The notes under the pieces are model-generated. The model saw only the letters and a list, made by a program, of their open reading frames with translations. It was not told the origin of the DNA and made no database searches. From the NCBI GenBank assembly GCA_048940925.1, contig JBHLOC010000001.1, positions 1 through 64,000 on the forward strand: a stretch of DNA of 64,000 bases. Reading direction: 5' to 3'. The DNA is from Promethearchaeota archaeon. GTDB lineage: Archaea > Asgardarchaeota > Lokiarchaeia > Sigyniarchaeales > SOKP01. Made by a program: the position numbers and the translations under genes. This document shows, one piece after another, positions 1 through 64,000 of this stretch; positions within the stretch are counted from its first letter, which is position 1, and every line of letters begins with the position of its first letter.

Positions 1-2
1 GA

Positions 3-215
3 GTGGCGTTGGATTCTGAGCGTGGATTGTTGAAGAATCAGTTAGGGATGGTGATTTTCCATCTTCAGAAGAATGAAAGAATCAATACGGTAATTGGACT
101 TCAGAAACTCATTGATGCGGCATTAATCGTCAATCCAGAGGAATTATTTAAGATTCTTGAGAGTTCGGATGCGGATGCTCAGGAGTTAGCCAAAAAAATC
201 AAGGAAGCATTATAA
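3..215 (+). CDS. C-terminal part of a hypothetical protein, probably truncated by the window edge
   Basis: Frame is open from the window start and ends ...QELAKKIKEAL-TAA, followed by a T-run. The last 20 codons recur at 3739-3799. Confidence 0.6.
   Translation: MALDSERGLLKNQLGMVIFHLQKNERINTVIGLQKLIDAALIVNPEELFKILESSDADAQELAKKIKEAL
155..215 (+). repeat. 61-bp imperfect direct repeat, copy 1 (3' end of the upstream gene)
   Basis: Ungapped alignment to 3739-3799, 51/61 identical by manual count. Confidence 0.9.
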
Positions 216-238
216 GTTTTTTTAAATCTTATTACATT

Positions 239-3200
239 TTAAAATATATTATATTTTTCTAGGGATTCTATAAAAGATTTTACGGAGTCTGGAATAGCTG
301 GATTTGGTTGTTCAACGTTGTTAAGTTCAAGGGTTCTTAGTGATTTTAAATTAGTAATACATTCAGGAATAGTTTCAATAAGATTGTTAGGAAATCTAAT
401 AACTTCTAAATTATCAAGCAAACATAGATAATCTGGAAATATTGAAAGATAAATTGCATCAGTACAGTGTAAATGTAATTCTATGACTTTCCCATTATCA
501 TTAATTTTAAAATGATGCAAAGGATACATGTCATCTTGATTTTCATCTAAATCTTCATATATCTCAGATCTTTTTAAATCCCTATTAAGAAATCTAAAAA
601 ATTTTACTAAAATTTCTGAATCTTTAGGATTGACACCCCTTTGTATGAGGTTTTGAACTTTTTCATTTAAAATAATAGGAACAAATTCCAATTCAGCAAA
701 ACACTTCTTTTGGTCTTTTTTAAATGCGATCTGAAATTCGTAAAATGAATAACGATCTTTAAACTTAGAAATGGGTGACAATTTTTTCTTAAGTTCTCTT
801 GATTTATCTAAAAATGCAATATTTTCAGGTAAGTTAATTAAAGAAGTACATCCTGCTAAGTTCACATATTCCAAATTTACTAAACCTACTGCTGAACTAG
901 GGAATGATTTTAATGATTCGCAATAGGCTAGTGTTATTCTTTTAAGATTGGTTAATTTACTAATATTCTTTGGGAGTGCTGATAGTTTTCTACATGCATA
1001 GAGATTAAGTTCTTCTAAGTATGTTAAATTACCTATACTTTCAGGAATGGACAACAATTCTCTACATCCTCTTAAACTAAGTTTCTGAAGTTTTTTTAGA
1101 TTTCCTATACTTTCTGGCAAATCTTTTAAAAAATAACAATAACTTAAATCTAATTCTTTCTGAATTTCAAGATTTCCTATGCTTTTCGGGATTTCTTTTA
1201 ATTGATTACAACTTTGCAAATTCAAAATTTTAAGAGTTTTAATATATCCAATTTCATCTGGGAGAGTTTCAAGACTCCTACATTTCCCTAATTTTAAATT
1301 CTCAAGGTTTTTTAGTTCTACAATAGTTTTTGGTAGATTTTTTAGAGATTTACAATTTTCTAAATTAAGTGTTTTAAGAGATTCTAATCCTTTTAAATCT
1401 TCGGTGAGAGTAATAAGCGACCAACATTCATTCAATTCTAAGATTTTTAATTTATTCAGCTTCGAGATATTGGAAGGAAGGCTTTTTAACGAATAACACC
1501 TAGATAATTTTAAATGTTCTAGATTCTCTAAATCACCTATTTCTTCTGGGAGAGAATTTATTGATCTACAATCAATGCAAACTAACTTTTTCAGGTCTTT
1601 TAATTTTCCAATATTTTTGGGAAGATTTGTTAATTTCTGGCAATTAATTAATTTTAGTTCTTCCAAATGATTTAAGTCTCCTATATTGTAAGGTAGTGAA
1701 GTTAAATTATGTTGCCAGACAGGACTATCTATTAACAAACCTAAATGTGTTATTCGATTTCCTTTTTTAATATATCCATGTGGACCGTGTCTTCTATTAT
1801 TTTTTTTTTTGGTCACTTCAAAGTTGGTAATCTCAGGTAATCGCTGCCCAATTAATTTTTCAATATCGTTTATTATTAAAAAGTCTTGAAATTCATTCTT
1901 GATTTTTTTACTAACAGGGGAATCACTGCTTTGGATGATCTTTCTAATAAACTCAATCACTTCTACAGCTTTTTCATTTATTAATACAGATTTAATAGAT
2001 TCATATGCTATGTCAGAAAATTTATAAAGTATGACATCAGCAGCAGCAATTCTAACAAGAATATTTGGATTTGTAGTCATTAATCTTTCCAATATTCTAT
2101 ATTCATTTTCAAATTTCACAGAAAATTTTTTTAATAAATTGATACTCTCAATTTTCCTTTTTAACGATTCCGATTTCTCTATGACACTAAATACTTCCTC
2201 TAAGGTTTCATCCTCACTTTTTATTTTTAATAAAAATTGGTTATAGATTTCCTTTGGTGATATTTGACTAATTTTAGGAGATTTTTTCTTTCTGATTAAA
2301 TATCTACGAAGTGGGTTCTGATATTCTTGATATTCAAAATATTCTTTTATAACTGGAGGGATTTCTTTTAAATTTGTACATGAAATATTAATTTTATTTA
2401 AATTAGGGATAAATACTAAACAATCCGGTAATGTTGTAATATAACTTCCATCTAAATGGAGTTTTTCAAGAGACCTTAGATTACAAATGATTTTTGGTAA
2501 TGAGTTAGGATTCAATCCGGGATTGTAAAGCATTGGACAATGTTCATATCTTAAATATTTGAGATTTTTTAGGAAAATTAGGCCTTCTGGAAACCATTGT
2601 AAATTGTGAATTCCTCTGATAGTCAATACCTCAAGATGTTTTAAGTTTTTAATCGATTCTGGGATTAATTTGATTGAACTGGCTTCAAGTGTTAATCCTA
2701 ACTCTACAATATGACCATTCTTAACAACAAATCCAAATTTTGAAATAACATCTTCCCATTTAATTTCACTAACAACAGGAATGGGTTTTTCGCATTCTCT
2801 TTCAAGGTCTAGTAAGAAATCTCTTTCTCCTTTACTAAGGCGTTGTCTTTGGTAGGAAAAAACATTTTTTTTTTCATAGTTTTTAATTTCTTTTGTTTTC
2901 GTGTAGATTTCCTCCTTTAACTTTAAAGCAGGTTCAAAAAATCCATCTAATCTTAAAATTTTTTCAATGCAATCAAGAGCATAATTATAATCCCCTCTAT
3001 AAAAATAAGCTTTCCCAAGTTGTTGCCATGCATATTTAAACATAGGATCAATTTCTACTGCTTTTTCTCCATTCTCTATAGCTTCATTATATTTTTTATG
3101 TATTAAGTTTAAAACTAGATGAATATACCATAAAATAGCTTTATTTCGATTTCTTGGGTATGAAAAAGCTTTAACAAAAGCTTCCCATGCTTCCTTAATA

Positions 3201-3580
3201 CTATTATTTTTCCAATAATATACTGCTACAATTAGCCATTCCCCGCAGTAACGCATATAATATTTTGAATCAATATAAGGTGGTTCTGACCGACCTTTTT
3301 TTAGAGGTGTATCATTATCAGTATAATTTTGAACCTTATTCAAAACATATTCAAATACTGATGATGATTCATCAGTTTTGGGCTTATATTTAAGAAGTTT
3401 ATTTACAACCTCTACAACTTTATCATTTTCGCATACCGAAGATGCATAATATCCAGTATAGTAAATCCATGAATTAATATGGTGGGGATTTAATTTCAAG
3501 GATCTCTGTATGTCTTCAATGAAACGACCACCACTCATGGCTCTTTTAAACCAGAAATCATAATCATTCGGATTAGACAA
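239..3580 (-). CDS. TPR + LRR + HEAT-like + LRR multi-repeat protein (1113 aa)
   Basis: TPR-like AWQQLGKAYFYRGDYNYALDCIEKILRLD, HEAT-like PNILVRIAAADVI, twelve 24-aa LxxLPxxIxxLxxLxxLxLxxCxx repeats and further LRR blocks at both ends. Confidence 0.9.
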   Translation of the reverse strand: MSNPNDYDFWFKRAMSGGRFIEDIQRSLKLNPHHINSWIYYTGYYASSVCENDKVVEVVNKLLKYKPKTDESSSVFEYVLNKVQNYTDNDTPLKKGRSEPPYIDSKYYMRYCGEWLIVAVYYWKNNSIKEAWEAFVKAFSYPRNRNKAILWYIHLVLNLIHKKYNEAIENGEKAVEIDPMFKYAWQQLGKAYFYRGDYNYALDCIEKILRLDGFFEPALKLKEEIYTKTKEIKNYEKKNVFSYQRQRLSKGERDFLLDLERECEKPIPVVSEIKWEDVISKFGFVVKNGHIVELGLTLEASSIKLIPESIKNLKHLEVLTIRGIHNLQWFPEGLIFLKNLKYLRYEHCPMLYNPGLNPNSLPKIICNLRSLEKLHLDGSYITTLPDCLVFIPNLNKINISCTNLKEIPPVIKEYFEYQEYQNPLRRYLIRKKKSPKISQISPKEIYNQFLLKIKSEDETLEEVFSVIEKSESLKRKIESINLLKKFSVKFENEYRILERLMTTNPNILVRIAAADVILYKFSDIAYESIKSVLINEKAVEVIEFIRKIIQSSDSPVSKKIKNEFQDFLIINDIEKLIGQRLPEITNFEVTKKKNNRRHGPHGYIKKGNRITHLGLLIDSPVWQHNLTSLPYNIGDLNHLEELKLINCQKLTNLPKNIGKLKDLKKLVCIDCRSINSLPEEIGDLENLEHLKLSRCYSLKSLPSNISKLNKLKILELNECWSLITLTEDLKGLESLKTLNLENCKSLKNLPKTIVELKNLENLKLGKCRSLETLPDEIGYIKTLKILNLQSCNQLKEIPKSIGNLEIQKELDLSYCYFLKDLPESIGNLKKLQKLSLRGCRELLSIPESIGNLTYLEELNLYACRKLSALPKNISKLTNLKRITLAYCESLKSFPSSAVGLVNLEYVNLAGCTSLINLPENIAFLDKSRELKKKLSPISKFKDRYSFYEFQIAFKKDQKKCFAELEFVPIILNEKVQNLIQRGVNPKDSEILVKFFRFLNRDLKRSEIYEDLDENQDDMYPLHHFKINDNGKVIELHLHCTDAIYLSIFPDYLCLLDNLEVIRFPNNLIETIPECITNLKSLRTLELNNVEQPNPAIPDSVKSFIESLEKYNIF

Positions 3581-3738
3581 ATGAGATCCCTCTTTTAAAA
3601 TTCAAATTTTCGTCTTATGTATTAGATATGATTATTATAATTATAAATGATTTGACTCAATTAATTCTCTTATTTTTATTTATATTTGCATTGTATAATA
3701 TTCGTTGTAGCAATCTTACAAATAAAAAAACAAAGAAC

Positions 3739-3799
3739 TCTTGAGAATTCAGATGTGGGCGTTCAGGAGTTATCCAAAAAAATCAAAGGAGTATTATAA
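3739..3799 (+). repeat. 61-bp imperfect direct repeat, copy 2 (orphan copy of the gene tail)
   Basis: Translates LENSDVGVQELSKKIKGVL* versus LESSDADAQELAKKIKEAL* in copy 1, and is also followed by a T-run. Confidence 0.9.
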
Positions 3800-3973
3800 A
3801 ATCTTTTTTTTCAATTTTAACTTTTGGAATAGAATCTTGATATTTTTGAAATGATGGATCAAATATCTTTATTTTCATCATTTAGTTCATAGTTTTTATT
3901 TAGTCGAATTTTATAAAAGACAATTTACTTAATTCTTTAAAATTGAATATTAACCTTAAATCATAAGTGGTGG

Positions 3974-4417
3974 ATGATGATAAATAAAGGTGAATGGAAA
4001 CCTCCAAAAAAACCTGAAAACGATCAAGAATATTTTAAAGCCCTTGTTAGATCTGTTTTTAGTGCTGGATTTTCATATAAAGTTATAAAAGCAAAATGGG
4101 AAGGTTTTCGGGAAGTGTTTCATAATTTTGATCCTGATAAAATTAGCCAATGGACCCAGGATGATATTTTTGCAGCAGTTAAATCCCCTAAAATTGTTAG
4201 AAATATTAAGAAAATTAAAGCAACGGTTGAAAATGCTAAAACTTTTATGGATTTAGTTAAAAAGCATGGTTCGTTTGAAGATTATTTAAAATCATTAAGA
4301 GATAAACCTTATGATGAGGTTTCAAAAATTATATCAAAAACATTTAAGTGGCTAGGACCTTCAGGCACTTACTTCTTTTTATGGAGATCAAATGAGAAAG
4401 TACCATCTTGGAAATAG
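3974..4417 (+). CDS. DNA-3-methyladenine glycosylase I (Tag-like)
   Basis: FSAGFSYKVI..KWEGFREVF..FDP and IVRNIKKIKATVENAK motifs. Confidence 0.8.
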   Translation: MMINKGEWKPPKKPENDQEYFKALVRSVFSAGFSYKVIKAKWEGFREVFHNFDPDKISQWTQDDIFAAVKSPKIVRNIKKIKATVENAKTFMDLVKKHGSFEDYLKSLRDKPYDEVSKIISKTFKWLGPSGTYFFLWRSNEKVPSWK

Positions 4418-4530
4418 GAAGTTTGAGGAATTTTTTTAATTGGTTTTAGCTTTAAATATAAATAAAATATTCAATTTAGATTATTAATAAAGTTTTACTT
4501 ATGTCTTTAGATAACAATTCAGATTATTGA

Positions 4531-5310
4531 GTGTGTAAACTTATGTATGAGATACCTTTAGTCATTGCTCGAACTGGTGATATTGAAAATGCCCCAGAGA
4601 ATACAATACCAGCTTTCGAGAGTGCGATCTTAAGGGGAGCAGATGGGGTAGAATTCGATGTCCATCTCACTTTGGATGACGAACTCATTGTTCATCACTT
4701 CTACAATCTGGGTACCACCGATAATGGTAAAGGTCTCATTTGTGAACACACACAAGCGGAATTAAGAGCACTTGATTCGGGTAGCTGGTTTAGTGAGCAG
4801 TTTGTAGGAGTGCAGAAACCTACATTGAGTGAGGTTTTCGAGTTATGCAAAGGTAGAATTAAACTCGAAGTTGACTTAAAGGATTCAAGTTTAAGTTTTT
4901 TACATAAGGTTATTGGAGAAATCGAAAGATTTGCTCTAATAGAAGACGTGGAGTTAACGACAGCTCATTACCCATTGTTGACATACATCAAGAAACTTAA
5001 TCCTGAATTGCAAACTGGGACATTCTTCTATAAACCTCCTGACTGGATGCCGGTTCGTCTTGCACAGAAGCATATATTCGACTGGAGCAATCTACTGGAG
5101 ATTAAAGTTGTCCATTTGAACATAGCATTAATTACAGCTGACTTCGTGGACAAACTACATCGAAATAGATTCATCGTGTGTGGCTCAAACTTGGATTCAA
5201 CAGAACAGATTCGATGGGGTTTGAATATGGGTATTGACTTATTCTCAACAGGTCATCTTGGAATGGCATTGCGATTAAGAGATGAGTTCATCAAGTCCAG
5301 TTCTTTATAA
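4531..5310 (+). CDS. glycerophosphodiester phosphodiesterase family protein (start may be ATG 4543)
   Basis: APENTIPAF, GADGVEFDVHLTLD and PTLSEV motifs. The usual AHRG motif reads ARTG. Confidence 0.8.
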   Translation: MCKLMYEIPLVIARTGDIENAPENTIPAFESAILRGADGVEFDVHLTLDDELIVHHFYNLGTTDNGKGLICEHTQAELRALDSGSWFSEQFVGVQKPTLSEVFELCKGRIKLEVDLKDSSLSFLHKVIGEIERFALIEDVELTTAHYPLLTYIKKLNPELQTGTFFYKPPDWMPVRLAQKHIFDWSNLLEIKVVHLNIALITADFVDKLHRNRFIVCGSNLDSTEQIRWGLNMGIDLFSTGHLGMALRLRDEFIKSSSL

Positions 5311-5330
5311 TATGTGTGGTTGCATAATGA

Positions 5331-5647
5331 ATCATTGGAGAGAACAATAAAGGGAAGGATATAATTCTGGTGAAATATAACAGTTCTAGTGTGTTGCAAT
5401 GGAATAAGACGTGGGGCTTCAGCATGAATGATGTCATGGAGTGGCAATAGATTCGTCAGACAATATTTATATTTCAGGAGTTACAAATAGTTTTGGGCTG
5501 AGAGATGGTGATATGGTTCTGGTGAAATATGGACTCGAAAGCACCATTGATTAAGGAGAAAGAGAACCAGCAATTCCGGGTTATCCCTTAGTACTGTTAA
5601 TTACTGTAATTTGTGTGGTAACAGCTATATATTTAAAGAAAAAATAA
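5331..5647 (+). pseudogene. remnant of an SBBP beta-propeller surface protein with a Loki-CTERM-like tail
   Basis: Manual translation gives DIILVKYNSSSVLQWNKTWG, then a frameshift near 5435, then GVAIDSSDNIYISGVTNSFGLRDGDMVLVKY, then TAA at 5552-5554, then AIPGYPLVLLITVICVVTAIYLKKK*. Confidence 0.8.
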
Positions 5648-5838
5648 AATTAAATATATTTTATTATCTCTTCTATAAAGGTAGCTCTAAATAAGATCTT
5701 GTGAAAGGAGTAGGAAGACGAATTAGAATCCATTAATAATGATCTAATTCAAAACAATTATAAGTAGATCCTGAAAATTTATTTGAAAAAAAATATAGGA
5801 TTTATTATTAAAGCAAAATAAAAAAAGAAAATAAATAT

Positions 5839-5872
5839 TAACCTCCTAGAGCATAGCGCTAATAGGAGGTTA
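5839..5872. terminator. stem-loop with a 10-bp perfect inverted repeat
   Basis: TAACCTCCTA (5839-5848) and TAGGAGGTTA (5863-5872). Function is inferred only. Confidence 0.4.
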
Positions 5873-5884
5873 TAATATGTATAT

Positions 5885-5932
5885 TTATAATATTGAAATA
5901 ATGAATAATAATACGACATATAAGATGTGCAT
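5885..5932 (-). CDS. possible 15-aa hydrophobic micropeptide MHILYVVLLFIISIL
   Basis: ATG preceded 10 nt upstream by GGGGTGA (SD-like) and followed by the 5839-5872 hairpin. Confidence 0.3.
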   Translation of the reverse strand: MHILYVVLLFIISIL

Positions 5933-5978
5933 AATTATTATATCACCCCTCTTTTTTATTTTTTTTTTAATTTGAACT

Positions 5979-6176
5979 TTAAACTGTTAATAAATTATCA
6001 ATAGTCTCAATTTGTTTATCCAAATTGTTTATAACTTGGCAAACATGAAAATTCTCATAAATTTTTTTTATAACATTATTTTGAATAGATTGAGAATTTT
6101 TAGAAACGTGAAATACAACATTTAAAAATTCATAATAATTCATATCCTTCTTTTTATTTCCTTCCATTTTGTTCAA
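5979..6176 (-). CDS. small hypothetical protein
   Basis: Non-overlapping 65-aa ORF with no recognised motif. Confidence 0.35.
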   Translation of the reverse strand: MNKMEGNKKKDMNYYEFLNVVFHVSKNSQSIQNNVIKKIYENFHVCQVINNLDKQIETIDNLLTV

Positions 6177-6484
6177 CTATTTTTTTAATTTTTTTTCTTA
6201 TTTTTAATTTAGATGCCATGCCATTTATAGTTCATGATCTATAACTTTTCATAGAGTTCGAATTTTTCATAGAGCTTTAAAACTATAGAAAAAGTAATGT
6301 AAAAAAATAAGTTATTTGCTAAAAAAAAGTTAATTACCGCAGAATTAGTAGTTAAATCTGAAGTGATAAATCTTACTGATAAGTTATTATATATACAAAA
6401 AAATTTTAGGATAGGAAAAAATCTATAAATATCAAAATAAGAATAAATTTAATAAAAATAAATAGGAATTGGAGGAATATAATA

Positions 6485-6865
6485 ATGAAAGATTTAACTG
6501 TTATTTTGAAACATCGTCCAGGCACGTTAGCTGATATGGGCGAATTATTAGGTAAGCATGGTATTAATATGGAAGGATTATGCGGATTTCCTTCAAAGGG
6601 TGAAGCAATAATACATATTTTGGTGGAAGAGGATACTACGGCCCGTTACATACTCGAAGAGGCTGATTATGAAGTACGTGCTGTGCGTGACGTTATAGTT
6701 ATAGATATTGGCAATATTGTGGGAAAACCAGGTACAGGAGGGAAGATGGCTCGCAAAATAGGTAATGCTGGTGTTAATATTGATTTAATTTATTTTGCTG
6801 AGAATAACAGGCTAGTTCTCGGAGTTGACAATCTAGAAAAAGCTAGCGCCGCATTGGGTCTATAA
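6485..6865 (+). CDS. tandem ACT-domain (amino acid-binding) protein
   Basis: HRPGTLADMGELLGKHGINM and KPGTGGKMARKIGNAGVNI ACT repeats, GGAGG SD upstream. Confidence 0.85.
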   Translation: MKDLTVILKHRPGTLADMGELLGKHGINMEGLCGFPSKGEAIIHILVEEDTTARYILEEADYEVRAVRDVIVIDIGNIVGKPGTGGKMARKIGNAGVNIDLIYFAENNRLVLGVDNLEKASAALGL

Positions 6866-7110
6866 TTTAATAAAGAAATCACTACCATAAATTTAAAGAA
6901 GGAATGACATTTTGAATCAATTAGAAATACTTGTATTGACTTACTTGCCAAAGAAAGAATATGGAGCGGATTAAATAGGTTCAATTCGGTTAAAGAATAA
7001 AAATTAACTATTTTTCATATTTTTTAACTTTTTAACTTTTTAGGAGGAAAAAATTTTAAAATTAAGTTCATTTTTGGCTTTATTCTTATTAAAAAGTAAG
7101 AATCGTAAAA

Positions 7111-7554
7111 GTGGTCGTTGATAAAAAGAAGTTTGTAAAAATCATAATATCAATTTTTACACTCATAATAGTTTTTTTAGCACCTTATGGATATCGTATA
7201 GATTTAGGTCCTGGTCCTAATTCTATAACAGCCATGATATGGGAATATTCACCATATTACTATTTCAGATACCTTACTCCATTGAGATATTATATTCAAT
7301 TTTACATATTTCGAATGGTTGTTCTTTATTACATTATTAGATTCCTTCAAGAAAAAGTATCAAGGAAGAGGGTTATTATTGTAGGAATAATCAATGAGAT
7401 AATTCCTTTAATTCTCTCAATTCCAGGAGCTCTAATACTTAACTCAGACGGGGAAAATCTCATGCCTATTATAATTTCAATTCCAATTTTAGTTCTATTT
7501 GATATATTTGTTGTTTACTTATTTCCAAAAATTGAAGTGGAAAAAAAACAATAA
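7111..7554 (+). CDS. hypothetical membrane protein
   Basis: About four hydrophobic segments. Confidence 0.65.
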   Translation: MVVDKKKFVKIIISIFTLIIVFLAPYGYRIDLGPGPNSITAMIWEYSPYYYFRYLTPLRYYIQFYIFRMVVLYYIIRFLQEKVSRKRVIIVGIINEIIPLILSIPGALILNSDGENLMPIIISIPILVLFDIFVVYLFPKIEVEKKQ

Positions 7555-7668
7555 ATTCCATTAAAAATTATCCCCAATCAACAAAATAGTTTTATCCTCT
7601 ATCTAAAGTGTGCCCTTTTTAAAATTATTCTGAAAATTATTATAAAAATATATAAAAATGAGTTTGAC

Positions 7669-8262
7669 ATGATAATAGACCACGTTGATAGAACGATATC
7701 AATCAAGATAGTTTATTATGGACCTGCCTTTTCAGGTAAGACAACATCAATTAAAGCTTTATTTTCCCATTTAGGAAAGGGAGAGGATCTTTATAGCATC
7801 GAAAGTACTGTAAATAGGACATTATTTTTTGATTATGGAACGGTTACGTTTCAAAATGAAGAGTGGCGGCTTAAAATTCATATTTATACTACAACGGGTC
7901 AAGATTTTTATATTATAACTAGACCAATCACATTACGTGCTGTTGATGGAATAATTTTTGTATTAGATTCTCATAAAGAAGTTTATAATCGAAATTTAGC
8001 ATCATGGAAAGAACTTTTCACATATTTTCAAGAATCAATTAAAGATATACCGATTTTAATCGCTTTTAATAAACAGGATTTATTGGACAAATTTAATCCT
8101 ACTAAATTTTTAAGAGAAATTGAATATCACAAATACAAAAATATGGATTCAAGATATACCTCTGCAATTAATGGAAATGGAATTTTAGAATGTTTTGAAG
8201 ACATTTTAACCTTAATTTTAGGCAAATATTATAAGTATAAATTACTTTCAGCTGTTAATTAA
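7669..8262 (+). CDS. MglA-like small GTPase
   Basis: KIVYYGPAFSGKTT, RTLFFDYG, TTGQ, NKQD and SAING motifs. Confidence 0.85.
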   Translation: MIIDHVDRTISIKIVYYGPAFSGKTTSIKALFSHLGKGEDLYSIESTVNRTLFFDYGTVTFQNEEWRLKIHIYTTTGQDFYIITRPITLRAVDGIIFVLDSHKEVYNRNLASWKELFTYFQESIKDIPILIAFNKQDLLDKFNPTKFLREIEYHKYKNMDSRYTSAINGNGILECFEDILTLILGKYYKYKLLSAVN

Positions 8263-8626
8263 TTAGAAAGTGAGTTTTTTAGTACACTCCTAAACCAATA
8301 ATGTTTTCCATTTCTTATCTAATTATTTAGTCCCATTTCTATTATGGTTTGTAATTTCTTTAAATGGGCGTCAAAATTGCTTTGGAATTTTGGGATAATA
8401 TGGATTAACTATATCTATTATTGCCAACTATTCGCATCTTTATTACATTCTATTTACTCAGCATATAAAGTGAATTTAATTATTCAGTATTTTTAAAAAT
8501 ATTTTATCTTATGTAAAAATCTTTTAAAGATAAAAAATCTGTAATTTTGAAAGAGACCATGTATTTATAAAAAAAGTATGTTTTAATTGTATTATTCAAT
8601 AGGAAATTAAAAATGGTGGATTATAC

Positions 8627-9217
8627 ATGAAATTAGAATTAAAAGATGTGAGAGAGGAAGATAGAGGAATACTCGCTCCTTGTGGCATTATTTGTTTAGG
8701 ATGTGACACATATTTAGGAGAAAGTTTAGAAGCAGCTAAAAAACTTAAGAGTATTTGGGAAGGAGGAAACTTAATAGATGCCAGTATAACTATTGGGTTA
8801 AATCCTAACGACATAAAAATGACTTTGGAGATATTGAGTCAATATATTGAGAAAACTGACAGAGAAAAATGTCCCGGATGTTTTAAAGGAGGATTTGCTT
8901 CTCAATTTTGTGGTATAGCGAAATGTATTAAATCTAAAGGATACTGGAGCTGTGCTGAATGTGAAGATTATGATCCTATGGCAGAAAAGCCATGCCCCAA
9001 TGAGGGTTCTGCTCCTGTACCAATGGCAGATCCAGGAAAAATGACTAGCTTGATTTGCACGAGATATAGCAAAGATACTTGTAATAATTTAAAAAGATGT
9101 CGTGAAATTGGTTATAATGCATTCATAAAAGAAATTAAAGAAAAAGTTAAAAATGGTTGGAGAACTTGGCAAGTTGTCAGTGATGAGATGGTCTTTACAA
9201 ATACAATGAAGAAATAA
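8627..9217 (+). CDS. Cys-rich DUF3795-like protein
   Basis: APCGIICLGC, CPGC, CGIAKC and CAECEDY pattern. Confidence 0.7.
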   Translation: MKLELKDVREEDRGILAPCGIICLGCDTYLGESLEAAKKLKSIWEGGNLIDASITIGLNPNDIKMTLEILSQYIEKTDREKCPGCFKGGFASQFCGIAKCIKSKGYWSCAECEDYDPMAEKPCPNEGSAPVPMADPGKMTSLICTRYSKDTCNNLKRCREIGYNAFIKEIKEKVKNGWRTWQVVSDEMVFTNTMKK

Positions 9218-9301
9218 CTTTTTTTGGATTATTTTTTACTTCATTTTTTTATATTTAATAAAATATACTTTTACCTTTCAAAAAGATAGTAGGACTATTG
9301 T

Positions 9302-9769
9302 TTATAAGATTCGATTTTTAGATTGTGAAAAGGTTTTAATTGGTTTTAAAACAACACAAACCCTTTCAACACTTTCAATATCGCTTCGGGAGCGAAACAT
9401 TTCTAATAATGCATCTAATTCATTAGTATCAGGGACATTTACTTTTATTAAAATACCGCATCTTCCTGCTAATTTAAACACCTCTTCACACTGAGGAAGA
9501 ACGACAGTTTCTCTTAGTAATTCTTTAACCTCAGATTCATTTTTAGGTATTAACGTTAGAAAGGCATAAATACATCTCTCATCTTCACGACATATCTTAA
9601 TAGTAAATTTTTCAATTATTCCCCCCTCCTGCAATTTGATCACTCGCTTTCTTACAGTTGATTCAGATAATCCAACCTCAGCAGCAATTTCATGATATGG
9701 TCTTCTTGAATCTTCAAGTAACATTTCAAGAATCTTTTTATCTTTTTCATCAAGGTTTCTCACAATCAA
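9302..9769 (-). CDS. Lrp/AsnC family transcriptional regulator
   Basis: LDEKDKKILEMLLEDSRRPYHEIAAEVGLSESTVRKRV HTH. Confidence 0.9.
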   Translation of the reverse strand: MIVRNLDEKDKKILEMLLEDSRRPYHEIAAEVGLSESTVRKRVIKLQEGGIIEKFTIKICREDERCIYAFLTLIPKNESEVKELLRETVVLPQCEEVFKLAGRCGILIKVNVPDTNELDALLEMFRSRSDIESVERVCVVLKPIKTFSQSKNRIL

Positions 9770-9850
9770 CCCTCTTATTTTTTTCTTGATTTATAAAAAA
9801 AATTAATTATTTTGTGTTATTTCAATTTTGATAATTTTGTTTATATAATA

Positions 9851-10783
9851 TCAGAAATCTTTGAGTAGTGGATTGAATAATCTCTCATAATGGACTGCCA
9901 TGCAGTGAATACCAGCAGCTTTAGTAGTTTTTTTAATTTCTTTGATGAATGGTTCAAAAAATTCTAAATTTATTTCATCAATTTTTGCGTATTTTTCTTT
10001 TTTATCTTTAATTTTTTTAGTAGCTTTTAAGGAATTTAAAAAATCTTTTGGAACTGAAACTCCTGGGATATATTCATTAAAGTACCATGCAATTCCATAA
10101 TTTTTAATAGGAAATAAGCCTAGCAAAACAGGCGTATTATATTTCTCTAGTTCTTTTAAAAACTCTTTAGCATCATCAATATCAAATGAAGTTTGAGTTT
10201 GAATAAAATCTGCACCAACTTCTATTTTTCTACCAACTTTTAAAATTTCAGGTTCTCTTGGATTTGAGTTAGGGTTTGCAGCACATCCTACGTTTAATTC
10301 GGGTTTCCCTCCTGCAATTTCATTTCCCTCTAAATCTGTTCCTTCATCAACCATTTTAGAAACTAGATCAATTAATTGAGTGGAATCTAAATCATATACA
10401 GGTCTAGCATTTTTATGATCACCAAGAGCAGAATGATCCCCAGTTAACGCAAGTAAATTTTTAAGTCCAAGTATAGCTCCGCCCAAAATATCACCAAATA
10501 ACGCAATTCGATTTCTATCTCTAACTGTCATCTGCCAGATAGCCTCTAGTCCAACTTTTTCTTGAACTAAATAGCAAGGTACCATTGAACATGTATAAGC
10601 GTCTCCCTGTGGTCCATCGGTGACATTAGCAGCAATTATTTTTCCAGTTTTTTTCATTTCTTCTGCAGAATGAAGCACATGGGCTAAATCAAAATCTTTT
10701 TCAGGTTCTAATTCGCCTGTAAACACGAATTTACCTTCTCTGATCGTTTTTACTAAATTACTGAATGCGGGTCGGTTAGTCAA
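9851..10783 (-). CDS. metF: methylenetetrahydrofolate reductase MetF
   Basis: ELEP, NVTD, TVRDRNR, LALTGD and GADFIQTQ motifs. Confidence 0.9.
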   Translation of the reverse strand: MTNRPAFSNLVKTIREGKFVFTGELEPEKDFDLAHVLHSAEEMKKTGKIIAANVTDGPQGDAYTCSMVPCYLVQEKVGLEAIWQMTVRDRNRIALFGDILGGAILGLKNLLALTGDHSALGDHKNARPVYDLDSTQLIDLVSKMVDEGTDLEGNEIAGGKPELNVGCAANPNSNPREPEILKVGRKIEVGADFIQTQTSFDIDDAKEFLKELEKYNTPVLLGLFPIKNYGIAWYFNEYIPGVSVPKDFLNSLKATKKIKDKKEKYAKIDEINLEFFEPFIKEIKKTTKAAGIHCMAVHYERLFNPLLKDF

Positions 10784-10784
10784 T

Positions 10785-11483
10785 TTATCCTTCTACCTCC
10801 TTTTTTGTTTCTTGCTCATTTGATATCGGTTCATAGATATGTAAAAATCGAGGACTTGACCATAATCGATAATTCCGTGGAGGTCTGTAATTTGTGAACA
10901 GATCAAGTCTATTAAATTTCTTCAATCGTTCCCATATTTTCACCCAGGCACAATCATGGGTATAACCCCCAACTTCACATTTGCCCTCTACCTGCCCACC
11001 GCAAGGACCGTTGCTTAGATTCTTGGCACATCCAGCCATAGGACAAATGCCTCCCGTAACTCCTAATAAACATTCACCGCATGTTTCGCAGTATTCAGCA
11101 AAATAATTTTCTCCTTGATTTTCCACTCCTCCAAATTTACTGTCTTGTGCTGGAAAGGTTAGAATATTTGGAAATATTCTATTTAACATGCCCACTCCTA
11201 ATCCACAGGCTAATGAGACAATTGCGTCATATTCTTCAACAAATGGTCTTATTGTGGTGGCAGCTATTCTATCATCGCATTGCCTTAAAACGGTTATAGC
11301 TCTCCACTTTAGTTCTTTTCCTTCACTTCTTGCTTTCAATTCTAACATCTGTGCCAAAATTTTTGCTTCATTAATAGATCGTGGAGGTTGACAGCAACCA
11401 TCGCATCCTGCCACTAAGATTTTCGAATAAGGTTTTATCATATCATAAATTTCTTCAATATCTTTTTGTTTAGTAATTATCAT
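10785..11483 (-). CDS. metV: MetV (MTHFR-associated Zn/Fe-S subunit)
   Basis: GCDGC, ACGLG, CETCGECLL..TGGICP..CAK.L.NGPCGG and CAW motifs; lies 1 nt from metF. Confidence 0.85.
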   Translation of the reverse strand: MIITKQKDIEEIYDMIKPYSKILVAGCDGCCQPPRSINEAKILAQMLELKARSEGKELKWRAITVLRQCDDRIAATTIRPFVEEYDAIVSLACGLGVGMLNRIFPNILTFPAQDSKFGGVENQGENYFAEYCETCGECLLGVTGGICPMAGCAKNLSNGPCGGQVEGKCEVGGYTHDCAWVKIWERLKKFNRLDLFTNYRPPRNYRLWSSPRFLHIYEPISNEQETKKEVEG

Positions 11484-11520
11484 TTTAACAACTCCTAATT
11501 TTATGAACTTTATATTACAA

Positions 11521-14500
11521 CTATTTCGGTATTACTACCTCTTTTTTTCTATAATCATTTTCAATGGGACCTAACTTTTTTAATTTTTTGGTAAACTCAG
11601 TTATAGTGTCGGCGAAAAGTTTACCTTCACTTGCAGAAATCCATTTTCGCATAAATCTTTCTGGATTAATACCAAGCGATCCTAGTGTTTTTTCGATTTC
11701 ATCAGTTCTTCTTAAAGTATCCTGATTTCCAGCAATATAGTGGCAATCACCGAGATGGCATCCACCAATAAAGACACCATCAGCGCCATTTAAAAAAGCT
11801 TGATATATAAAACTTTTAGGAATGCCCCCAGAACACATGACTCGAATAGTTCTTATATTTGGAGGATATTGGTACCGACTTACACCTGCTAAGTCTGCGC
11901 CTGCATAACTACACCAATTACAGAGAAAAGCAATAATTCTAGGTTCTCCATCAGAAATTTCAATTTTGGCCGCTTCTGCTATCATTGGTTCAATTTGCAT
12001 ACGCCCAAAATGACTCATTGTTATAGCCTCAGCGGGACATTCAGCAGCGCAATCTCCACAACCCTTACAGAGGAGTGGATTGACTTCCGAGACCAATAAA
12101 CCCTCTTCATAATTAACCCCAATAGCACCATAATTACATACTTCAGCACATCGATTACATCCAATGCATAATGCTGGATCAACTTTAGAAATGATGCCCT
12201 CCGTGACTAAAATATCTTTGGCTAATATGGTTGTAGCTCTAGACGCAGCTGACATCGCTTGTGAGATACTTTCATCAATCGTGGCAGAACCACGAGCAGT
12301 ACCACATAAAAATATTCCATCAGTTGCAAAATCTGAAGGTCTTAATTTAACATGGGCTTCAAGGAAAAAGTTATCTTCATTAATTGGAACTTTTAGCATT
12401 TTTGCTAAGCTTTCATTTGATTCTCCATTAGCTTCAATACCTGCGCTTAATGCTAATAGATCAGTTTGTAATTTAATATCTCCAATATCCGGTTTATTTA
12501 AGTTTATAACTAAATTTCCATCCTCAATATTTACATCCGGTGGTTTATCTTCACTGAATCTGATAAATAGAATTCCATTTTCTCTGGCTAAGTTATAATA
12601 TTTTTCTTTAAATCCATAGGTTCTAATATCTCTATATAAAATAGTGATATTGAGATCTGGATTAACTTTTTTTGCTTTTAATGCATTTTTAATAGCTTCA
12701 GCACAACACATTCTGCTACAATAAGGATGTTCTTCATTTCTTGAACCAACACATTGAATCATAGCTATAGATTTTAAACTTTTTATTTTATCTTCATTGT
12801 TAAAAAGAAGTTTTTCTAAGTCAGATTGCAGTATAATTCTCTCATCTTTATTAAAAAAGTACTCCCCGTCTTTTGGGTGATATTCGGATGCACCTGTAGC
12901 AACTATTATAATACCATGCTTAAATTCTTTAGTTTGTTTATCATCACTATAATTTATTTTTGTCAAAAAATTACATACATATCCGCCGATTGAATTAATT
13001 TTAGCATTGAGAAATACATTAATTAACTTATGGTTAGAAACTTTATCTATTAAGTTATTAAGAAATTCTTGAACATCATGAGTTTCTAACGTTTGATAAA
13101 TATTATGACTAAAACCGCCTAATTTTTCGCTCTTCTCAACTAAAAATACTTCAAAACCTTGATCTGCTAAAGTTAAGGCTGCAGTCATTCCTGCAATTCC
13201 CCCGCCTATCACTAATCCTTTATGTATAACTTCCACTTCTTGCTCTTGTAAAGGAACTAGTTGACGAGCTTTTGCTACAGCCATTCGTACAAGGTCTTTA
13301 GCTTTTTCTGTAGCTTCTTCAGGTTCATGCATATGGACCCATGAGCATTGGTCTCGAATATTAGCTAGATCAAAAAGGTATTTATTCAATCCAGCTTCTC
13401 TTATAGTCGCCTGAAACAAGGGTTCATGAGTTCTGGGTGTACATGATGCAACTATTATTCTATTTAATTTATGCTCTTTAATTTTCTCTTTCATATTCCC
13501 CTGTGTATCAGCAGAACATGTGTATAAATTTCTCTCTGCATAAACCACATCTGGCAATTGATCTGCATACTCAACAACCTCAGGAACATCAACAACTCCC
13601 CCAATATTAATCCCGCAATGGCAAATGAAAACTCCTATTCGTGGTGGTTCTCCACTTACATCAATTTCTTTAGGCAACTTTTTTTTTGTTATTAAAGTGT
13701 TTCTAGCATCTGATAATAGTACATTAACAGCGCCTGCGGCAGCACTCGCTTCAACTACTGTCTCTGGGATATCTTTAGGCTCTGAAAACATACCACATAC
13801 ATATATACCTTCCCTCGAAGTTTCTATCGGGGAAAATGGCTTGGTCTTACAAAAATCATACCCATTCAATTTTATATTTAGTTTCTTTGCTAAAGATTTT
13901 GTACTATGATGAGGTAATGCACCCACTGCTAAAACAACTAAATTAAATACTTCATTAACTACTGTACCATCTTCCTTTTCAAAATAAAGCAATAAATCTT
14001 TAGTGTCATCAAGTTCCTTGATATTTGATATCCTGCTTCTAAAGTATCTCACACCGTATTCATTTTGTGCACGTTCTATATATTTATCGAAATCCTTTCC
14101 AACAGCTCTTATATCCATAGAGAATATAGTTGGTTCAATGATTTCCATGTGTTCTTTGGCGATTACCGCCTCTTTGGCAGTATACATACAACAGACCGAG
14201 GAACAATATTCGGCACCATGCTTCTTATCTCTGGAGCCTACACATTGAAGAAATGCAACTTTTTTTGGAATATCTCCATCAGAAGGTCTAAGAACTCGCC
14301 CAGCATATGGACCACTTGCGCTTAACATACGCTCAAATTCAATACTGGTTACTACATTCTTGTAGATACCATAACCATATCTATTAGCTTGCTGAGGAAT
14401 ATATTCATCAAAACCTGGAGCGAGAATGATTGCTCCTACATTAATATCGACTTCTTCATCTTCGCGATCATATTCCACCGCTTTTGCTTTGCATACACCA

Positions 14501-14982
14501 GCACAAACACCGCATCCGATACAATAATCTTTATTGATTGCATAGACGAGTGGAACTGCTTGTGGATATTTCACGGATGTTGCAGCATATCGCGCCAAAC
14601 CTTCATTGAATGTATCAATTGCTTCAACCGGACAATTTCGTCCACAATCACCGCAACCTGTGCATTTATCCGGATTTATAAATAAAGAGTTTTTTTTCAC
14701 TTTAACTGTGAGATTTCCTGCTTCTCCTGCGACATCTAAAATCTCACAATTAATACTCAAATCAATATTTTGATGGCGTCCTGTTTCTACTAATTTTGGG
14801 CTTAATATACACATTGCACAATCATTAGTCGGAAACGTTTTATCTAATTGTGCCATAACACCACCAATACTAGTTGATGATTCGATTAAATATACTTTAA
14901 AACCTGAATCTCCCAGATCGAGTGCTGCTTGGGATCCTCCAATCCCAGCGCCTACAATCATTACTGCTCCTACTTTTTCCAA
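11521..14982 (-). CDS. hdrA: HdrA-like flavo-iron-sulfur protein (two FAD modules) fused to a C-terminal MvhD domain
   Basis: GAGIGG and GGGIAG FAD motifs, LDKTFPTNDCAMC, two QCVGSR motifs, ferredoxin motifs, and C-terminal FLCNWCSYAGAD...GCHLGDCHY (MvhD). Confidence 0.92.
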   Translation of the reverse strand: MEKVGAVMIVGAGIGGSQAALDLGDSGFKVYLIESSTSIGGVMAQLDKTFPTNDCAMCILSPKLVETGRHQNIDLSINCEILDVAGEAGNLTVKVKKNSLFINPDKCTGCGDCGRNCPVEAIDTFNEGLARYAATSVKYPQAVPLVYAINKDYCIGCGVCAGVCKAKAVEYDREDEEVDINVGAIILAPGFDEYIPQQANRYGYGIYKNVVTSIEFERMLSASGPYAGRVLRPSDGDIPKKVAFLQCVGSRDKKHGAEYCSSVCCMYTAKEAVIAKEHMEIIEPTIFSMDIRAVGKDFDKYIERAQNEYGVRYFRSRISNIKELDDTKDLLLYFEKEDGTVVNEVFNLVVLAVGALPHHSTKSLAKKLNIKLNGYDFCKTKPFSPIETSREGIYVCGMFSEPKDIPETVVEASAAAGAVNVLLSDARNTLITKKKLPKEIDVSGEPPRIGVFICHCGINIGGVVDVPEVVEYADQLPDVVYAERNLYTCSADTQGNMKEKIKEHKLNRIIVASCTPRTHEPLFQATIREAGLNKYLFDLANIRDQCSWVHMHEPEEATEKAKDLVRMAVAKARQLVPLQEQEVEVIHKGLVIGGGIAGMTAALTLADQGFEVFLVEKSEKLGGFSHNIYQTLETHDVQEFLNNLIDKVSNHKLINVFLNAKINSIGGYVCNFLTKINYSDDKQTKEFKHGIIIVATGASEYHPKDGEYFFNKDERIILQSDLEKLLFNNEDKIKSLKSIAMIQCVGSRNEEHPYCSRMCCAEAIKNALKAKKVNPDLNITILYRDIRTYGFKEKYYNLARENGILFIRFSEDKPPDVNIEDGNLVINLNKPDIGDIKLQTDLLALSAGIEANGESNESLAKMLKVPINEDNFFLEAHVKLRPSDFATDGIFLCGTARGSATIDESISQAMSAASRATTILAKDILVTEGIISKVDPALCIGCNRCAEVCNYGAIGVNYEEGLLVSEVNPLLCKGCGDCAAECPAEAITMSHFGRMQIEPMIAEAAKIEISDGEPRIIAFLCNWCSYAGADLAGVSRYQYPPNIRTIRVMCSGGIPKSFIYQAFLNGADGVFIGGCHLGDCHYIAGNQDTLRRTDEIEKTLGSLGINPERFMRKWISASEGKLFADTITEFTKKLKKLGPIENDYRKKEVVIPK

Positions 14983-14994
14983 ATTTTATCCTCT

Positions 14995-15285
14995 TTACAA
15001 TTTATGTAACATTTTAATTTTTAATTCTGCTTCATAATTACCGCTTATATAGTAACAATCTCCTAAATGACACCCTAATACAAGTAATCCATCAATACCT
15101 TGTATAAACGCTTCAGTTATAGAAACATGATCATCTCTCTCTATAATTTTGCGAGGATTATATTCACCACTTGTTATAAATGCTACAGGACATGAACTAG
15201 AATAAGTTCCACACTGATAACAATAATTCAATGAAAAATCTTCCTTAATGATTTCATTTGGAAATTCAAAATTGACCATCTGCAT
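14995..15285 (-). pseudogene. chimeric remnant: HdrC N-terminus joined to an MvhD internal fragment
   Basis: CYQCGTYSSSCP..NPRKII (HdrC-like, one Cys lost) directly followed by AFIQGIDGLLVLGCHLGDCYYISGN (MvhD-like). Confidence 0.7.
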
Positions 15286-15417
15286 AATCGATTAATGCTT
15301 TTTTTAATAAGTTTAATATATTTAAGTTTCTAATTTTCTTATTTTATAAATATTAACAATTTTAATAATGTGTTTATTATATTTTTAAGGGATACAATAA
15401 TTATTTTCACTATTATA

Positions 15418-15435
15418 ATTAAGATCGATCTTAAT
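15418..15435. promoter_or_regulatory. 18-bp perfect palindrome, candidate operator
   Basis: ATTAAGATCGATCTTAAT, about 130 bp upstream of the hdr-met operon in the divergent intergenic region. Confidence 0.4.
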
Positions 15436-16040
15436 ATTTAAAGATTTTTTACCCTTTCTGATTTTAAACACGTTTTTAAAAATTTACGACATTTTCTTTT
15501 ATAAAAATTATAAATTAGTAAGAAGAAAGTATTAATTTGGATAACTAATTACTTTTTTGGTTATCAATAATGAATATAAATTCAAAATATTATAGATTTT
15601 GTAGTCTATCACATATTTTTGTTATGATTAGTTTAATAAAAATCTTATATTAATTTGGGACAAAAAGTTCAAAAACTTATAATAAATTGAAAAGAAATTA
15701 ACGATTTATGTCATTTTAAAATGATTTTTATAATAAAGATAATTACCTAAAAATATTTGAGAAGTATTCAAAGCTAGAAGAAATAATAAAAATATAATTA
15801 AATTTTCAATTAAAACACTCAAATTTAGATTTAAAAGCTATTCTACACCATTTACATAAATTTTTAAGTTTTAAATAAGAAATCTTCAAAAAATTGAAAT
15901 CGAATTAAAGATTTTTATATTTAAACCATAAGATACTATTAAAACAATAATAAAAATTATAATTAATACCAAGGTATTATTTTAGTATATAAATAAAATA
16001 AGTAAAATCTAAGTAGTTATTAAAATTTTGGTGACCTACT

Positions 16041-16721
16041 ATAAAAATCGTCATTTCTGGACCATTACAATGTGGAAAGTCAAGTTATATTAGATACTTA
16101 GATCCGAAAGCATTAAATGTGGAAGCGAAAGGTAAAGATCAAAAGTATTATACTGTTGCAATGGATTTAGGAAACATGAAATTAAATGGTTTTGATGTAT
16201 TTTTATTCGGTACACCAGGTCTTTTAAGATTTTCTGTGATGAGAAATATTGTAACAAGCGGGAGCGATGGGATAGTTTTCATTTTTGATTCAGCTCATCC
16301 TGAAAAAGACGATAGTGCAATTATGATACTAAATTCGATACGAAAATTATTACCTTCGGGGATTCCAGTGGTTTTTTTAGCTAATAAACAAGATCTTGAG
16401 GGTGCTCGTCCTCCAGAAGTAATACGATCACAGAATTATTTGCCGGAAGATACCAAAATATTTCCAACTAGCACTGAAACAGGTCTAAATATTAAAGAAT
16501 CAATTACATATCTAGTGAACATAATTTATGAAGAATATTCATCACTACTTCAAATTCTCCGTACTTATGAAAATGATATTAAGGGTTTAGGAGAAGAGTT
16601 GAATAAAGATAAGGTTGAAATTCGTAAATTTTTAAATAATCTCGAGATTAAACGGTTTATTGAGCTTGATAGAGTCGGCAAAACGTATAAGGTAAGATCT
16701 GGACTTAAGTATTTAGTTTAA
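16041..16721 (+). CDS. small GTPase (MglA/ATP-bind_1-like) with a C-terminal winged-helix-like domain; extended to an ATA start
   Basis: The in-frame extension upstream of the GTG at 16119 supplies the missing P-loop KIVISGPLQCGKSS. GTPG and NKQD are present. GGTGA lies 6 nt before the ATA. Confidence 0.8.
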   Translation: MKIVISGPLQCGKSSYIRYLDPKALNVEAKGKDQKYYTVAMDLGNMKLNGFDVFLFGTPGLLRFSVMRNIVTSGSDGIVFIFDSAHPEKDDSAIMILNSIRKLLPSGIPVVFLANKQDLEGARPPEVIRSQNYLPEDTKIFPTSTETGLNIKESITYLVNIIYEEYSSLLQILRTYENDIKGLGEELNKDKVEIRKFLNNLEIKRFIELDRVGKTYKVRSGLKYLV

Positions 16722-16741
16722 TAATACTATTTCAAGATCTT

Positions 16742-18616
16742 CTATTTTTCTAATAAATAGGGTGAGATTTCTTCTATTTCGTACTCATTCTTTAAATTTC
16801 TTAAATTTCTCTGCTGATTATTAAGAATATTCCAAAAGAATTTCGGAACATCTTTTTCTTTTTTATAAATAACCTCAATTCGGTCTAGCTTTTCTAAAAT
16901 ATTATTTACTCTTATAGAGAATTGTTCAACATAATCTTTCTTAGTATAGTTTTTATTAAGATATTGTTTAAATAAGGTATTTAAATCAGAATATTTTGGG
17001 ATATGGCCAATTGGTGTTTCAATTGCCTTAAAATCATTCTGAGTTCGCCCCTCTGACCAAATCACCCAACATAGCTTATCTAGAATTCCATTTAAATATA
17101 CTCCATCTTTATTTTTGAGAAAATAATTAGTAGCAAAAACCTTTGGACAGTATTTTAATCTAGTGCCAAATATATAATGATTTTTAAGATATTTCCCCAA
17201 ACTTATGACAAGAAAATCTAAATTAGACATTGGATTTGCTTTTCTCACTCCTTCAACACCAAGAGTGGCAGAAGTAGTTTCTGATTCAATTGAAGCACCC
17301 AAGAAGATTCCATGTTCCCAACTTAAACTTTCAAGTATAGGAGGCATTGTATCACTATCTCTCCCCCCATAAAATATCCCCAGTATTGGCACGCCACTTG
17401 GATTGTGTAAATTAGGATCAACATTGTCTAATTCTTCTAAACGAATAGTATAACGAGCATTAGGGTGTGCATGGGGAATCTCATGATTATTTTTATCTCT
17501 TTTGCCATAATACCACATTCCTGAATAATTTACTCCTTTTTTAGGGGTTGTTCTTCCATCACCAATCCAATAAGGAAATCCTTCTGTTATCAATATATTG
17601 CTAAAAATAGTCTCCCTTGGGGTTGTTAAAGCCTTAAATATTAAAGGGTCATCCATTGCGTTCACATCCTTAATGATACCGAAGATTCCACTCTCAATAT
17701 TAACTGCATGAGCATAACCGTCCTCCCATACACGGAGATATGCAATATCGTCCCCCAATATGGTTTGACCAGGTAACATAGCTGTGCTTGTTTTACCACA
17801 TGCACTTGGAAATGCACCACAAAAATATGAAACTCTATTTTTTCCTTTAGGATGTACTCCTAAGATAAAATAATGTTCTGTTAGCCAATCTTCATTGTTA
17901 GCTTTATTAATTGCTAGTCTTAATGCTAATTTTTTTAATCCAAGACTATTTCCTGCATACTGATTATTTACAGATAAAACACGATTTTCTACTAAATCAA
18001 TATAAATTCTTCTTTTATCAAGATTTTTTGTAACTGGTGGGTCTCCTATTAATTCTCCTGAAGAATGGATAAAATAGAAAAATTCATTAGATCCCTCTAA
18101 TTTTTTAAACTCTTCATATCCGGGTCGATACAGCAGGTCTTCTGAATGAGCTACATAAAAAGAATCAGTGAGTTGAAGTGCAAGGATAGAAAAATTAGAA
18201 TTTTTAGGTCCTAAACAAAAAAACCTGACTATGCATTCATGACCTTCCATACATCCATCCATAATTTCTAAAATTTCTTCAAGTCCCTTTTCTCTCTCAA
18301 TTGTATTTATAGCTGGAGGTCTATAATGTCCTCTTGGTACTAAGACTTTTGTATTTTCCTTATCTCTTGCTTGGTCATGGTTAAACATTGTGAAAAATCC
18401 ATCAAAATGGGTAGTATGTCCTTCTGTAGTCAATTTTATTTCTTCACCGATTTCAATAGCTTTAAGTCGACAATAATTGATATCCTCTTTTAAATCTGTT
18501 ATTACTGTAACTTTGGAAGGTTTGCATAATTTAACAAATTCCTTTACGATCTTTAATACATTTTCATTATTTAGATCGTATAATTTCTTTAGATTTCTTT
18601 TATCGATAACTTCCAT
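16742..18616 (-). CDS. pckG: phosphoenolpyruvate carboxykinase (GTP)
   Basis: YAGNSLGLKK, AFPSACGKTS, GDDIAY, HPNARY and GGRD motifs. Confidence 0.93.
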   Translation of the reverse strand: MEVIDKRNLKKLYDLNNENVLKIVKEFVKLCKPSKVTVITDLKEDINYCRLKAIEIGEEIKLTTEGHTTHFDGFFTMFNHDQARDKENTKVLVPRGHYRPPAINTIEREKGLEEILEIMDGCMEGHECIVRFFCLGPKNSNFSILALQLTDSFYVAHSEDLLYRPGYEEFKKLEGSNEFFYFIHSSGELIGDPPVTKNLDKRRIYIDLVENRVLSVNNQYAGNSLGLKKLALRLAINKANNEDWLTEHYFILGVHPKGKNRVSYFCGAFPSACGKTSTAMLPGQTILGDDIAYLRVWEDGYAHAVNIESGIFGIIKDVNAMDDPLIFKALTTPRETIFSNILITEGFPYWIGDGRTTPKKGVNYSGMWYYGKRDKNNHEIPHAHPNARYTIRLEELDNVDPNLHNPSGVPILGIFYGGRDSDTMPPILESLSWEHGIFLGASIESETTSATLGVEGVRKANPMSNLDFLVISLGKYLKNHYIFGTRLKYCPKVFATNYFLKNKDGVYLNGILDKLCWVIWSEGRTQNDFKAIETPIGHIPKYSDLNTLFKQYLNKNYTKKDYVEQFSIRVNNILEKLDRIEVIYKKEKDVPKFFWNILNNQQRNLRNLKNEYEIEEISPYLLEK

Positions 18617-18793
18617 AATAAATATTTTCGAAGTTTTATCTGTTAAATCAATTTAAAATAAATATGAATGTGTTATAAGAAAATTTTTCAAATTTTTTAA
18701 TGTTAACTAATTATAGAGAAAATAAATTTTACAGATTGTCAAGAATCTCCTAAAATTTAGTAGAAAATAAAAATAAAATAGGAAAAAATTAGT

Positions 18794-20383
18794 TTATTTT
18801 GGTCCTAATTTTGAACCTTTTGCACTAATAATTCTGTCAATTCTTAGAATTAAATTAGCAAGTTCACTACCAGATTTAATAATATGATTAATAAGTTCTG
18901 CTGGTTCTACAATCCCTTTTTGAAAATTATCTTCAACTGTATTAGATATAGTATCGATACCAAACCATTTATCATTATCCGTTTTATGAACAGCTCTTAA
19001 TTCAGTAAGTTTTTCAATTTCCTCCAATCCCGCATTCTTTATTAAAGTCTTAGGAATTTCCTCAAGAGCCAGTGCAAAAGCTGAAACTGCGAGTTGCTCT
19101 TTTCCACCAATTTCATTAGCATAAGTTCTAATTCTTTTTGCCAGTTCAAGATAAATCGCACCTCCACCTGCTACAACTGTTTTAGTATCCATAATTTTTG
19201 CTATAACAGATAATACATCGTGCAAAGAAACTTCAGCTGTAGTTAAAATTTTATCAAGACCACCTTTAAGTAATATAGATACTGATTTTGGGTTTTTACA
19301 ACCAGAAAAAAGAGTATAATCGTCATCCCCGATTTTTTCAAATATTACTTTCTCAGCAAAACCTAAATCATCCTCACTTAAGGTTGTTAAATCATCAACG
19401 AGTTTGGCTCCTACAGCTTTTAAAATTGACTTATAGTCGGATTCACCGACACTTTTAATTGCTGCAATTCCTTCTCGGGCTAATAAGGCTCCAAATTTAT
19501 CGGAAATATCACTACTATTCACTATCATATTGACTCCTAAATTTTTAAAGACATCTAAATAATTTAATAGTATTTTTTCTTCTTGATCTATGAATTTTTG
19601 AATTTCTGATGGGCTTGAAATTCGAACTTGAGCATCAAACTCAGTTTTTTTCACATCGAGTTTTCTACGGATAACAGCTATCTTGGCATTCTTTACTAAA
19701 TCAGGCATCATGGCATTAACTTTGTCTTTTTGAATATAGACACCATTTATTAATTCTGACTCTTTTAGCGATTTACCAGGAGCTTTCACAATTTTAACGT
19801 TAGATATTTTCGAAAATGTATCTCCCTCATCATCAGCTATATGTTTTACTGCCTGTAATGCTAATTCTGCGAAAAATTCCTTTAATGGTGCAATATCTTT
19901 AGCATTCATTGCTGTTTTTGCTGCGTTTTTTAACACTTTATCATCTTCCTTAGAAATTTTCTCGGCTATATTTTTTATTATTTCTAGAGATTTATCAGCT
20001 GCTAATTTATATCCGTGTGTTATTGGTTTTGGATGAATATCCTGCTCTATTAAATCTAAAGCATTATTTAATAGAGCCGCAGAAAATAAAACTACAGATG
20101 TCGTTCCATCTCCTATTTCATCATCAATAGATTTGGCTACATTAACCATCATATTCGCTGCAATATTCTCAATATCCAAATTGGATAAAATTTCAGCTCC
20201 ATCATTAGTAATAGTGACATCTCCTAAAGAATCAACTAGCATCTTGGACATACCTTTTGGTCCTAAAGTCGACCGTACGGTCTCAGCAATGGCAACCATA
20301 GCTGAGATATTTTGCTTTCGTGCCTCTTTCTCACGAACTTCTTCTGTACCTTCCTTAAGAATTATTATTGGTACACCAGACAT
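18794..20383 (-). CDS. thermosome (group II chaperonin) subunit
   Basis: STLGPKGMSKMLV, TNDGA, GDGTTS and VAGGGA motifs. Start taken at MSGVP. Confidence 0.93.
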   Translation of the reverse strand: MSGVPIIILKEGTEEVREKEARKQNISAMVAIAETVRSTLGPKGMSKMLVDSLGDVTITNDGAEILSNLDIENIAANMMVNVAKSIDDEIGDGTTSVVLFSAALLNNALDLIEQDIHPKPITHGYKLAADKSLEIIKNIAEKISKEDDKVLKNAAKTAMNAKDIAPLKEFFAELALQAVKHIADDEGDTFSKISNVKIVKAPGKSLKESELINGVYIQKDKVNAMMPDLVKNAKIAVIRRKLDVKKTEFDAQVRISSPSEIQKFIDQEEKILLNYLDVFKNLGVNMIVNSSDISDKFGALLAREGIAAIKSVGESDYKSILKAVGAKLVDDLTTLSEDDLGFAEKVIFEKIGDDDYTLFSGCKNPKSVSILLKGGLDKILTTAEVSLHDVLSVIAKIMDTKTVVAGGGAIYLELAKRIRTYANEIGGKEQLAVSAFALALEEIPKTLIKNAGLEEIEKLTELRAVHKTDNDKWFGIDTISNTVEDNFQKGIVEPAELINHIIKSGSELANLILRIDRIISAKGSKLGPK

Positions 20384-20674
20384 ATTTATCACTTTATCTT
20401 TTAATTTTAGATCTAATTTTATATATATAGATCTCTAAGTCATAAAATTAAAAAAAGTTTTCTGAAATTTCCAATTGACCAAATGGTTTTATGATGTGAA
20501 CTTGAAGTTGATGAAATAATTATAATATAAATAAAAATAGATAATGTATTTTTTTTTGGCCTAGGATTCCCATATATAAATCAGGCACAAAGAATTTTGA
20601 TTCTGGGTATAAATAACAATTTTAAGGTTTTTTAAAAATCGACTTAATGAAAGTTTATATTAGATTCTTATAGC

Positions 20675-21133
20675 CTAAATCTCCACGAAAGAGCTATTTT
20701 TATATTCTTTAAGAATCATGTTGGAATTAGTTCGGGTTATATATTCCCTCTTATTTAATTCCCTGATGAAATTATGGACGTGTTCGCTCTCTTTAAAGCG
20801 ACAGATTAATGCTGCTGACTGTTCTCCAGTAGTATGGAAAATTGAACAAACTTCAGGTATATTCTTAATATCATTCAATATTTCCTCAGTGTGTTTTCCA
20901 TCACAATTAATTCGAATAAGGAATGTTAATTTGTATCCCAATTTTTCATTATTAATTCTTAATGTAAATCCTTCTATTATTCCTGTGTTTCTTAATTTTG
21001 AAATTCTGTTATGGATAGTTCCTATTGAGATTCCCAATTCTTCTTGAATTTTTCTATATGAAGTTCTTGCATCCTCTTGTAAGATTCTCAATATATCCTT
21101 ATCAATTTCATCGAGTTCCTTCTCCTTCTTCAC
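20675..21133 (-). CDS. Lrp/AsnC family transcriptional regulator
   Basis: LDEIDKDILRILQEDARTSYRKIQEELGISIGTIHNRI. Confidence 0.9.
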   Translation of the reverse strand: MKKEKELDEIDKDILRILQEDARTSYRKIQEELGISIGTIHNRISKLRNTGIIEGFTLRINNEKLGYKLTFLIRINCDGKHTEEILNDIKNIPEVCSIFHTTGEQSAALICRFKESEHVHNFIRELNKREYITRTNSNMILKEYKNSSFVEI

Positions 21134-21245
21134 TAAAATTCAACCCTTATGTAATTTATAATTATTTAATCAAATCAAAATCAATATATTTTATCTAAAG
21201 CACTATATAAAATTTTAGAAATTTTTAATTTTAATTGAAAATTGT

Positions 21246-21674
21246 TTAAATTTCATTTTTATATACTTCCTTTGGATCAAACATTTTTTCATAAATAATT
21301 TTTAATTCACCGTTTATAAATGAGGTGTAAAAACATGAATAATAACCTTTATGACAAGCACTTCCAATTTGGTTTACTTTTAAAAGAAGGGAGTCATTAT
21401 CACAATCAATATATACTGCTTTAATTTCTTGGAAATGTCCGCTAGTTTCTCCTTTTTTCCACACTTTTTCTCGTGATCTTGAGAAATAATGAGCGTATCC
21501 TGTTTCTAAAGATTTCTCAATTGCTTCTTTACTTGCAAATGCAAGCATTAAAACCTTGTTAGTTTTATAATCTTGTGTTATTACTGGTATTAAATTACCC
21601 TGAATTTTTGAGAAATTTAATTGGTTTAATATTATTTTAATTTCCTCTTTAGACAATTTTTTCATGTGTATCAA
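21246..21674 (-). CDS. hisI: phosphoribosyl-AMP cyclohydrolase
   Basis: FSRSR..WKKGETSG, DCDND and ACHKGYYSCF motifs. Confidence 0.92.
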   Translation of the reverse strand: MIHMKKLSKEEIKIILNQLNFSKIQGNLIPVITQDYKTNKVLMLAFASKEAIEKSLETGYAHYFSRSREKVWKKGETSGHFQEIKAVYIDCDNDSLLLKVNQIGSACHKGYYSCFYTSFINGELKIIYEKMFDPKEVYKNEI

Positions 21675-21721
21675 AATTTATTATTCTGGATATATTTTAA
21701 TTATTATCAAATGCTATTATC

Positions 21722-22834
21722 ATGGAAATTATTATGAGTGACAAATTAAGAATAGACCCATGGGGTGCTTCAGCTCTCGAAGATGAAGATTATTCAAGAT
21801 TGATAAAAGAATTCGGTATTGAAAAAATTGATGCTATAACTAGGGAGCAGTTTAAAAAAAATCGATTTATCCGTAGGAGAATCATCTTCGGTCACCGTGA
21901 TCTGAATTTAATTTACAAAGCTATAGAAAAAGGCCAACCATGGTCGGTGATGAGTGGGATTAAACCTTCTGGGGCATTTCACTTAGGAACATCAACTACA
22001 GCATTAGAGATTGTCGAATTTCAGAGAATGGGAGGAAAAGTTTATTATGGAATTGCTGATATAGAGTCATGGGAGGACAATGGTATACCATGGGAAGATG
22101 CAGAAGAAACTGCTGTAGATAATATTGCTGATATATTAGCTTTTGGTTTGGACCCATCTCCAGAAAAGGCTTATATTTGGAGACAATCAAAAGAACCGAT
22201 TGTTAAAGATGTTTGTTTTAAAGTAAGTAGATTAGTTACCCAGAACATGCTAAATGCTATTTATGGAGAACGAACATTTGGGCTTTATATTTCATCTTTA
22301 ATTCAAGTAGGGGATATTTTGATTCCGCAAGTGATGGAAGGCCCTCAACCAACTATAGTGCCAGTAGGAATTGATCAAGATCCCCATATTCGCCTTACTA
22401 GAGATTTAACACGCAGAAATTATAAGAAATTTTTCTTACCAGGTGCTACTTATCATTATTTATTAGCGGGAATTGATGGTTCAGAAAAAATGGCTAAACG
22501 AAATCCAAATAGTTATTTTACATTCAATGAACCACTTGAATCTATAGAAAAGAAAGTTCAAGGAGCACTTACAGGCGGAAGAAGAAATTTGAAAGAGCAG
22601 AAAGAATTGGGTGGAGAACCTCAAAAATGCATGATATATAAAATGCTTATGTATCATTTTGAAGAGAATGATGAGAACTTAGCAAAAGACTTCGAAATGT
22701 GTATTAAAGGTGAATTAATGTGTGGAGAGCATAAAGACCAATGCGTAGAAAAGGTATTACATTATATAAAACAACATCAAAAGAAAAAAGAAAAACTTAT
22801 AGATAAAGCTCAAGAGTTATTATTTATTGACTAA
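21722..22834 (+). CDS. trpS: tryptophanyl-tRNA synthetase (archaeal type)
   Basis: IDPWG, SGIKPSGAFHLG, VPVGIDQDPH and KMAK (KMSKS-like) motifs. Confidence 0.92.
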   Translation: MEIIMSDKLRIDPWGASALEDEDYSRLIKEFGIEKIDAITREQFKKNRFIRRRIIFGHRDLNLIYKAIEKGQPWSVMSGIKPSGAFHLGTSTTALEIVEFQRMGGKVYYGIADIESWEDNGIPWEDAEETAVDNIADILAFGLDPSPEKAYIWRQSKEPIVKDVCFKVSRLVTQNMLNAIYGERTFGLYISSLIQVGDILIPQVMEGPQPTIVPVGIDQDPHIRLTRDLTRRNYKKFFLPGATYHYLLAGIDGSEKMAKRNPNSYFTFNEPLESIEKKVQGALTGGRRNLKEQKELGGEPQKCMIYKMLMYHFEENDENLAKDFEMCIKGELMCGEHKDQCVEKVLHYIKQHQKKKEKLIDKAQELLFID

Positions 22835-22842
22835 TTATAGTT

Positions 22843-23760
22843 TTATATTAATTGGTTTAAAATTTCTGTTAAATCTTCAATAAAATCTGGAAATTTATCT
22901 AAAAAAGCCTCTTTATTTTTAGTAACTACTGATATAAAAAATGATTCTGTGCCTATATTCTTTCTATGTAAGTAGGAGAAAAGTTTTTCTTCAAAAGACG
23001 AAATATTATGATCATATTCATAAGATTCCTCTTCCATCCTTTTAAGTAAGAAGAGATGCTCTCTAATTGATTCCAGTAGTTCAACGTAAATTTCTGGTTC
23101 AATATCACTATAGTATTCAGAAATAATAATACCATTGCGATCAAATACAATAAGTGCTTGGGACTGAAACTCCTCTAAATATTTTTCGAACAATTCTGAT
23201 AGCTCAAAAAATTTTTCATCGAACACAGAAAGACCATATGAGACCAATTGGACAATTGAAACGATATCATAAATAGAGGATTCCTGAAATAAGATTTTAA
23301 ATTCAGGATATTTATCTAGTATTATCTCTTTTAACTTTCTTGTATTTGCTATAATCTCTTCATCACCCCTCAAATTCGGGTCATATTTATGGAGGGCAAT
23401 GATAATTGGAACATCCATCTGACTATCTGAAAAGAAAGTTAAAATTGCATCTAAATATTCAAGAGAATTCTCAAACCTCTCGGGATCTTGAATATCAATA
23501 ACGTAGATAAGTAGGTCAGTAGAGTCGAAATAAACATCTTGATTTTTCATATAAATCTCTCGATATTGATCTTGCCCTCCCATATCCCAGAAAACACAAT
23601 TATTTCTTAAGAAATTCATCTTATGGTATTCTACCCTTATGGTAGGTTTGAGTTGAACAATATCCTTCGCAAAATCATATTTCTTATCTAAAGCTGTTAA
23701 GATTGATGTTTTTCCTGCGTTGTCCAATCCACTTACGATAATTTTTAAAAATCTTTCCAT
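22843..23760 (-). CDS. Arf/Rag-like GTPase with a C-terminal roadblock/longin-like domain
   Basis: GLDNAGKTS, WDMGGQ, HKYD and SSIYD (the last two Rag/Gtr-like); C-terminal IVFDRNGIIISEY. Confidence 0.85.
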   Translation of the reverse strand: MERFLKIIVSGLDNAGKTSILTALDKKYDFAKDIVQLKPTIRVEYHKMNFLRNNCVFWDMGGQDQYREIYMKNQDVYFDSTDLLIYVIDIQDPERFENSLEYLDAILTFFSDSQMDVPIIIALHKYDPNLRGDEEIIANTRKLKEIILDKYPEFKILFQESSIYDIVSIVQLVSYGLSVFDEKFFELSELFEKYLEEFQSQALIVFDRNGIIISEYYSDIEPEIYVELLESIREHLFLLKRMEEESYEYDHNISSFEEKLFSYLHRKNIGTESFFISVVTKNKEAFLDKFPDFIEDLTEILNQLI

Positions 23761-24069
23761 AAAAATCGGCTCACATTTGTAATAGCTAATTTTTCAATTT
23801 AATAAAATAATAGATTTAAATACTTTTAAATCCCATTGAATGCATTTTTTGAGTGTTTCGAAAGGACAATCTTATAATTTGATATATTGTCTGTTATAAT
23901 ATTGAGGTATTTTCTTAATATTATTCATATATCTCTAAATTCGTGTTTTTATAAGAATCTACTTAAAGAATGCTGATTTTAAAGCTTTTTAAATGATATT
24001 TATATGATATTTATATTTTTTAAAGCAATTATGGTGATTTTACTCAATGATATAATTTTTAAGAAATAG

Positions 24070-24312
24070 GTGAAGATATTGATTGAAATTGAGAATAAGT
24101 TTTTAGAAAATTTAGAGTATCAAATTGGCTTAAAAGAAAATTCGTATAAAAATTTTAAGAAAATTCCTGTTTTCGCTGAGCAATTGAAACAACTTGATGA
24201 ATCAGTTATAAACCTAAAAGAAAAATTAGATAAAATTCGGCTTCGCGATAAGTATCATATAATAATTACGGAATTGGAAGATCTCATTAATCAAACTAAG
24301 AAAAAAGATTAA
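24070..24312 (+). CDS. small coiled-coil hypothetical protein
   Basis: 80-aa helical, charged ORF filling an intergenic gap. Confidence 0.55.
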   Translation: MKILIEIENKFLENLEYQIGLKENSYKNFKKIPVFAEQLKQLDESVINLKEKLDKIRLRDKYHIIITELEDLINQTKKKD

Positions 24313-24345
24313 TTAATTGTTTTTTTAAATTTATTTATTTTTCAT

Positions 24346-24768
24346 TTACTCCCCTAGAATAGTGCAATAAATAGTCCTATGTCTTCCTTTTTCATCACAT
24401 TCGATGAAAATTATCTGTTGCCATGTTCCATGTATTAATTTTTGATCTTTAAATGGGAAAGTCTGTGAAGTTTTAATAAGAAAACTTCTTAAATGACCAG
24501 CCCCATTGTAATCATGCCAAGTTTTATGGTGTGCATAATCTTTATTGTAAGGGATTAGTTTTTCTAAAAGTTCTTTAATGTCATGCTGAACTAATCCAGG
24601 TTCATACTCTATAGTCGATATTGCTCCTGTTGATCCTGCAACATGAACATTTACAATTCCATTATTAAGACCACTTTCAGATATAGAGTGTTGAACTTTA
24701 TCAGTTATATTAATTAGGTCACAATAAGCTTTAGATCTTAGTTCAAATGTTTTAAAAACTACTGTCAT
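24346..24768 (-). CDS. yjbQ: YjbQ/UPF0047 family protein
   Basis: GSTGAI...E.GL, NGAGHLRS and GTWQQIIFIE.D motifs. Confidence 0.88.
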   Translation of the reverse strand: MTVVFKTFELRSKAYCDLINITDKVQHSISESGLNNGIVNVHVAGSTGAISTIEYEPGLVQHDIKELLEKLIPYNKDYAHHKTWHDYNGAGHLRSFLIKTSQTFPFKDQKLIHGTWQQIIFIECDEKGRHRTIYCTILGE

Positions 24769-25802
24769 TTGAATTTCTTATTTTTTTCACATTTATTAAG
24801 TTTATTAATCTGCTTTATAATTGATTTAGGTAAAATATTTTCATTTCCTTCTTTTAAAGCAAAAATTTTAGCTAAAATCAGAAGTTCGATTTGGCTGAAT
24901 CCATTGATATTAGTCCAACCAATTGATTCTCTTGCTTCAATACAAATGAAATAAGGAGCTTTTCTGTATTTAATGCACTTTTTATCATTACAGGTCTCAC
25001 AAACCTTAGGAAAATAATAAACATTACCATTTTTAAGATATAATGAAAAAGTACCAAAGGCTTTATTTCTTATTTTGACCCAATTAATAGGTTCATAAAT
25101 CCCTAAATTAGATTTTTCAATATATTTTATTAATAATTCACTATCAACCTTTTTCGGAGTTTTAAATCTAGTAGTCTCTGGCTCATAATAATCATTGCAT
25201 TGATCGTGTATTATAGAATTACGGAATAAAAAATTATGAGAGATGAAGTCTATAAGACAATTATTCTCTGATTCTTTATCATAAGCTTTTTTCATAAAAA
25301 TATGTGATATTTGGTTTAAAATCTCTGTTGGATCATTAATTTCATTAATTTCAATATGAGTAGTATCAAAAAAATCTCTAAATTCTTCATTCTTAAAATA
25401 AAGTTCAATAATTTCGTCTTGCGATATTTTTTCTAAAATCACACAGAAAATTATGGTTACTTCAGGCAATCTTGATTGTATTTCGTTTAAATATTGTATA
25501 ATTTGAATGAGTTTTGTTTCTGATATTAAAATAATGATTCCATCAGCGCCATTGTAAAAAACTGTGCGTAAATAAGCTCTTTGTTGTCTACAATCAATGT
25601 TCCATAAAATAAATTCAAATTTATTATTTGATTTGTATAAAAATTCAATTTTACTAATATTTACACCAATATTTTGCTTATTTTTTATTGGCAAACAATT
25701 TGAGCTTAAAGTTTTTTGAAGCTCATCCTTATAAGTTTCCATCCCTCCTAAAATAGCAATTTTCTTTTTGAAATAATATTCTAGAGTTTCGAGAGAGTTC
25801 AA
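24765..25802 (-). CDS. Ras/Rab-like pseudo-GTPase with a Cys-containing C-terminal domain
   Basis: NIGVNISKI, FILWNID, VFYNGADGIII follow the Rab fold pattern, but GKT, DxxG and NKxD are all degenerate. CETCNDKKC near the C-terminus. Confidence 0.65.
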   Translation of the reverse strand: MNSLETLEYYFKKKIAILGGMETYKDELQKTLSSNCLPIKNKQNIGVNISKIEFLYKSNNKFEFILWNIDCRQQRAYLRTVFYNGADGIIILISETKLIQIIQYLNEIQSRLPEVTIIFCVILEKISQDEIIELYFKNEEFRDFFDTTHIEINEINDPTEILNQISHIFMKKAYDKESENNCLIDFISHNFLFRNSIIHDQCNDYYEPETTRFKTPKKVDSELLIKYIEKSNLGIYEPINWVKIRNKAFGTFSLYLKNGNVYYFPKVCETCNDKKCIKYRKAPYFICIEARESIGWTNINGFSQIELLILAKIFALKEGNENILPKSIIKQINKLNKCEKNKKFK

Positions 25803-25917
25803 CTTACTTTCCTCATGGGAGTAATGAATTTAAGCTTAACTATTAAATAATAAATTTATTTATGAATTTTAATTTATTCTTTTTAATGCATATTTGTTTT
25901 TAACTTTTTGAAGTTTT

Positions 25918-26340
25918 ATGAATGAAAAATTAAAATCTTTTTATAAAAAGATACATGATTCGAAGAATAAGATTCCTTTATATGCTACGATAATTGTCAA
26001 ACCAGGAAAGAAACTCCTTGATTTTAAAATCAAAAAGGAGGACGCAAATATACTAAAAGTGATAGCTCATGATGAAAAATCAGTTGGTTGGTTCTTACAC
26101 TCTGTTCATATACCAATTAAGAATTTAGGTTTATCTCCAGAATCAAAAGATAAAGAAATACTAGAATATTTATCTGACCCGAATAAAATCACCAGTAGTA
26201 AAGAAACAAAGCAATATTTAGAAGATATAATAAGAAAGTATGCAGAAATTTTACCAGAGAAAAAGAGATATTTTTTTAAAACTGAACGATTCAAGAAAAA
26301 GAAGGAATTTAAAGTAGGGGCGCAATATAAAGGTTTTTAA
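25918..26340 (+). CDS. hypothetical basic protein
   Basis: 140-aa ORF with no recognised motif. Confidence 0.6.
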   Translation: MNEKLKSFYKKIHDSKNKIPLYATIIVKPGKKLLDFKIKKEDANILKVIAHDEKSVGWFLHSVHIPIKNLGLSPESKDKEILEYLSDPNKITSSKETKQYLEDIIRKYAEILPEKKRYFFKTERFKKKKEFKVGAQYKGF

Positions 26341-26673
26341 CTATTTTATCCTACAACCAGGAGGGATTGGTTTTCTTTCATCAATTTTTAATAAAAATGG
26401 CTCATTATTATAATCAGCAGCTAATAGCATTCCCTGACTTTCTATTCCCATGAATTTACGAGGTTTTAAATTAGTTAATACAACAATTTTTTTACCAATC
26501 AAATCTTCTGGCTGATAATATTGAGATATACCTGATACAATTTGTCTTAGATTATTTTTTCCGCAGTCCACCATCATTTTATATAAATTATTTGATTTAG
26601 GGATTGTTTCACATTTCTTTACTAAACCAACTCTTATATCTAATTTTAAAAATTCTCGAAAGTCAATATCTAT
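26341..26673 (-). CDS. stand-alone tRNA-binding OB-fold protein (Trbp111/CsaA/MetRS C-terminal-like); extended to an ATA start
   Basis: The extension adds the conserved IDFREFLKLDIRVG N-terminus. RQIVSGI and NLKPRKFMGIESQGMLL are present. GGTGA lies 6 nt before the ATA. Confidence 0.85.
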   Translation of the reverse strand: MDIDFREFLKLDIRVGLVKKCETIPKSNNLYKMMVDCGKNNLRQIVSGISQYYQPEDLIGKKIVVLTNLKPRKFMGIESQGMLLAADYNNEPFLLKIDERKPIPPGCRIK

Positions 26674-26679
26674 GGTATT

Positions 26680-27558
26680 TCACCCCCTTAAAGGCATTCC
26701 TTCCATACTAATTGTTTGTTTTACTTTTGGCTTTTTTTCTCTATATGGGTTTTCAGTATCTTTGACTTTTCTTCCAAATGTTAAATACCCCGTATGACCG
26801 ATCATTCTTACTTCAGGTCGAGTTGCATTCTTTCTAACTTGAATTCTTCTTTTTATTAATTCAAATGTACTTACTTCAATAAAATCATTTTCTCTCATTT
26901 TAAATGTTGTTTTCTTCACTTGCTCAATGGTCGGAGAAAATGAAAAAAGGGTTCCACTTAACTTTAAGTAGTTTTTAACTTTTTTAATGGAATTCCAAGG
27001 TTGAGCAATATCTAAAACAACAGAATCTACATCAGTTTGATTCAATGTATCATTAATAATATCTGCTGATTTTATAGTCACAAATTCTTCAAGTTTTGCT
27101 CTTTCAATATTTTTTTTAGCTCTTTTTATTGATTTTTTACGGTTATCATATGAATATATATGCCCATTTGGACGAACATAATTCCCTAGAATACATGTCA
27201 GAGCTCCAGAACCACATCCAGCTTCAATAACCATGCTTCCGGGACCAATACCTGAGTAGAGTAAAATCATTCCAGCATCTTCAGGATAAATTATCTGAGT
27301 TTTACGAGTCATATGGATTATGTAATCAGAAGGTAATGGTTTTAACACATAAAATTTATAACCTTGATTTTCAAATGGTTTTGAAAAAATCACAGTCCCA
27401 AATTCTTTCCCTATAATATCATCAAATTCAATTACTCCTTTATGTGTATGGAATGTACCTCCAGATTGACACTGCACTAACCATCTCCTCCTATCATCAA
27501 GTACTAAAAAAATTAGATCATTTTCCTTTATTAGTTCAGGTGTCATGTTTAAATTCAT
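26680..27558 (-). CDS. trmI: tRNA (adenine-N1)-methyltransferase TrmI/GCD14
   Basis: FHTHKG, RKTQIIYPED, EAGCGSGAL, LDIAQPW and HTGYL motifs. Confidence 0.9.
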   Translation of the reverse strand: MNLNMTPELIKENDLIFLVLDDRRRWLVQCQSGGTFHTHKGVIEFDDIIGKEFGTVIFSKPFENQGYKFYVLKPLPSDYIIHMTRKTQIIYPEDAGMILLYSGIGPGSMVIEAGCGSGALTCILGNYVRPNGHIYSYDNRKKSIKRAKKNIERAKLEEFVTIKSADIINDTLNQTDVDSVVLDIAQPWNSIKKVKNYLKLSGTLFSFSPTIEQVKKTTFKMRENDFIEVSTFELIKRRIQVRKNATRPEVRMIGHTGYLTFGRKVKDTENPYREKKPKVKQTISMEGMPLRG

Positions 27559-27718
27559 TCTTTATTTATTCTAAAAATGATAAATTTTTAATTTTTAATC
27601 AGTAGCTTAACTTTTATTTCTGATTTATTTACATAAAATATATAAAAAATATTCAATGTATTTACTTAAACACTTTTTAAAAAATCTTTTTATTAAATAC
27701 TCTTTAATGAATTAATTT

Positions 27719-28618
27719 ATGAGTAAAAACAAACCTATTACCTCTCAAAAATCTCTTAGGGACCTTCAACTCATAATCGATGATATTCGTAAGAAACGAG
27801 ATGACTTAAATGCAAAAACAAAGGAATATATCAATAAATTACAAGAAAATGATACTGAAATTAATAATTTATTAAAAATAGCTAAAGAAAAATATAAAAA
27901 GAGACGAGATTATTGGAATAATAAAGTAAAACAATTAAAAGATAAAAAAATTGAATACAAAACCTTACTAGAAAATTTAATAGAAGAAAGAAAGTCAATT
28001 GAAAAGAAAACTAAGAAACCAAATAAAATTATTTCGATTAAGCAAATTGAACGGAAAATAGATAATTTAGAAAGAAGAATAGAAATTGAAAATCTAGATA
28101 TCTCAGAAGAAAACGCTCTTATAGATAAGATTAAAGAATTAGCAAAAATAAAACAAGATTATTTTGCAGAGCAACAGAACAGTGATCTTTTTAGGATTGA
28201 AAGAAAAAGTGAGATAGTTAAAATTAATCTTAATAAAATTTATGAGCAATTAAATAAATGGTCAAATAAATCTCAAGAATATCATGCTAAAATGTTAGAA
28301 ACCTTTCAAAAAGTAGATCAACTTAAAGAAAATAAAATAATAATGGAAGAAGAATTGATTGAAAATAAGAAATCCGCAGACCGATATCATGAACAATATT
28401 TAAATTTAATGAATCAAAGGAAGAAACTTTCTAGAGGAAAAAAACCATACAGGCCTAGTAGAAAACCTTCTACGAAGTTGAGTCAAATAAGTAAGAGAAG
28501 TGAATTATTAGAAAAAATTAAACAAGATAAATTGGCAACAGCTTTAGAAAAACAAAAAGCCGGTAAAAAATTAAATTTATTTGAAGCTCGTTTAATTTTA
28601 GAAAAATCTAAAGAATAA
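27719..28618 (+). CDS. archaeal coiled-coil protein (COG1340-like)
   Basis: Heptad-rich sequence with KRDDLN, SQEYHAKM and GKKLNLFE motifs. Confidence 0.7.
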   Translation: MSKNKPITSQKSLRDLQLIIDDIRKKRDDLNAKTKEYINKLQENDTEINNLLKIAKEKYKKRRDYWNNKVKQLKDKKIEYKTLLENLIEERKSIEKKTKKPNKIISIKQIERKIDNLERRIEIENLDISEENALIDKIKELAKIKQDYFAEQQNSDLFRIERKSEIVKINLNKIYEQLNKWSNKSQEYHAKMLETFQKVDQLKENKIIMEEELIENKKSADRYHEQYLNLMNQRKKLSRGKKPYRPSRKPSTKLSQISKRSELLEKIKQDKLATALEKQKAGKKLNLFEARLILEKSKE

Positions 28619-28890
28619 CTTATTAGAAAATAGGTTCTTATTTATCTTGAAATTTAATGGTAATCTAGTTATCTGATAGCCTGTAATATTAATATGTAAT
28701 AAGATTTAACTCTTATTTTGTTTCACTTTTCAAATATTTCCTTACTCTCTAAATCATGTAAATCTAATAAGAGTTTCAGTACATCTTACTGTTTTTTATT
28801 AAATAAATTTAGAGGCTGACAAAGATTTAAAAAAATTGAAGAGTTATTATTTTATTAACGTTTAATCTAAAAGTTAAAGAATGATATAAA

Positions 28891-30219
28891 TTGCAGAAAA
28901 AAATAACTGAAATCCGAAATCTCTTACTTGAACACCATGATTGGTTTCAAGGTTCGATTCCTTTAATAGCTTCTGAAAATATTACCAGTCCTGCAGTAGA
29001 TGAAGCTTGTGCCACAGATTTTTCACATCGTTATGCAGAGGGTTGGAGTGGACAACGTGTTTATGCTGGTTGTAAATATATAGATCAAATTGAAGATATC
29101 TGTATGGATCTTGCTAAGGAATATTTCAAATGTATTTATGCTGATGTTCGTCCTGTATCTGGAGTCGTCGCGAACTTAGTAATGTATAATGCTTTCACAT
29201 CAGATAATAATGGAAAAATGTGTTGTATGTCAATTGTTCGAGGTGGTCATATTTCACATGGTCCTCGATTTGCGAAAAGTGGAAGAGAAATTTTTGGTAC
29301 CGCAGGAACGACAAGAGGTATAGATGTTGAGTATTTAGCATTCGATAATGATGAAATGAATCTTGATATTGATGGTTCAGCAAAAATTATTAGAGACATT
29401 GAACCAGAATTAGTTTTATTTGGAGGTTCTGTATTTTTATTCCCTCATCCTGTGAAAGAACTAAGTGATGTTGCTAAAGAAGTTGGAGCTTATGTAGGCT
29501 ATGATGCAGCACATGTAGCTGGATTAATTGGTTCAGGATATTTCCAAGATCCTTTAAGAGAAGGGGCAGATGCTATGACAATGAGCACTCATAAAACACT
29601 TCCAGGTCCTCAACATGGAACTTTAGTATCGAATAGAGAAGATTTAATCGATATGTTTAAGTCTTGCGCATTTCCAGCTTTATTATCAAATCATCATCTT
29701 CATAACGTTGCAGGATTAGCGATTGCTATAGCAGAAATGCTGGAATTTGGGAAAGAATATCATAAAAATGTTATTGAAAATGCGAAGGCCCTTGGTCAAG
29801 CGTTATCCACACTCGGATTAAAAGTTTTGATGGAACATAAAGGTTTTACTGAATCTCATCAGATTGTGGTTGACATTACTAATTTTGAGAAAACTATCGG
29901 ATTAGGCGGAGATATTGAGAAATTGTTAGAAGAAGCTAATATAATTCTTAACCGTAATCTTCTACCGTACGATATCGCAGCAGGTAGACATTATCAAAAT
30001 CCAGGTGGTTTGAGAATTGGAACATCTGAAGTGACGAGGTTAGGTATGGGTAAGAGCGAGATGATAGATATTGCAGATTTTTTTAAAAAATTGTTAATTG
30101 ATAAGAAAGACCCTAAAAAGGTAAGAGAGGAAGTGATTGATTTTAAGAAAGATTTTCAAGAGATAAAGTATTGTTTCCAATCTCAAAATAAAGCTTATGA
30201 ATATATAAAATTTTATTAA
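28891..30219 (+). CDS. glyA: serine hydroxymethyltransferase
   Basis: LIASEN, RYAEG, GGHISH, DAAH, STHKTLPGP and GLRIGT motifs. Confidence 0.95.
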   Translation: MQKKITEIRNLLLEHHDWFQGSIPLIASENITSPAVDEACATDFSHRYAEGWSGQRVYAGCKYIDQIEDICMDLAKEYFKCIYADVRPVSGVVANLVMYNAFTSDNNGKMCCMSIVRGGHISHGPRFAKSGREIFGTAGTTRGIDVEYLAFDNDEMNLDIDGSAKIIRDIEPELVLFGGSVFLFPHPVKELSDVAKEVGAYVGYDAAHVAGLIGSGYFQDPLREGADAMTMSTHKTLPGPQHGTLVSNREDLIDMFKSCAFPALLSNHHLHNVAGLAIAIAEMLEFGKEYHKNVIENAKALGQALSTLGLKVLMEHKGFTESHQIVVDITNFEKTIGLGGDIEKLLEEANIILNRNLLPYDIAAGRHYQNPGGLRIGTSEVTRLGMGKSEMIDIADFFKKLLIDKKDPKKVREEVIDFKKDFQEIKYCFQSQNKAYEYIKFY

Positions 30220-30315
30220 TTCATAATACTCTTTTTTTCTAGAATAATAAAACTTATCTAAAATGGCAGATTATTCTTGTTATTCTAATCTTAAATTTTA
30301 TTAGTTTGCTTAATT

Positions 30316-31149
30316 ATGAATCTTGAAGTTCTCGAAAAAAGTGAACATAAATTATCTTTTGTTGTTGAGGGAATTTCCATCGAAATGATAAATGCTATTA
30401 GAAGAATCGTTCAATCTGAAATACCTGTGATGGCTATTGATGAAGTAATTATTTTAAAAAATGATAGCCCTCTCTATGATGAGATAATTTCACACCGTTT
30501 AGGTTTGATTCCCCTCACAACTGACTTAGACACTTATAAATTACCTCGTGATTGTTCCTGTGGAGGATTTGGATGCCCTTTATGCCAAGTTTCACTTACA
30601 TGTGAAGTAACAAACACAATGAATACGCCTTTAGAAATATATTCAGGTGATCTTAAATCCAATGATCCAAAGATAATTCCTGTAGATCCTAATATTCCAT
30701 TAGTAAAAATTGATAAAAATGATAAACTTATATTAGAAGCATATGGAATTTTGGGTATTGCAAAGGATCATGTAAAATGGCAAGCTGTATCTAATGTTTT
30801 CTATAGATTTTATCCAGAAATAGAATTTGATGATACTAAATGTACTAAATGTCCAGACAGATGTATTGTATCTAGAATGTGTCCAGAAAAATTATATGAT
30901 TTTTCAAACCAAAAGAACCCAAAATTAGTGGAGGATTATTGGAAAAAGTGTACATTATGTGAATCTTGTGAAAGAGATTGTCCAGAAAAAGCAATAAAAG
31001 TGGGTAATAAGGATAAAAGTTATATTTTTTTTATTGAAAGTGATGGAGTCTTACCTTTTGAGACAATTATTAAAAAGACTTTCGAGATCTTCCTAGAAAA
31101 GGTTGATGAGTTTATTGAAAAACTTGAAGCAATTGAAATAAAAACCTAA
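30316..31149 (+). CDS. rpoD: RNA polymerase subunit Rpo3 (D) with a ferredoxin-like insert
   Basis: NAIRR..SEIP.MAID.V, YDEIISHRLGLIP, HVKWQ and CTLCESCERDCP motifs. Confidence 0.95.
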   Translation: MNLEVLEKSEHKLSFVVEGISIEMINAIRRIVQSEIPVMAIDEVIILKNDSPLYDEIISHRLGLIPLTTDLDTYKLPRDCSCGGFGCPLCQVSLTCEVTNTMNTPLEIYSGDLKSNDPKIIPVDPNIPLVKIDKNDKLILEAYGILGIAKDHVKWQAVSNVFYRFYPEIEFDDTKCTKCPDRCIVSRMCPEKLYDFSNQKNPKLVEDYWKKCTLCESCERDCPEKAIKVGNKDKSYIFFIESDGVLPFETIIKKTFEIFLEKVDEFIEKLEAIEIKT

Positions 31150-31226
31150 TCTATCCAAAATTTATTAAAACATCAAGAATTTTGAATATCAATTTTAATG
31201 AATTTAATCATGAGTGGAAGCCTATA

Positions 31227-31583
31227 ATGTCTCATAGAGTCACAGGTCCTAGTAACTTTTACATTAGAGCATTAATAAGAGATTTATGGAAAACAAAAAT
31301 AAAAATATGGAGAACAATCTCAAAAAAGTTGAGTGGCCCAAGAAGGAATAGAGTTAAAGTAAATCTATATCGTATAGATAAGAAAACAAATAAAAATGAT
31401 GTTATAGTAATCCCAGGTAAAGTTCTAGGAGTAGGTAATTTAAACCATTCTCTTACAATTGCATGTTTAGAATATTCAAAATCTGCTAAACAAAAAATTG
31501 AATCTTCAGGAAGTAAATTAATTTCAATAGAACAATTATTGGAACAAAATCCTAAAGGTAATGGGGTTAAAATTTTCTATTAA
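31227..31583 (+). CDS. rpl18e: 50S ribosomal protein eL18
   Basis: IW..SKKLSGPRRNRVKVNL, VIPGKVLG and NPKG motifs. Start taken at ATG 31227. Confidence 0.93.
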   Translation: MSHRVTGPSNFYIRALIRDLWKTKIKIWRTISKKLSGPRRNRVKVNLYRIDKKTNKNDVIVIPGKVLGVGNLNHSLTIACLEYSKSAKQKIESSGSKLISIEQLLEQNPKGNGVKIFY

Positions 31584-31606
31584 AAAGAATGTGAGAGTTT
31601 GAAACA

Positions 31607-32080
31607 ATGGTGATAAAATATCAATTGATCGATGCTACAAATAAGATATTAGGTCGGTTTTGTAGTCAAATTGCAAAAAAGGCATTATTGGGAAAATATA
31701 TAGTAATTATTAATGCTAAAGAGGCAATTATAAGTGGAACTAAGAGTAATATTCATGAAAAATATCTAGCTAAGTTGAATATTAAAACTGCAACAAATCC
31801 TCGTAGAGGTCCATTTCATGAAAGAAGACCAGACACTTTTATGCGAAGAGTCATAAAACAAATGCTTCCAAGAAAAAAGCTCAGAGGAAAAGAAGCTTTA
31901 AAAAGAATTCATGTATATATATCAGATATCCCTGAACGATTCAAGCACAGGTATCAAGAATTGATACTCACTGAAATTGACAATGCAGACAGAAAACGTC
32001 TTTCATATTATAATAAATATATTACTTTAGAAAATCTATGTTTACGTTTAGGATGGAATAAAGAAGAAGCTGAGGTTTAA
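31607..32080 (+). CDS. rpl13: 50S ribosomal protein uL13
   Basis: IDAT..ILGR..S..AK, GPFH.RRPD and MLP motifs. Confidence 0.95.
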   Translation: MVIKYQLIDATNKILGRFCSQIAKKALLGKYIVIINAKEAIISGTKSNIHEKYLAKLNIKTATNPRRGPFHERRPDTFMRRVIKQMLPRKKLRGKEALKRIHVYISDIPERFKHRYQELILTEIDNADRKRLSYYNKYITLENLCLRLGWNKEEAEV

Positions 32081-32084
32081 ATAA

Positions 32085-32495
32085 ATGTCAATGAAAGTAG
32101 TTCAAGCATCAGGCAAAAGGAAAACCGCAATAGCAAGAGCTGTATTAAGACATCCCGCAAAAGGACAAATAAAAATTAATAATATTCCATTAGATTTATA
32201 TGAACCTGAGATTGCTCGGATGAGAATACAAGAAGTTATTGAAATAATAAATCATCCAAAACTTGAAAAATGTGATATTACTGTTCGAGTTAAGGGTGGG
32301 GGAAAAATGGGCCAAACTGATGCTGTTCGGATGGCCATTGCAAAATCAATCTACAAATTTATTGGTACAAAAACAATAGAACGAGCTTTCAGAGAGTATG
32401 ATGATTCATTGTTAAGTGGTGATTCAAGAAGAACTGAGCCAAAGAAATTCGGTGGGAAAAAAGCTCGAGCCCGAAGGCAGAAAAGTTTTAGATAA
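32085..32495 (+). CDS. rps9: 30S ribosomal protein uS9
   Basis: GKRKTAIARA, GGG..GQ..A.R.AIA and EPKKFGG..AR...QKSFR motifs. Confidence 0.96.
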   Translation: MSMKVVQASGKRKTAIARAVLRHPAKGQIKINNIPLDLYEPEIARMRIQEVIEIINHPKLEKCDITVRVKGGGKMGQTDAVRMAIAKSIYKFIGTKTIERAFREYDDSLLSGDSRRTEPKKFGGKKARARRQKSFR

Positions 32496-32509
32496 TTTCT
32501 TTTAACAAT

Positions 32510-33826
32510 TCAAACTAATTCTAATTGAGCTCCTAATTTCTTTAAATCATTCAAGAAGGTAGGATAGGAGTCATTTACAATATCTATATTTTTTATTTGA
32601 GATGAGGAAGAAGCATACAAAGCAGCAATACTGCAAGCCATAGCAATTCTATGATCGTTATCGTGATCTACATTAATACCTTTTAGGTTATTACAGCGCA
32701 GTATTGTTAGCCTATCACTTTCTTCTATTACTTCGACACCCATTTTTTCTAATTCACGAGCTATAACCGATATTCTATCACACTCTTTACTTCTAAGATG
32801 TAATGCATTAAAAAGTGTAGTTTTACCTTCAGCAAAAGCGCCTAAAACTGCTAAAATAGGAAAAAGATCTGGTATATCATGACAATCAATCTCCACCCCT
32901 TTTAACGGGTAATTATTTAGGTTTCCTTCAATAATTACTTGATGACGACTTTCATCAATCTTAATATTAGCACCCATTTTATTTAGGATTTCAATTATTT
33001 TTGTATCTCCTTGAAAATTTTTTGTACTTAAATTGTTGATAATCACTTTTGATTCTTTACTACATAATACAGTTGCTGCGATGAGAAACGAGGCAGAAGA
33101 AAAATCTCCTGGAATTTCATAAGATTGGGCTCTATAATTTTGCTCGGTTGTTATATAAAATTTCCCCTCTTTGAAATTTTCTTGAATGTGTATACCAAAT
33201 GAGTTCAATACATCTAAAGTAATTTTTAAATATGGTGAAGATACTAATGGACTTGTTAATTCTATTTCAATATAATCTTTATTATCACACTTTAATAAAG
33301 GACATACTATCAATAAAGCTGTTATAAATTGTGAACTTATGTTTCCAGGAATCTTAACTTTGTTACATGAGACTTTTTTACGTTTAATTTGAAGTTTTTC
33401 ATTGGATAATTTAAATTTTGCTCCTAATGATTCAATTGAATTGAGGAGAGGAAGAAGAGGTCTTTTTCGCCTTATAAATTCACCAGTTAAAGTGAGTCCT
33501 CCTTTTACTAATAAACTTAAAACACTAAAAATTCTTATGGAAGTTCCAGAGTTTTTGCAATCAAGAGCTCTTTTATAGGGCTTAAATGAGCCTTTTGAAC
33601 GTTCTATTATATAAGAGCTATTATCAACTTTTAAGATTTTTATTCCTAATGACCTTAAAATATCTATTGTAACTCCGGCATCGCCAGAAACTAAAGGATT
33701 TTTAATTATAGAAATTCCATCTGCAAGGCTAGCAGCTATAAAGGCTCTATGTGAATAACTTTTAGATCCTGGTGCTGTGATTTCACCGTTTAGATTATTT
33801 GCTAATGGATTAATTTTGAGATCCAT
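32510..33826 (-). CDS. aroA: EPSP synthase
   Basis: PGSKSYSHRA, NSGTSIR, SSQFITAL, KECDRI and DHRIAM motifs. Confidence 0.94.
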   Translation of the reverse strand: MDLKINPLANNLNGEITAPGSKSYSHRAFIAASLADGISIIKNPLVSGDAGVTIDILRSLGIKILKVDNSSYIIERSKGSFKPYKRALDCKNSGTSIRIFSVLSLLVKGGLTLTGEFIRRKRPLLPLLNSIESLGAKFKLSNEKLQIKRKKVSCNKVKIPGNISSQFITALLIVCPLLKCDNKDYIEIELTSPLVSSPYLKITLDVLNSFGIHIQENFKEGKFYITTEQNYRAQSYEIPGDFSSASFLIAATVLCSKESKVIINNLSTKNFQGDTKIIEILNKMGANIKIDESRHQVIIEGNLNNYPLKGVEIDCHDIPDLFPILAVLGAFAEGKTTLFNALHLRSKECDRISVIARELEKMGVEVIEESDRLTILRCNNLKGINVDHDNDHRIAMACSIAALYASSSSQIKNIDIVNDSYPTFLNDLKKLGAQLELV

Positions 33827-33916
33827 TACATAATAAATAGAAATTAAAAGATATAATATTAATTAATATTGAAGAAAAATTATTATCTTATGAAGTTTAA
33901 ATGTATGTGATTTTAC

Positions 33917-35023
33917 GTGAATAACTCATTTGGAACAATCTTTAAAATAACTTCTTTTGGAGAGAGTCATGGTGAGTTAGTCGGTGTAATTATAGATGGG
34001 ATTCCAGCAGGTCTTAATTTTAATCTAACATTAATTCAAAAAGAATTAAATATGAGAAGACCTGGTCAATCTAACATTACCACTTCACGCAATGAAGAAG
34101 ATAAAGTAAAGGTTGTGTCAGGAATTTTCAAGAAAAAAACGACAGGAGCTCCAATTTGTTTAATTATAGAAAATGAAGATCTTAATTCCTTACCATATGA
34201 AAAATTTAAAAATTTTCTACGACCCTCTCACGCAGATTATACCGCATTAATAAAATATGGAGGAAATTCTGATTATCGAGGTTCAGGACGATTTTCTGGC
34301 AGAATTACAGCGGGGTTCGTAATTGCGGGAGCTTTGGCTAAACAAATACTACAAAAATACAATATTACTATATTTGCATACACAAAAAGTATTGGAGATA
34401 TAATTGATGATAAGGACTATACGTCATATGATTATCATGAATTGATCGATTTAAGAGAAAAATCTATAACTAGATCGTTAGATATAAATAAATCACGGTT
34501 AATGGAAGATAGAATCGTAAAAGTTAAAAATCTAAAAGATTCAATTGGAGGGACTATAAGATGTATAACAAAAAATTTTCCAGAAGGGAAAGGGGGTCCA
34601 ATTTTCAATGGTCTTGAATCTATTATAAGTAAAGCAATTTTTTCTATACCAGCTATAAAAGGAATAGAGTTTGGAGCAGGATTTAAATCAGCACAGATGA
34701 AAGGATCTGAACATAATGATCCCTGGATTATTAAAGATGGGAAAATACAAACTATGAAAAATGATGCGGGAGGCATAATTGGTGGAATTTCAACGGGAAT
34801 GCCTATTGAATTTACAGTTGTTGTAAAACCACCTTCTTCAATAGGTATCTCTCAAAAAACTGTAAATATTGAAACGAAAAAGAATGTAGAAATTGAATTT
34901 TCTGGAAGACATGACCCATGCATTATACCTCGAGTTATCCCCGCAGTTGAAGCTATGACTGCAATTGTATTGCTAGATTGCCTATTAATAGAAGGTTTTA
35001 TTCCAAAAGTCTTAAAATCTTAA
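33917..35023 (+). CDS. aroC: chorismate synthase
   Basis: FGESHG, RPSHAD, KGIEFGAG, GGISTG and GRHDPC motifs. Confidence 0.95.
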   Translation: MNNSFGTIFKITSFGESHGELVGVIIDGIPAGLNFNLTLIQKELNMRRPGQSNITTSRNEEDKVKVVSGIFKKKTTGAPICLIIENEDLNSLPYEKFKNFLRPSHADYTALIKYGGNSDYRGSGRFSGRITAGFVIAGALAKQILQKYNITIFAYTKSIGDIIDDKDYTSYDYHELIDLREKSITRSLDINKSRLMEDRIVKVKNLKDSIGGTIRCITKNFPEGKGGPIFNGLESIISKAIFSIPAIKGIEFGAGFKSAQMKGSEHNDPWIIKDGKIQTMKNDAGGIIGGISTGMPIEFTVVVKPPSSIGISQKTVNIETKKNVEIEFSGRHDPCIIPRVIPAVEAMTAIVLLDCLLIEGFIPKVLKS

Positions 35024-35129
35024 ATTTCAACATAATCTACTTAAATTGATGATTAAACATCATTTTATATTCCAAAAAAAAAATAAAAACAATTAACTAT
35101 ACTAGTAAAATATTGTAATGTGATTCATC

Positions 35130-35363
35130 ATGACAACATCAATTCAAGAAGAATTTATAGAAAAAGTAATAAAATTAATTGATCGATGGTCTTTTGAGAT
35201 GTGTGCTTTCTGTGATAATGGGTCGATGGTTTCGATAGAAGGTATGCTTGATTTTAAATGTAGTAGATGTGGAAAACGAATGACTCCTGTTACATATTTG
35301 GGAGAAATTGCCAAAGAGGTTTTCAAATATAGAGATCAAGTGGAAAATTCAAATAATGAGTAA
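35130..35363 (+). CDS. small Zn-ribbon protein
   Basis: CAFC...CSRCG. Confidence 0.65.
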   Translation: MTTSIQEEFIEKVIKLIDRWSFEMCAFCDNGSMVSIEGMLDFKCSRCGKRMTPVTYLGEIAKEVFKYRDQVENSNNE

Positions 35364-35461
35364 CCGAATGGCAATCTATTTTAAAAAAAATTAAATATTT
35401 TAATGTGTTGGAATCTTAAGATTCTCATGAATTCTTCTTCTATAGAATAACATCACTCTAG

Positions 35462-36895
35462 GTGTGTAAAATTAAATTACCAATTACTGCAGTAATGCTT
35501 GGGGCTGGGAGAAGAGGGCTTCAAGTATATGGAGAGTATGCTTTAAAAAATAAAAAAAAATTAAAATTTATTGCTGTTGCCGAACCTATTAAAACAAGAT
35601 GTCAAAAATTCGCTGAACAACACAAGATTCCTTCAAATCGGTGCTATAAAAGTTGGGAAGATTTACTTCAAGAAGAAAGATTTGCAGATGTAGCATTTGT
35701 TTGCACACAAGATCAAATGCATACAAAACCAACCTTATTAGCCTTAGAAAAAGGGTATCATGTGCTTTTGGAAAAACCTATGGCTCATAGATTAGAAGAT
35801 TGTATAAAAATTGTGAAAAAAGTAGAAGAAACAGGAAGAATCTTAGGTGTAAGTCATGTTTTAAGATATACTGGTTTTTTTTCAACTATATATGAAATAA
35901 TAAGGAGAGGATTATTAGGAGATATAGTTAATATTTCTCATAGAGAAAATATAATGTGGTATCATTATGCTCATAGTTTTATCAGAGGACCATGGTCAAA
36001 TGTTGAAAAATCTTCTCCAATGATATTAGCAAAATGTTGTCATGATCTTGATTTACTTTTTCATTTAGTAGGGTCACTTCCAAAGAAAATTAGTTCTTTT
36101 GGAAGTTTATTGCATTTTAAACCTGAAAATGCTCCAAAAGGAGCTCCAAAATATTGTTTAGATGGATGCGCTGCTAAAGATGAATGCCTCTATTACGCTC
36201 CAAGAACATATATTGATATTATCCCAATTATCCAAATGTTGGAAAAAAGTGATAATACGTTTCTAAAGTTATTAGGAAAGTTAAGAAAGAACTATGTGAA
36301 TTTCTTCACATTTTTGTCAAAAATAATAAAACCACTTAAAGAATTACGACACTATCGAGATTTTCCAATTTATTATTTATATCGTGGTCAAAAAGAAGAT
36401 TATAGCGATAAGGCTAAGCTTGAGATTCTGAAAAATAGCCAATATGGAAAATGTGTATATCATTGCGATAATGATGTAGTAGATCATCAAGTGGTTAATA
36501 TTGAATTTGAAAACGGAGTTACGGCTAATTTAACTATGCATGGTTTCAGTGAACAAGAAGGTCGAACTTTAAGAATTGATGGAACAAAGGCAACATTAAT
36601 AGGTGAATTTCATATAAGTGGTGAGAGGATTATTCTCTATGATCATTTTACTGGGACAGAAAAGCTTGTCTTTAAAAAAAAAATGACACGTGAATCCGGT
36701 GAGCATGGTGTAGGAGATTTTGAACTAGTAGATGCCTACATTACATCACTCATTAATAAAAGAAAAACTCAACCGTTAACAAGTGCACAGGAGACACTCG
36801 AAAGTCACTTAATGGCTTTTGCTGCCAATGAATCACGTTTAAAAGGAATTGTGGTTGATATGGAAAAATTTCGTGAAAGAGCTGTACAAATCTGA
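35462..36895 (+). CDS. Gfo/Idh/MocA family oxidoreductase
   Basis: GAGRRG, LLEKP and KCCHDLD motifs. Confidence 0.9.
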   Translation: MCKIKLPITAVMLGAGRRGLQVYGEYALKNKKKLKFIAVAEPIKTRCQKFAEQHKIPSNRCYKSWEDLLQEERFADVAFVCTQDQMHTKPTLLALEKGYHVLLEKPMAHRLEDCIKIVKKVEETGRILGVSHVLRYTGFFSTIYEIIRRGLLGDIVNISHRENIMWYHYAHSFIRGPWSNVEKSSPMILAKCCHDLDLLFHLVGSLPKKISSFGSLLHFKPENAPKGAPKYCLDGCAAKDECLYYAPRTYIDIIPIIQMLEKSDNTFLKLLGKLRKNYVNFFTFLSKIIKPLKELRHYRDFPIYYLYRGQKEDYSDKAKLEILKNSQYGKCVYHCDNDVVDHQVVNIEFENGVTANLTMHGFSEQEGRTLRIDGTKATLIGEFHISGERIILYDHFTGTEKLVFKKKMTRESGEHGVGDFELVDAYITSLINKRKTQPLTSAQETLESHLMAFAANESRLKGIVVDMEKFRERAVQI

Positions 36896-37008
36896 ATGGG
36901 TCATCAATAATTACTTATATAAGAATGTAATAATTATAGTTAATTTATTATAATTAACAATATAAGATATTATATATTTAAATTCAAATTTTGGATTGAC
37001 AACATATA

Positions 37009-37239
37009 ATGGATAAGAAAATTGATACATCAGAACAGTTTATAGAGTTTTACAAAAAAAAGGGAGATTATTTGGTAACTCTTTCTGAAAATCATTTTAA
37101 GAATATAGAATATCGAAAGTGTCTTGAATTACTAAATCAGGCATATAGTATGTATATGAAAGGTAATTATACTGATTTAGCTAATAAAACAAAAGAAAGA
37201 TTCATGGAAATCAAAAAGAAATATTTTACTAACAAATAG
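37009..37239 (+). CDS. small helical (TPR-like) hypothetical protein
   Basis: YRKCLELLNQAYSMY helix-pair pattern. Confidence 0.6.
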   Translation: MDKKIDTSEQFIEFYKKKGDYLVTLSENHFKNIEYRKCLELLNQAYSMYMKGNYTDLANKTKERFMEIKKKYFTNK

Positions 37240-37247
37240 AACTGAGT

Positions 37248-37739
37248 TTAGGTACTGAAATTCTTTTCTAACTTGTCTTCGATATCTTCAATATGAGTCC
37301 CTTTCCAAAAGACCTTTTTACAATCTAAATTAGAGCACTGAAAGAACTCATTATAATGCTTGAAGGTATCTTCTAAAACAATATTTTTTACCAAATTTTT
37401 GTCTTTAATTTTAATTAAAAGTGAATTACACTTTGAACATCTTGCTCGTTCAATTTTAAAATCAAAGGTTAATCCTAACCTTCTTTTAAGTTGATTTAAG
37501 TAATTATATACTCCTTCTCCTTTCAGGTATAGACTTCTACTTCTATAAGAATTATAGAGAGGGTAATCCTTAGTTATAATAATCCGATCATCTTTTTGAG
37601 CAAATTCAATTAATTTTTCATCCGGAACAGGATCAATTTTAAAACTTTTAATTAAATCGTTAGCATATATAGTATCGTAACCAAAAATTCTAAGGAAACG
37701 TGCTAGTTTTCCTAGCATTGCATCTACTAAGAATTTCAT
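37248..37739 (-). CDS. Mut7-C RNase (PIN) domain protein
   Basis: KFLVDAMLGKLARFLRIFGYDT, RCSKCN and C..C.KVFWKGTH motifs. Confidence 0.9.
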   Translation of the reverse strand: MKFLVDAMLGKLARFLRIFGYDTIYANDLIKSFKIDPVPDEKLIEFAQKDDRIIITKDYPLYNSYRSRSLYLKGEGVYNYLNQLKRRLGLTFDFKIERARCSKCNSLLIKIKDKNLVKNIVLEDTFKHYNEFFQCSNLDCKKVFWKGTHIEDIEDKLEKNFST

Positions 37740-37844
37740 ATTTAGAAGTTAACGCTCTTGTTAATTCCTATTATATTAAATATATTTAAAACATGTAATA
37801 AATTATATAATTGAAATTTAATCAAAAAAAAACTAAAATTATCT

Positions 37845-38372
37845 ATGGAAGCTAAAGATTTAATGGAAAAAGCAGTCAAATTTCATGGGCATATATGTCC
37901 AGGTTTAGCAATAGGAGTCCTAGCGGCAAAATATCTGCTAGAGAATGGGTTTAAATATTCTCCTAATGAAGAAATAGTGGCACTCGTTGAAAATGATAAT
38001 TGTAGTATTGATGCACTTCAAGTTTTATTAGGAACAACATATGGGAAAGGTAATCTTATACACCAAGATTATGGAAAACTAAATTATTATTTCTATAATA
38101 GAGAAACTAAAAAAGCGGTAAAATTAACTATCAAAAATAAGGATTTTGGAAATAAAAAATTATCTAAAATGGAGCGGGTTCAAAAAATTTTAAAATCAAA
38201 GCCTAAGGATATTTTTAATGTATACGAACTAGAATTTAATCCTCCTGGATTAGCAGAAATAGAGGAATCTATACCGTGTGATATATGTGGTGAACTTACT
38301 ATGAATAGCCGGCTTATGTTCTATGAAAATAGCACGATGTGCATTCCTTGTTATAGGGCTCGTAGAAAGTAA
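37845..38372 (+). CDS. FmdE/FwdE family protein
   Basis: FHGHICPGL, C..DA.Q...GTT.GKGN and a C-terminal CDICGE...CIPC. Confidence 0.9.
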   Translation: MEAKDLMEKAVKFHGHICPGLAIGVLAAKYLLENGFKYSPNEEIVALVENDNCSIDALQVLLGTTYGKGNLIHQDYGKLNYYFYNRETKKAVKLTIKNKDFGNKKLSKMERVQKILKSKPKDIFNVYELEFNPPGLAEIEESIPCDICGELTMNSRLMFYENSTMCIPCYRARRK

Positions 38373-38380
38373 TTTTTACT

Positions 38381-38843
38381 ATAAGTGCACCTATAACTTG
38401 TCGTTCAATTTTAATTCATTTGGTTCCATTTTTTAAAATTTTCATGAAATTTCACCCTACCAATTCTGAAAAATTTAGAACGGAGAAAAATCAAAAATGG
38501 GTCTGTTTTGATAAGATACCCTTAAGCATCGTACCAAAAATAAAAAAAATTGATGAAAACAATGAAAAAATCGTTATATAAAATGAATTATACAATGTTA
38601 CTATTTCAGGGACGATTTGATGCTGACATTAAAAAAGAGAGCATGAATTATATTTACAATAACATTAATTCTAAAAAAAAGTGGAAAATTTGGTTAGAAC
38701 ATAATGATCATTCAATATTAAATAACCCAGATCATAATCAAATAGTTTTAGAACTTGTAAAATTTAAAAAAAATTTGTCCTTAAATTATTTATTATTAAA
38801 TAAATTACTTAAAATATCAAGATTAGACATTTGTACTTTTTAA
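38381..38843 (+). pseudogene. 5'-truncated, frameshifted carboxylesterase (alpha/beta hydrolase) remnant
   Basis: ISAP...LVPFFKIF...DKIPL in one frame, shifting in the A8 run at 38542-38549 to LLFQGRFDADI...IYNNINS..K..IWLEHNDH. No GxSxG half is present. Confidence 0.65.
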
Positions 38844-38997
38844 AATCTAAATTATGAATAATATACTTTTTCTAAGAAGGATAGTTGAATATCTATACTT
38901 TATTTTTATTGTAAAAAAAGAGAGGAAATTAACGATATTAAAAAAAATCGTAATTAAACAATAATTTTAATTATTTTCTAACTAAGATGAATAACCT

Positions 38998-40230
38998 ATG
39001 ATTAAAAATATTGATAAGGGGAATACTTTATTGGTAAAAGGACCTGCTAGAATAACTGTTTTGGAGGGTAAAATAGACGTATTTAGTAAGATTTTTCTTC
39101 CCTTAAAAAAAAGAGATAGTCAAGTTGAATTTGATATTGAAGAGAAAAATGTAATGATAATTCAAAGTGCCCAAATCTTTCCTTTATATGCACAACAGAA
39201 TTCAAAATTAGAAATTTACACTAATGTTGAAGAAAATCTTAATATAGTAGAGGAAAATTCTGTTATTCCTGAATGGGCTGAAATTAAAGATGAAATTATC
39301 AAAAAGTTAAAAGAGGCACCTGATTCAAATTTAAAAATAATGGTATTAGGAATTAGTAGCGGAAAAACAACTCTTATTAAGTATTTAGCTAATAGTTTTA
39401 TAAAAGAGGGTCTAAAAGGAGGTTATCTTGATTCTGATCTTGGACAACAAATAATTTATCTTCCAACAACATTAAATATTGGTTCAATTAAGGACTATAT
39501 TATATCAAGTGAAGATGTCAATTCTGAAGAAACAGTTTTTATAGGAAACACTTTTCCAAAAGGAAATTATAAATTTATTGTTTCTCTTTCTTGTAAGAAA
39601 TTAATCGACAGATATTTTGAAAAAAATAAACATACTGATTTCGTCTTAATCGATACAGATGGTTGGATCAAAACTGAAGCAGGTATACTCTACAAAAATT
39701 TTTTCATAAAAACAGTTGATCCAGATATCCTGATCATATTTCATGATGATACAATTGAAGAACTAAAAGAAATAGAAAAGACAGCATCAAAATTAAGAAA
39801 AGATAGAAAAATCTACTTGATAAAGGAGATAAACAAATATTTTTATGATAAAAATAAAGAAGAGAGAAGATTCTTGAGACAAAGTCAATTTTCCAAAAAA
39901 TTTGAAGAGTTTAGAAAAATTTCAATTCCATTAGAAGATATAGAATTTATAAAAATGGATTATGATAAAGATAATGATACTTTGATTGAAAAGAAAATTG
40001 ATATTAATGAACTCATTAATCTTCCTTATCATTATGTTATAATAGGCTTATTTACAGAGAATTCTGAATTAATAGAAATAGGTCTTCTTTTTACTGTAAA
40101 TATTGAGAAAAACTACATATTACTTTACTCAAACTTGAGTTATAAACAACAAATTCAAGTGAAAAAAATTTCACTTGGGAGCCTGAGATTATCAATAAAA
40201 GGGAATCATCAAGGATATTTATATTTATGA
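38998..40230 (+). CDS. Clp1/Grc3-family polynucleotide 5'-OH kinase
   Basis: LLVKGPA, SGKTT, DSDLGQ, IDTDGWI and EERRFLR motifs. Confidence 0.85.
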   Translation: MIKNIDKGNTLLVKGPARITVLEGKIDVFSKIFLPLKKRDSQVEFDIEEKNVMIIQSAQIFPLYAQQNSKLEIYTNVEENLNIVEENSVIPEWAEIKDEIIKKLKEAPDSNLKIMVLGISSGKTTLIKYLANSFIKEGLKGGYLDSDLGQQIIYLPTTLNIGSIKDYIISSEDVNSEETVFIGNTFPKGNYKFIVSLSCKKLIDRYFEKNKHTDFVLIDTDGWIKTEAGILYKNFFIKTVDPDILIIFHDDTIEELKEIEKTASKLRKDRKIYLIKEINKYFYDKNKEERRFLRQSQFSKKFEEFRKISIPLEDIEFIKMDYDKDNDTLIEKKIDINELINLPYHYVIIGLFTENSELIEIGLLFTVNIEKNYILLYSNLSYKQQIQVKKISLGSLRLSIKGNHQGYLYL

Positions 40231-40389
40231 TCATATCTTTAAAGACTTGAGAAAATTAAACAATTCAAATTTTTCTATTTTATTAATACATAAAGAAAGA
40301 GACTTTTTTTAGTAATGAGTAAAAAAATATAAAAAAAGATTGAATTAAAATTAATATAACATAAGTATATTGTCTTTTATTGATTTTTA

Positions 40390-41829
40390 ATGGAAGAAAA
40401 TTTGCTAAATAAATTTCTTAAGCTAATGTCTACTAGTATATCAGATTCTGATCTAGATCTAGTACAATTAGGACATTCATTAGGACTTAATTTAGTATCA
40501 TTTGCGGAATTAAGGGCTTCACAAGAAAATTCATTTATTGATTTGGTGAGAAGGAGAGCTTTAGAGAAAATGAAGAAAGATAATGATAATTTTCTTATCA
40601 ATAACGATTCTTTTTATGTTGGTAGTATCGATTTTATGGTTTCTGATGAACCAGATGGTAAAAGGTTTTTCTTATTAGAAACAAATGGAGGATCTCATCG
40701 GGGACTTTCCATAATCTCAAAAAAACAACAAGAACTATTATTTAATGGATATCTTGAAGCAATTAATCATGCAATTAGATTAAATAACCATGACATTGAT
40801 AAGGTATTTATATTAGTTGGGGTGCCTGTCAATGATGCATTAATTCACGAAAAAGTTATTATGATTGAATACTTTAGAAAAGCTTTAAAATCAAAATTTT
40901 ATTCAGTTAAAATTTTTAATACAGGAAACTATGATAAAGAATTTAAAGCTGATATTGTCTTTTTAATTGCTGATTATAAACAGCTTTCTAATAATCTCTC
41001 ATTTTCTAATAATTGGGTTAAATATAAGGGTGAAGAAGTAAGTGTTTTAATAGGGGATGGAATTGCTAGACGTTTTAATGATGAGAAATTCATAACACAA
41101 ATTAAAGAAAATTACCATCAAATTAACACTATTATTGTCAATCCCATATATAGAATCACCGATGATAAATCTTTAACATACTTGGCTAGTTATTTCTGTA
41201 AAGATATTTTAGAAAAATATAACCTTAGATACCTTCTATTCACTAAAGCATTTAGTGAAGCAGATTTACTAGAAAAGCTACAATATTTATTAAAAAAGTA
41301 TAGAAAATCATTTGTTATTAAACCTAGTGGAGGTTCAGGGGGTGCAGGAATAATTCCAGTATCTAGAGATGAAGATTCTGCAAGTATTAAAAACATAATT
41401 GAAGAGAGCAAGAAAGAATTTTTTGCAAAGTTTATGAAAAACCGTAATCCTTTTCCCTATACTATTCAAGAAAAGGCAAATTTTTCATTGATTGATTGGC
41501 AGAATAAAAAACATACTTTTGATTTAAGAATATATTTAACTCAACGAAATAATATGATAATCCCCATAGGGGGATTAGCTAGAATTGCACGTGGAAATTA
41601 TATTAATGGTTTAAAGAAACAGGAATTTGTAGTAAATTTATCTGGGTATAATGGTCAAATCGAAGTTAAGAGAGGAATTGGGTTCTCAGAAAAAAATTGT
41701 AAAGTATTAAATTTGATTAATGATGATTTAGTAAACATGTTTTGTATTGGTTGTGTATTGTTTGCTTATATGGTAAGAAATTACGAAAAAATTATAAATT
41801 TCTCTGATTGGAATACAATTGTTGATTAA
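40390..41829 (+). CDS. circularly permuted ATP-grasp amide/peptide ligase
   Basis: N-terminal GSIDFM...LLETNG (metal-binding ExN) precedes VIKPSGGSGGAGI, IQEK, FDLRIY, GGLARIA and VVNLS. Confidence 0.8.
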   Translation: MEENLLNKFLKLMSTSISDSDLDLVQLGHSLGLNLVSFAELRASQENSFIDLVRRRALEKMKKDNDNFLINNDSFYVGSIDFMVSDEPDGKRFFLLETNGGSHRGLSIISKKQQELLFNGYLEAINHAIRLNNHDIDKVFILVGVPVNDALIHEKVIMIEYFRKALKSKFYSVKIFNTGNYDKEFKADIVFLIADYKQLSNNLSFSNNWVKYKGEEVSVLIGDGIARRFNDEKFITQIKENYHQINTIIVNPIYRITDDKSLTYLASYFCKDILEKYNLRYLLFTKAFSEADLLEKLQYLLKKYRKSFVIKPSGGSGGAGIIPVSRDEDSASIKNIIEESKKEFFAKFMKNRNPFPYTIQEKANFSLIDWQNKKHTFDLRIYLTQRNNMIIPIGGLARIARGNYINGLKKQEFVVNLSGYNGQIEVKRGIGFSEKNCKVLNLINDDLVNMFCIGCVLFAYMVRNYEKIINFSDWNTIVD

Positions 41830-41832
41830 ACT

Positions 41833-42999
41833 TTGGTGAGCTTAGAAACTTTAAAAGAATTATTAGATCTGCAAAATAGATACAAATTATACGAAAAAAT
41901 CTTAAATAAATTTAAGGAATTTAGTAAATTAGATGATTTAAGTTATTTAGAATTTGAGATCTCTGAAGGAAAAGTTCCAATTATTATTATCTCAAAAAAT
42001 TCGAATTTAAATAAAGTTAAGTTTGTAAAGGTGTTTGTGGGTGCACAACATAATGAATACAATGGATTATTTGGGATTTTGGAATTTCTTAATATGATTG
42101 AAACATCAAAGATTTCTATAAATGATATTATATTAAATTTTCAGATTCTAATTTTTGCTCCATTAATGAATCCCTATGGATTCTTATATCCTTCAAAAGA
42201 TAATAAATCAGGATATTATTTAGAAAATGGTAGAAATCTGAATCGTTTTTGGAGGAAAACTTTTGTCCCGGAATATAGTAAAGGAAAAAATGATATAAAT
42301 CAATTAGATATTCCAGAACATGCAAAAATCATAAAAAGCTTATTGGAAAAATACTGGAAAAATGAAGATATATCAATATATATACTTGATTTTCATGAAA
42401 CTTCTCTTCTTAAAAGATCTTCGATAGACTTGATTGAAAATCTAAAAATAGATTCAGTTACATACAAATTTTCACATTGGCTTAAGGAAGCTATAGTCTA
42501 TAACATTATTAAACTCTACAATATAGCTTATTATAAGAAACCTTTATTTTTTAAATGTAACCCTAATTCTAATCATACTCATATAAATTTATCAGTTAAA
42601 CAGTTAGATAAAGTATATGAACGATTGAAAGAGTATATATCTAGAAATTATAATAAACTATCATTCTACTTTTGTTATAGCAAAAAGAGCAAGGAATATT
42701 GTATGAAGCTTGCTCAAAACGTTTATAAAAAGTTAAAAGATTCATTATGGGAAACCTGTTTTCCAGCATTTAGTCATCACTTTCAAGACCATGGATGTCT
42801 AGTAAATATGAATGATGCTACAAACCGAAAAAGTATATTTTCCATGGAATTAGAGTCTGAAAAACAGTTTTTTGACATTTTCAAGGAAATTGAGAAATGT
42901 AAAAAAGATATAAATTATTTTAATGAGAAACTTAAAAAAATTAATGCAAGTATTACATTGGTTATCGAATCAATAAACGAAATGATCAAGCTTTTTTAA
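41833..42999 (+). CDS. M14-like zinc carboxypeptidase/deacylase
   Basis: GAQHNE, PLMNPYG, GRNLNRFW, LDFHE and SMELE motifs. Confidence 0.75.
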   Translation: MVSLETLKELLDLQNRYKLYEKILNKFKEFSKLDDLSYLEFEISEGKVPIIIISKNSNLNKVKFVKVFVGAQHNEYNGLFGILEFLNMIETSKISINDIILNFQILIFAPLMNPYGFLYPSKDNKSGYYLENGRNLNRFWRKTFVPEYSKGKNDINQLDIPEHAKIIKSLLEKYWKNEDISIYILDFHETSLLKRSSIDLIENLKIDSVTYKFSHWLKEAIVYNIIKLYNIAYYKKPLFFKCNPNSNHTHINLSVKQLDKVYERLKEYISRNYNKLSFYFCYSKKSKEYCMKLAQNVYKKLKDSLWETCFPAFSHHFQDHGCLVNMNDATNRKSIFSMELESEKQFFDIFKEIEKCKKDINYFNEKLKKINASITLVIESINEMIKLF

Positions 43000-43068
43000 T
43001 TCTAATATTCCAGAACTAAAGTTTATTCTTTAATTAATGGATTCTATTAATTTTAATATATTAGAACT

Positions 43069-43212
43069 TTATTTAGTTAAACAGTTAATGTGGTAATAAA
43101 AAGTTTCTTTACCAATAGATTTTCTAAAGTTAAGGTCTCTTAATGTGAACTGAAATGCATATTTTAAACTTACTTTTTCAATTTCTTTACCACAGATTTT
43201 ACATTTATATAT
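43069..43212 (-). CDS. 47-aa CxxC...HxxC (PARP-type-like) zinc-finger protein, not in the ORF track
   Basis: (M)YKCKICGKEIEK...FYYHINCLTK*. The only candidate start is ATA immediately after an in-frame TAA. Confidence 0.55.
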   Translation of the reverse strand: MYKCKICGKEIEKVSLKYAFQFTLRDLNFRKSIGKETFYYHINCLTK

Positions 43213-43313
43213 TTAAATTTCAGAAACTCTATATAATATGGATTTTTTAAGTTATTTTAAAAGGGTTCTATTTAAACTCCACAATTAAAGTTGAGTATTC
43301 ATTGATTTATCAA

Positions 43314-44312
43314 TTATGAATTAAAGAAGCTAAGCGTAGCACCTACTAATGAGCTTTCATTTTTCTTGTGAGAGTGCCCTCCTTTTCTCAAGATGATTAG
43401 ATTTTTTTCAGGAGTCTCTAGAAGTATTCTATTTTCTTCAAAATTTTTGAACTTTATAATTTTATCATTTTTACAATGAACCAACATTACTCTTCTTGAT
43501 AATTTTTTCCATTCTTCTTCAGTAAGGTCTTTTTTAGCATTCTTGATTACTAAGTATGGAGATAATTTCTCGTTTTCTTCCTTATTTGGGAATAATTTTA
43601 CATGTTTTAGGAAATAACTTAACATTACTACAGGATTATATTTTGGAATATTTTGTTTGTAATAAGACATTGATGAGATAGCAATAATTTTTTTAATTTT
43701 ATGGTTTAAAAAACCTCCACATAAAGTAGTTATTGCTCCAATACTAAAACCAATACTAAAGATTTTGAATTTAGAGAATTCCTTTTCTAGATTTATCCAC
43801 TCAATTACTTTCTTAAAATCTTCTATTCGATTTAAAAAATCACTTCTTTTCCCTAATCTTTTAGACTTTCCTGTTCCTCTAGCATCATACGTCAAAACAA
43901 CATATCCTTGGTAAGCTAATGGAAAGCAATAATACTGTAGTGATTCTTTTGTATCAGAGAATCCATGACAAATTACTATTATTGAGTTTTTTAATTTAAC
44001 TTTTGCTGAATTTCGATTTTTAATAATATTTGCTGTCAAAGTTCCATCCTTTAAATCAATTTTTACTTCAGAAACTTCAATCTCCTTAGAGCTGAGGTTA
44101 ATCCAACGATCAAACCAGAGATCTCGAAATGACCAATAAATTTCAAAGGGAGTATAAATTATTAAAAATGTAGTTGTTGATAAAATAAAACATTCAGAAA
44201 AAGCTGTAGAATAACATGGATTTCCTAAAGAAACATTTATTTGCCAAATAAATAAACTAAATAAAACATCAAAGAAGGCTAATATTATGCGTTTTTTAGT
44301 ATTTGAGAGCAA
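43314..44312 (-). CDS. alpha/beta hydrolase with N-terminal membrane anchors
   Basis: CHGFS, YDARGTGKS, GFSIG nucleophile elbow and GGHSH. Confidence 0.85.
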   Translation of the reverse strand: MLSNTKKRIILAFFDVLFSLFIWQINVSLGNPCYSTAFSECFILSTTTFLIIYTPFEIYWSFRDLWFDRWINLSSKEIEVSEVKIDLKDGTLTANIIKNRNSAKVKLKNSIIVICHGFSDTKESLQYYCFPLAYQGYVVLTYDARGTGKSKRLGKRSDFLNRIEDFKKVIEWINLEKEFSKFKIFSIGFSIGAITTLCGGFLNHKIKKIIAISSMSYYKQNIPKYNPVVMLSYFLKHVKLFPNKEENEKLSPYLVIKNAKKDLTEEEWKKLSRRVMLVHCKNDKIIKFKNFEENRILLETPEKNLIILRKGGHSHKKNESSLVGATLSFFNS

Positions 44313-44479
44313 CTTATTTTCCTATAAGATTATAATCTGAAGAAATCTATGTCAATAAATGCCAAATGTATAAAATTGGAACAGATATAAAAACATTTAG
44401 ATTAAATAATTAGAATAAAACCTTTTAAGTCTATTTCTTTAATTCTTAACCTGTTTTAGAGATAATACATAGTTTATTT

Positions 44480-44800
44480 TTATTTTTTAGCTTTATCAGG
44501 AGGACAACCAAAATCATCTCTAACTTTACAATCTCGCTTACTTGAGCTACCTGGACAAGGAGCGCATTTGGTTTTTCTTAATAATGCTTCAACTTCATCA
44601 ATTTCATAACCAAATGATTCATCCTCAGTTTCATTAACAAGCATATCATCTTGAATTTTATCTAAATCATACTCAACATCTTCTTCTAGGTTATCTTTCC
44701 AATCATCTAAATCTAAAACCTCATCTCCATCCTCATCTACTTTTCCGGAAGGGATTTCTAAATCATCTTCTTCAACAGGAGCACTCTTTTTTTTAGCCAT
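44480..44800 (-). CDS. highly acidic small protein with a C-terminal 4-Cys cluster
   Basis: Start taken at MAKKKS (ATG 44800). D/E-rich body followed by CAPC...C...C. Confidence 0.65.
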   Translation of the reverse strand: MAKKKSAPVEEDDLEIPSGKVDEDGDEVLDLDDWKDNLEEDVEYDLDKIQDDMLVNETEDESFGYEIDEVEALLRKTKCAPCPGSSSKRDCKVRDDFGCPPDKAKK

Positions 44801-44956
44801 GGGTTTCACATATATTGAACATATAATTTTACAATTGAAAGTTTTTAATATATAATATTTCCTAAAATTTAATTCTAATATATTTAAGGAAAGAAAAGTC
44901 AAAATTCATCTGAGTCATCCAACCTTAAATTTTTAAAAATAATTGAGATAAATCTC

Positions 44957-47026
44957 TTATGATAAATTAATATTATTGATCTCGTCAATTTGATACAAAA
45001 GAGATTTATTTTCGTGTATCATGTTTAGAAAATTCTTAACTCCATTTAAAATGTAGTCTAACTCTTCTAATGAATATGTGAAATACTTATTTATATTGTA
45101 TCGAGGCAGGAGGTATTTAAATTGAATACTTTTCAGGTTTAGTTCTGAGTATAATAATTCTCTTATTTCATTGAAATTCAGATTAGATTCTAAATAAAAA
45201 TCATCTAAATATAGTAAGTTTACTAAGCCGTTACTTATTTTTTTAAAAAATCTAATAAATCTAAATATTTCCGACTGATATTTTTCTTTTAAAAATTTTA
45301 GTTCTGATATTTCATTAGTATATTCAGAATTTAGATCATAATGTAATTGAGATAAAATTTGAAGTATTTTTCCGCAGTTTGATAAGGATGAGGGAAAATT
45401 TTGCGGTGCTGGTAGCCTTTTTATAAAACTCCCATTGAATCTTAAATAGCCTCCAGCCATATGAAGTGAACTAAACAATGTCTTAAATACTGTATCTAAT
45501 AATTTAGAGTTTAATATTGTTAGAAAACAATAAAGCTTCTTAGTGTTTATTGAAGGAATTTTAACGAAATATAAGCCAGTTATATTGGTAAAAATACCGG
45601 GGTCATACACACAGGTTAAATTTTTAGCAATTTCTCTAAAAATAATTTTTTCACTATTTAGATCTTGCCATATATGCTCAAAAGTAGGTTTATAATTAAA
45701 ATATGAAATTTCGAAATCTTTCTTGGCGATCTTTATTCTTTTATTATATTTAATATAATATTTCTCTACGTTTCCAGTCCCTATCAACAAGAGATCCTTC
45801 TCAGATCTGGGTTCTTTACTGACATTATCAAAATGCTTACTGTATTTTAAAAATCCAAAGGGTCGATAGATAATTTTTAAAGCCTTAAATGAATCTTTAA
45901 TTGATTTGTACTTATTATACAGAAATTTTATTAAATTGATATTGCCTGAAACAGGAATAACATTAGAAGGGAGACCTGTGATTAATTTCTGAGGAAATTT
46001 TATTATATTTAAACTATTATAGGTCAGAAGATCATCAAGATCATTAAATTTTGATATTGTAATCTCATTTTTATCATCATATTTACCTTTTTTAAAATAG
46101 AGAATTATTGGATAAGTTGCTGCTTTTTGAAATATATATAAAGAAGATATATTTACAATTTCCCTAATTTCAGTGTTCTTAATTAAAAGTTCTCGGATTT
46201 TAATTCCGAAATCAGCAGATAAAAATTTATTAGGTAAAATAAATGAAAGATAGCCATTTTCTTTCAATAATTCAATGGATTTTTCAATAAATACAATAGA
46301 AAGATCAAATAATTTATATGCAGATTTGAAATTTTCATATAATTTTCTTTTATACTCAAAATCTTTTATCTTCTTATTTTCAACATAAGGAGGATTTCCG
46401 AGGATTATATCAAACTTTTTAAATTCAAAGTCTAAAAGAAAATCTAAGTGATATATGTTAAGATTAATTTCATTTTTATTAATTATTAGATTAACTTTTT
46501 CTAGGCTTAAGCCTTTTTGATTGAAATTATGAAAGTTATATTTTTTCTCATTTCCAGAAAAAAGCCAAGAAAACAATCGTAATTTTGTGATAATATAAGC
46601 AGATTTGTCAATATCAATGCCATAAATATTATTTTGTATTATTTTTCTTTTTGTTTCATAGTTATTTAATCCAGTTTTTATAATTTTCCAAAATTGATAA
46701 AGTGTTTCAGCAGTAGATATAATAAATCTTCCAGAACCACATGCAGGGTCCAATATCTTAATATTTCTTAGTTTTTCAATAAAATTCTTTTTAAATTTAT
46801 CATTTTTAGATGATCTTTGCTTAATATAATAATAAAAAGAACCTAAATTAGAACAATCTGGAAAATTGAAATATTCTTTGAAGTATATTTTAAAAATATT
46901 AAAAACTATATTATCCACTACAGGTTTTGGTGTATAAATTATTCCAATGTTCCTATTATTAGTTGCTTTATTTTCAAAATCTATGATAACCTTCTTTATG
47001 TAAGTAAAAAAATCTTGAGCCGGCAA
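44957..47026 (-). CDS. N6-adenine DNA methyltransferase (Eco57I/TaqI-like gamma class)
   Basis: YTP, LDPACGSG, GNPPY and a TaqI_C-like LNSKL...GGYLRF region. Confidence 0.88.
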   Translation of the reverse strand: MPAQDFFTYIKKVIIDFENKATNNRNIGIIYTPKPVVDNIVFNIFKIYFKEYFNFPDCSNLGSFYYYIKQRSSKNDKFKKNFIEKLRNIKILDPACGSGRFIISTAETLYQFWKIIKTGLNNYETKRKIIQNNIYGIDIDKSAYIITKLRLFSWLFSGNEKKYNFHNFNQKGLSLEKVNLIINKNEINLNIYHLDFLLDFEFKKFDIILGNPPYVENKKIKDFEYKRKLYENFKSAYKLFDLSIVFIEKSIELLKENGYLSFILPNKFLSADFGIKIRELLIKNTEIREIVNISSLYIFQKAATYPIILYFKKGKYDDKNEITISKFNDLDDLLTYNSLNIIKFPQKLITGLPSNVIPVSGNINLIKFLYNKYKSIKDSFKALKIIYRPFGFLKYSKHFDNVSKEPRSEKDLLLIGTGNVEKYYIKYNKRIKIAKKDFEISYFNYKPTFEHIWQDLNSEKIIFREIAKNLTCVYDPGIFTNITGLYFVKIPSINTKKLYCFLTILNSKLLDTVFKTLFSSLHMAGGYLRFNGSFIKRLPAPQNFPSSLSNCGKILQILSQLHYDLNSEYTNEISELKFLKEKYQSEIFRFIRFFKKISNGLVNLLYLDDFYLESNLNFNEIRELLYSELNLKSIQFKYLLPRYNINKYFTYSLEELDYILNGVKNFLNMIHENKSLLYQIDEINNINLS

Positions 47027-47155
47027 TTTTATTATTGGGAATTAAATTTTCTATTAATTTTGTTTTTATTTTAAATTTCCTTACTAATAAAAATTATAGA
47101 AACAATATTAAAAATAAGAAAAAAATATGATATCGAATTTGTACTAAGATAAATT

Positions 47156-48055
47156 TTGTTTGAATATAAAGATTTAAAGGATATGATTAAAAATCCACAG
47201 TTGTTTTCTAAATTAGAATTTAATGTTATTTCCAAAATTCTGTCAGAAGCTAAAAAAGTATTTGAAAATGAAAATATAATGTTAGAATTTAATTTAGATA
47301 ATGAAGATAAGAAAGTTTATGTAATTGGAGATATTCATGGAAATTTGGAGACATTAGTGAAATTAATTGAATTAATAGAGGAACAAAATCCAGAACTGGT
47401 TATATTTCTGGGAGATATCGTTGATCGAGGACTTAAACAGCTAGAATGTTTATTGATTGTATTAACTTTAAAAATTCTTAATCCTCAGAAATTTTATCTA
47501 CTTAGAGGAAATCATGAGACTCTCGAAATGAATAAATATTATGGCTTTTTTCAGGATTTTATGCATAAGTTCAAAGATTCTATAAAATTCAATGAAATCT
47601 TAACAGTTTATGATGTACTCCCTATATGCGTGTTAATTAATAGGACCATTTTATGTCTACATGGAGGGATCCCTCAAGATACTGAAATTCTTACAAAGTT
47701 AAAAGGTTATAAAACTAAAGATATGACAAGAATATATAAATCAATCTCTAAAGGTGTTTTTCAAATTATGTGGAATGATCCTAAATCAGAATTACAAGGT
47801 TTTGTTAACAGTTTTCGAGGTTCGGGGATTTTCTTTTTTGGCGAAGAAGTTTTTAATGATTTCATGAGGATTAACAATCTAGAATATCTTATTAGAGCAC
47901 ATGAATGTTTTCCAGAGGGATATCGTTGGTTTTTCAATAAAAAATTATTATCAATATTTTCTTCAGCAAATTATAGAGGATCTTATTCACCAAATCCAGC
48001 ATCATATGCAATCATAAGAAACAATGAAATATTTCCAAAAATATTATATTTATAA
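47156..48055 (+). CDS. PPP-family Ser/Thr protein phosphatase
   Basis: GDIHG, GDIVDRG, RGNHE, HGG, RAHE and FSSANY motifs. Confidence 0.92.
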   Translation: MFEYKDLKDMIKNPQLFSKLEFNVISKILSEAKKVFENENIMLEFNLDNEDKKVYVIGDIHGNLETLVKLIELIEEQNPELVIFLGDIVDRGLKQLECLLIVLTLKILNPQKFYLLRGNHETLEMNKYYGFFQDFMHKFKDSIKFNEILTVYDVLPICVLINRTILCLHGGIPQDTEILTKLKGYKTKDMTRIYKSISKGVFQIMWNDPKSELQGFVNSFRGSGIFFFGEEVFNDFMRINNLEYLIRAHECFPEGYRWFFNKKLLSIFSSANYRGSYSPNPASYAIIRNNEIFPKILYL

Positions 48056-48187
48056 CAAAATAAACTAGATCTGTTTGAATATCCTATAATCTAATTAAAA
48101 CTTCTCTTTTTATGTGATTTGAGAAGAGTTGGTTTTAATATACAAGGGATTTTATTCATATAGAATAAAAGAGCTTATAACCTTAGA

Positions 48188-48451
48188 TTAAGTGATTTGT
48201 GATGCATCAGGTTTTATGAAGAGTAGATTATTACCACGTATGAAAATCTCGTTATATTTCGCTACAGGGTTACCGTCTAATATTTCTGTAGCCGATTCTA
48301 ATATCATATTCATGTAAGCATCGATTTCTTTCAATAAACCTCTATATTCGGTTCCATCTTTTAATCTGAGTAAAATGATGGAATTTTGAGCATTCTGAAG
48401 TATTGTTAGAGGGTTCTTTGACCTCTGCTGATTATTATTTCTTGTTGACAT
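48188..48451 (-). CDS. Sm-like (Lsm) protein
   Basis: LKDGTEYRGLL..ID.YMNMIL (Sm1) and IFIRGNNL (Sm2). Confidence 0.92.
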   Translation of the reverse strand: MSTRNNNQQRSKNPLTILQNAQNSIILLRLKDGTEYRGLLKEIDAYMNMILESATEILDGNPVAKYNEIFIRGNNLLFIKPDASQIT

Positions 48452-48581
48452 ATTTATCCCTTTATTAAAAAAATCTTAAATATATCTATTAAAAAGATAA
48501 TTTAAAGATAGATTTTTTTGAATTAAAACCTTTCTTTATTACACATTAAAATTTGAAGATTAAATTTATCTGGTAATCTTT

Positions 48582-49169
48582 GTGGGAGATTTTTTTAAGG
48601 ATATCAATAAAAAGAAGAGAATTATTAGGAAATATAATTCTACAGCTTATTTTTATGATAAAAGGTATGCTACAATCCAAGAAATGAAATATGAAATTGC
48701 TATAAAAGAATTCAAACTCAATCGAAAAAGAATTTTAGATATGGGTTGTGGTACTGGATTGCTGTATGAATATCTAGTCAATTCAACGAAAAATTATGAG
48801 GTATCAAAGTATATCTACATAGGTATTGATATTTCTTGGAATATGTTATTAACATTTAAATCTAAAATGTCTCAAATGGGTCATTTAAATCCAATACTGA
48901 TATTATGTGACATAGAAAATTTACCAATTAGAAACAAAACCTTAGATTCAGTTTTTTCATTAACTTCTTTTCAAAACCTACCTTACATTGAGAAAGGAAT
49001 AGAAGAAATGTTGCGTGTAAGTAAAAAAGATGCAGAGCTTAAATTATCAGTTTTAAAGAAAATATGTGATCTAGTTAAATTACAAACTCTTTTTAAATCT
49101 GTAATAAAGAATTCTAAAATAATAAATATTGAAAGTTTAGAAGATTATATAATCCTTGGGAAGAAATAG
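48582..49169 (+). CDS. class I SAM-dependent methyltransferase
   Basis: ILDMGCGTG, GIDIS and CDIENLP motifs. Confidence 0.88.
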   Translation: MGDFFKDINKKKRIIRKYNSTAYFYDKRYATIQEMKYEIAIKEFKLNRKRILDMGCGTGLLYEYLVNSTKNYEVSKYIYIGIDISWNMLLTFKSKMSQMGHLNPILILCDIENLPIRNKTLDSVFSLTSFQNLPYIEKGIEEMLRVSKKDAELKLSVLKKICDLVKLQTLFKSVIKNSKIINIESLEDYIILGKK

Positions 49170-49187
49170 CAGGATTAGTTATTTTTT

Positions 49188-50066
49188 TTACATCTTATAA
49201 AAATCTCTTATGATCCTGTTTACATTGCTTTCAACCTTGAATTTTCTATGAAAATAATTACATACATTTTTTATATCTCTTTTTAGAAGAGATTTAGCAT
49301 TAGGGTGATTAGTTGGTACCCATTGCAACCAATCGATGACTAATATATTCCCCTTCTCGTCTAAGATAATATTGAATTCACCCAAATCTCCATGAATCAT
49401 TTTTGCCTTTTGATAAATTTCTTTCATTTGTTTTATTATATTATTAAAAATTTTCAATGGATTTTTAATGTCTTTATAATAAACTAATTCTTTTCCTCTC
49501 AAATAAGACATAATAACAATATGTCTATTATAGGCTATAGGTTTTGGAGTATTCAGATTAAGTTCATAAATTTTTTCTAAGGCTTCAAATTCTTTTTTAG
49601 CTGCTAATCTATTTATATATAACCAAGACAGATGTCCTCTTTCACCTATGAGATCTCTCAAGTTTTTAATAGCTTTGAAACTGGTTCGGCCCATACGATA
49701 AATTTTTAATGCAAAAATGTTTTCATGATCATCCATACAACTATATACATCTGATTCTTTTCCCTTTCCTATTAAAGGTCCAAGTTGGCTTATAATGTTT
49801 TTTTCTACTAACGTGTGGAGTGCAAGCAAATCATATGCTTTTGAGTTAAGTGTATAAGCAATTTCATATTTTGAGGCATCTCTAATTATCAAATCTAGTT
49901 TGTGAACTTTATTTAAGCGAAATAAAGTCTCTTCCATTTTATATCTTGAATAAAATTTGATATTTTTTACGGTTACATATTCTGATCTCCTCATACCTAT
50001 TTCAATTGCCATTAATATCCTAAAATCTTCCTTTTCCAAGCTCGTGAGTAGTTTTGCTACTTCCAA
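49188..50066 (-). CDS. rio2: RIO2 family kinase
   Basis: N-terminal wHTH (DFRILMAIE.GMR), GKESDVY, HGDLGEFN and IDW motifs. Confidence 0.9.
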   Translation of the reverse strand: MEVAKLLTSLEKEDFRILMAIEIGMRRSEYVTVKNIKFYSRYKMEETLFRLNKVHKLDLIIRDASKYEIAYTLNSKAYDLLALHTLVEKNIISQLGPLIGKGKESDVYSCMDDHENIFALKIYRMGRTSFKAIKNLRDLIGERGHLSWLYINRLAAKKEFEALEKIYELNLNTPKPIAYNRHIVIMSYLRGKELVYYKDIKNPLKIFNNIIKQMKEIYQKAKMIHGDLGEFNIILDEKGNILVIDWLQWVPTNHPNAKSLLKRDIKNVCNYFHRKFKVESNVNRIIRDFYKM

Positions 50067-50091
50067 AATCCATTCAGTTAAAAAATTTAAT

Positions 50092-50874
50092 TTACATTAT
50101 AAATTTTCGATAAGTTTTCAGAAAAGATACAAATTTATATATATTTGGAATTTCGAAAATTAGGATTGCTATCAAGTTTAGAGATAAAAAGAAAAAGAGA
50201 TCTTCACGTGAAATCAAGTAATTATTTAAAGTTGATCCTTCCTGAAATAAGAAAAGAAATATGCCAAAATTTAAATAAAGAATTATCCCAATAGAAATAA
50301 TTAAACCAATTGTAGAAATAATAATGACTTGGGTTTCTAATTCGATTATACCTATTATTATATTAAAAACAAACAGAAATATCGTTATAGTGATTAATAT
50401 CTTAGAAATATTTATCCACATTTCATATAATGTATTACTTACTTCGTAATTCCCATTAGAAACTGGCCATAATAAAGATAAGCTCAAATTTGTAAACAAG
50501 ACTATTGGAAATATTATTACACCTAATAAAAAAATAAAATAAAAACGTATTGTTGATAATCGACTGAAAAAAAGTGGTTCTATTTTCTCATTTTTTGCAT
50601 AGTTCAACATAGATTTAAGCTTTTTTTCAATATTAGTTGGAATATCTTTTTTTAATACAACAAGTTGGAGATCCAAATTAGGATAATTAGAAAGTATTTC
50701 TCCAATTAATTCATGACCTTTTTTGGATTTTTCCTTTGAACTTTTAGGACCATTCCATAGATAAATTTTTTTATTTGTTTCGTCTAAAAATACACAAACA
50801 TCATGTAGAAGGAGACGTTGATCTTCTTCTGTCCAATTAGATTTAGATTCATTGAAGATGTATGTTTTAAGCAT
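50092..50874 (-). CDS. gelsolin-like domain fused to about four transmembrane helices
   Basis: DVCVFLDETNKKIYLWNGPKSS matches the gelsolin-repeat core; four hydrophobic segments follow. Confidence 0.65.
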   Translation of the reverse strand: MLKTYIFNESKSNWTEEDQRLLLHDVCVFLDETNKKIYLWNGPKSSKEKSKKGHELIGEILSNYPNLDLQLVVLKKDIPTNIEKKLKSMLNYAKNEKIEPLFFSRLSTIRFYFIFLLGVIIFPIVLFTNLSLSLLWPVSNGNYEVSNTLYEMWINISKILITITIFLFVFNIIIGIIELETQVIIISTIGLIISIGIILYLNFGIFLFLFQEGSTLNNYLISREDLFFFLSLNLIAILIFEIPNIYKFVSFLKTYRKFIM

Positions 50875-50989
50875 AAATTCTCTATTTATCTTAACTAAAA
50901 TTACTTTTTATTCTTTTCTATACAATGTAAGTAATTAAAAAATTGTTAAAAAGTTATAAATCTATAGTATAAGTATTAGACTCTCAATA

Positions 50990-51889
50990 TTATTTATTTT
51001 CAAGTCTTTGCTTTATTTCACTCCATAACTTATTAATATATTCTTCATAGAGTATTACAGTTTTATCATCTACAGATCTAAATCTTTTTTGAGCGTTTAG
51101 ATACTCTTTAATTGGTGTTCTTTTTGATTGATCCAAATATCTATTACTTGACTTGGATAAAACGAAATTTCCATTTATAACCTCATATAGAGGCCAAAAA
51201 CCAGTTTGAGTAGCCAGTCTACCTATGAGGATTGTATCTTTTGGCTCATATCCCCACCCGGGTGGACAAGGAGAAAGTATATGGATATATTTAGTACCTT
51301 TAATAGTCTTTGCTATTTTGAATTTTTCATATAAATCAAGCGGGTAAGCAGCATTTGCAGTGGCAACATAAGGAATTCCATGGGCTTCTAAAATTTTAGG
51401 CATATTTTTCTTTTGAACCACTTTTCCCGTAGGTGTTGTAGTTGTTTGGACTCCAAGTGGTGTTGAACTACTTCTCTGAACACCAGTATTCATATAAGCT
51501 TCGTTATCATAGCAAGCATATATGAAGTTAGTTCCTCTCTCTGCGGCACCACTAAGAGCTTGGATGCCTATATCTGCAGTCCCACCATCTCCCGCAAATG
51601 CAACAACAGTTATCTTATCTGCTAAATTTTTCTCCTCTAATGATGCTAAGATTCCAGATGCTGATGCGCCTGTAGTTGCGAAGGGTGTATGATAAACAGA
51701 AACTTTAGTGGTACAAAAACCTTGCATACCATGAAGAACAGTTAAGCAAGATGCAGGAACGGTTATAATAGTGTTTGCACCCAGAGCTTTTAGAGCTATT
51801 CTATATATTAGTGCCATTCCACAACCAGCACAAGCACGTGTGCCTGGATATATATATTCTTTTTCAGGAATTTCCATCACATTTACCAT
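50990..51889 (-). CDS. porB: pyruvate/2-oxoacid:ferredoxin oxidoreductase beta subunit
   Basis: ACAGCG, GDGGT.DIG, DNEAYMNTG.Q and PCPPGW motifs. Confidence 0.92.
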   Translation of the reverse strand: MVNVMEIPEKEYIYPGTRACAGCGMALIYRIALKALGANTIITVPASCLTVLHGMQGFCTTKVSVYHTPFATTGASASGILASLEEKNLADKITVVAFAGDGGTADIGIQALSGAAERGTNFIYACYDNEAYMNTGVQRSSSTPLGVQTTTTPTGKVVQKKNMPKILEAHGIPYVATANAAYPLDLYEKFKIAKTIKGTKYIHILSPCPPGWGYEPKDTILIGRLATQTGFWPLYEVINGNFVLSKSSNRYLDQSKRTPIKEYLNAQKRFRSVDDKTVILYEEYINKLWSEIKQRLENK

Positions 51890-51895
51890 TGTTTT

Positions 51896-53188
51896 TCACC
51901 TTTCTTCAAAATAAGTTTTTTCATTATAATCTTGTATTTCTTCCAATCTTAATCCTAAAAATTCTGTCTTGTTAGTGAAAATTCCTTTTTTAAAATCCTC
52001 TAAAGCTCGATGAACACCAGTAACTATATGTTTAGTTTTTACATCTCTTCCGCCTAATCCAACAATAAATCCCTTAACATTTGGATTATTCTTTAATCCA
52101 TAAAGAGCAGCTTTCAATTCATAAGATAAAACACCCTCATAGCCATATCCAATATCTCTGTCAAAAACTACTATATTTTCCTTATCCTTGAAAAACTCTC
52201 TTAACTCCTCTGATGGGTATGGTCTAAAAAGTTTCAAGCTTACTAATCCCACCTTTAATCCTTCTTCTCTAAGTTTTTTTACAGCTATTCTAGATTGAGA
52301 TGCAACAGATCCCATACCAAAAATTATTGTATCAGCATCTTCTGTATCAAATGCCTTATAAACTCCATTCCCATAAGATCTATGAAATTTTTGTGCAAAT
52401 TCATCATGAACTTCTTTAATTATATTGATTGAATTTTCTAATGATTTTTGCAAAGCATATCTATATTCATAGTATCCTGGAGCAGTTCCCTCTTCACGTT
52501 TGATAATATTTGGTGTTGTAACAGGATCAATTCCTTTAACTGTTGAAAGATCTGATAAATTAATATGATGGTTAAGTGGTGGTAAAAATTCATCTATATT
52601 TTTTTGATTTTCTAATTTTACAGGCATAACTGTATGAGATAGTATATATCCGTCATATGCTACAACTGCAGGTAAAGAAACACGCTGATCCTCAGCAATT
52701 CTAAAAGCTTGAATGTTTGTATCATAAATTTCTTGATTATTTTCGCACATGAATTGTATCCAACCCACATCTCTAATTGTTATAAAATCTGAATGGTCTG
52801 TCCAAACCGACCAAGGAGCTCCAAGAGATCTTGTGGCTAGATTTATAACTAATGGTAATCTATTTCCCGCTGCCCATGGTAACATTTCATACATTAATTC
52901 TAATCCATGAGCAGAGGTTGCTGTGCCGACTCTAGATCCTGTTGCAGAAGCAGCACAGCATACAGCAAGAGCAGAATGTTCTGATTCAACCATTACAAAT
53001 CTGGCATTTAATTTACCTTTTGCGATAAATTCAGCAATTTTTTCAACTACAGGACTTTGTGGTGTTATTGGATAAGCAGAAACAACACCGACTTTTGCTT
53101 GTCTAAAAGCATGTGCAGCAGCATGATTTCCTGTTAAAATTTTAACATTTTCATTAACCAACGCCTTTTTATTTTCTGTAATACTCAT
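51896..53188 (-). CDS. porA: pyruvate/2-oxoacid:ferredoxin oxidoreductase alpha subunit
   Basis: YPITPQ, ESEHSA and GLGGRD motifs. Confidence 0.92.
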   Translation of the reverse strand: MSITENKKALVNENVKILTGNHAAAHAFRQAKVGVVSAYPITPQSPVVEKIAEFIAKGKLNARFVMVESEHSALAVCCAASATGSRVGTATSAHGLELMYEMLPWAAGNRLPLVINLATRSLGAPWSVWTDHSDFITIRDVGWIQFMCENNQEIYDTNIQAFRIAEDQRVSLPAVVAYDGYILSHTVMPVKLENQKNIDEFLPPLNHHINLSDLSTVKGIDPVTTPNIIKREEGTAPGYYEYRYALQKSLENSINIIKEVHDEFAQKFHRSYGNGVYKAFDTEDADTIIFGMGSVASQSRIAVKKLREEGLKVGLVSLKLFRPYPSEELREFFKDKENIVVFDRDIGYGYEGVLSYELKAALYGLKNNPNVKGFIVGLGGRDVKTKHIVTGVHRALEDFKKGIFTNKTEFLGLRLEEIQDYNEKTYFEER

Positions 53189-53484
53189 TCAAACTTCACC
53201 TCTTCCATTGAGATTGCTTTCACAGGACATTCCTCCATGCATATACCACAACCCTTACAATATTTATAATCTATATTAGGTGGAATAGATCTAGTAATTA
53301 CGGCTTCAGGACAATATAACCAACAATTGAAACAACTTGGTTTTCCAGACTTAACAGGAATACATTTATTTAAATCTATCTTAGGTTTTTTAGAACTCCA
53401 GGTTCCAGTTTTGCCAGCTTCACCGATCACTGGTTTTTGAACTGAACCTAAAATTTTTTGATAATATTTTTTTGAGTCTGTCAT
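53185..53484 (-). CDS. porD: 2-oxoacid:ferredoxin oxidoreductase delta subunit
   Basis: TGTW...P, CWLYCPE and YCKGCGICMEECP motifs. Confidence 0.9.
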   Translation of the reverse strand: MTDSKKYYQKILGSVQKPVIGEAGKTGTWSSKKPKIDLNKCIPVKSGKPSCFNCWLYCPEAVITRSIPPNIDYKYCKGCGICMEECPVKAISMEEVKFE

Positions 53485-53770
53485 TAAAATATCAAAATTA
53501 GTATTAATTAAGGTTCTTGTGTAAAATCAAACGCAGATAAGTTTTTATTTCTTACCATTAAAAAAATAAAGATATTAGCGAGAATTTTATTAAATTAAGA
53601 GGTTTAAGAAAATTGACTATGAATTTTTTAAAAATTTATAATGGAATAGAGTATAACTCTTTGTAAATAAAAGTTAAATAGTTTATATTTCATTATTGTG
53701 TTAAAAAAAAAATTGAGTTCTTCATTAGGATAAGTACTTTTATAGAGTAAGAGATTTTTAAACAAAATAG

Positions 53771-56065
53771 TTGGCTAAAGGAAAAAAAGTGGAGTTTTCT
53801 GAAAATAAATTTATACAAATAATAGATACAATAAAAGAATGTTATTTTGAAGTTGATTTAAAAGGTAATTTTACTTACTTTAATGATTCATTATGTAAGC
53901 TTACTGGATATTCCAAAGAAGAGTTATTAGGATTAAATTACAAATATCTTACAGATGAAGAAAATAGAAAAAAGATTTTTGAAGGATTTAAGCGTGTTTT
54001 TCAGACTGGAAAGCCCTTAACAGATTTTCAATATCAATTCATAAATCATAAGGGAGATAAAATAATTGGTGAAACTTCTGTATATTTAAAATATGATTCT
54101 AAGGGAAATAAAATTGGTTTTTATGGCTTATTTCGTGATATTACTAAAAGAAAGGAACAAGAAAAACAATTTAAAGAAGAAATAGCACAATTAGTTGATT
54201 TAAGAACTCAAGAGTTAAGAAAGTCCGAGGAAAAATATAGTAATCTTTTTCATCATTCAAATAATGCTATTTTTATTCATGATCTTGAAGGAAATATCAT
54301 AGATGTAAATCAAAAAGCATTAGATCAATTTGGTTATACTAAATCAGAGATTCTGTCATTAAAAATATCACAACTTCATCCTGAATCAGAAATTGAAAAC
54401 TCTAAAAAAGCATTTAATGAGATTTCTAAATCAGGAGTTATAAGATTTGAAATCAGTTTTAAAAAGAAAAATGGTAAAGTATTTTTAGCCGAAGTCTCTT
54501 CTAGTTTGTTTGATATTGGGGGGAAGCAAGTTATCCAAGGGATAGTTCGCGATATTACTACCCGTGTGTTAGCAGAAAAAATGATAAGAAAATCGGAAGA
54601 AAAGTATAGAAATATCATAAATAATTTAGATATGGGATTTTATCAAGTAAACTGGGAGGGGGAGTTATTAAATTATAATCCCGCATTTTGTGAATTATTA
54701 GGTTTTGATATATCTGAGAATTTAACAAATAGAGATGTAAATGATTTTTGGCAAAATCCTGAAGAAAGAAAAGTTTATTTAAATGAGATAAAAGAAAAAG
54801 GTTTTGTAAAGAATTATCTGGTTCATGCAATAAATAGAAATGGTAAAAAGTTAGTGTTTCAAATAAATTCTCATATATTGGAAGCAAATAAGGAAAATTC
54901 AGTCATTATTCAGGGATTAATTTCAGATATTACAGAAAAATTTGAGTTAGAACAAAAGTTAAAAGAATCTGAGGAACGGTATCGAAATTTGATTGAATCC
55001 GTTCCATTTTCGATTGTATTAATTGACCAGCAAGGTAAGTTAATTTATTGTAATCCTACTGTTGAAAAAATGCTGGGTTATAGTAGTGATGAATTGATCG
55101 GTAGGGAATTTAAAGATCTAACAACACTTCATCCAAAATATATCCCTACAATGCTAAAACGCTTTAATAAGGTTTTAAAAGGTGAAATGTTACCTCCACT
55201 AGATATTGAATTATATAGGAAGGATGGTAGTTTAATTTGGATGAGATATCAATCATCTTTAGTTAAATTAGGTGATACTGTCTTAATTCAAACAATTTTA
55301 AACGACATTTCAGAACAAAAACGGGCAGATCTTCTCATTGCAGAGGAGATTCAAAAATTAAAAGAATTAGATCAAATAAGAAAAGATCTCATTTCCAGAG
55401 TTTCCCATGAATTAAAAACTCCTCTTGTTTCAGTTTGTGGAGCATCTGAGCTTCTTCTAGATATGTTTAAAGCCCAATTTAATACGGAAGCAAAAGAACT
55501 AATTGAAATGATTGAAAAAGGTGGCACAAGGTTAAAATATCTCGTTGATAATTTACTTGATATAACTCGAATTGAATATAGAAAGTTTAAATTAGAAAAA
55601 GAGCGATATGATTTAAGTAAGATTATTAAAGAATGTGTTAATGAGCTGATGTATCTAGTTCGAAAGCGATGTTTGATTCTAAAGCTTGATCTACCCAATG
55701 AGATGCATGTAAAACTAGATAAAATAAGAATGGAACAGGTAGTTCTAAACCTATTATCAAATGCCATAAAAAATACTCCCCCCAATGGAACTATAAAAAT
55801 AATTTTAAAAAAATTGGATAATTGGGCTGTATTTTATGTAATCGATTCAGGAATAGGTTTTACAAGTGATGAAATGGATATAATTTTTACTCGGTTTGGA
55901 AAAATTGAAAGATATGGAGAGGGACTAGAATATATAGATATCCAAGGTTCTGGTTTGGGATTATATATATCAAAGGAAATTATAGATTTACATGAGGGTA
56001 AAATTTGGGCTGAATCTGAGGGAAGAAACAAAGGAAGCACATTTATAGTAAAATTACCATTTTGA
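53771..56065 (+). CDS. multi-PAS sensor histidine kinase
   Basis: About four PAS repeats, SHELKTPL, NLLSNAIK, DSGIG and GSGLGL. No TM segment. Confidence 0.93.
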   Translation: MAKGKKVEFSENKFIQIIDTIKECYFEVDLKGNFTYFNDSLCKLTGYSKEELLGLNYKYLTDEENRKKIFEGFKRVFQTGKPLTDFQYQFINHKGDKIIGETSVYLKYDSKGNKIGFYGLFRDITKRKEQEKQFKEEIAQLVDLRTQELRKSEEKYSNLFHHSNNAIFIHDLEGNIIDVNQKALDQFGYTKSEILSLKISQLHPESEIENSKKAFNEISKSGVIRFEISFKKKNGKVFLAEVSSSLFDIGGKQVIQGIVRDITTRVLAEKMIRKSEEKYRNIINNLDMGFYQVNWEGELLNYNPAFCELLGFDISENLTNRDVNDFWQNPEERKVYLNEIKEKGFVKNYLVHAINRNGKKLVFQINSHILEANKENSVIIQGLISDITEKFELEQKLKESEERYRNLIESVPFSIVLIDQQGKLIYCNPTVEKMLGYSSDELIGREFKDLTTLHPKYIPTMLKRFNKVLKGEMLPPLDIELYRKDGSLIWMRYQSSLVKLGDTVLIQTILNDISEQKRADLLIAEEIQKLKELDQIRKDLISRVSHELKTPLVSVCGASELLLDMFKAQFNTEAKELIEMIEKGGTRLKYLVDNLLDITRIEYRKFKLEKERYDLSKIIKECVNELMYLVRKRCLILKLDLPNEMHVKLDKIRMEQVVLNLLSNAIKNTPPNGTIKIILKKLDNWAVFYVIDSGIGFTSDEMDIIFTRFGKIERYGEGLEYIDIQGSGLGLYISKEIIDLHEGKIWAESEGRNKGSTFIVKLPF

Positions 56066-56233
56066 AAGAAATTATTGAAATGAATTTTTTTCATGTCATT
56101 CTTAGATTTTTTAAAAATAAATCAAAGAATGAAATGTGAGGTTAGAAGGAACAAATATATAGTGGAAATTTCCATGTTTTTTTTAGAAATGATTGGGTAT
56201 TTGAATTAAGAATAAAGCTTTGAGGTTATAATA

Positions 56234-58840
56234 GTGGAATATAATAGACAAGTGATAAGAGAAAAATTTGATATTTTATTTGAACAGTCATTAGATTTAA
56301 TTTATGTGAATGATTTAAAAGGTAATTTTCTGGATGCGAATGATATTGCCTTGATTTCGTTAGGTTATGAAAGAGAAGATATACCAGAACTCAGATTTGT
56401 AGACTTGGTTGAAGGTGATGAGCTAGAGAAAGCTTTCAGTGCTTTGAAAGAAATATTAAAGTCGGGTAAACAATCCAAACGTAGAGAATTTAAATTAAAG
56501 ACAAAAAATGGTAATTATTTATATATAGACACTTATGCTATTCCATTGAAAAGAAATGGTGAAATATATGCAGTCTTAGGCATAGGTAAAAATATTACAG
56601 ATCGCATAAAAGCAGAACAAAAATTAAAAGAATCTGAGGAATTATTTAGAGCACTTTATAAAGAAGGCCCAATCGCTACTTATACATGGCAAAAATTTGA
56701 GAATGATTTTGTTTTTATCAATTTTAATAATGCTGCTGAAAAAATAACTCAAGGGAATGTTGTAAGCTTGTTAGGTCATAGAGCAACTGAAATGTATAAG
56801 GATAGACCAGATATTTTAGAAGATTTACATCAATGCTTTAACCAAAAAATTAATATAACGAGAGAGATGAAATATAAATTTCAATTATCTAATGAATATA
56901 AATACCTTTTAGTAAATTATGGTTATGTTAGACCTAATCTGGTTATAGTTCAAACAGAGGATATCACAGAAAAAAAGAAAGCAGAAGAAAATTATAGGAA
57001 CCTAGTGGAAAATGCTCAGGAAGGTGTTTGGGCAGTAGATGAAAATAATGATACTATCTTCGTTAATCCAAAAATATGCGAAATGCTTGGATATTCTAAA
57101 GATGAGATGATGGGTAAAAATTTAGATTTATTTTTAGATGAGACAATGCTCAAATTGACCAAAACTTATCGAAAACGTAGGGTAAAAGGTTTGAAAGACA
57201 CTTATGACCTTGATTTCATAAAAAAAGACGGATCTGTAATATACACAAGTATAAAAGCAGCTCCAATTTTAGGAGAAAATGGAGATTTTATGGGTTCTTT
57301 TGCATACATTAATGATATTACAAATAAAAAATTAACTGAGCAAAAACTAAAAGAATCTGAAGAAAAATTTAGAAATATTGCTGAACAATCATTATTAGGA
57401 ATAGCTATCTTACAAGATGGGAAATTTAAATATGTCAATGAAAGATTTGCCAGTATTGCAGGGCGATCAGTTGAAGAGTTGAAAGATTGGGGACCAGGAG
57501 AATTTCTTAACACTATTCATCCTGAAGATAGAAAAATGGTTGCTGAACAATCAATGAAAAAACAAAGAGGGGAAAGTGATGCCATTACATGTTACCAATT
57601 TAGAGGTTTTAAAAAAACGGGAGAAATAGTTCATGGAGAGACTTTTTCAAAAACTATAAATTATCAAGGAAGGCCTGCAGATTTTATTACAATTATTGAT
57701 ATTACTGATAAAGTGGAAGCAGAGAGAAAGCTTTTAGAATCTGAAAAAAAATACCGCTTCTTTTTTGAGAATACTCCATTTTCTGTTGTTTTGATAAATT
57801 CTAAAGGAAGAATTATAGAGTGCAATCCAACAACAGAATTAATGTTTGGCTATTCGAAAGAAGATTTAGAAGGTAAGAAATTTCATAAAATCTCAGTAAT
57901 ACATCCAGATTATTTACCAACTATAATGGAACTTTTCCAAAAGTTTATAAAAGGAGAGAGAGTTCATCGTATTGATCTACTTATGTATAAAAAAGATCAA
58001 AGTCTAATTTGGGTAAATCTACAGGCTTCTTTAGTTAAGTTAGAAGATGAATATTATGTTCAAGCTCTATTTACCGATATTACAAGACGAAAGGAAGCAG
58101 AATACCTTTTTAATGAAGAAATTACAAAATTGAAGGAGCTTGATCATATTAGAAAAAATCTAATATCTAGAGTAGCGCATGAATTAAAAACTCCTCTGGC
58201 AACTGTTTGCGGAGGCGCAGAACTTTTTTCAAGCCTTTATAAAAAAAAAATAGAAAATGAACAATTTGAATTAATCAAATTAATTGAGAAAGGAGGAGAG
58301 AGATTAAAATATCTAGTTGACAACCTTATTGACATATCCAGAATAGAATATGAGAAATTCAAGTTAAAAACACAATATTGTGATTTATCTGAAGTACTTA
58401 GAGAATCTTCTAAGGAGATGATGCACTTTACAAAAGAAAGGATTATTACTCTCAGTTTAGCTCTTCCAGACACATTATTTTTAAACATTGATAAAATTAG
58501 AATCGAGCAAGTATTATTGAATTTATTATCAAATGCCATAAAAAATACACCTCCAAAAGGCAATATTGATGTTAAACTGGAAAAAAGTGATAATTGGGCT
58601 ATTATCTCAGTAAGCGATACAGGAGTAGGGTTAACAAAAGAAGAGATGGAAATCCTTTTCACTAGATTTGGAAAAATAGAACGATATGGAGATGGTTTAG
58701 AATATATAGATATTCAAGGATCAGGACTTGGATTATTTATATCAAAAGAAATAGTAGATTTACATGGAGGTAATATAAGAGCAGAATCGGAAGGCAGAAA
58801 TAAGGGTAGTACCTTTATTGTAAAATTACCAGTTAATTAA
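56234..58840 (+). CDS. multi-PAS sensor histidine kinase (paralogue of the preceding gene)
   Basis: About five PAS repeats, AHELKTPL, NLLSNAIK and GSGLGL. Kinase domain closely matches the neighbour. Confidence 0.93.
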   Translation: MEYNRQVIREKFDILFEQSLDLIYVNDLKGNFLDANDIALISLGYEREDIPELRFVDLVEGDELEKAFSALKEILKSGKQSKRREFKLKTKNGNYLYIDTYAIPLKRNGEIYAVLGIGKNITDRIKAEQKLKESEELFRALYKEGPIATYTWQKFENDFVFINFNNAAEKITQGNVVSLLGHRATEMYKDRPDILEDLHQCFNQKINITREMKYKFQLSNEYKYLLVNYGYVRPNLVIVQTEDITEKKKAEENYRNLVENAQEGVWAVDENNDTIFVNPKICEMLGYSKDEMMGKNLDLFLDETMLKLTKTYRKRRVKGLKDTYDLDFIKKDGSVIYTSIKAAPILGENGDFMGSFAYINDITNKKLTEQKLKESEEKFRNIAEQSLLGIAILQDGKFKYVNERFASIAGRSVEELKDWGPGEFLNTIHPEDRKMVAEQSMKKQRGESDAITCYQFRGFKKTGEIVHGETFSKTINYQGRPADFITIIDITDKVEAERKLLESEKKYRFFFENTPFSVVLINSKGRIIECNPTTELMFGYSKEDLEGKKFHKISVIHPDYLPTIMELFQKFIKGERVHRIDLLMYKKDQSLIWVNLQASLVKLEDEYYVQALFTDITRRKEAEYLFNEEITKLKELDHIRKNLISRVAHELKTPLATVCGGAELFSSLYKKKIENEQFELIKLIEKGGERLKYLVDNLIDISRIEYEKFKLKTQYCDLSEVLRESSKEMMHFTKERIITLSLALPDTLFLNIDKIRIEQVLLNLLSNAIKNTPPKGNIDVKLEKSDNWAIISVSDTGVGLTKEEMEILFTRFGKIERYGDGLEYIDIQGSGLGLFISKEIVDLHGGNIRAESEGRNKGSTFIVKLPVN

Positions 58841-58861
58841 TCAGATTATATTTAAGGGATA

Positions 58862-59449
58862 TCATAATATTTTAGCTAAATTATATCCTTGCTCAATCAA
58901 ATCATAATTAAGTTTTCCTAATTTTTCACCCATACGTTTATATAAAACCATTTTTAAATTTTCTAAATATAAATCTGGAAGTGCTTTTGAAAGTAAGCCT
59001 AGAATAGGTGTATTAATTACTGGATTTCCATCAATCGTTAAATTCTTCTCTATTGCCAAAGTACTTATATCTGCTACAACAATTTTGATCTCATCACTTA
59101 AATTATATTTATTAATAAAAAATTCAGGATCTTTTTCAGAGTTGATAATAAAAATGCCATTTTTCTTAAGTGAAGATACAATCTCCTGGTTTAAGACTGA
59201 CTCATCAAATATGATTAGGACATTTGGTTTTTCTATTTGAGCTCTATCCCATATTGTATCAGTTCTAGAGAGCCTGGCGTAAGCTTGAACGGGAGCACCT
59301 CTTCTCTCTGCTCCAAATGAGGGATATGCATGTACATCAACAAAATTACCACTTAAATAGGCTGCTTCAGCAATAATTTCACAAGCTGTTACAGCACCTT
59401 GTCCTCCTCGACCGTGGATAATAATTTCAATATTTTCTGTTTCATCCAT
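58862..59449 (-). CDS. porG: 2-oxoacid:ferredoxin oxidoreductase gamma subunit
   Basis: HGRGGQGAVT and FGAERRGAPV motifs. Confidence 0.92.
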   Translation of the reverse strand: MDETENIEIIIHGRGGQGAVTACEIIAEAAYLSGNFVDVHAYPSFGAERRGAPVQAYARLSRTDTIWDRAQIEKPNVLIIFDESVLNQEIVSSLKKNGIFIINSEKDPEFFINKYNLSDEIKIVVADISTLAIEKNLTIDGNPVINTPILGLLSKALPDLYLENLKMVLYKRMGEKLGKLNYDLIEQGYNLAKIL

Positions 59450-59616
59450 CTAAAAAACCTATGAAATTTGGACAAATATTATTTAATATGAAGTATATCG
59501 ATTAATATAAAATTTTTTTAAGTTTAAGCTCCAAAATCTCTTCAAGCAATAATAATAAAAAAGAAATGATTTTATTAATAATAATTAATCTGAAAAGTTT
59601 AGATTTTTTAATTTGA

Positions 59617-60477
59617 GTGATACTAAAAATGAAAAATGAAACGGGATATTTTGAAGGAAGAGAATTGAAGAAATTATTTTATCAATGGTGGTTACCTGAA
59701 TCTGGAGAATTAAAAGCTTATATCATAGCTATCCATGGATGGGGTACTCATTCTGATAGAATGAAAATTCCTGCTGAGTATTTTACAGAAAAGGGATATG
59801 CTGTTTATTCCTTTGATTTAAGAGGACATTATAGAAATGCGGGTGATATAGTGGGGCATATCGATAGTATGGATCATATCCAAAAGGATTTAATTCTCTT
59901 TATGGATGTAATCAGAGAAATTGCAAAAGATAAAAAAAAATTTCTAATGGGACATTCTTTTGGAGGTTTAATAAGTTTAATTTATGCTATAAATCACCCT
60001 ACTTTAGATGGTGTGTTAGTATCTTCTCCATTATTAGGAATGTTTATGAAATTATCAATGGGTAAAAAAGTAATAAAGTCAATATCTAAAACACTAGGAA
60101 AATTATCACCTAATAAAATTCTAAATAATATAATCGATCAGAATCAATTAACAAGTGATTTAAAAATATTAAAACAACATATAATTGATAAAAATAAAAT
60201 TGATATAATTTCAGCCAAATCAGTTTCTGAGATTGATACATATTCAAAATGGACTGTTGAAAATGCATCACAATTAATTTGTCCGGTACTAATAATGCAA
60301 GCGGGTAAGGATAAAATAGTTGATAAAGGAAAAACCAGAGATTTTTTTGAGAGCATTAGTAGCAAAGATAAAGACTATAAAGAATATGCAGGTTTCCTGC
60401 ACGAATTATGGAATGAGAAAGGACGAGTTCAAGTATTCCAAGATATGTATGTATGGTTTGAAAAACATTTAAAATAA
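59617..60477 (+). CDS. lysophospholipase/monoacylglycerol lipase family hydrolase
   Basis: IHGWG, DLRGH, GHSFGG and HEL.NE motifs. Confidence 0.88.
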   Translation: MILKMKNETGYFEGRELKKLFYQWWLPESGELKAYIIAIHGWGTHSDRMKIPAEYFTEKGYAVYSFDLRGHYRNAGDIVGHIDSMDHIQKDLILFMDVIREIAKDKKKFLMGHSFGGLISLIYAINHPTLDGVLVSSPLLGMFMKLSMGKKVIKSISKTLGKLSPNKILNNIIDQNQLTSDLKILKQHIIDKNKIDIISAKSVSEIDTYSKWTVENASQLICPVLIMQAGKDKIVDKGKTRDFFESISSKDKDYKEYAGFLHELWNEKGRVQVFQDMYVWFEKHLK

Positions 60478-60733
60478 ATGAGTATAAAATTCTTAGTGAT
60501 AAAAACCTAAATTCATGGCTCTTTTATTAAATTAACTCGGAATTTAGAAATTTTATCCTTAAATATTGAATTTATCGAAATCATGGATTAAGATTTTACA
60601 TATAACTCCTTGTATTTATAATACTATATAGAATTATTAAATTTATAATAAATAGAAATATTTTCAATAAAATACTAATACACTTATACTATTTAATTCT
60701 AAATCAAGATTCATTTTATAAAAATTTAAGGAT

Positions 60734-63598
60734 ATGTCATATAAAGATATTAAATTCAAAGATTTAACTCCTATGTTAAAGCACTGGTATTCTATTCGTA
60801 AAAGGTATCCTCCAGAACATCTTATTGCTTACAGAATGGGAGATTTTTATGAATTCTTTTATGATGATGCGAAAAGAATTTCAAAATTATTAGGAATAAC
60901 TTTAACTAAAAGAGGAGATGTTCCTTTAGCAGGGATTCCTCACCATTCGGGACATAATTATTTCAATAATCTTATGAATCTTGGTAAAACTTTAGTAATA
61001 GTAGATCAGTTAGAGGATCCCTCTACTGTGAAGGGAAGAATTGTTAAACGAGGAGTTACAAGAATACTTTCACCAGGTACATTAATAGAACCAAATTTAT
61101 TAAAATCGAATGAGAATAATTATATTGCATCAATGGTAAAAGAGAGAAGTGGATTTGGAGTTGCTTTCACAGATATATCAACAGGAGAATTTGTCACAAC
61201 TGAATTTTCTTATAAAGAAAAGGATCCCCAAGAAAAATTACTTAGCCTATTTTCTCAATATGACCCTGTAGAAATTATTATTCCTCCTGAACTGAAAGAA
61301 GATGAGAGACTTTTTATAATATTAACAGATTTAACAAAAGCAATTCTTAAACCCTACGAAGAACATTATTTTTTATATGAGGAGGCTCACGCATTAATTT
61401 CTCGTCATTTCAAAATTTCAAATTTGAAAAGTTTTGGTTTAGACGATAAAAAACTAGCAGTTCAAGCCGTAGGAGGATTATTAGCATTTTTAAAAGATAC
61501 CCAAAGAGATGTAGTTCCAAATATTTTTAAAATAATTCTTATACAAGAAAAAAACATACTACACTTGGATTATATTACACAAAGAAATTTAGAATTAATT
61601 AATTCTTTATGGGACAGAGGAAAAGATGCTACACTTTATTCTATTTTTAACCATACGAGCACTCCAATGGGAGCTCGTTTATTGAAGAAATTTATCCTCC
61701 AACCTCTAACAAAAATTGAGGAAATCAATCAAAGATTAAATATTGTCCAAAAATTTAAGGATGATATATTTTTAAGATCTGATCTAAGGGAAGAATTAGG
61801 AGTTATTGGCGATCTTGAAAGATTTATAAATAGGATTAATTATATTGGTCGTAGTAATGCTAGAGACTTAATAAATGTCAAAAATTCTTTACAAAAAGTT
61901 CCCATTATCAAAGATATATTAGAAAAGGCAGATATTCCAGAAATTTCACAATTCATCGAAAAAATTCAATCTTTTAATGAAGTAAGGGATCTAATTAATA
62001 TTTCAATTAAAGATAATCCACCTACCACCATCATGGAAGGAAATTTAATTAAAGATGGTTTTAATAATGAAGTAGATGAGCTTAGGGAAATAATTCGCAA
62101 TGGAAAAAAATATATTTTAGCATATGAAGAAGAACAGAAGAAAAGATGGAATTTATCTTCAGGATTAAAAGTTGGTTATAATAATATTCTTGGGTATTAT
62201 ATTGAAATAACTCTTAAAACTCTAAAGAATTTAAAAACTCTTCCTGAAGAATACAATGAAAGAGCTACTCTTAAAAATGCCAAAAGATACACCACGAATC
62301 GTTTAAAAGAACTTGAAGAAAAAATAGTTAATGCAGAAGAGAAAATAAATGATTTAGAATATGAGATTTTTAATACTATTCGTGAAAATGTTGAGAAAGA
62401 AACTGAAAATATACTTGAAACTGCTAAAAATATTGCTATTATTGATGTTCTCTCATGTTTTGCCGAAATTGCGGAACAATATAACTACTGTCGACCTATT
62501 ATTAATAATGAAGACAAAATCATAATTAAAGATGGAAGGCATCCCGTAATTGAACAGATAAATTTGGATGAACAGTTCATTCCTAATAACTGCTATATGG
62601 ATAATGATAATGATCAAATATTAATAATTACAGGTCCAAACATGGCAGGTAAAAGTACATATCTAAGGCAAGTGGCTTTAATATGTATTATTGCGCAAAT
62701 GGGATGTTTTGTTCCTGCTAAATCTGCCACAATAGGCGTGATTGATCAAATTTTTACTCGAATTGGAGCTTCAGATGATCTTGCGAGAAAATTGAGTACA
62801 TTTATGATAGAAATGACTGAAACTGCAAAAATATTAAACTTTGCAACAGAGAAAAGTCTTGTCATAATTGATGAATTAGGACGGGGAACGAGTACGAGTG
62901 ATGGTCAGAGTATAGCAATGGCTACTCTTGAAAAGCTACATGAATCGCAAATTAAAACTTTATTTAGTACCCATTATCATCAATTAACAGAAATTTCATT
63001 GCCGAGAGTAAAAAATTATCACTTAGATATTATTGAAAATGATGATGGTAGTATAAATTTTGTAAGAACATTGAAACCGGGAGGTACAGATAAATCCTAT
63101 GGAATTCATGTTGCGAAGTTAGCAGGAATCCCCGATGATGTAATAATAAGAGCTTTTGAAATACTTGAACAAATAGAAGATAAAGATCCTTTTATCACTG
63201 CAGTTAGAGAAAACGGGGAAATAGCTTTCTCAGATAAATACTATAATAAAATTATCAATGAAAAAAAGGTTGAACTTGATAAATTAAATGAGGACCTAAA
63301 GATGATAAAAGAATCCTTAAACGAGTGTAAAGCAGATTTAAGTAAAAGTAAAAGTGAATTAGAGCATAAAAAAAATGTAATAAAAGAACTAGAAATTAAA
63401 AAATCAAAATTTTCCGAAATAAAAACTCAAAAAAGGAAACAATATGTTCAAACTAGCCTATTTGAACCTCTAATCAGTAAAAAAGAAATGTTAGATTTAC
63501 TTCATTTTATCAAAGAAATTGATATTAAATCTGATACCTTGGAAAAATTAAAAGGAAAATTAACAGAACTCAAAAAAAAAATAGAAAAGTTCAACTAA
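60734..63598 (+). CDS. mutS: DNA mismatch repair protein MutS (MutS1)
   Basis: TPM, GDFYE.F, TGPNMAGKSTY, STFMIEM, DELGRGT and SYGIHVAKLAG motifs. Confidence 0.95.
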   Translation: MSYKDIKFKDLTPMLKHWYSIRKRYPPEHLIAYRMGDFYEFFYDDAKRISKLLGITLTKRGDVPLAGIPHHSGHNYFNNLMNLGKTLVIVDQLEDPSTVKGRIVKRGVTRILSPGTLIEPNLLKSNENNYIASMVKERSGFGVAFTDISTGEFVTTEFSYKEKDPQEKLLSLFSQYDPVEIIIPPELKEDERLFIILTDLTKAILKPYEEHYFLYEEAHALISRHFKISNLKSFGLDDKKLAVQAVGGLLAFLKDTQRDVVPNIFKIILIQEKNILHLDYITQRNLELINSLWDRGKDATLYSIFNHTSTPMGARLLKKFILQPLTKIEEINQRLNIVQKFKDDIFLRSDLREELGVIGDLERFINRINYIGRSNARDLINVKNSLQKVPIIKDILEKADIPEISQFIEKIQSFNEVRDLINISIKDNPPTTIMEGNLIKDGFNNEVDELREIIRNGKKYILAYEEEQKKRWNLSSGLKVGYNNILGYYIEITLKTLKNLKTLPEEYNERATLKNAKRYTTNRLKELEEKIVNAEEKINDLEYEIFNTIRENVEKETENILETAKNIAIIDVLSCFAEIAEQYNYCRPIINNEDKIIIKDGRHPVIEQINLDEQFIPNNCYMDNDNDQILIITGPNMAGKSTYLRQVALICIIAQMGCFVPAKSATIGVIDQIFTRIGASDDLARKLSTFMIEMTETAKILNFATEKSLVIIDELGRGTSTSDGQSIAMATLEKLHESQIKTLFSTHYHQLTEISLPRVKNYHLDIIENDDGSINFVRTLKPGGTDKSYGIHVAKLAGIPDDVIIRAFEILEQIEDKDPFITAVRENGEIAFSDKYYNKIINEKKVELDKLNEDLKMIKESLNECKADLSKSKSELEHKKNVIKELEIKKSKFSEIKTQKRKQYVQTSLFEPLISKKEMLDLLHFIKEIDIKSDTLEKLKGKLTELKKKIEKFN

Positions 63599-63999
63599 TC
63601 AATGATAACAGGAATTATAAAGACTATTGTGGTCAGATATATATAATATAGTGATACTATAGAAACCAAGAAAATTCTAGATAACTTTTTCCTGTTTTCA
63701 TTTTTGATATTTTCTAAAAGTATTATTAATAGCAAACCGATGAACATTAAATGTGAAGGCTGTAAAGCTTTCCACATAATTGAGTCTAAAATTAAAATGC
63801 CATGGATTTCCTCATCACTATAAAGCCAGTTATTGAACATTTGAAAGAAATAATTAGGGAATATCATATAAGGAATACACATTATAATAAAAGGAACCAA
63901 ATAATAGATGAGATCTTTCCATTTTATTTTTTTAATCACAAGTAAGACAGGAAGATATAAAATTGCAGTTATTTTAAATGTAGCTAATGTAAAGAGAAT
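63595..63999 (-). CDS. membrane protein, 5' end beyond the window (possibly GT87/DUF2029-like)
   Basis: Frame stays open to the edge (ILFTLATFKITAILYLPVLLVIKK) and has multiple TM segments. Confidence 0.55.
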   Translation of the reverse strand: MLFTLATFKITAILYLPVLLVIKKIKWKDLIYYLVPFIIMCIPYMIFPNYFFQMFNNWLYSDEEIHGILILDSIMWKALQPSHLMFIGLLLIILLENIKNENRKKLSRIFLVSIVSLYYIYLTTIVFIIPVIID

Positions 64000-64000
64000 A

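Follow-up and report, generated by a model that had tools for sequence, protein, structure and literature searches.

Probable scar of integrase-free gene acquisition at the 3′ end of a conserved gene in an Asgard archaeon

A copy of the 3′ end of a small conserved gene, here called host113, lies outside any gene at positions 3739..3799 of the window, the 64,000-nucleotide stretch of Promethearchaeota archaeon contig JBHLOC010000001.1 analysed here. This copy was probably stranded when foreign DNA carrying a replacement gene end recombined into host113, and it would represent an ordinary integrase-free recombination scar, produced recurrently at this gene and by a general route in the organism.

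The host113 gene (3..215, forward strand), a conserved gene of about 113 aa in Asgard archaea, is represented by its last 70 codons because the window begins at the contig end. A search of the other contigs of this genome (G000) did not find its N-terminal part, and no conspecific host113 locus was recovered among metagenome contigs, where the best match reached 88% at the amino acid level. Of 24 genus genomes in the first set of relatives, 22 carried host113, with a nearly invariant central part. The product is all-helical, has no Pfam assignment and shows a weak resemblance to the death fold; a Foldseek comparison with the PDB gave no significant match.

Realignment of the working host113 end (copy 1, 155..215, forward strand, LESSDADAQELAKKIKEAL followed by the stop) with 3739-3799 (copy 2) reproduced the features on which the original prediction was built: 51 of 61 identical positions without a gap, a common TAA, and T-runs after it in both copies. 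The chance probability of such a match (at least 51/61, given the base composition) was about 3e-18 per pair and about 6e-9 across all same-strand pairs of the window. Similarity was at background level just left of 155 and 3739 and faded about 8 nt past the TAA; the direct repeats measure 61-69 bp and are spaced 3523 bp apart. Nine of the ten differences are transitions, and the 84% identity combines age and donor-allele divergence inseparably, so the event is not datable from it. The longest identical stretch is a 13-nt block, CCAAAAAAATCAA (190..202 and 3774-3786, forward strand), which fits the core expected of att-type direct repeats. A search of the 4.8-Mb assembly for further copies, as the original prediction had proposed, returned these two and no third at either the DNA or the protein level. 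Independently assembled contigs of other samples cover 59-972 (sample X7) and 3359-3849 (sample X2) with 0 differences each; as both junctions are reproduced exactly, a chimera of the present assembly was rejected.

Copy 2 (forward strand, host nt 280-341, LENSDVGVQELSKKIKGVL followed by the stop) and the following 45 nt were shown to be the original host113 3′ end and its terminator flank. That flank (3800..3844, forward strand; a T-run, then CAATTTTAACTTTTGGAATAG) is homologous to the flanks of relics at loci L065 and L067 and resembles the flanks of intact genes at L048/L049 and in genome G003. In copy 2, A-to-V and A-to-S replacements affect residues that show little or no variation among intact orthologues, and copy 1 stands in the intact frame. 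The KEAL ending of copy 1 has no counterpart in the other sequences of 16 aligned orthologues; the KGVL ending of copy 2 is found in an intact orthologue. The displaced gene end proposed earlier is supported, with the ancestral flank still attached to it.

The left arm of copy 2 has a different origin. Positions 3665..3738 (forward strand), in frame with copy 2, are what is left of a NosD-like beta-helix surface-protein gene, namely its last 24 codons with the transmembrane anchor ...IIFVVAILQIKKQR. The segment 3685-3783 matches L033:14995-14897 of the relative G067 (78% over 100 nt, E 7e-15), and 3668-3787 matches residues 346-385 of a 385-aa G067 protein (52%, E 3e-6; Pfam NosD/Beta_helix). 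The earlier statement that copy 2 has no coding sequence upstream is slightly inaccurate in view of this in-frame anchor relic. The junction between the beta-helix gene tail and host nt ~280 is common to the window and G067, so the relic junction arose before the LRR gene came in or independently of it. Transfer, in place of common descent, could also account for the common junction.

In G067, the relic serves as the real in-frame C-terminus and stop of the 385-aa beta-helix protein, an arrangement that would suit a relic kept for a function, whether as a terminator, as a membrane micro-protein of 37-44 codons (3665/3686-3799) or as a portable tail with its stop. The host frame is also open over 44 codons in the window, with a transmembrane helix and a charged tail, and roughly half of the relics detected elsewhere keep an open frame to the native stop. 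Against this, the window has lost the body of the beta-helix gene, and no ATG is available there, the one candidate start being a TTG at 3686; the relic departs from the parent gene at conserved residues, other relics contain stops and frameshifts, and no RNA family was matched. Retention for a function is, in our judgment, highly improbable.

Between the two copies lies the current cargo, a TPR-LRR gene (239..3580, reverse strand) that is convergent with host113, the two stops being 23 nt apart. Its product has 1113 aa when read from a TTG and 1099 aa from the ATG at 3538 used in the protein-database call. The GC content of the LRR segment (28%) is like that of the genome; the region 3581-3738 has 20% GC, and its first part, the AT-rich region upstream of the LRR gene (3581..3664, reverse strand), showed no similarity to relatives. 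DNA-level relatives of the TPR-LRR gene were found in 2 of 54 genus genomes. In the second of these, G061, the homologue adjoins the end of a different gene on a contig without a host113 relic, and no bracketing repeat was found around it, the contig being only 4 kb long. Six metagenome LRR homologues were 62-70% identical across the first 620 residues, and the LRR N-terminus used as a query against genome contigs retrieved no related locus. The TPR-LRR gene is accessory and, on these comparisons, not ancestral at host113; an LRR gene ancestral to this position, which would have spoken against the original prediction, does not agree with its presence in 2 of 54 genomes and its different context in G061.

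Part of the population carries the 3584-base unit and part lacks it, as an empty-site contig indicates. In X2, which comes from a different study than the source of the window, a contig joins 189 to 3774 and skips exactly 3584 bases, the unit length; 16 letters at the joint fit both sides, and 92 letters support the shorter side. The empty form passes from copy 1 to copy 2 within the identical 13-nt block, and this exchange sets it apart from the LRR-bearing form. Single-nucleotide differences in the flanks include 122 A>G and 3883 T>C. Depth in X2 was 4.3 for the empty contig, 4.4 for the LRR-bearing contig and 8.6 for the downstream contig common to both; the approximately equal depth of the two forms indicates a polymorphic slot, with the comparison made at 90% likeness, at which the empty contig could belong to a very close sister species. 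Of the excised junctions envisaged in the original prediction, one matching the 3584-bp deletion was recovered in X2, and no circle joint occurred among the listed contig joints, a class of joint that contigs would rarely show. A 34-mer of the predicted empty-site junction had no exact match among metagenome contigs. A second X2 joint, 3958 to 7623, was distrusted, having 21 letters on one side and no evident repeat at either place. The empty form may be ancestral or may have arisen by secondary deletion.

The variable region extends well beyond the TPR-LRR gene. The interval from host113 to a Ras/Arf-like small GTPase gene (7669-8262, forward strand), the conserved right border across the genus, differed in every genome examined, and the slot reaches 7668. 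Its open reading frames in the window (216-7668) encode, besides the LRR protein, a methyladenine glycosylase (3974-4417) and a GDPD phosphodiesterase (4531-5310), neither of which occurs at this locus in any relative examined, as well as an ACT-domain protein (6485-6865) and an unassigned product (orf7111, 7111-7554), both at this locus elsewhere only in G018 and G067. An SBBP beta-propeller gene is represented by a frameshifted 3′ fragment (5337..5644), whose intact homologue lies in the G018 slot; all of these except the LRR gene lie on the forward strand. Ordinary genes make up the slot cargo (LRR, beta-helix/TIR, SBBP, MFS, ferredoxin and lumazine-binding-like). Little or nothing separates host113 from its ancestral neighbour in G024 and G045, and in G024 host113 adjoins an M28 peptidase gene convergently. 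In G003, G001 and G067, a relic still occupies the place of host113 beside the M28 peptidase gene. The host113 spot takes up new genes repeatedly, and the variable slot that had been offered as one reading was borne out by the comparison of relatives, each genome examined having different cargo.

About 30 host113 relics were identified in genus genomes and 35 metagenome loci, nearly all lying downstream of the intact gene in the same orientation. G018, L060, L065 and L067 carry arrays, which comprise up to four relics. The relics have at least 15 different left edges (host nt 166-298), and orthologous relics erode with time, so the argument from variable edges is blurred. About half have an open frame to the native stop, and stops and frameshifts occur in other relics; almost all retain the conserved core region of the gene end. 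Identity between relic and intact gene over host nt 215-341 was ambiguous between a donor allele and in-situ duplication.

These relics bear on the proposal that deletions eroded a full tandem paralogue of host113 and left copy 2, with the LRR gene simply situated between the pair. In G018, 7.3 kb separate the intact gene from a second, almost full host113 copy with an open frame (nt 35-342), and the differing left edges of orthologous relics show that relics shrink, as such decay would require. However, about 27 relics keep the 3′ end of host113 and only one is a 5′ fragment, a polarity that recurs genome-wide. No neighbouring DNA duplicated along with host113 was found at the loci compared across relatives, and it is the relics that keep the ancestral flank or neighbour, whereas the intact copy adjoins new DNA. 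With the 3′ polarity and the lack of duplicated flanks, decay of a full paralogue, named in the original prediction as a possible refutation, is very unlikely.

The scar is not peculiar to host113. At least 18 other, unrelated genes of this genome have gene-3′-end relic pairs of the same geometry and without a common sequence. Longer cases among them measure 318 nt (C51), 276 nt (C35) and 235 nt (C79). Their duplications begin 49-311 nt before the stop and end between -15 and +45 nt of it; a variable start with an end near the stop fits incoming DNA that is homologous only up to the gene end. The same scar at many genes of the organism points to a general integrase-free recombination route.

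A non-autonomous integrative cassette would account for some of the same observations, the 61-nt copies then being attL and attR, the integrase being encoded elsewhere or of an unknown type, and the exchange taking place at the 13-nt core. The unit is bracketed by direct repeats, the exact 3584-base skip puts the point of exchange within the longest stretch of identity, nearly every relic preserves the conserved core of the gene end, and the arrays resemble serial accretion at an att site. For RadA-type recombination the 13-nt block is short, and its length would be compatible with a site-specific enzyme too. Nevertheless, in a search that covered this family only, no tyrosine recombinase (PF00589) was found in the slots of G018, G003, G001 and G008 or at the locus in the present genome, in agreement with the earlier statement that no integrase is present; the sole PF00589 gene of the genome (316 aa, probably Xer-like) is located elsewhere, on contig C41. 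Neither a tRNA nor an Rfam family was found in the region searched (1-9000 or 1-10000), which leaves neither a tRNA-type att site nor a known RNA. Further points against a cassette are the number of different left edges, the recurrence of the scar at unrelated genes, the left arm of the relic, which is an old junction with a different gene, and the lack of a circle junction among contig joints. We consider the cassette unlikely: the single-gene att element of the original prediction is not supported, given the older beta-helix junction, the extent of the slot, the variable edges and the many scarred genes, which together indicate homology-anchored recombination and not a site-specific element.

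Under homology-anchored recombination, DNA from a related archaeon would recombine into the 3′ part of host113, bringing its own version of the gene end and then different neighbouring genes. The host gene would stay whole, and its old end would be left downstream as a non-coding relic. The event would likely combine one homologous crossover in the conserved gene with a join that is illegitimate or guided by short homology; alternatively, a circularised fragment could enter by a single crossover. We infer this mechanism together with an order of events in which the window relic first formed beside the beta-helix surface-protein gene, and the TPR-LRR gene later replaced that gene except for its last 24 codons. 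Repeated events at host113 would generate relic arrays and different cargo in each genome. No recombination intermediate or donor locus was seen.

Taken singly, the host113 locus is an ordinary recombination scar. It nonetheless presents a natural presence/absence polymorphism that illustrates gain and loss of whole genes in an Asgard archaeon without mobile-element machinery, conserved genes serving as homology anchors and each event leaving an old gene end as a scar. Such scars are frequent in the genome and arrayed at host113 across the genus, and they could help to establish in what order and how fast genes were acquired in Asgard archaea, the closest prokaryotic relatives of eukaryotes. 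They would also account in part for the uneven occurrence of 'eukaryote-like' LRR, TIR and beta-helix genes. A more speculative idea, to which we give very little weight, is that the stranded ends are reusable recombination sites of a cassette-exchange platform, integrase-free or with an unknown recombinase, that lies beside a death-fold-like adaptor gene and shuffles LRR, TPR-LRR and beta-helix-TIR receptor genes between Asgard strains. If true, the platform would be a functional analogue of the integron or of a receptor-diversifying locus; unlike an integron, the locus has no tyrosine recombinase in this genome or four relatives. The relics share homology with the end of a coding gene.

Homology-facilitated illegitimate recombination and Campbell-type single-crossover insertion are known from bacterial natural transformation. 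To our knowledge, this route has been demonstrated experimentally in bacteria only, and we know of nothing on DNA uptake or on this type of recombination in Asgard archaea. The locus would be similar in combining one conserved-gene anchor with a nearby non-homologous join and no dedicated enzyme, and the model predicts variable left edges of relics and homology that ends with the anchor gene. In rhs/cdiA-type toxin genes, displaced C-terminal 'orphan' modules are found downstream, pushed out as recombination in the conserved part supplies a new end; these displaced ends are different toxin tips with immunity genes, and diversity is their point. There too, earlier 3′ ends of the intact gene line up behind it in the same orientation, whereas the host113 relics all derive from one 20-60-aa tail in decay, and their cargo bears no relation to the host gene. 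Integrative elements that use a tyrosine integrase to enter the 3′ end of tRNA or protein genes, such as tRNA-targeting elements of Asgard archaea (PMC8813620), similarly involve a regenerated gene end with a displaced copy, and serial accretion is possible; in contrast, the present locus has no integrase, mobile-element genes or tRNA and apparently no fixed crossover point, and its cargo consists of ordinary cellular genes.

Among known classes, the nearest is that of insertions with long target duplication (Nobusato et al. 2000, Gene 259:99, as cited in PMC2853133), each described as an insert of <20 kb between direct repeats of >30 bp and variable length (Furuta, Abe & Kobayashi 2010, NAR 38:2428, PMC2853133). 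The cases in that survey are bacterial, with no archaeal case retained and restriction-modification genes as cargo; their repeats are nearly identical, e.g. 44/46 and 417/423, and some overlap a gene 3′ end. The host113 locus agrees with this class in insert size, repeat length, the single repeat of the empty form, the uniqueness of the repeats in the genome and the lack of mobility genes, being likewise a block of a few kb without transposase or integrase. It differs in its 84% identical repeats, its LRR cargo and its serial events at one gene. Moreover, the right edge of the repeat here coincides with the gene end, which suggests import of a donor allele and not a true target duplication.

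The direct repeat bracketing the TPR-LRR gene (239-3580, minus strand) was re-aligned and agreed with the original prediction: copy 1 (155-215) and copy 2 (3739-3799) are identical at 51 of 61 positions without gaps, and nine of their ten differences are transitions. In both copies, similarity is at background directly to the left and fades about 8 nt beyond the common TAA, with T-runs in both. A match of at least 51/61 is expected by chance, at window composition, with a probability of about 3e-18 per pair and about 6e-9 across all same-strand window pairs. Positions 1-6784 are covered by a contig of the source run itself, and contigs assembled independently from other samples cover 59-972 (public metagenome run X7) and 3359-3849 (run X2) with 0 differences each; because these reproduce both junctions exactly, the repeat structure is real. 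DNA and protein searches of the assembly of the genome under study (4.8 Mb, 90 contigs, 29.6% GC, with the window as the first 64 kb of contig C40), made for the further copies that had been proposed as a check, gave no third copy.

Copy 1 is the 3' end of a conserved gene, host113, of which the window holds the last 70 codons (3-215) because the contig begins within the gene. In relatives the full-length product has about 113 aa (e.g. L011:1498-1836, minus strand); the gene was present in 22/24 genus genomes in a first draw of relatives, and its central part hardly varies among the aligned orthologues. It is bordered on one side by a conserved divergent 89-aa gene and on the other, beyond a variable interval (the slot), by a conserved Ras/Arf-like small GTPase gene (7669-8262). 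The protein belongs to no Pfam family, and its AlphaFold model, a helical bundle (pLDDT 81), had no significant Foldseek match. In a Foldseek-independent search of the PDB, death-fold domains (caspase-8/FADD DED, CARD, PYD, and DD) made up almost all of the 30 best matches, with Z-scores of 5-6.3, which are weak for a helical bundle. In several genomes host113 adjoins LRR, TPR-LRR, and beta-helix-TIR genes. If host113 is a stand-alone death-fold-like adaptor, its presence in an Asgard archaeon would merit separate study.

Comparison of the locus in relatives upheld the proposal of a variable slot, as the host113-to-GTPase interval differed in content in every genome examined. Its cargo comprised LRR proteins (G018 and G006), a beta-helix-TIR protein, an SBBP propeller, MFS transporters, ferredoxins, a lumazine-binding-like protein, and an M28 peptidase. 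About 30 host113 relics, that is, gene ends stranded without the gene, were found in the genus genomes and 35 metagenome loci. Nearly all share the orientation of intact host113, lie on its downstream side, and extend to the gene's 3' end; only one is a 5' fragment, and we regard it as very unlikely that copy 2 is what remains of a decayed tandem paralogue. Relics also occur in arrays: an intact host113 with relics of nt 35-342, 177-333, and 265-341 in G018, four relics in 6 kb at L060, three at L065, and two at L067. Between two relics in G018, L013:7380-11465 (minus strand) encodes a 1361-aa protein that combines NosD/beta-helix repeats with a TIR domain at its C-terminus, an architecture of the immune type, here in an Asgard archaeon. 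In G024 the M28 peptidase gene directly adjoins host113 and is convergent with it, whereas in G003, G001, and G067 a relic occupies that M28-adjacent place and the intact gene lies kilobases off, behind new DNA, a hallmark of insertion within the 3' part of host113 with regeneration of the gene. The left edges of relics range from host nt 166 to 298. Orthologous relics sharing a flank or cargo gene can differ in this edge (257 in L067 vs 298 in G001), and a lumazine-binding-like cassette shared by G067 and G018 at 95% identity abuts host nt 169 in one genome and about nt 283 in the other; the edges thus erode after formation.

Aligned to the nucleotide profile of the host gene, copy 2 corresponds to nt 280-341. 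The next 45 nt are homologous to the sequence behind relics at metagenome loci L065 and L067 and resemble that behind intact host113 in L048/L049 and G003. Its KGVL ending also occurs in an intact orthologue, whereas the KEAL ending of copy 1 is unique, and it has A->V and A->S substitutions at codons where all intact orthologues show no or almost no variation. Taken together, these features indicate that copy 2 is the stranded ancestral host113 end, still followed by its ancestral flank; that such a relic is itself functional we consider hardly credible.

The LRR gene is accessory, with DNA-level relatives in 2/54 genus genomes and protein-level relatives in 6/154 genomes of the order; a large protein collection added six metagenome homologues (62-70% identity). 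Its GC content (28%) is like that of the genome. The copy in G061 (51% aa identity) lies on a short contig without a host113 relic and, read by eye, adjoins the apparent end of another gene. When contigs of four public runs were mapped to window 1-8300, an X2 contig was found that joins 189 to 3774 and skips exactly 3584 bases, the excised junction that had been suggested as a check; X2 and the probable source run belong to separate studies. The contig has 92 letters on its shorter side, and 16 letters fit both sides, so that it is copy-1-like to G189 and copy-2-like past the shared block CCAAAAAAATCAA. Contig depths, although crude, were 4.3 for the empty form, 4.4 for the LRR-bearing contig crossing copy 2, and 8.6 for the contig that both seem to enter, a sum that agrees with two forms in one population. 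The empty form may be ancestral, or it may have arisen by deletion between the repeats. No circle junction of the 3584-base unit was listed among the mapped contigs. A possible 3958-to-7623 joint in another X2 contig (depth 12.9) would, if true, delete the glycosylase-to-orf7111 block (orf7111, 7111-7554); it has only 21 letters on one side and is not trustworthy.

Contrary to the original prediction, a remnant of coding sequence does lie upstream of copy 2: 3665-3738, which shares the reading frame of copy 2, contains the last 24 codons of a beta-helix protein's anchor (E 3e-6). A homologue of window 3685-3783 lies in G067 at L033:14995-14897 (78% over 100 nt, E 7e-15). There a 385-aa NosD-like beta-helix protein, which has a transmembrane anchor, takes its C-terminal tail and its stop codon, in frame, from the relic, so that a recombination scar now serves as a coding tail. 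Since the beta-helix tail is joined to the relic in both genomes, this junction, at host nt ~280, is either older than the LRR gene or has moved separately from it. Space once held by the beta-helix gene body is now filled by the LRR gene. The proposed old insertion of a single-gene LRR cassette therefore stands as to the accessory gene and the empty form, but not as to the relic's left junction or the extent of the variable slot, which reaches 7668. The glycosylase and GDPD genes were found at this locus in no relative examined. In window 5337-5644 (plus strand), about 95 codons from the 3' part of an SBBP beta-propeller gene survive with a frameshift; an intact homologue (447 aa) lies in the G018 slot, and the fragment's 156-nt coding repeat matches arrays in many genus genomes. 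Window 5935-6264 has 66-79% DNA matches in many relatives and at several places in the genome itself (C77:211175-211332 and C54:11517-11734), the latter two at small ORFs of 62-72 aa. At G067 L033:13501-17031, a 3.1-kb insert lies between an intact orf7111 and a second copy of that gene's last 40 codons. This is the same type of bracket at a second gene; the insert holds an M28 peptidase gene, a host113 relic, and the beta-helix gene ending in that relic.

Self-comparison of the genome revealed 35 pairs of direct repeats, within 15 kb of each other, that combine a coding with a non-coding copy. In 18 pairs a gene 3' end has a same-orientation relic downstream; three combine a 5' end with a relic upstream, four a 3' end with a relic upstream, and ten an internal stretch, with the relic downstream in nine. 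Counted by gene, at least 18 besides host113 have a non-coding relic of their 3' end 0.5-9 kb downstream; they lie on contigs C6, C7, C17, C18, C26, C30, C35, C51, C55, C56, C57, C68, C79, C82, and C84. The host genes are mutually unrelated; judging from their N-termini, they include putative genes for aIF-1A, glutamine synthetase, a radical-SAM enzyme, and two acyl-CoA-ligase-like paralogues. Each of these paralogues (C17:5136-6161 and C57:76581-77603) is followed by a homologous convergent gene of about 368 aa. The cargo consists of ordinary genes (0.5-8.9 kb). The repeated stretch starts 49-311 nt before the stop codon and ends -15 to +45 nt from it, a pattern that agrees with incoming DNA homologous only to the end of the conserved gene and continuing into the donor's own neighbours.

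Because the repeat ends are pinned near the stop codon, we favour homology-anchored insertion. One crossover would occur within the conserved gene, together with an illegitimate or short-homology join or, alternatively, as a Campbell-type crossover with a circularised fragment, and the old gene end would stay behind as a relic. As originally noted, no integrase is present: no integrase or mobile-element gene was found in any slot examined, and the sole tyrosine recombinase of the genome (316 aa, probably Xer-like) is on another contig; a site-specific enzyme acting in trans seems unlikely.

Overall, the repeat observation is confirmed and the cassette interpretation is supported in part only. 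Among described classes, 'insertion with long target duplication' comes closest. This class was established by comparing Helicobacter genomes and later broadened by Furuta et al. 2010 (PMC2853133); its inserts lack mobility genes and are flanked by direct repeats >30 bp, of variable length and single in the empty genome, some of which overlap a gene's 3' end (PMC2853133). The host113 locus agrees with this class in these features. It differs in being archaeal, no archaeal case having been retained in that screen (PMC2853133), in cargo that is not a restriction-modification system, in repeats just 84% identical, in serial recurrence at one gene, and in a right repeat edge fixed at the gene's end. 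The locus is also unlike described Asgard mobile elements, which integrate at tRNA genes (PMC8813620); no tRNA is present at the locus. Displaced 'orphan' ends, with alternative functional tips, lie behind rhs/cdiA genes. The host113 relic arrays are similar but lack such tips. The locus is thus a known type of recombination scar rather than a new type of mobile cassette; what is new is that it is archaeal, serial, and population-polymorphic.

Follow-up and report, generated by a model that had tools for sequence, protein, structure and literature searches.

A circularly permuted ATP-grasp ligase and a divergent M14-fold hydrolase encoded as a linked pair in Lokiarchaeia: a candidate system for making and turning over a small amide metabolite

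Circularly permuted ATP-grasp ligases include the eukaryote-type glutathione synthetases (human 2hgs/8fbz, yeast 1m0w, plant hGS 3kal and nematode GSS-like 5oev) and the COG2308 ligases (CP_ATPgrasp_1-2, PDB 3n6x); in ordinary ATP-grasps, the Mg-binding segment is C-terminal. COG2308 ligases are predicted, not proven, to tag proteins, and their defining neighbours are the genes for alpha-E, transglutaminase and the Anbu/Ntn peptidase. The TTLL and CCP (M14D) enzymes combine an ATP-grasp writer that has an FDLRxY-type strand with an M14 eraser. HxxE is the norm for the first zinc motif of both M14 and AstE/AspA hydrolases. No description of the gene pair analysed here was found in the literature searched.

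The window, i.e. the whole stretch of 64,000 nt analysed, includes two co-oriented genes on the + strand that are 3 nt apart. The first, P0001 (positions 40390 to 41829; 479 aa), is assigned as a circularly permuted ATP-grasp carboxylate-amine ligase on the basis of its ORF, a weak Pfam match and an AF2 model, and the second, P0002 (41833 to 42999; 388 aa; alternative GTG start at 41836), as a divergent M14-fold zinc hydrolase. A very AT-rich spacer of 159 nt (40231 to 40389) separates a Clp1-like gene from the ligase gene and is presumed from its sequence to be the promoter region of the pair. Other products encoded nearby in the window are FmdE-like and Mut7-C proteins, the Clp1-like kinase, an MTase, an alpha/beta hydrolase and an acidic ORF product of 140 aa. 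The first-pass annotation had described an adjacent ATP-grasp and M14-type pair in an Asgard (Promethearchaeota) host, with the ligase motifs in permuted order and none of the COG2308 partner genes nearby, and all of these points were confirmed.

In P0001, the Mg-binding segment GSIDFM...LLETN (40621 to 40686), with D81, E97 and N99, lies at residues 78-99 and hence N-terminal to the ATP-binding K311 with its glycine-rich loop FVIKPSGGSGGAG (41311 to 41349), the hinge motif IQEK of the adenine-binding region (41464 to 41475) and the catalytic-core strands FDLR380IY, GGLARIA and VVNLS (41518 to 41643), all on the + strand. The AF2 model, which is predicted to have the ATP-grasp fold, matched permuted ATP-grasps in Foldseek, VIA and Atlas comparisons; permuted enzymes align over residues 20-438, and unpermuted ones only over 138-465. 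The homologues of P0001 form 441 clusters at 90% identity. D81, E97 and N99 are nearly invariant in relatives down to 17% identity, as are K311, P312 and G318 in the glycine-rich loop region, where G320 is invariant; R380 is nearly invariant family-wide, and Q360 and E361 are invariant within the Lokiarchaeial ligase family. The full set of ATP-grasp motif residues (K311 and the glycine-rich loop, E361, R380, D81/E97/N99) is present, and no other columns are better conserved among distant relatives.

The profile and structure searches proposed in the first-pass annotation recovered the ATP-grasp and M14 folds, a marginal YheC/D match, and neither TTL nor CCP. The YheCD match (27.1 bits versus a cutoff of 26.8), confined to residues 281-402 of P0001 and enclosing the glycine-rich loop, was the only one found for this protein in Pfam and NCBIfam. 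There was no match at E up to 0.1 to PF03917/PF03199, PF03738, PF04174/PF14403 or PF08886, and CP_ATPgrasp_2 matched one of 39 ligase relatives (0.0018). Since no Pfam family of the class was matched, P0001 represents an unnamed family of circularly permuted ATP-grasps. Sequence searches of the PDB with P0001, P0002 or their profiles returned nothing significant.

The eukaryote-type glutathione synthetases are permuted in the same way, but identity to P0001 is only ~10-14%, and the glycine-rich loop of P0001 is of the ordinary KPxGGSGGxG type, unlike theirs. The PF08886 'GshA' proteins, to which we take the Methylobacillus flagellatus structure 3k1t to belong (as its Atlas row also indicates), differ in length and N-terminal extension and have no sequence-level match to P0001; this is a bacterial family for which we know of no M14 partner. 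GspS/TryS, YgiC/YjfC and the fungal Cp1B of the E-64 pathway differ in that P0001 has no GSP_synth match, no fused CHAP amidase and other partners. COG2308 ligases share the permuted class, but the genes accompanying the P0001 family encode M14/AstE-like and RtcB-like proteins instead. In the genome studied here, the gamma-glutamylcysteine step has only two weak, sub-threshold YbdK/GCS2-like candidates, and there is a GGT. According to a review (PMC7278568), there is no archaeal GshB. P0001 was also considered as a possible 'missing archaeal glutathione synthetase'.

P0002 is predicted from its model to have the carboxypeptidase A fold, with M14A/B enzymes as the best structural matches and M14 clusters as its Atlas feature neighbours. 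It has no match in Pfam or NCBIfam and does not reach the PF00246 threshold, though one orthologue, P0146, has a precomputed PF00246 match. The first zinc motif is Q72-H73-N74-E75 (42046 to 42057, + strand), in which HxE is one residue shorter than HxxE. Outside Lokiarchaeia, the ligase is accompanied by a clear AstE_AspA_cat protein (8.7e-28), and hhalign and MAFFT alignments place a one-residue gap in P0002 opposite the QHGNE of these AstE-like partners. A second M14 protein in the same genome carries HPNE. The NPYG and NLN137R138FW motifs (42169 to 42246) align with NP..F and DMNR of the partners, and D186-F-H188-E189 (42388 to 42399), with H188 as a candidate third zinc ligand, aligns with their DLH motif, in both cases at the sequence level. 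By motif, we take NPYG to correspond to the NPxG turn of M14 enzymes and N137/R138 to be the counterpart of the M14 residues N144/R145 (carboxypeptidase A, CPA), which presumably hold the free carboxylate of the substrate. Finally, E339-L-E341 (42847 to 42855, + strand as are the other motifs), on model strand E335-342, would supply the general-base glutamate, a candidate counterpart of CPA Glu270.

P0002 is homologous to the AstE-like partners (hhalign Prob 94%, over only the N-terminal 120-150 residues) and shares with them the AQH(G)NExNG motif; through them it is linked to AstE/AspA. However, PF24827 has no match in P0002 or anywhere in the genome, and P0002 differs from AstE/AspA proteins also in the one-residue deletion and in having no C-terminal barrel domain. 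As compared with the M14A/B enzymes (CPA4 2bo9, CPA, CPB, CPD, CPT), it has HxE in place of HxxE, no signal peptide or pro-domain, no score above any Pfam threshold, an insertion of ~60 residues that separates the third ligand from the catalytic Glu, and additional N- and C-terminal helices. The N-terminal beta-sandwich domain of CCPs is absent, the catalytic alignment beginning at model residue 1 and the N-terminus being modelled as two helices, and the bacterial CCP-type structures 4a37, 4b6z, 3k2k and 3l2n rank below M14A/B in Foldseek.

Because HxE replaces HxxE, P0002 may bind metal differently or may be inactive. A non-catalytic pseudo-enzyme, serving to bind or regulate either the ligase or the ligase product, would be consistent with the residue deleted inside the zinc motif, which leaves an HxE preceded by an invariant Gln, with the missing Pfam M14 match and with the large insertion and added terminal helices. 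Yet among 42 orthologues Q72, N74, E75, N113, P114, G116, N135, L136, N137, R138, W140, H188, E339 and E341 do not vary, conservation of H73 is at least 90%, and the L081 orthologue, only 29% identical, retains the HxE-type motif. (Near-)invariance of H73, E75, H188, E339 and N137/R138, which extends to the L081 copy, is the pattern expected of a working active site, and a pseudo-enzyme is considered very unlikely.

The ligase and hydrolase are 51-88% and 41-80% identical, respectively, to the window copies across Lokiarchaeial loci, and the gap between their genes is 3-30 nt in 57 of 80 such loci. A whole 13-kb block (GFO-Mut7C-FmdE-orf97-Clp1-ligase-hydrolase-abH-orf140-MTase-Metallophos) is syntenic there, so adjacency inside the family is weak evidence of linkage, and on that ground the two genes might be regarded as unrelated neighbours. 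This is hardly credible, however, as members of the ligase family have an M14/AstE-AspA-type hydrolase beside them in unrelated settings too, namely at L081, L082/83 and L085 and on the P0257 contigs, and in shuffled orders. In L081, the pair lies between the EF-1alpha and S10 genes, inside the S7-EF1A...S10 translation cluster, together with Metallophos and HD genes; the Metallophos gene of the window was considered as a relative of that in L081 and rejected, sharing only a generic 80-residue match. Within the phylum (81 genomes from 21 GTDB families), full-length ligase orthologues are confined to one Lokiarchaeial family, the Lokiarchaeial hydrolase family occurs only in that ligase-bearing family, and the hydrolase adjoins the ligase wherever both were found. 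The two genes are therefore functionally linked, as the first-pass annotation had supposed, but its expectation that they stay adjacent across Asgard genomes does not hold, given the restriction to one of 21 families, repeated loss of the hydrolase and the limited weight of adjacency inside the family.

Roughly 90 species genomes carry the ligase. The hydrolase has been lost at least eight times with the ligase kept, two remnants being seen, and the 100% complete genome G071 has no copy anywhere; in a single genome (G077) the hydrolase was present and the ligase was not found. Since the hydrolase is confined to the ligase-bearing family, lies beside the ligase and has been lost so often, it depends on the ligase and not vice versa. 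These losses bear on the possibility that the enzymes do not oppose each other but work one after the other on different bonds, the hydrolase deprotecting or releasing a precursor or end product and the ligase acting on another bond of the pathway. LysK after LysX and AstE in arginine catabolism provide parallels for such an arrangement. AstE/AspA and M20/M14 hydrolases are often pathway deacylases, coupled translation suggests co-expression over antagonistic control, and the ligase, hydrolase and RtcB-like genes together resemble a short linear pathway. A pathway step should not, however, vanish at least eight times, and be missing altogether from G071, while a strongly conserved ligase stays, which makes sequential action rather improbable.

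Among 28 non-Lokiarchaeial metagenome loci with the ligase family, in which ORFs of 80 aa or more were compared, only three families recur, namely the ligase (28), the AstE-like hydrolase (22) and a divergent RtcB-like protein (15), and the trio occurs in at least five gene orders. These loci include no transporter or other biosynthetic gene in the trio modules, no conserved small or acidic-tailed protein travelling with them, and no alpha-E, transglutaminase-like or Ntn (Anbu) peptidase gene. The system had been proposed to be minimal; its relatives instead carry this third conserved gene, which in the genome of the window is present but unlinked to the pair (G000:C55:77043-78287). The motifs of its product, PNxC99G, N142-H143-F, H166-G-S, H250-Q and PH328GGGY, align with RtcB. 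With a diverse profile the likeness is modestly significant (hhalign E 4e-4, Prob 35%, 244 columns), and with a narrow profile or single template it is not. There was no PF01139 match, the NCBIfam RtcB match had E 0.0044, and the PDB matches, at E 1.5, were to RtcB only. An anti-phage defence role was also considered and dropped, PADLOC giving no match for the ligase, the hydrolase or the RtcB-like protein.

The trio might constitute a three-enzyme pathway in which the RtcB-like protein joins a phosphate-ended target, to and from which the ligase and hydrolase add and remove an amino acid. An RNA or nucleotide end, a phospho-metabolite and a cofactor tail are among the targets that may be envisaged. 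The exclusive recurrence of the trio in shuffled orders, the motif-for-motif alignment with RtcB, the Metallophos and HD genes in the L081 cluster, the Clp1-like kinase upstream in Lokiarchaeial loci and the location of RtcB-like paralogues beside GDPD, Metallophos and GGT genes are all consistent with such a pathway. Nevertheless, the kinship with RtcB is statistically modest and sequence-based, and the Clp1 adjacency belongs to the large syntenic block. Across Asgard genomes, moreover, the RtcB-like gene has a wider distribution than the ligase gene and mostly lies apart from it, and one genome that encodes a distant relative of the ligase lacks it altogether. An RtcB-centred pathway thus appears unlikely.

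A reversible writer/eraser system analogous to the tubulin code had been suggested for the pair. The linked ligase and hydrolase stand, but the proposed kinship with TTLL and CCP does not: P0001 has a permuted fold and falls among enzymes resembling glutathione synthetase, with no TTL domain (PF03133) by Pfam or structure comparison, and P0002 is M14A/B-like and has no CCP N-domain. Protein tagging would nonetheless have the ligase attach one or more amino acids, e.g. Glu, at the C-terminus or on a side chain of a protein, and the carboxypeptidase trim them. RimK with S6 and TTLL/CCP with tubulin are the models for such a scheme. It is favoured by the carboxylate-anchoring N137/R138 kept in an M14 fold, by the predicted protein-tagging role of the permuted COG2308 relatives, by the position of the L081 pair among translation genes, and by FDLRIY, which is like the TTL motif (Pfam TTL matched one of 39 ligase relatives, 2.7e-5). 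Against it, the closest solved relatives of the ligase in structure comparisons are almost all small-molecule ligases, the AstE/AspA partner family is known for small N-acyl amino acids, no small or acidic-tailed protein recurs with the module among ORFs of 80 aa or more, and the eraser has been lost at least eight times. In the block itself, a LysW/S6-type acidic C-terminal tail was not found in the small conserved ORFs orf76, orf97 and orf140. Protein tagging is accordingly regarded as improbable. The EF-1alpha/S10 setting of L081, the upstream Clp1-like RNA kinase and the RtcB-like partner together hint at an RNA- or translation-linked target, and it is quite unlikely, though conceivable, that ligase, hydrolase and RtcB-like protein reversibly attach an amino acid to a macromolecule, as an archaeal code independent of TTLL/CCP. 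Proteins of the translation machinery or the cytoskeleton would be candidate macromolecules, as would an RNA end that bears a phosphate.

The best explanation, to which we assign a probability of roughly 45%, is a permuted ligase with a turnover hydrolase, serving a small amide metabolite. A small-molecule role, raised as the alternative in the first-pass annotation, is the better supported one, and a small metabolite is a more likely target than a tubulin-code-like protein tag. More distant ligase relatives adjoin genes for an Asp/Glu racemase, an MFS transporter, an epimerase, and an Opp peptide permease together with ornithine cyclodeaminase, all of them small-molecule company. The lack of a transporter or further biosynthetic gene in the trio modules counts against such a role. 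P0001 would be an active carboxylate-amine ligase, one of the circularly permuted enzymes akin to glutathione synthetase. By analogy with these, it would phosphorylate a substrate carboxyl with ATP/Mg, and an amino acid would attack through its amino group to give R-CO-NH-CH(R')-COO-. P0002, predicted to be a cytosolic M14-clan zinc hydrolase translationally coupled to P0001, would descend from the AstE/AspA-like partner that accompanies the ligase elsewhere and would hydrolyse bonds of this type, freeing the C-terminal amino acid, so that the pair probably makes and breaks one amide bond. As substrate, we infer that a small metabolite is most likely, either peptide-like or an N-acyl amino acid and possibly phosphate-bearing too, with P0002 in an accessory role in turnover or recycling. 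The Lokiarchaeial pair would be what remains linked of an ancestral module of three genes, the RtcB-like third member being encoded elsewhere in the genome.

Both proteins are well conserved across Lokiarchaeial loci, yet unnamed. If the product is a small amide metabolite, it would be a compound resembling a thiol, an osmolyte or a cofactor in the closest archaeal relatives of eukaryotes, made by an enzyme whose fold shows the same rare rearrangement as eukaryotic glutathione synthetase; should a macromolecule be the target, the pair would represent a new reversible modification system. The trio suggests that the RtcB fold may be used outside RNA ligation, and the HxE zinc motif provides a natural experiment on the tolerance of the M14 metal site.

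The ligase gene (P0001, 479 aa; 40390-41829) and the hydrolase gene (P0002, 388 aa; 41833-42999) are co-oriented open reading frames, with P0002 starting 3 nt past the P0001 stop. This is the arrangement described in the first-pass annotation, and every motif that it quoted was found in place in the translations. As the database copy of P0002 has 387 aa, translation may in fact begin at GTG 41836. The DNA composition of the pair region (~25-30% G+C) is like that of its surroundings.

In P0001, D81 and E97-x-N99 (within residues 78-99) lie N-terminal to K311, E361 and R380, and these six residues form the best-conserved columns among its relatives, down to 17% identity. Given this motif order and conservation, circular permutation and a predicted working active site are well supported. 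An AF2 model (pLDDT 78.6, pTM 0.84) was used for a Foldseek search, in which circularly permuted ATP-grasps ranked first; the top matches were human, yeast, plant and nematode glutathione synthetases, 3k1t, 3n6x, GspS, YjfC/YgiC and Cp1B. An ESM Atlas shape search (PF08886 GshA, CP_ATPgrasp, eukaryotic GS, GSP_synth) agreed. The permuted ATP-grasp shape proposed earlier was therefore upheld, but P0001 falls in no named family of the class. Pfam gave a marginal YheC/D-type ATP-grasp match (residues 281-402, 27.1 bits against a cutoff of 26.8), and NCBIfam and PDB sequence searches returned nothing useful. It is an unnamed family, for which 1.84 billion representatives yield just 75 clusters at 50% identity. 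Its characterised solved relatives, GS, GspS/TryS and Cp1B, couple a small carboxylate to an amine, as described for Cp1B (PMC12568646). P0001 may act as a glutathione synthetase in the strict sense; encoded in the genome are a GGT and two sub-threshold YbdK/GCS2-like genes, and no archaeal GshB is reported in a review (PMC7278568).

Pfam, NCBIfam and PDB sequence searches with P0002 gave no match. Its first zinc motif is Q72-H73-N74-E75, and both MAFFT and hhalign placed a one-residue gap against the QHGNE of relatives, so that the spacing is HxE. H73, E75, N137/R138, H188 and E339 show little or no variation across orthologues, and their retention even in a 29%-identical orthologue argues for a predicted working, though unusual, site. 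With the gap on one side and these residues on the other, a non-catalytic M14-like protein is considered very unlikely. Extra helices at both termini and a stretch inserted between the putative third zinc ligand and the putative catalytic Glu are seen in the model; P0002 has no signal peptide, pro-domain or CCP-type N-domain. The analogy with TTLL writers and CCP erasers, as first proposed, is a likeness in logic only, tests for TTLL and CCP membership both being negative; protein tagging by the pair is judged unlikely. Elsewhere in the genome, outside the window, another and ordinary M14-like gene (G000:C83:15844-16317, 470-aa ORF) has a canonical HPNE zinc motif and an above-threshold PF00246 match.

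Members of both families are frequent in Promethearchaeota MAGs, where they have consecutive locus tags. Scanning species genomes yielded 80 loci, every one from Promethearchaeota or unnamed archaeal MAGs; the hydrolase lies downstream of the ligase in 57, is cleanly missing despite room for a gene in ~19, and is reduced to short remnants in 2 further loci. At least eight independent hydrolase losses are required on the ligase tree, the ligase never being lost in those loci. Among 81 evenly chosen Promethearchaeota genomes, full-length ligase orthologues (9/10 of its genomes) and the hydrolase (8/10) are restricted to the window's GTDB family, the pair not being Asgard-wide, and adjoin wherever both were detected. 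One genome (G077) has the hydrolase with no ligase found, and the 100%-complete G071 encodes the ligase but lacks the hydrolase altogether. Within this sample, then, the hydrolase goes with lineages that carry the ligase, and the ligase can do without the hydrolase. Sequential rather than opposing steps, against which the repeated hydrolase losses count, are decidedly unlikely. MAGs titled Hod-, Thor-, Hermod- or Odinarchaeota (L006, L009, L012, L013, L024, L027, L033 and others) intermix with Promethearchaeota on the ligase tree and have the Loki synteny block; their labels look unreliable.

This block comprises 11 genes (~13 kb, 35462-48055) in the order GFO-Mut7C-FmdE-orf97-Clp1-ligase-hydrolase-abH-orf140-MTase-Metallophos, preserved in a majority of the 80 species genomes of Loki type, a stability unusually high for archaea. 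Because the whole block is syntenic, ligase-hydrolase adjacency within Lokiarchaeia is not independent evidence. Members include a GFO/IDH/MocA oxidoreductase, a Mut7-C RNase, an FmdE-like Zn-finger protein and an alpha/beta hydrolase. A Clp1/Grc3-type P-loop polynucleotide kinase homologue (38998-40230, forward strand) immediately precedes the ligase in 75/80 loci; this adjacency loosens in the clade that diverges most (L076, L077), where ligase-hydrolase coupling holds. The D/E-rich, very acidic orf140 (44480-44902, reverse strand; 68/80 loci), with probable start MAKKK and a C-terminal Cys cluster (CAPCPG...C...C), has no Pfam or NCBIfam match. The 689-aa Eco57I/PglX-like N6-adenine methyltransferase (44957-47026, reverse strand; 60/80 loci) has no detected endonuclease domain, and its place in a conserved block, where restriction or BREX-type genes would not be expected, suggests a housekeeping role.

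Outside Lokiarchaeia, the hydrolase partner is of AstE/AspA type, homologous to P0002 at profile level (hhalign Prob 94%, E 1.3e-7). Ligases 33-38% identical in other uncultured organisms, one with bacterial cell-wall genes adjoining, have such a hydrolase and a homologue of a ~400-aa protein alongside. In 28 non-Loki metagenome loci, just three families recur, and at least five gene orders were seen among them: the ligase is in 28 loci, the AstE-like partner in 22 and the ~400-aa protein in 15; the next commonest family occurs in 3. A "minimal" two-gene system is not sustained by this recurring third gene, and that ligase and hydrolase are neighbours by chance is extremely improbable. In L081, another Asgard-type MAG, a 42%-identical ligase between EF-1alpha and S10 is followed by a true P0002 orthologue (E 1e-43), a Metallophos and an HD gene, and the 402-aa version of this ~400-aa protein, which has no Pfam domains; ubiquitin-like, E2 (UQ_con) and E1 (ThiF) genes (L081:1-2402) lie just upstream of S7-EF1A. 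Two metagenome loci (L157, L158) have one AstE-like gene followed by two tandem permuted-ligase paralogues, a hint that some lineages carry out two ligations in succession.

The ~400-aa protein shows a modest relationship to RtcB, as judged by paired motifs (NHF/GNHF, IHGS/HTGS, THQ/AHN, PHGGGY/AHGAGR, plus a C-terminal YRG...LK), hhalign (E 4e-4 over 244 columns) and NCBIfam RtcB (E 0.0044); RtcB gave the sole PDB matches, at E 1.5. The ~415-aa copy in the window's genome (G000:C55:77043-78287, forward strand, on another contig and so outside the window; also L092:9044-10291), without Pfam domains, adjoins MetRS and is 73-94% identical across Loki genomes. The family is broader in Asgard than the ligase and mostly unlinked from it; a pathway acting on a phosphate-bearing end, with the RtcB-like enzyme central, has a low probability. 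Paralogues from other Asgard genomes (L137, L138, L139, L133) adjoin GDPD (twice), two-domain Metallophos, GGT with an S9 peptidase, and a RimK-like ATP-grasp. PADLOC defence models matched neither ligase, hydrolase nor RtcB-like protein.

AstE/AspA hydrolases act on small N-acyl amino acids, and neighbours of distant ligase relatives include an Asp/Glu racemase, an MFS transporter, Opp with ornithine cyclodeaminase, and an epimerase. Given these partners and small-molecule neighbours, and the small-molecule chemistry of the solved relatives, the favoured reading (probability roughly 0.45) is that P0001 and P0002 would make and break a single amide bond in a small metabolite, which is probably acidic or phosphorylated, the hydrolase being a dispensable turnover enzyme.
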